A stretch of 20,000 nt of DNA from the NCBI GenBank assembly GCA_050230475.1, contig JBFLGF010000118.1:45286-65285 (forward strand), given 5' to 3'. Shown in pieces: positions 1 through 20,000 of this stretch (position 1 is the stretch's first letter; each line of letters starts with the position of its first letter). The translations under genes were made by a program, and so were the position numbers. This DNA is from Ancylonema sp. Taxonomy: Eukaryota. The notes below the pieces were generated by a model. The model saw nothing but the letters and a program-made list of their open reading frames with translations. It was not told the DNA's origin and searched no databases.

Positions 1-865
1 TACTTAGGTTTTTATGAGAAAATAGCATCTTGTGTAAAATAGCATCTTGTCTAAAATTTGATGTATTTTCCTTCCCGTCAATATGAATGAAGAGAAGTCG
101 ACCATATTTTCCTCTGCGGTTCTTTTGGTGGGTGTGCGTTCGTGGTTGACGTTTCTTTTTGTGTACCGTGATGAGGGAGGCAAGTACAACGTACATCCGC
201 GGGGTAGCCCCGGCGGTGTACTATTTGAAGAGGGAAAGACGCTCCTCAAACCAAATTTACAAAAATGATTTCATGTTTTTCACCTGCACCCGTTTCAGCG
301 CTAGCCTCCCCTCTCCATCCTCAGCGATCAACATACTGCAACTGACGCACCGCTTCGAAGATCGGCCCTTGTTGCAGCCAAGACAGTGGAGTAGAGACCC
401 GTTCGAGACGTAGACCGGAGGGTGTTCTATGATCCAGTCCTCTCATCTCCTATCCCCATTCCTGCAGATGTGTCGGAAGAAGACCAAGAGCGTTTGGGAG
501 AGCCACTAGCGTGACAACCACTTCTAGTCCCTGTAGAGCCAGTCCGGATACCAGTGTGAGCACCTCTGAGAGGTCCTGAGCGAGGCCCCGACTACGGTCG
601 GTCAGGTACAACTCTCAAGATGCCTCTAAGCTTTCAAAAGAGGGAGTTTAACGATTTGGAACCAGGTACGACTTTAGAGAACGAACCCTCTGCAGATGTG
701 TTACCAATTGAACCGAGCATGCATGCATTAAGTAGAGTTGCAGGTCGGGCAAAGGCAACAAAAGTAGTAGCAAGTCAAGTCAAGAGATCTGTAAAATCGG
801 TAGGGAAGTGTTAGGCACGTCGAGTGTAGCGAGTCCCCTAGCTGGAGACTCTCAGACACACGAGG

Positions 866-1300
866 TGGCTAACCTTGCCTGTGTCAACACTTAGACATAT
901 TTGGCACGAAGCAGCCATCCATCCTGGGGTCAGGGTTTGGCTCTTCTCCCAAGTATATTATTTGAGGGAAAAGAAGGGACAAAACACAAAACAGGAGAGA
1001 CAACTGCCAGAAGCAGTTTGAGCTCGGGGAGAACAGTAAAGCGGTCCCTCTGGGTCCAAGGCCAATTTCCGTTTTTATCTGAAAAAGGGGCGTGGGCAGT
1101 GTCTAACCAGCCATGCGTCAGGATGACCCAGGACCACTTGGCACAAAGCACTAATCCATCTTGGGACCACGGCTTGGCTCTTCTCCCACGCAAGGTACTT
1201 GAGGGAGAAAAAGGTGAGACAGTTATTCAACTGCAGCACAAACTGAGCTCAAGTAGTACAGGACGGTTGGGACCTTGGGCCTCGGAGCAGCTTGTATATA
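866..1300 (+). repeat. Diverged in-frame tandem duplication (~237 bp / 79 aa period) within the polyprotein
   Basis: LARSSHPSWGQGLALLPSILFEGKEG at 901 versus LAQSTNPSWDHGLALLPRKVLEGEKG at 1138; both copies share TTGGCTCTTCTCCCA. Confidence 0.8.
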
Positions 1301-1437
1301 TGCCAGGCAAGAAAACGACATTAGTAGCACCAAGATTTAGCGGGGATGAAGTAGATGAAGATGCTATGTTTGTATAAGATATTCAGGCTCCTAGACAAGA
1401 GTGGTACCAACAGTTTGTCCAGGCTCCAGGGTCCAAC

Positions 1438-1896
1438 TTGTCATACTTGAGTAGTGCTCTGGCCCATAACTTGTTGCTCGATCCCAGCTTTGCAATTCCA
1501 GGTCCCCCTCCTCTGCGCGACATCGTCATGTGGAAGCACACCACCATTCCCAATTTAGCTGGCGTTTTCACCATCGAAGGCCATGCACCACAAGGGGAGT
1601 GCGTCTTGGAATCAGGTGCGAGCTTCGTCATGATAGGTAAGAGGGTGGCAGATTCATTGGGTCTGCATGCAAAGGATTTGGATGAAGGGATCACTTATAC
1701 GGTTGCCTCGAGTGCTTCTCCTAAGTGTAGGGGGGTGACCAAAAAGAAACTTGCTATCTGCCTACTCCCAGGCACTCCATATCAGGTCACAACACATCTG
1801 CATGTACTGGTAGACAATGCTACCTCGTATGATATATTGGTGGGTGCTCATCTCGTCAATCGTGAAATTGTCCTGATCAACTACCGAGACTCTTAG
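1438..1896 (+). pseudogene. Retropepsin-like (retroviral-type) aspartic protease domain, degenerate
   Basis: CVLESGASFVMI (D-S-G-A motif with D>E at 1609-1611), followed ~70 aa later by the typical YDILVG motif (1828-1845). Confidence 0.75.
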
Positions 1897-2604
1897 TGGA
1901 AGGTAGAACTAAAGTGGGCAACTACGGGAAAACGCAAAGTGCGTTTGACCATTGACCATTGACCATTGACCTTTATGTGACTCCAGCGCAGCTGAGAGAG
2001 AAGAAGAATGCAAGATTGCAAGGCTATGTGGGAGGACCGTCCGACTACTTCCCCAACGCGACCCCAGGGCAAGTGAAAGCGTTGCCGCACCCGGCATACC
2101 AGTGGCACGCACGTGAGGAGGAAGAAGAACGCGCCCGATAAGAGGAGTGGGCTTGCAATGCCCATGATATCCTTACCACCTGGCTGCTTGCATCTCCTGC
2201 TTTGCATCTGCACAATATGCGGTTAGCAGAGTTAAAGGAACATTTCGAGCTCATCAGGATGCATGTGGTCAATTTACGCAACTAGACAATGCAGAATAGT
2301 ATAGGCATCCGAGAGGGCCCAAAGTCTTTCATTTGGACTCACAAATAGCGTGTCTTGCGTACAACCCTTCCTTTTTACGAACAGTTGCAGAGGGACATCG
2401 CCATCAAAGAAGCCGAGGCTGAGGACGAACGCCGGGCTCGTGGCATCATCCTTCCTGCAACACCACCACCAGTGATCCACCTGTCAGAGTTTTAGCAGGA
2501 AATGACACGCCTGGACCAACAATCTGCGATACGTCGCACCTTTCAACGCACTCAGGCCCAGAGGGAGGTGATCGTGAACCTGGACCGCACCCGTCGCAGA
2601 GCCC

Positions 2605-3444
2605 TTGCACAGCCCCTACTGCTCCTCTCCCACCCACATTGGACAAGAGTGTGATCATGTGGAGCCCATCGACACAACTGTCCGTCGCCAGCCAGCTCAC
2701 CAGCAAGGCGTTCACATCTTCGAAGTTTGTGGCGGTGTGGGCTGCCCCAAGTTGATGGAGGCCATGGGAGCAGGTGTTGCGGTCAGACAGTACACCTATG
2801 TGGATATTGGCCGCAACGAGCATGTCGTGGTTCGCGCTTTCCTCGCCAAGGTTCACCTGCAGTATCCTCACCTCTTGCCCCAATCAGCGATTCAAGGGTT
2901 TGACTCTCGCCTTGATCAAAATGTATATCGCATCTCTGCTACTGACATGGTCAACCTCACTGCCCGCCATGGTTTTATTGACATGTTTGGATGTGGCTTT
3001 CCTTGCCAACCATACAACAATGCTGGTAGGGGTAGAGGTAGAAATGACCCGCGACATGGTGTTTTCTTTGAAATGGTCCGTCTGCTCAAGTGAAGTCAAC
3101 AGGAGCAGGATGGTCGTCTAGTTCTGTACCTCTTAGAAAATGTGCATATCCGTCAAGATACGCCAGAGGAGGTTAAGGATGGTGATGAACACGTCATGGC
3201 TTTACTGAGGCAACCTAGCATCCGGCTAGATGCATGTTCGGTAGGGGGTCTCAGTCACCGCTCGCGTAGGTACTGGACTAACATGTTGTCTCCTCGGGAG
3301 CTCAAGCGTTTTGTTCCCCCTAACCACCTCTTGGATCCTCTGTCCTCAGCCCTTGAGCTCCACCATGAACTAGCTCCCTACGAATCGACAGACCAGCCCC
3401 CTCATCGCCGTGTCAACATTCGAGGTCGCCCCCGTCGGGTGCTG
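2605..3444 (+). pseudogene. C5-cytosine DNA methyltransferase domain (DNMT3-like), with one internal stop and truncated before motifs IX-X
   Basis: Motif I-like IFEVCGGVG (~2716-2742), motif II-like YTYVDI, catalytic motif IV GFPCQ (Cys 3004-3006), motif VI LLENV (ENV 3136-3144, same frame after TGA 3091-93) and motif VIII-like LDACSVGGLSHRSRRYWTN (~3226-3282), which resembles DNMT3 DA..VS.AHRARYFWGN. Confidence 0.9.
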
Positions 3445-4215
3445 TGTTAGACTCGTATGGAATGACGAGTCTAGCTTTTATAAGCAATCTCACACCACAA
3501 ATAAATGCATATGGAAATAGGAAGTGCAAGTAAAGATAAGGATAATACATGAATTGATCACGATACTCAATGAGCACTACTTAAGGGTTTAAATACTAGT
3601 CTGAAGCTAGGGTCGGAACCGAACTCGTTGTAAACGAAAATTGAACATACCTCGGTATAAGAACAAGCTGGAAGTTAAGACCTAATAAAGGACTGACTGA
3701 TGATGAAGTGTAATAATCAAAGAAGGGCTTAACAACGTGTAGGAATATTCGGATAGCCATGCCTTATGCTTGCTAGTCCAGTTGTGACCGTTTACTCTAA
3801 CCGGGCGCCATATTCCTAGATGTGCTTGTATGCGGTGCCGGGCACGATTGTGTCCGGTCACCTGATCTGTTGTCACGCTTGATGTCGACAGTTAGAGTCG
3901 TTATTAGCGGTTGGCATGCTTGACGTGTCTTGATTGGTTCGATCTAGTCATGTCAGAGTGTCCGGCATGTGCCGTTGACACATAGATGAGTTGTCACTCA
4001 AGGATAGGCCGACGGTCAATTGTACCGACCGTCGGCAGACAACGATCTGTAAAGCGCATCGGGTATTACCATCCCCGATGCGATCACAATGTAATTAATT
4101 CGTTCCACACACGCAACTCTTGTCTCGTTGATCATCAGTGATAGAGATCCTTTGCGTACGGTTCGTTTTGTCGCCCACCAAAAATCTCCTGCACGTAATC
4201 ACTCAAAAGCTTAGA
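3445..4215 (+). repeat. Putative 5' LTR (~770 bp) of copia element A
   Basis: Begins TGTTAG exactly where the DNMT coding signal stops and base composition changes. Ends immediately before the PBS. No second LTR copy is present in the window to confirm it. Confidence 0.7.
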
Positions 4216-4229
4216 GGTTATGGGCCCAC
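4216..4229 (+). other. Primer-binding site, half-tRNA-iMet type
   Basis: GGTTATGGGCCCAC is complementary to the anticodon-arm region (GTGGGCCCATAACC) of plant initiator tRNA-Met, like the Drosophila copia / Ty5 type of PBS. Confidence 0.85.
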
Positions 4230-4473
4230 GTGCGGTCTAGTTTAGACGCCGTGTTGGTTAAGAACTACAAGCTCCCGCGATTCGCTGCGAAGATCTCTTG
4301 AACGGTAAATTGTGTCTGTAAGGGCAAATTTAGCCGTGGTTGTTAAGTACTGCTAGACGTAATTTCGACATTGCGTTGCACGAAATCGAGTTGAGAGCTG
4401 CATTGCAGGAATTGCACTGAGAGCTAAAGCTGCGTGAGAATTCTCATAAAATCCTACACAATTGTTGCTATAG

Positions 4474-5205
4474 ATGTCGGATAAATCTCAAATTCCGAAG
4501 TTTACTGGAGCATATTGTACAGGATGGGCCTTCAAGGTCAAGTATGGGTTAGCAGACAAAAAGCTGCATCGTGTGGTCATGGATTGGGACAGCCTGCTGC
4601 GGCGGCGTCGTCCATATGTTATTTTGCCATTGACCCCAGACAATGAGCTGCAGTTTACTACTAGGGGGGTCGACGTTGATGTCGAGAGAAGGACCAGGGA
4701 GCAGCGGATTTCCTAGCAGCTGCCACAGCTCGAGAAATGGGACGAGGATAATCTGGCTGCAATGGCGTACATCCAGAAGCATTTGGGTCCCTCGGAGCTG
4801 ACACACGTCACGGACTGCACGACAGTTGCCGGGATGTAGGAGGCACTGAAGACTTTTTATATGGTGCACGGAGCGATCGAGATCGCCAACACCGAGGCGC
4901 TGCTGAGCGCTATTATTCAGGCGGAGGCTGAAGACCTCAACGTCTACGTGAAGCGGCTGCAGCAGATCCATCAGGACCTGAAGAACCCGGGTGCGCCGGT
5001 GACGCCAATGAAGTAGGCTATTAATTTGCTGAACTCCCTCAACACTCACTACAGCCCCATGGTGTCGACTCTCATGCCATGGTCGGAAATCATCACCGCA
5101 TCTTTTCACGATTCCGCACATTGTGAACGCGCTGCTGCGCGACGACGTTCGCAAGGAGCTGAATGAGCGGAAGAGGGGGGCGCTGCCAGGAGGTCACCAC
5201 GCAAC
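4474..5205 (+). pseudogene. Copia-type gag, degenerate
   Basis: Starts MSDKSQIPKFTG..GWAFKVKYGL..KKL. Continues in frame past TAG stops (4714, 4837, 5014) as EKWDEDNLAAMAYIQKHL..ELTHVTDCTTVAGM*EALKTFY..EDLNVYVKRLQQIHQDL..AINLLNSLNTHYSPMVSTL, a UBN2-like gag pattern. Frameshift near 5090-5110. Confidence 0.8.
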
Positions 5206-8200
5206 TATGGTAGAGAAAAGGTCTGATCGTAGTCCTCTCCCTCTACTTGACTGACTCCCTTAGCCACAACTCTTGCTTTGTATTTTTCTACAGAACCATC
5301 TGCATTGACATTGATCCTGAACACCCACTTTGACTTCACAACTTTCTTCCCCTTCGGCCTTGGCACAAGTCGATAGACCTGGTTTTCTTGCTGCAGCCAT
5401 TGCAGCTTTCCACTCAGCTGCTTGCGGGCTGTTAAGAGCTTCCTCAACAATCGTCGGTGTCTTTATCTCACTTTCCAAGTTGGCAACAACAGCAGCAACA
5501 AATGTGTTGGGATGCATTCCTCTGTTCTCCCTTGCAGATCGACGAATAGGCTCAGGATCATCGATAGAAGTTTCTGGAAAGTTGTCGGTCACGCCAAGAA
5601 AAGGAGTAGCATCATCTGGATACCATTCTGGACCATCTTCTAGAATCTTCGTCTTCATCGTCTCCACTAGAATTGCTGACAAGTTCTGGAAGATCTGCAC
5701 TGTGAGGAAGAGGAGATCTCGGAAGCTGTGGCAATGGATTCCGACAGCATCAGGGATCTCTTCATCGACAGAATTTGGATCGCCATAGGCAGGTTGCCCA
5801 CCTCCAGAAATACCCCCTCCGAGACCAACACTACCCCCCCCTCTTGCTCAGCTGCATCCAGATCTGGCCATGACATTCTTGTTTCTGCAACTGGCTCATG
5901 CACTCTTGCCTTCTTGCCAATTTTCTGACCCCTCCACCAGCTTTGCTTGACAGATTCATCGAAGTCTGCATGACTGACCAGTGCCAACGTTGTGTACTTT
6001 GTTCGTTGCAGGATCCCAGACTCGGTAGCAAGGACTGTCGGGTGTCGGGATTCCTAACACACCAAGCCAAGCCAGCGCACTCATTTTTCCAGCCCGATCT
6101 TGTTTCTCCAGTCGCACATAAACTTTGCAGCCGAATGATCGAAGATGATCAACCTTTGGAACTTCTCCTGACCACATCTCCTCTGGAGTTTTTGGAAGTC
6201 CGCTGACTTGACATCGATTTCTGAGGTATGAAGCTAAGGAGATTGCTTCTGCCCACAGACCAAGAGGAAGTTGCATGTGCAAAAACATAGAGCGAGCCCT
6301 GTTTGCAACGGACGATTCATGCGTTCTGTGATTGCATTGCCTTGAGGAGTGTTTGGCGGAGTTGTCTCATGTCTGATGCTTCTGTTTTTTAGCCACTTCT
6401 GCAGACCACCATCGATAAACTCTCCTCCTCGATCTGATCTCAGATTTTTAACAAGTTTCCTAGCTTGTCTTTCCCAGATTGCGATCCATTGCTTCAGACG
6501 AGGAGCTGCATCATCCTTTGCTGCGAAGTATTTCCACCCAGGATTTTCGGCTGTATTCATCGACGAGCACCATGTTGTACACTCCTCCCCCTATTGATGC
6601 TGGATTGAACGGCCCTGCCAAGTCCACCGACACTCTTCCCACGCAGACTTGTTCTCCCTCACCAGCTTCTCGTCGAGGATGAGGTTTGTCGTGTGCCTTC
6701 CCCAGCTTGCACCCTTCACAGTTTTGCAGAACTCCTGAGATGCCTCCTTCCAGTCCTCGTACAAGATGTTGTCGTGCCACATTTTTGAGCACTCTCTCAT
6801 TTGCATGCCCAAGTCTTGTGTGGAGGAGGTTGATTTCGACAGCAGCTACAACAGCTTCCCCTTCAGTAAGTTGCTGATGTCGAACCGGTGTGCAGATTAG
6901 AGTTTTTCGACCTGTCGATGTTTCGTGCAGAGTGCAGACTTGTTGTCCAAATTTGTTGTAAACTATAATGATGCCACCAGCTTTTCCACTGCAAGTGTAA
7001 GACCACCCTGCTTCTCTGGCTTTCTGACCGCTGAACAAATTAATGCGCATCCCAGGAATGTACAAACATTTCTTGAGTGTTACTTCTCCACACTCTCCCT
7101 CGGTATTCAGCTCAATTGTTCCCCACTGCTTCACTCGCACACTTCCGACCAGATGATGCATGATGACCTCGTGTGGAATGTCTTCGAGGATTTTGAAAAG
7201 ATTTCTCTGTCCACAAGAATGGTGACTGGAACCATCGTCGAAAAGGAAATCTTTGTCCGCATCATCATTATCTGCAACATTTCCATCAAAGATTTCAGCG
7301 ATGATAGCTTCTCCATGACCACAGCTGCTTTCCTCCTCATCGATTTCACCAACGTAAGCTGCTTGTCTCCCAGTGCGTACCCCCTTTCTTTGCCTTCGTG
7401 GAGCTTCGTTTTTCTTGTCGAAACACGTGAATTCCACATGACCAATGGCTCCACAATATCTGCATTCGTTCTTGGAGCAGTCTCTGCTGTAGTGACCTGT
7501 CTCTCCACAAGTATAGCAGTGCCCTCCACTTGATCCACTGCCTCCACCTGTGCCTCCACGACCACCTCTGATTCCACGATTATCTGCTGAATACCCCCTG
7601 AATGTACCCCTACCTCCACGATTGATGATACCACCACCTCTGCCTTGGCTTGAAAAAAATTGTTGCGCTGACCACTTAGCATAGTTTGCCTCTACAACTA
7701 GTGCCTCAGCATCTTTGACATCCTTTTCTTTCTTGTCGTCCAGCTCATCCATTCCCATCTGCCTCCAGATCCAGCTGATCCCAGGTGCCTCTTTCTGTCC
7801 ATAATAAAGCTTCTTCAACATGCCGTATTTTGTTCTTGACATGCGAGCAAACAATGCCATCACCTGATCTTCTGCGTTGACTGTAAATTTTTGATGTACA
7901 CACTCTCTGATGATCGACATAAAAGTATTCTTGATATCTCTGACTGGCATCTTTTCATCGATCTTGAAAGATTTCAGCTTTTCTTTTGCAATCTGTCGAA
8001 GTTCTGGAGACACCTTGTCATACTCCTCTGTCAGATAGTCCCACATCGCCGTTGGATCTCGTTCAAATTGTTCAAGTGATGTAGCGATGTCGTCACTGAC
8101 AAATTGCATGAGTAGCATGACTGCCTTCTTTGAACTTTTGCGGAAGCTTCTGACATCAAGTGTATACTGCTCCATTTCTGCTTCATTTGTTGGCCAGTGT

Positions 8201-8382
8201 TGATCATCATATCTGGCTGTAACCTCAGGTGGAATAGTCTCTGTTCCTTTGCAGATCTCAAGACACTCAGCATCATCAAGAGTAGCTGAGGCCTTAGATC
8301 TCCATGTTTGAAAGGTAACTTTATCTCCATCCAGAATGCAGTACTGTGCTCTGATACCACTGTGAGTGCTTTCTTCTGCCAT
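5205..8382 (-). pseudogene. Copia gag-pol polyprotein, frameshifted from integrase onward and truncated early in RT
   Basis: Open ~620 aa from ATG 8382: gag, an RGG-rich tract, two CCHC knuckles (7477-7518, 7423-7464), protease FLFDDGSSHH, HTRLGH...CEGCKLGK, VSVDLAGP and LVDEYSR. Frameshifted pieces follow: LRSDRGGEF, PQGNAITERMNR, LWAEAISLASYLRNR, HLRSFGCKVYV, EEALNSPQAAEWKAAM, and RT KWVFRI...KYKARVVAKGVSQVEGEDYDQTFS. Confidence 0.92.
8348..8359 (-). other. Primer-binding site (tRNA-iMet 3' end)
   Basis: Minus strand TGGTATCAGAGC, 1 nt downstream of an LTR-like ...CTCACA end at 8361. Confidence 0.92.
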
Positions 8383-8802
8383 CGATGCAAGAATAAAGCA
8401 CAATTCTTCTCTCAGACAAATCGACAGATCACGTCATTACAAACGTTGACACAACAAAAGTGCAAGTTTGAAGTAGAAAGTATTGATTCTGATTAAGGAA
8501 TTCAGCATGCAAGCTCAGACCTAGTACAGTCGATTGTTGTCTGGTCAACGAATCTGCCGGTATCGAAACTACATCGTCAATTGCCAATCATATCTAAGCA
8601 TTCTGCCACAACAACAAGTTCTTATCGACACTTGTGCCAGATGGCCAAGTAATCATCAAAACAAGGACGTCGGCCTGCAGCCGGCCTGCAGCCGGCCTGC
8701 CGCCTGCATTTGCTGCTGAATAACGACAAAACTAAAGCTAAATTCCCGGTATTGCTAACGATATAACGAAAAACTAACATTTTCCTTGTTGTGTTCTTCA
8801 CA
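8361..8802 (-). repeat. Putative 5' LTR (~440-460 bp) of copia element B
   Basis: Minus-strand 3' end ...ACTCACA abuts the PBS. A matching TGTGA start lies at 8802 (alternative 8817). Contains a tandem CGGCCTGCAGC repeat at ~8671-8708. Confidence 0.65.
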
Positions 8803-9206
8803 TTATGTCCCATCACATATATTTACACCTGTTGGTGTGCGTCTTTTTCTGTTTTTATTTTTTATGCTGGCTCTGGATTGTTCAGAATCCGGGGAACAGA
8901 TGACTCGACCAAATCGGTCCTGGACCAAACCGAGACCACACAGTCAACCGTGGAAACCCGTGGAAACCTGTGGAAGAAATATTTGTTTTCCCTGCCCACG
9001 TTTTAACCAAAAAACTTTCGGATTACTTTTGTAAAATTGTTGTTGTTTGTTGTAATACTTAGTGTGGCTAACCGAGTCCACATCGGGCCAGATTCGGATG
9101 GGCAGTAGACCAAATAGTCCCGGGTCGGACCCCAAGAATAAAAGGAAGAAAAATAGTTTATTTGATGACAAATTGTTTGACGAGTATATTTTTTTTATTG
9201 TATATA

Positions 9207-9477
9207 CCGTACTGGGCACCGTAGATGATTTCTGTTTTTTCAAAACGAATTAATTTGTCAATGATGTGTGAGAAAGATTCCCGTGATCCGGTAGTTATTA
9301 TTAATGATTTTTGGCAATGATTTCTGGTAACCTACATACAAAATTCAAAACAAATCCAAAAGTGGTATTAATATCAATGATTTTTGGTTAATGATTCCGA
9401 CCTCATAGGTATTAATATAAATGATTGATTTCGGGTTTCAATAATTAATTAAAAATCATTTACGGTGCCCAGTACGG
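9207..9477. mobile_element. MITE, Tc1/mariner(pogo)-like non-autonomous DNA transposon
   Basis: TIR CCGTACTGGGCACCGTAGATGATTT (9207-9231) pairs with 9453-9477 with one mismatch. Flanked by TA (TATA) on both sides; AT-rich interior with repeated AATGATT motifs. Confidence 0.85.
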
Positions 9478-10149
9478 TATAACCTCAGATGATTTTCGCC
9501 TTAAGGATCTGAGTCCAGACCCGGAACGGATCCGGATCGATCGCCAGGTCGGAGGTTCCCTAGTCGAACGAGGACCAACTATGATGCACACCATCTCGTG
9601 TGTGCTGACATATGACGAAGTGTCTAAGTTTCCACACGAAGTGTCTAAGTGGCTTGTTCTAATCAGGAATACACCTTATCAAATGCAGAAACACAAATGT
9701 TCAGATGTAGTCCAAGCCCTTGGAAGCTTGAATGGCTCTGTTGGACTCCGAATATGGATAGTTTGATTGGCATTGTTCCATTTCGCATCCCGCACATTTG
9801 AACTCCAAAGTCACATCACTTTACAGAGATGCTTCAGCCTGACTACTCCCTGCCTGCCCAAACCCCTCGGAAATATGTATGGTTACATGACACAGCCAAT
9901 ATACTGAATTGCCCTGACATATTATGCGAGCTTCGTAGTACCATACAATGTGATTGCATGGAATGGTCTCCCAGAATTGCAGGAAGTTAAGCAGGGGAAC
10001 ACATTTACAGAGTACAGACAAAAACAAGAAGACCAAGACCCGTATTCCCAAATTGCAGTAATGTATCGGCACATGACGGGAGCACTTTGTGTGCGAGCTA
10101 CCTTATACACAGTCTATGCCTTGATGTCTAGAGGTCAAATGTCTACCAT

Positions 10150-10997
10150 TTACAACTTGCCCGTGGGGCCAGGGGTGGGGGGGCCCTGGGGACCCTTTTT
10201 GATGGGAAGCAAGTCTTGGCCGGTGGTGGCACCGAAGTAACCAAGAGTCCCAGCACCTCCCAGAACCAAAAACTTCAAGAGAATGCCTCTCTTTGTGAAA
10301 GCTCCAGCGAATGTCTCAAAGAATTTGGACTGCGGGCAGAGTACAAAGGAATGATAGAGCTTAGTGCCTAATCGCTTGATAGACACTATGTTCCTGTTGC
10401 AATTTTTGAAGGTATTGAGTAACACAGGTACGCGAGGCTCCAAATGGCAACTATTCCGGGACTCTTCGTCGTACAAACTCGAAACGACACAGCTAGCATC
10501 CAGATGATGCCCTAATCGAATGCTCGTGAGAATACTCATGGGACGCACTTCCGCTTCAATAAGCCATGTCGTAGCGCAGTTGGTAAATTTCCTTATCGTG
10601 TGAATGAGGCAGTTCGGGGAGCCACATAGTGTGGAGTTGAATACAGAGCAACTCCAACGTGAATACCCGAGTCTCTATCAAGGTTAATAACAAATACTTG
10701 GGGAGTATCTGGATCCCTCCCTCACCACTCACTTTGGTATACTGCCCACTATGTGTCTCATACCTGAAGGCCATTGTAGGGTGCGGGTCCGTCCTGACCA
10801 TACAGGTCCCAAGCACCTGTGGTGTTCTTCACATCCTTCAGATCAAAGTAAACGCTTTCATCTCCGTACTTAGCGCGGGGAGCTGCCAGCCGCAGGCTTG
10901 ATCGCTTGGTTGCCGGGCAGCTGGTCTTCACGGACACCTTCTGTCCGCAGAAGCTGCTTGCGGCAATAGTAGTAGAGGCAAGAGCAAGGGAAGCCAT
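10150..10997 (-). CDS. psaH: Photosystem I reaction centre subunit VI (PsaH), chloroplast precursor, 137 aa
   Basis: Exons 10997-10764 and 10329-10150, with a GT-AG intron at 10763-10330. A Ser/Ala/Thr-rich transit peptide is followed by [53 protein letters not shown]...[16 protein letters not shown], the PsaH signature. Confidence 0.97.
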
Positions 10998-11918
10998 TTG
11001 AGTGATGGGCTGTGAGTATGGACCCTTGAATTCTTGAGATTCAACGAGAAAGGTGCGATGAATATTGCTGTAATCAACTGCGCAGACCCAAAAATTTCAC
11101 CATCAGAAATTGTCCCGAGTTTGGGTGCTCCAGGCTGGATAGGGCTGCTGTTGTGTGAACCAATCAGCGTCGAGTCTCCGCGCGCCAAATCCAGTTGCTC
11201 CCGATGCTCGATGCTCGTCCACGTTGGCATTTGTTATGACCGTCCGTTGGCTTCCGCCACGGACGCGGATGGCTACCGCGCGGCTGGCAAAGAGACAATT
11301 GTCGGTATACATAGTATTGTCGGTATATATAATATGTAGCGGTTGCTTGATAATCCAATTGTCATCACATGTGACAAGTATGTAAACTTGCACTGATGTA
11401 GCGGTGGTTTACTGTGGTTTACTGGCATTTCATACGTACCGCTGAATTCCGACGTGAAACCATGGCGCGTGGTCCAGGTCACTCATACTTAACCATTTAA
11501 ACCGCGACCGATATGTCTATTGAGTTTCACACAGAAAATCACCATATGTGTGTGCAAGGTAATTCTCAAATATACAATTTAATTGGTTATTATTTGTGAT
11601 TAGTACTCCACATATCCGATAAGCCGGCTCCTTCTTTTTTCTGTTTTTTTTTACACATACATAAATACTATTTTCGAGGCAGTAGAGCATCTACGACAGC
11701 TTTATTGTTCTGGATAACGAGAGAAAAAAAGTGTGGATGTGTTACGGTAGGGGCATCCATTAGTGTTATCGAATCCTCTATTGATGTGGAAGTGTGTTAT
11801 TCTGCTTAAGACGAGGCTAGAGAAGCCAGAATATAATGATACAGCTCATCAGATGTTTGTGACGTGCTGCGAGGCTTCGTGTCTGAGTTACATTTCTCCG
11901 TAGCTGTATCTAGGCGAA

Positions 11919-14900
11919 ATGGATGCCAAGAGCCGTCCAGCAGTGGTGATTGACAATGGTACAGGGTGAGCACTGCGTCTTCCCACAGCACATGATCAAA
12001 CACAATCACAGCCGATTTCTTGGCAACATCTCGGTTGGTATAGCCTTTCCAGCAAGAAAACAGACACAGAATGCAGAAACCGAAAGACAATGAAAGTGAA
12101 TGGGTGGGTGTTCTTCTGTGTAAGTCAGTGCGTTATTGACGTTTCTAGTTGCTTCACCGCCCCTTTTGACCATTGTGGTAGGTTGGCACAATTTCGGTTA
12201 CATGAATTTCGATTTTTGTGCAGTTACACGAAGATGGGTTATGCTGGCAACGTGGAGCCATCCTTCATTGTACCTACTGTGGTCGCGCTTAACGAGAATT
12301 TCAGCTCCATTAGTTCGGGACACCAAGGAGGAAGGTCCAGTGCAACAGCTGCAGCCCTTCATAGTGCTGGGGTGATGGCAGATCTAGACTTCTTTATTGG
12401 CGAAGAAGCTCTGGCTGCTGCCCGGCGAGGTTCCTACGTACTAAACAGCCCTATCAAGCATGGACAGGTATGCGTTAGAGGTGGTTTGCTTGAATCGTTA
12501 CCTGCACTCGTCCCTGCGCATCAAGTGCTAGATTTGATTGAAAGTGAGCTCATAAAGCTACAGGTTGGAGTCACCTGGCCACCGCATGCAGCACATCCTC
12601 TGAACTTTGTGGCCATATATAAAACTTGGAGACTTCGTATGGGTGCACTCGGGCCTGATATCAATTGCGCAACAGAAAGATGTTCTCGTTTCTCAGCTAG
12701 ATGGATGAGTATGTTTTCGGGGAGCAGGTGGAGAATTGGGATTCGATGGAGAAGTTTTGGCAGCAATGTATTTTCAATTACCTACGATGCGATCCGGAGG
12801 ACCACTATTTCCTTCTCACTGAGAGTCCTCTCACCAATCCAGAGAACCGGGAATACACGGCGGAGGTCATGTTTGAAACGTGAGACCTGATCCTTGTTTT
12901 CCTTGCCTTGAGAAACGTGGCTTCTTCCTGCAATTGCGTGCTCTCTTTGAGTCAGACAGGAACGTTTGTGGGTCAATGCTCAGGAGGCTTGATTAGGGTG
13001 AGGTTACCTCCTGCAGTTTGCTGCTGAATAGTTTGCTGTTGATGGTTACCCACTGCGTGTTACCCAGTTACGCTTTAATGCACGTTGTTACCCGAAACTG
13101 AAGTCACCCAATTTAGCTCATGGGTTGAGAACGAACATGTTCAACGCAGTCAAACATTGTACCAGAAAACCTCAATCACATCACACCCTCGTGCGTCTGC
13201 AGGTTCAATGTGGAGGGTCTGTACATCGCTGTCCAAGCTGTACTCGCCCTTGCTGCCGGTTACACGGCAGACAAGGTATGCAACGTGTGCAATGTTGAAC
13301 ACGTTTGGTTGCGACGGTGGGGCTGGGGCCTACAAAGATCTGGGCTGGCGTTTGCAATCACCCTTTATTAGCTTCATTTTGTGTGTGACCGAAAGTGCAA
13401 CAATAACTTTTTATATTAGTTAACATAAATCACAAACATGGTCCTAACTACTTTGAAATCCATAATCACATTATCCTATTTGGTGACTGGCTATATTGTG
13501 TTACAACTCCTTAGATCCAGTGTCTGTGGTGGTCACGAGACGAGTGATGTCCGTTGGCATCTGACGGCACACACTACTTCCTCGGGAGCTTCCATTACTC
13601 TGCATGTTATGCATCATCAGAATTAACCAGTACCTCGGAGAGCAGAAAGCTATAAGTTTCTGAGACCTACATCCGAGTAGCAGGGACGGATATCCTACTA
13701 TCTGTCATCCCCCTTTAAAGCCTGAAACAATCTTGTACTTCCGGTGACATAAACGGTCAGATCGGTTTCCTCGCTGCAGGCTCCGTTGACGGGTGTCGTG
13801 GTCGATGCTGGGGAGGGTGTGACACATGTCGTCCCTGTGGCCGACGGATACGTGATCGGCAGTTCCATCAAGAGCATTCCCATAGCGGGACGAGACATCA
13901 CCTCCTTTGTTCAGCAACTCATGCGGGTGTGTATAATCCCGAGTAGATATGGATATGATTGAAAAGTATGGACTGGGCGCCAACTTTCATGAAGGAAGCT
14001 GTGTATGTGACGTGGATTTAGACAAATTGCTATTGGCATATGACGGCAAAGCTGCGTTGAAGCTAATTTCACTGACTTCTGTTCATTGTTCAACCCGTAC
14101 ATCCCTAAGAACCAAACAGGGCACACGAAAATGCACACAACATGATGCAATCAATGTGATGTCTCATCCTGAGAGGGCGTGACTGGACCGGACCTAATTT
14201 GCATAACTGTTGGACCCTGGAATGACTTGAGTCTCTCTCTGTCCGAGTTTCCAGTGACACTTACTGACATACTTCACAGCACCATCGCAGGACAGAGGGG
14301 AGGCCGTGCCGCCGGACTACGCTATGGATGTGGCTCGAAAAGTGAAGGAGACCCATGGGTACACTTGTTCAGACATCGTGAAGGTAAGGCGTCACTTGAA
14401 CAATCAATCGCGTGGCTCAGTTTAGTCTGAACGTATGTGCCCACTTAGAGTCCTCAAATACACAAGGTGTCAACAAATCGCCGACGGCTGCTAGGGATTC
14501 AGGTGCTATACTTTGTCGGGGTTTTGGATAAATTTCTAGGCTTAGTGGCCACAGCTAGCTAGTTAGTGGCCATAGAATGTTCTCCTGTCATGCAGAATTA
14601 CATGAATCTTCTCTCGCCTGAAATGGAGGTTTTGTTGCGACGTAGAGACTGTCAGATTCACGGTACCTTCTCTACATAAGGAGAAGTCGATTTGATTACA
14701 AACTTGTCATGGACTATGGTGTGCATTGGGGTGTGACCTCAGGAATACGCAAAGCATGATCAAGAACCTGCAAAATATAGGAAGGTGTGGACGGGCAAAC
14801 ATCACAAAACTGGGGCTACATACAGCTGTGACATTGGCTACGAACGCTTCCTGGCGCCAGAGGTATGCCACTATCAGTAACAGGTCGTGGTGAGGATGGT

Positions 14901-16430
14901 CGGGTACTCCTTGTCCTCTACTCATAGGCAATGGGCTGGAAAGGTGGCAGGAAAAGCTCACGAATTATAAATTTAAAAGGCATCTATCAAGGTAGCAAAT
15001 ATTACGACGGTGTGTGTCGCTATGCTGGACTAGTTTGACATGCTGGCCAGCGCGGTCAACAACAGACTGTCTTACCACGGAGGCTTGGAATGAATTAGAC
15101 GGTCTGAGGAGAGCTGTCACATGCAACCTCATATATGTTTATCGAGCTTTACGCAGTAGGTTATCATCATGCAACATGAAACGTTCGCAGAGTTGAAAAG
15201 CTCCTGTACCTATTGAAAATGACACACGGGATCTGCTGTTGTATATGTGTCAGATATTCTTCAATCCCGAGATTTACAGCAGCGATTTCACCACTCCCCT
15301 GCCTCAAGTCGTGGATGACTGTGTACACAGTGCCCCCATTGACACCCGCAGAGCTCTCTACAAGGTACTTACCTTCTCAACCACTCACGCGGCATGAAGT
15401 CAATCGTGTGCTTAGCAGCACACCTGTACCTTGGAGGCCGCCCACTTCACAGATATCACAAGATTTCAGACAACGTGGGAAGAACCTCATTTCTTCCATA
15501 GCAGAGGTGCTGACCTGGTGGTGACAATCTGTGCGTAGAACATTGTGCTCTCGGGCGGGTCAACGTTGTTCAAAGACTTTGGGAGACGTCTGCAGCGCGA
15601 TATCAAGAAATTGGTGGATGTTAGAGTGGCTGGTCTGCACAGGGGGCAACAGGAGGCAGGAACCAAGGTGAAGCCACCTGCCAGCCTGTCTCAACACTTT
15701 TGTGCGTGCAGTTGAGCATTGAATCTGAACTGTGCTCTCTGCCGTGACAAAAACTGTAATAGTAGCAGAGCAATAGAGCAATAGAGCAATAGAGCAATAG
15801 AGCAATAGAGCAATAGAGCAATAGAGCAACAGAGCAATAGAACGATAGAGCAATAGAGCAATAGAGCAATAGAGCAACAGAGCAATAGAGCAACAGAACA
15901 GGGCATTTGTAGAATGCGAAAGCAAACAATGGAAGCAGCTTTGTATGTTCTCTCTCGACCAGCTTACTCCGGACCTTTTCTGAAAATAAGTCGATTGGAA
16001 AATTTGTATCGAAGAGTACAAAGCCGTTCCATTACAGCGCTAGGAAATCATTCATTTATTTGTTTTGACACTCTGGGCTGCAGCAGAATGGAGTGGAAGT
16101 GGCGGTGGTGAGTCACCCGATGCAGAGATTTGGAGTTTGGTTTGGTGGGTCTGTGCTTGCCTCGACCCCTGACTTTTATACGGTGAGATTTTGAACAAAG
16201 GCGTATTGAAACGGGTGTAGAGAGCCATCAAATCCCTGGAGTCTTATTTTCTGTTTTTTTTTTCTTTTTTTTTCTTTTAATTCTCACGAGTAGATGTCCA
16301 ATTTTCTAATTTTGTGTGGTTGAGTGCTTGTTAATATTTTTGTCTGCAGGCATCTCATTCCAAAGCGGACTACTGGGAATACGGCCCAGGAATATGTAGA
16401 ACCAACCCTGTCTTCAAAGGAGTGTTGTAA
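11919..16430 (+). CDS. ARP3: Actin-related protein 3 (Arp2/3 complex subunit), ~430-431 aa, 11 exons
   Basis: Exons 11919-11965, 12224-12467, 12728-12879, 13203-13275, 13780-13926, 14291-14383, 14743-14862, 15254-15364, 15539-15667, 16084(or 16087)-16182 and 16350-16430. All introns are GT-AG and the frame is continuous. Motifs: [121 protein letters not shown] and [10 protein letters not shown]. Confidence 0.97.
15767..15898. repeat. Octamer tandem repeat (AGAGCAAT)n, ~16 units, in ARP3 intron 9
   Basis: Read directly; a few variant units (AGAGCAAC, AGAACGAT). Confidence 0.97.
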
Positions 16431-19090
16431 TGAGTGCAATTAGTCCACCAACTAGTCTCCAGAGTAGCTCGAAGAGGCAAGTGGCCACCGTGGGTGGCAG
16501 TTATGGAAACTATAATTTTAAGTAGTGTAAAATTTCGAAAGATTGGAATGTAATAGAATAGAATCACCACAAGGCAACAAGCACCGATGATACTATCAAT
16601 CTTGACTCTAACCTGCAATTAACAATTAACTTGCTCCAATCGCTCTAGATGTGCAACAATATATAATGTTACGATGTATTGCAGCTACTGCTCAAAGTCA
16701 AGCTTCGTTGAGCAATAATCCAAACATTTTCTCTCTTGCTCGTGATACCATCTCCTCCGATGTCATCGTCGTACTGCATGAAAGTGGTAGTGTCTGAACG
16801 CTTCGTGATGCGCATGTCCCGGACGCCTTCAATAGTGGACGTACACCACACGCGTGTGCGAAGTCCCAGCGGATGTCTTGGTATATGTAGGATTTATGGG
16901 TTCTTTCTTTTCGTTCCTCACACCCGGCTAAACCCCGCAAACGTTTTGTGGCTCAAACGTTTTGGGATACCTAAATCAAGTTCTGAGCCTCTCGGTATGG
17001 TGTATATAGTAGGTAGCCCTCCGCGGATAGACACAGATATATCCATCGTCAAGGACGTTTTCTTTATAAAAAAACTACGCGGGGCCGAACGTCACGCACA
17101 CGCCCGTAAGAGATGTTGTTTTGGACACGTCCGAAAAGGCTATGGTGTGTCCCCGGAAAAAGTCAACGAGCCCTTTCTAGCATAATGAGCAACAAACACA
17201 ACATGATTTATGGCCCTTTGGCGTCCAAGATAGGCTCGATGAGGGGCGGTGCCTTTCTTACCTAAATTTCGGTTCGCAGTCCGGCCAGCCCTATCTCCGA
17301 CCGGGATCCGTCCTTTAGTCCAAATTGTCGGACCGGCGATATTAGGGTACTTTCACTTTTCACTTTGAGGTTCCAAGCAGACAATGAAACCTAGCTAAAG
17401 GAATATTGTATGATGGAATTACCTCCCTAAAGGAATAAAAAACCCCGGTCCTGACGTTGGGCGACTGTGATTAATCCAAAGCCTGCATAACTCTCCAAAA
17501 TAATAAGTACTCCCGGCCCGCAAACATGTAAAAAAAAATGTACGGAATCCATTCAACTCCGTACATATATACAAGTTTTTACATGTCCGTACAATTGTAT
17601 ATACATCTTCCAATATGTGGGAAGTTGCAACTCCACGCGCTACACGCTAAAATTTCGACTGGGCACCATTAGGCGGGAAGTACGAGTGCCCGCCACGTCG
17701 AATTTAATGTCAGAAAATTACGAGTGCCCGCCACGTCAGCTGATTACGTTCGCGGACCTCTAGCATCTCCCAAGTTGTGGAAAATCAAAGTGGAAGTGGC
17801 TACACGACACAACATATTGTGGATTCTAAGCTCGATACTAGTTTGTTTCCCGTCGTAGGCAACATAGGATTGGGTTTTAGGACAGTTAGAGCCGAAGATG
17901 TCTACTTGAATAACCTCTCTAGAGGACTATGATATCCGGTCCCGAGAGTATTCCTTTAGACACATTTTACTCTAGTTGGTCCCCGAGCCGGCAATTTTGC
18001 GAGCCAGCTCGGATCCGGCTCGCGCGCGACCTGGCTCGGAGCCAGGCTCGCAAAATCCGCGAGCGGAGCGGGACCAACTATGGTCCAAGCATAGTGGCGC
18101 GCGTCCGGCACCCACGCTTTTGAAGTTCACTAAAACATATGAGGTACGAATGCTTTTTGGCCCGTCTACCGATCTAGCGGGAGATAATGATCCGCAATTG
18201 ATTTCGAAAATGGTGGGTCGGGATAATTTGAGATATTTGTTTTGTTGGGGGTAGGTATTGTGTTAAATTCCAATTTTCGCTAAAAAAAAACGTTTCCTAC
18301 GATCAAGTGGGGTGGGTCACCACGGTAATTGACTAATTTAATTTTTACTAGGGCCATATATTATCTTACCAATACGGTATGGCCACGCAGCATGCGCAAA
18401 ATTTGCGCTTTGTCCGCGCGGCACGCATGCGCGGCACGGGAAACGCAGACTGAGGTTTTTTCTCGCGGAGAAATAAGTCCGGAGAAAACTATATCAGTAT
18501 TTATTTTGTCTTGTACATAAATGTCGAGAGAATTTTATATTCTACAAATCTCCGCCACGATTCGGCCACTCCCTGCCACAAGTAATTTTCCAAGAGAAGC
18601 TGTCGGGAGAACAAGAAATACCAAGATTCGCAAAGTTTGTCCTAGTCTATATCTCGGACACGAGTGGACCAAATCAGTTGGTGCCGGTTCCAGTAACCGC
18701 AAGGACCTCGATGCGAGTCCAAATGGCCTCTGAGGGTTAAGAGAACGGTCTGAAGGTGATTAGAATGACTGCGTACAACCGTTATCTATTGTGGCACACT
18801 TGCGGGCTCTTACTATGGGTTTACATCGACAAGTGTCAAAGGGGGTCAAGGTGACAAAAAAAAATTGCGCCATAAATTTGATGTTAGAATCGAAACACCA
18901 ATCACGATATTTTATGGCGAGGCAACGAGCTAGCGAGCATGAGTACCTCTTGGGGGGGTAACTTCCAGCCGTCGAAATTATGGGTAGGCTTATTCAAAGA
19001 AGTGCATCTGAAGATTTACTGATCCGATTGAAAATGTTTTAATTTAGAATGGTAGCTGGTTTTAAGAGCTTCGAAACGCTTTCTTTTTTA

Positions 19091-19531
19091 GGGACATGAT
19101 GCGTACAGACCCCCTCCTGTTAACTGCGTACAGACCCCCGTAATATCGAGAAAATGGCAAAACTCATAATGTCGCTGTACGTAGGGGCCATGGCCGTCCA
19201 AACCGTGGTTTCGTTATGGGAGTTGTTCGTACATCGACGCCCTACGAATTATCCAGACGCCCCTTTCCACTGACGGGGACCGTAGAGTCGGTTCGAGTAG
19301 ATTTGGTGGCCTGTGAGCCGTCGGACTGTCGTACGGATTATTCTTTTATTCTTTTAGATTCGACCGATTCTCGTTGGCCGACGTGGCTGTCGCTGACGCC
19401 AGTACCGGTGACGGAGATTTGCGCATAACGAAAAATCACGGTTTGGACGGCCATGGCCCCTGTGTACAGCGACATTATGAGTTTTGCCGTTTTCCCGCCA
19501 TTACGGGGGGTCTGTACGCAGTTAGTCGCCC
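19091..19531. mobile_element. Long-TIR (foldback/MITE-like) non-autonomous DNA transposon
   Basis: ~100-bp arms at 19121-19218 and 19424-19524 are near-perfect reverse complements (TAACTGCGTACAGACCCCC...GCAAAACTCATAATGTCGCTGTAC...GGGGCCATGGCCGTCCAAACCGTG...TTCGTTATG). Outer ends read GGG...CCC, flanked by TTTTA on both sides. Confidence 0.85.
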
Positions 19532-20000
19532 TTTTACTTCGGTCTCTTTACTTAAGCTCTCTACAGAGCTAAGTGTGTCAGTCGCTTTCCATCCTCTTCA
19601 AGTTGCTGACATGGCCCGTACATCTGTACGGATTTTGTCACTTCAGGTCCTTTGGGTGTCTGTGATTGGCTGATGACGCCGGAGTTTACGATTTCAATAT
19701 TTTGTCAACTTCGGCTGACACGTCACCGTTGACGTGTCGTGCTGTGATTGGCTAGTTTTCGGGTTTTGGTTGCATAATTTTGCGTGATATTTTCTCTGTC
19801 TTTGGGGGTCGGAGGTTGGTGTAAGTGGGGGGCAACACTTGCACCACCCGGTAAAAAAAACCGTGTTCGTTTTAGCATGCGATTTCATGTGTGTTAGGCC
19901 CCATACTACAACCTTCCAGAAATATTTGTCATTATCTAAATCTACCCTCATTCCTGTGGGATGTGCGATTATGTGTTGAAAGGAGAATGGAGGGCGATAT

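Follow-up and report, generated by a model that had tools for sequence, protein, structure and literature searches.

The closest described relative of the element considered here is KnitGypsy-Dnmt3, a DNMT3-bearing Gypsy retrotransposon of Klebsormidium nitens (de Mendoza et al., 2018; PMC5890265). According to the accessible portion of that paper, the K. nitens enzyme produced no methylation in yeast, an outcome called inconclusive, and only the Symbiodinium DIRS enzymes were active, methylating CG in yeast (PMC5890265). RNA methylation or self-limiting roles are raised there by the authors, DIRS elements with DNMT3 are described, and DIRS-like repeats are noted in the K. nitens element (PMC5890265). 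Of two further accounts, again as far as their accessible text goes, one names streptophytes and dinoflagellates as the only groups with reports of retrotransposon DNMT3 (PMC12344493), and the other states that methylase-coding transposons are found in charophytes and green algae but are lacking in land plants such as tracheophytes (PMC6338049). The K. nitens protein GAQ93235.1 (P0158) presumably exemplifies KnitGypsy-Dnmt3, and it is in this protein that domain order is compared below.

The DNA analyzed here, called the window, is a stretch of 20,000 nucleotides from an Ancylonema sp. assembly (contig JBFLGF010000118.1, positions 45,286 to 65,285). Close to its start lies what is very likely the dead remnant, truncated on both sides, of a multi-copy Ty3/Gypsy-type retrotransposon, with a DNMT3-like domain directly after the protease in Pol, whose enzyme in the living element likely methylated the element's own cDNA. 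As judged by sequence comparison, the element belongs to the published KnitGypsy-Dnmt3 kind as a new but broken member, because its closest relatives (metagenome locus L032 and GAQ93235.1) have the same protease-DNMT3 order. The features of the window are collected in Table 1.

Table 1. Position, strand and supporting evidence of the features of the element copy and of its neighbors in the window.
Feature	Position	Strand	Evidence
Internal fragment of multi-copy DNMT3-bearing Ty3/Gypsy-type element, cut at both ends	280..3445	+	Contig depth, upstream-running contigs, LTR start
Degenerate coding region upstream, in frame 2 then frame 1; probably the end of Gag and the Gag-protease linker	281..1545	+	Family coverage; Gag label inferred from position only
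Two copies of a 77-nt unit (901-977 and 1138-1214), 78% alike, 237 nt apart, in frame	901..1214	+	Repeat search
Retropepsin-type aspartic protease with Glu for the catalytic Asp	1570..1845	+	PF13650; L032 match; alignment with L032, P0119 and P0158
Short tandem repeat, 7-nt unit, at the frame change	1945..1971	+	Sequence
Protease-methyltransferase linker (frame 3), five stops	1956..2660	+	Overlapping contigs from other copies span it
DNMT3-like C5 cytosine methyltransferase, motifs I-VIII and part of the target-recognition domain	2686..3444	+	Pfam, family HMM, alignment
Inserted very high-copy Copia, LTR from 3446, decayed gag 4474-5217; cuts the methyltransferase, not part of the element	3446..5217	+	Loose ends, depth, Retrotran_gag_2 E 3.6e-14
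Second Copia with gag, protease, integrase and RT start; not part of the element	5205..8758	-	Pfam matches on five frames; loose ends at 8758
psaH	11000-10153	-	Translation comparison

The copy is dead. Stops interrupt its three carrying frames at 892, 1375, 1894, 2139, 2283, 2346, 2493 and 3091, with more upstream of 850, and the frame changes near 1950 and again at 2600-2660. These stops and frameshifts, together with the missing methyltransferase motifs IX-X, make it inactive in every step of the cycle proposed below. Neither the upstream region nor the linker between protease and methyltransferase matched any Pfam family. The linker brings the distance from the protease motif to motif I to 371 codons, against 226-266 in P0158, L032 and P0119, about 105-145 codons longer, and the repeat at the first frame change corresponds to 14 and 17 gap letters in two contigs of other copies. 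RT, RNase H and integrase are absent, probably because the Copia LTR cuts the copy at 3445; no Gypsy RT, RNase H or PHD finger of the element was found in the window, and the sole integrase match there is that of a Copia. Both ends of the copy are missing, and no LTR of the DNMT3 element was seen.

An earlier note, made from the sequence alone, had recognized a retropepsin by VLESGAS and YDILVG, and this is borne out: the two motifs lie at 1603-1623 and 1828-1845, in a frame that matches Asp_protease_2 (PF13650) with E 2.5e-5 and 25.3 bits against a cut-off of 24.3. An aspartic protease stands at the start of Pol, as in Ty3/Gypsy elements, with its catalytic Asp replaced by Glu; Asp is found at this position in all three aligned relatives (L032, P0119 and P0158). 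The window protease is 37% identical to that of L032 (E 1e-11), which is the only one of 55 related metagenome loci to match it at E<=1e-3. Among the proteins of the 150 best relatives from a later profile search, two match it, P0119 and P0158.

The same note had placed an intron-free C5 methyltransferase about 800 bp further on, on the same strand. The interval from YDILVG to motif I is 877 bp, and the domain aligns to its relatives with no intron-sized gap, so that an intron-free DNMT3 lies inside Gypsy Pol, as in KnitGypsy-Dnmt3. Its motifs are EVCGGVG (2722-2742), GFPCQ (2995-3009), ENV (3136-3144) and DA..HRSRRYWTN (3229-3282), and a single TGA interrupts it at 3091. Read through this stop as X, a comparison that the note had suggested, the domain matches PF00145 with E 5e-8 (33.2 bits against a cut-off of 22). 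An HMM built from 27 relatives, with the window row excluded, finds the domain in frame +1 with E 8.5e-56; all remaining frames of the window stay at E 0.26 or above. Motifs I, IV (PC), VI (ENV) and VIII (RxR) of a C5 methyltransferase are present. Motifs IX and X are gone because the domain breaks off at 3444, immediately ahead of a Pro-Thr that at least 90% of the rows retain; in the relatives, the domain runs on through the part aligned with the C-terminus of DNMT3A. None of the 28 rows varies at the catalytic Cys, at the EN of motif VI or at the arginines of motif VIII, although motif VIII was the search pattern and its invariance is thus built in. This alignment (A1) left out 19 of the 55 loci, which were too short or broken, and 9 near-duplicates.

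Compared with solved structures, the family profile finds DNMT3A first (E 7.6e-19), then other DNMT3 chains, DRM2 (3e-11) and HhaI (9e-9), and none of the 53 matches is to a chain named DNMT1, MET1 or CMT. An AlphaFold model of the natural L032 domain (pLDDT 91, pTM 0.89) retrieved DNMT3A, 3B and 3C in all rows listed of a fold search. By this profile ranking and the fold search with L032, the enzyme resembles DNMT3 more closely than it does DRM, DNMT1/MET1/CMT or bacterial enzymes, and its motifs are not rearranged. In the ESM Atlas, the only clusters retrieved were generic PF00145 ones, at 0.94.

Evidence on other copies comes from the contigs of one sample, probably the window's own source, and so provides no independent support. 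The stretch is present in two of the three runs of that sample, and the contig counts are from run X1. Between 150 and 3490, 1,130 contigs align, 119 of them at 99% identity or more, 212 at 95-99%, 451 at 90-95% and 348 below 90%; 799 are thus less than 95% alike, with up to 30 contigs at one listed place. Summed contig depth is 115 in the bin 150-261 and 2,528-15,243 (median 7,091) in the other 29 of 30 bins, which places the element about 50-60 fold above single-copy contigs at 115-140. Depth is no copy number, and the family is therefore described only as having tens of copies; dispersed multiple copies, as expected of Ty3/Gypsy elements, are seen in this one sample. Diverged contigs overlap from 1140 to 2601, another spans 2801-3159, and depth stays above 2,800 in between, and the arrangement of protease, linker and DNMT is therefore common to the family and no accident of the locus. 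Upstream of 280, 12 contigs extend with a common sequence (agreement 0.87), which means that this copy has lost its 5′ end as well.

At its 3′ end, where the Copia LTR starts at 3445/3446, the flanks that contigs connect to 3444/3445 differ from one another (9 and 7 contigs, agreement 0.44-0.47), and among the 6 listed of 118 loose ends no contig of another copy continues past 3445. Other contigs carry sense codons at the window stops 1375, 2139 and 3091 (5, 6 and 6 contigs), which may hint at purifying selection on the DNMT. The two Copia elements of 3446-8758 have been cut and joined tail to tail near 5210, the second being cut in its RT, and their summed depth is 150,000 to 2.2 million, compared with about 130 for single-copy DNA.

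Relatives were found with a degenerate pattern drawn from motif VIII of the window, which yielded the 55 metagenome loci. The window methyltransferase matches 54 of them, best L032 (33%, E 6e-34). By Pfam and tBLASTn, the relatives are Ty3/Gypsy Pol proteins with a C-terminal PHD finger, and they come in two orders: the DNMT precedes RT in six loci (L025, L026, L032, L033, L036 and L048), and it follows RNase H and/or directly precedes integrase in 39, with the remaining 10 in neither count. The RT-RNase H-integrase order that is absent from the cut window copy is present in its closest relatives L032, L033 and L036. The earlier note's central claim, that the locus is a relic of a DNMT3-bearing retrotransposon, is upheld by a domain that is multi-copy and unspliced and whose relatives lie inside Ty3/Gypsy Pol polyproteins. 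None of the findings that the note had named as speaking against this (a single-copy, spliced orthologue of a host DNMT3, or copies never linked to protease, RT or LTRs) holds.

The second order, RT-RNase H-DNMT3-integrase-PHD, often fills one open frame of 2,000-3,300 aa (L002, L003, L005, L008, L010, L011, L014, L019, L039, L041, L043 and others), and motif IV reads GWEC in many of these relatives, with Glu in the position of the Pro that normally precedes the catalytic Cys, and with the other motifs kept. In both orders, a PHD finger follows integrase (L032:596-3736, L033:5768-11491, L002:1400-7480 and others), and a chromatin reader and a methylation writer would therefore be joined in one polyprotein. 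One element with the DNMT before RT, seen in L026:1-12073 and L033:126-6206, has 67% GC and a first frame of 2,027 aa in which no Pfam family was found; L026 has identical ends of 133 nt, as in a circular or collapsed assembly. A repeat search of eight related loci, which are collapsed or partial contigs, found a flanking LTR pair in none.

A profile search of 1.84 billion representatives returned 539 clusters at E<=1e-30 and 2,329 at 1e-10. The 150 best proteins comprise 101 with the second order, 2 with protease-DNMT and 47 without a neighboring domain match, shares that are biased because the profile is weighted to the second order. Of 20 proteins looked up, three have a named source, K. 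nitens, Scenedesmus and Cymbomonas. GAQ93235.1 is a partial zinc knuckle-protease-DNMT protein, and Scenedesmus sp. PABB004 KAF8056149.1 (P0032) has the order RT-RH-DNMT-INT-PHD. As GAQ93235.1 already has the order of the window, the suggestion of an undescribed family is not sustained at the level of the kind. A Cymbomonas protein, KAK3250090.1 (P0137), has protease, DNMT and integrase with no RT or RNase H match, and may represent a deleted element or a faulty gene model. Some searches were empty: a word-based protein search with the window DNMT, insensitive as later searches showed, found none among 1,102 longer and 339 near-length candidates; none of the 166 metagenome and 5 viral-contig pattern matches obtained with the N-terminal half was confirmed; and the motif pattern had no match in viral contigs.

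Relatives of the element are far more widespread than in published accounts. In a literature search that left most subscription papers outside its reach, no published account was found of the RNase H-DNMT3-integrase order, nor of such elements in Zygnematophyceae.

The two orders are also separated in three quick trees, all built without bootstrap, outgroup or host DNMTs. In the first DNMT tree (34 rows), the window row groups with the elements that have DNMT before RT (SH-aLRT 96), and it does so again in a second tree of 30 rows to which K. nitens was added and from which L024 (frameshifted), L026 (long branch) and 7 close rows were left out (SH-aLRT 92). Its exact place is unsure because its branch is long (2.2-2.9). 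The RT-RNase H tree, with 20 of the 55 loci, splits the two orders as the DNMT trees do, 3 against 17 (SH-aLRT 98). As estimated from these alignments, the trees show two lineages and, being unrooted, would fit one or two captures of a DNMT. A broader reading, which we hold tentatively and rate somewhat below even, is that DNMT3-bearing Gypsy elements form one old green-plant lineage, older than the chlorophyte-streptophyte split, with a methylation writer and a PHD reader on the integrase. The DNMT3 would then have moved within Pol: streptophyte elements, that of the window among them, would have it before RT, and chlorophyte elements, for example that of Scenedesmus, between RNase H and integrase. 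If this is true, the arrangement is no oddity of Klebsormidium, and the window adds a new streptophyte host, tens of copies and a longer linker.

The host can be approached through the genes beside the element, psaH and, after it on the plus strand, a gene that we take from its translation to be ARP3. The nearest relatives of the psaH product, 90-91% identical, are metagenome and sequencing-run proteins, and the nearest that bears a plant name is from Closterium, with 50 of 77 residues identical in exon 1. A stretch of 17 residues is the same in the window and Closterium; among the matches listed, six chains, which we presume to be of land plants, have Lys at a Glu of this stretch. In exon 2, 43 of 59 residues are identical to a land-plant chain compared with 34 of 59 to Closterium, so that the first exon is alga-like and the second land-plant-like. 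Taken together, psaH points to a streptophyte host, probably an alga. A land-plant host, for instance a hornwort, is unsupported but keeps some probability, and an extension of host range to land plants, one of two that the earlier note had raised, is likewise unsupported. The window further contains an 8-nt-unit tandem array of about 17 copies (15761-15896) inside an intron of the ARP3-like gene, and two short MITE-like elements with terminal inverted repeats, at 9203-9481 (29 nt, 97%) and 19121-19524 (77 nt, 91%). No Rfam match was found in the window.

In the usual Ty3/Gypsy cycle, Pol is packaged and then cut by its own protease. The family to which the window copy belongs would also have had RT, RNase H, integrase and a PHD finger downstream, parts that this copy presumably lost through the insertion of a Copia at 3445, followed by a deletion that brought this Copia against the second one near 5210. 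The polyprotein would have been packaged and cut by its own protease, and with DNMT3 between protease and RT in the packaged Pol, the enzyme would therefore sit beside new cDNA. It would add 5mC to this cDNA, most likely at CG, before integration; new copies would arrive marked like host DNA, and the PHD finger of the integrase would steer insertion. In the same element, the DNMT3 domain may alternatively be no cDNA methylase at all, and may be kept to bind DNA or RNA or to dampen the element's activity, an explanation that we consider unlikely but of some weight. CpG observed/expected is 0.63 in the element, 0.59 in the minus-strand Copia and 0.70 in host genes, no depletion beyond the neighbors; there is no scar of self-methylation, because the value of the element is no lower than that of the Copia and is close to that of host genes. 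The GWEC found for PC in motif IV of many relatives is a further point in its favor, as are the inactivity of the K. nitens domain in yeast and the other roles its authors raise in the accessible text (PMC5890265). Against it, rows that are only about 25-40% identical all retain the catalytic Cys, the EN and the SAM-binding glycines, and the related Symbiodinium domains do methylate CG in yeast, according to the same portion of that paper (PMC5890265).

The absence of RT from the window, the linker that is longer than those of relatives and the Cymbomonas model without an RT match would also suit a non-autonomous protease-DNMT family lacking RT, perhaps a deletion product of the lineage with DNMT after RNase H, moved by the enzymes of another element. 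This is improbable, since the LTR cut at 3445 is enough to account for the loss of the 3′ part, all relatives that match the window protease have DNMT before RT (1 of 55 loci and 2 of 150 proteins), and both DNMT trees place the window on their side. A DIRS-type element with a tyrosine recombinase, like SymbioDIRS-Dnmt3, is brought to mind by the DIRS elements with DNMT3 and by the DIRS-like repeats of the K. nitens element, both in the accessible text (PMC5890265), but we rate it as very improbable. The loci of the relatives have Gypsy RT, RNase H and rve integrase, and a tyrosine recombinase is absent from the window frames, where the 3′ part is missing, and from 27 frames of the relatives' loci. 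To our knowledge DIRS elements have no aspartic protease, and this too is counted against such an origin. That DNMT3 is the nearest solved structure would fit a retrocopy or pseudogene of a host DNMT3 lying by chance beside a transposon protease. Depth is high from the protease through the linker to the DNMT, diverged contigs overlap throughout, and the domain scores E 8.5e-56 to a retroelement family with the same insertions relative to DNMT3A. Unless the contigs belong to another organism in the sample, this multi-copy linkage already refutes a retrocopy, and its likelihood is close to nil. The reading of the locus as a relic of a Gypsy element that likely methylated its own cDNA is thus the one adopted here.

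The locus itself is ordinary debris of a published kind, and its value is that of a marker, which places tens of family copies in the genome of a further streptophyte. The 2018 work, in which the single K. nitens test gave no activity, left open how a retrotransposon benefits from carrying a DNMT3, and the hundreds of clusters in two fixed domain orders offer many naturally open enzymes for testing this. The wider spread and the second domain order are more interesting than the locus, and concern its relatives more than the locus itself.

Among known systems, the catalytic domain of human DNMT3A/DNMT3B is the top profile and fold match (TM 0.60-0.67 for the L032 domain, normalized by the query) and has the same unrearranged motif order. 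It differs in that identity is about 22%, and the element family lacks PWWP and ADD, is embedded in Pol, and has insertions after motif II and in the target-recognition domain. L032 (Ga0207930_1001165) is the best match for both domains of the window (33% for the DNMT, 37% for the protease), with protease then DNMT in one frame. Unlike the window copy, it is nearly whole, with a Gag frame, PR-DNMT, one stop and RT-RH-INT-PHD, and its catalytic Asp is present. Retrotransposons with a cytosine methyltransferase in Pol also include SymbioDIRS-Dnmt3, which differs by its tyrosine recombinase (accessible text of PMC5890265), and the EpiLTRs, whose DNMTs, in the available part of their description, are sister to DNMT4 and accompanied by an adenine methyltransferase and a chromodomain, and in Cymbomonas lie at the 3′ end of pol (bioRxiv 10.64898/2026.05.21.726589). 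The nearest described counterpart is GAQ93235.1, which shares with the window an intron-free DNMT3-like domain in Gypsy Pol downstream of the protease (in GAQ93235.1 also of a zinc knuckle), a place on the same side of the DNMT tree and a streptophyte host. Identity between the two is low (30% over 237 columns for the DNMT, 24% for the protease), and the window therefore represents a family separate from that of GAQ93235.1, with a linker of 371 instead of 226 codons, in a different host organism, whose lineage is less certain, and in a copy that is dead and cut.
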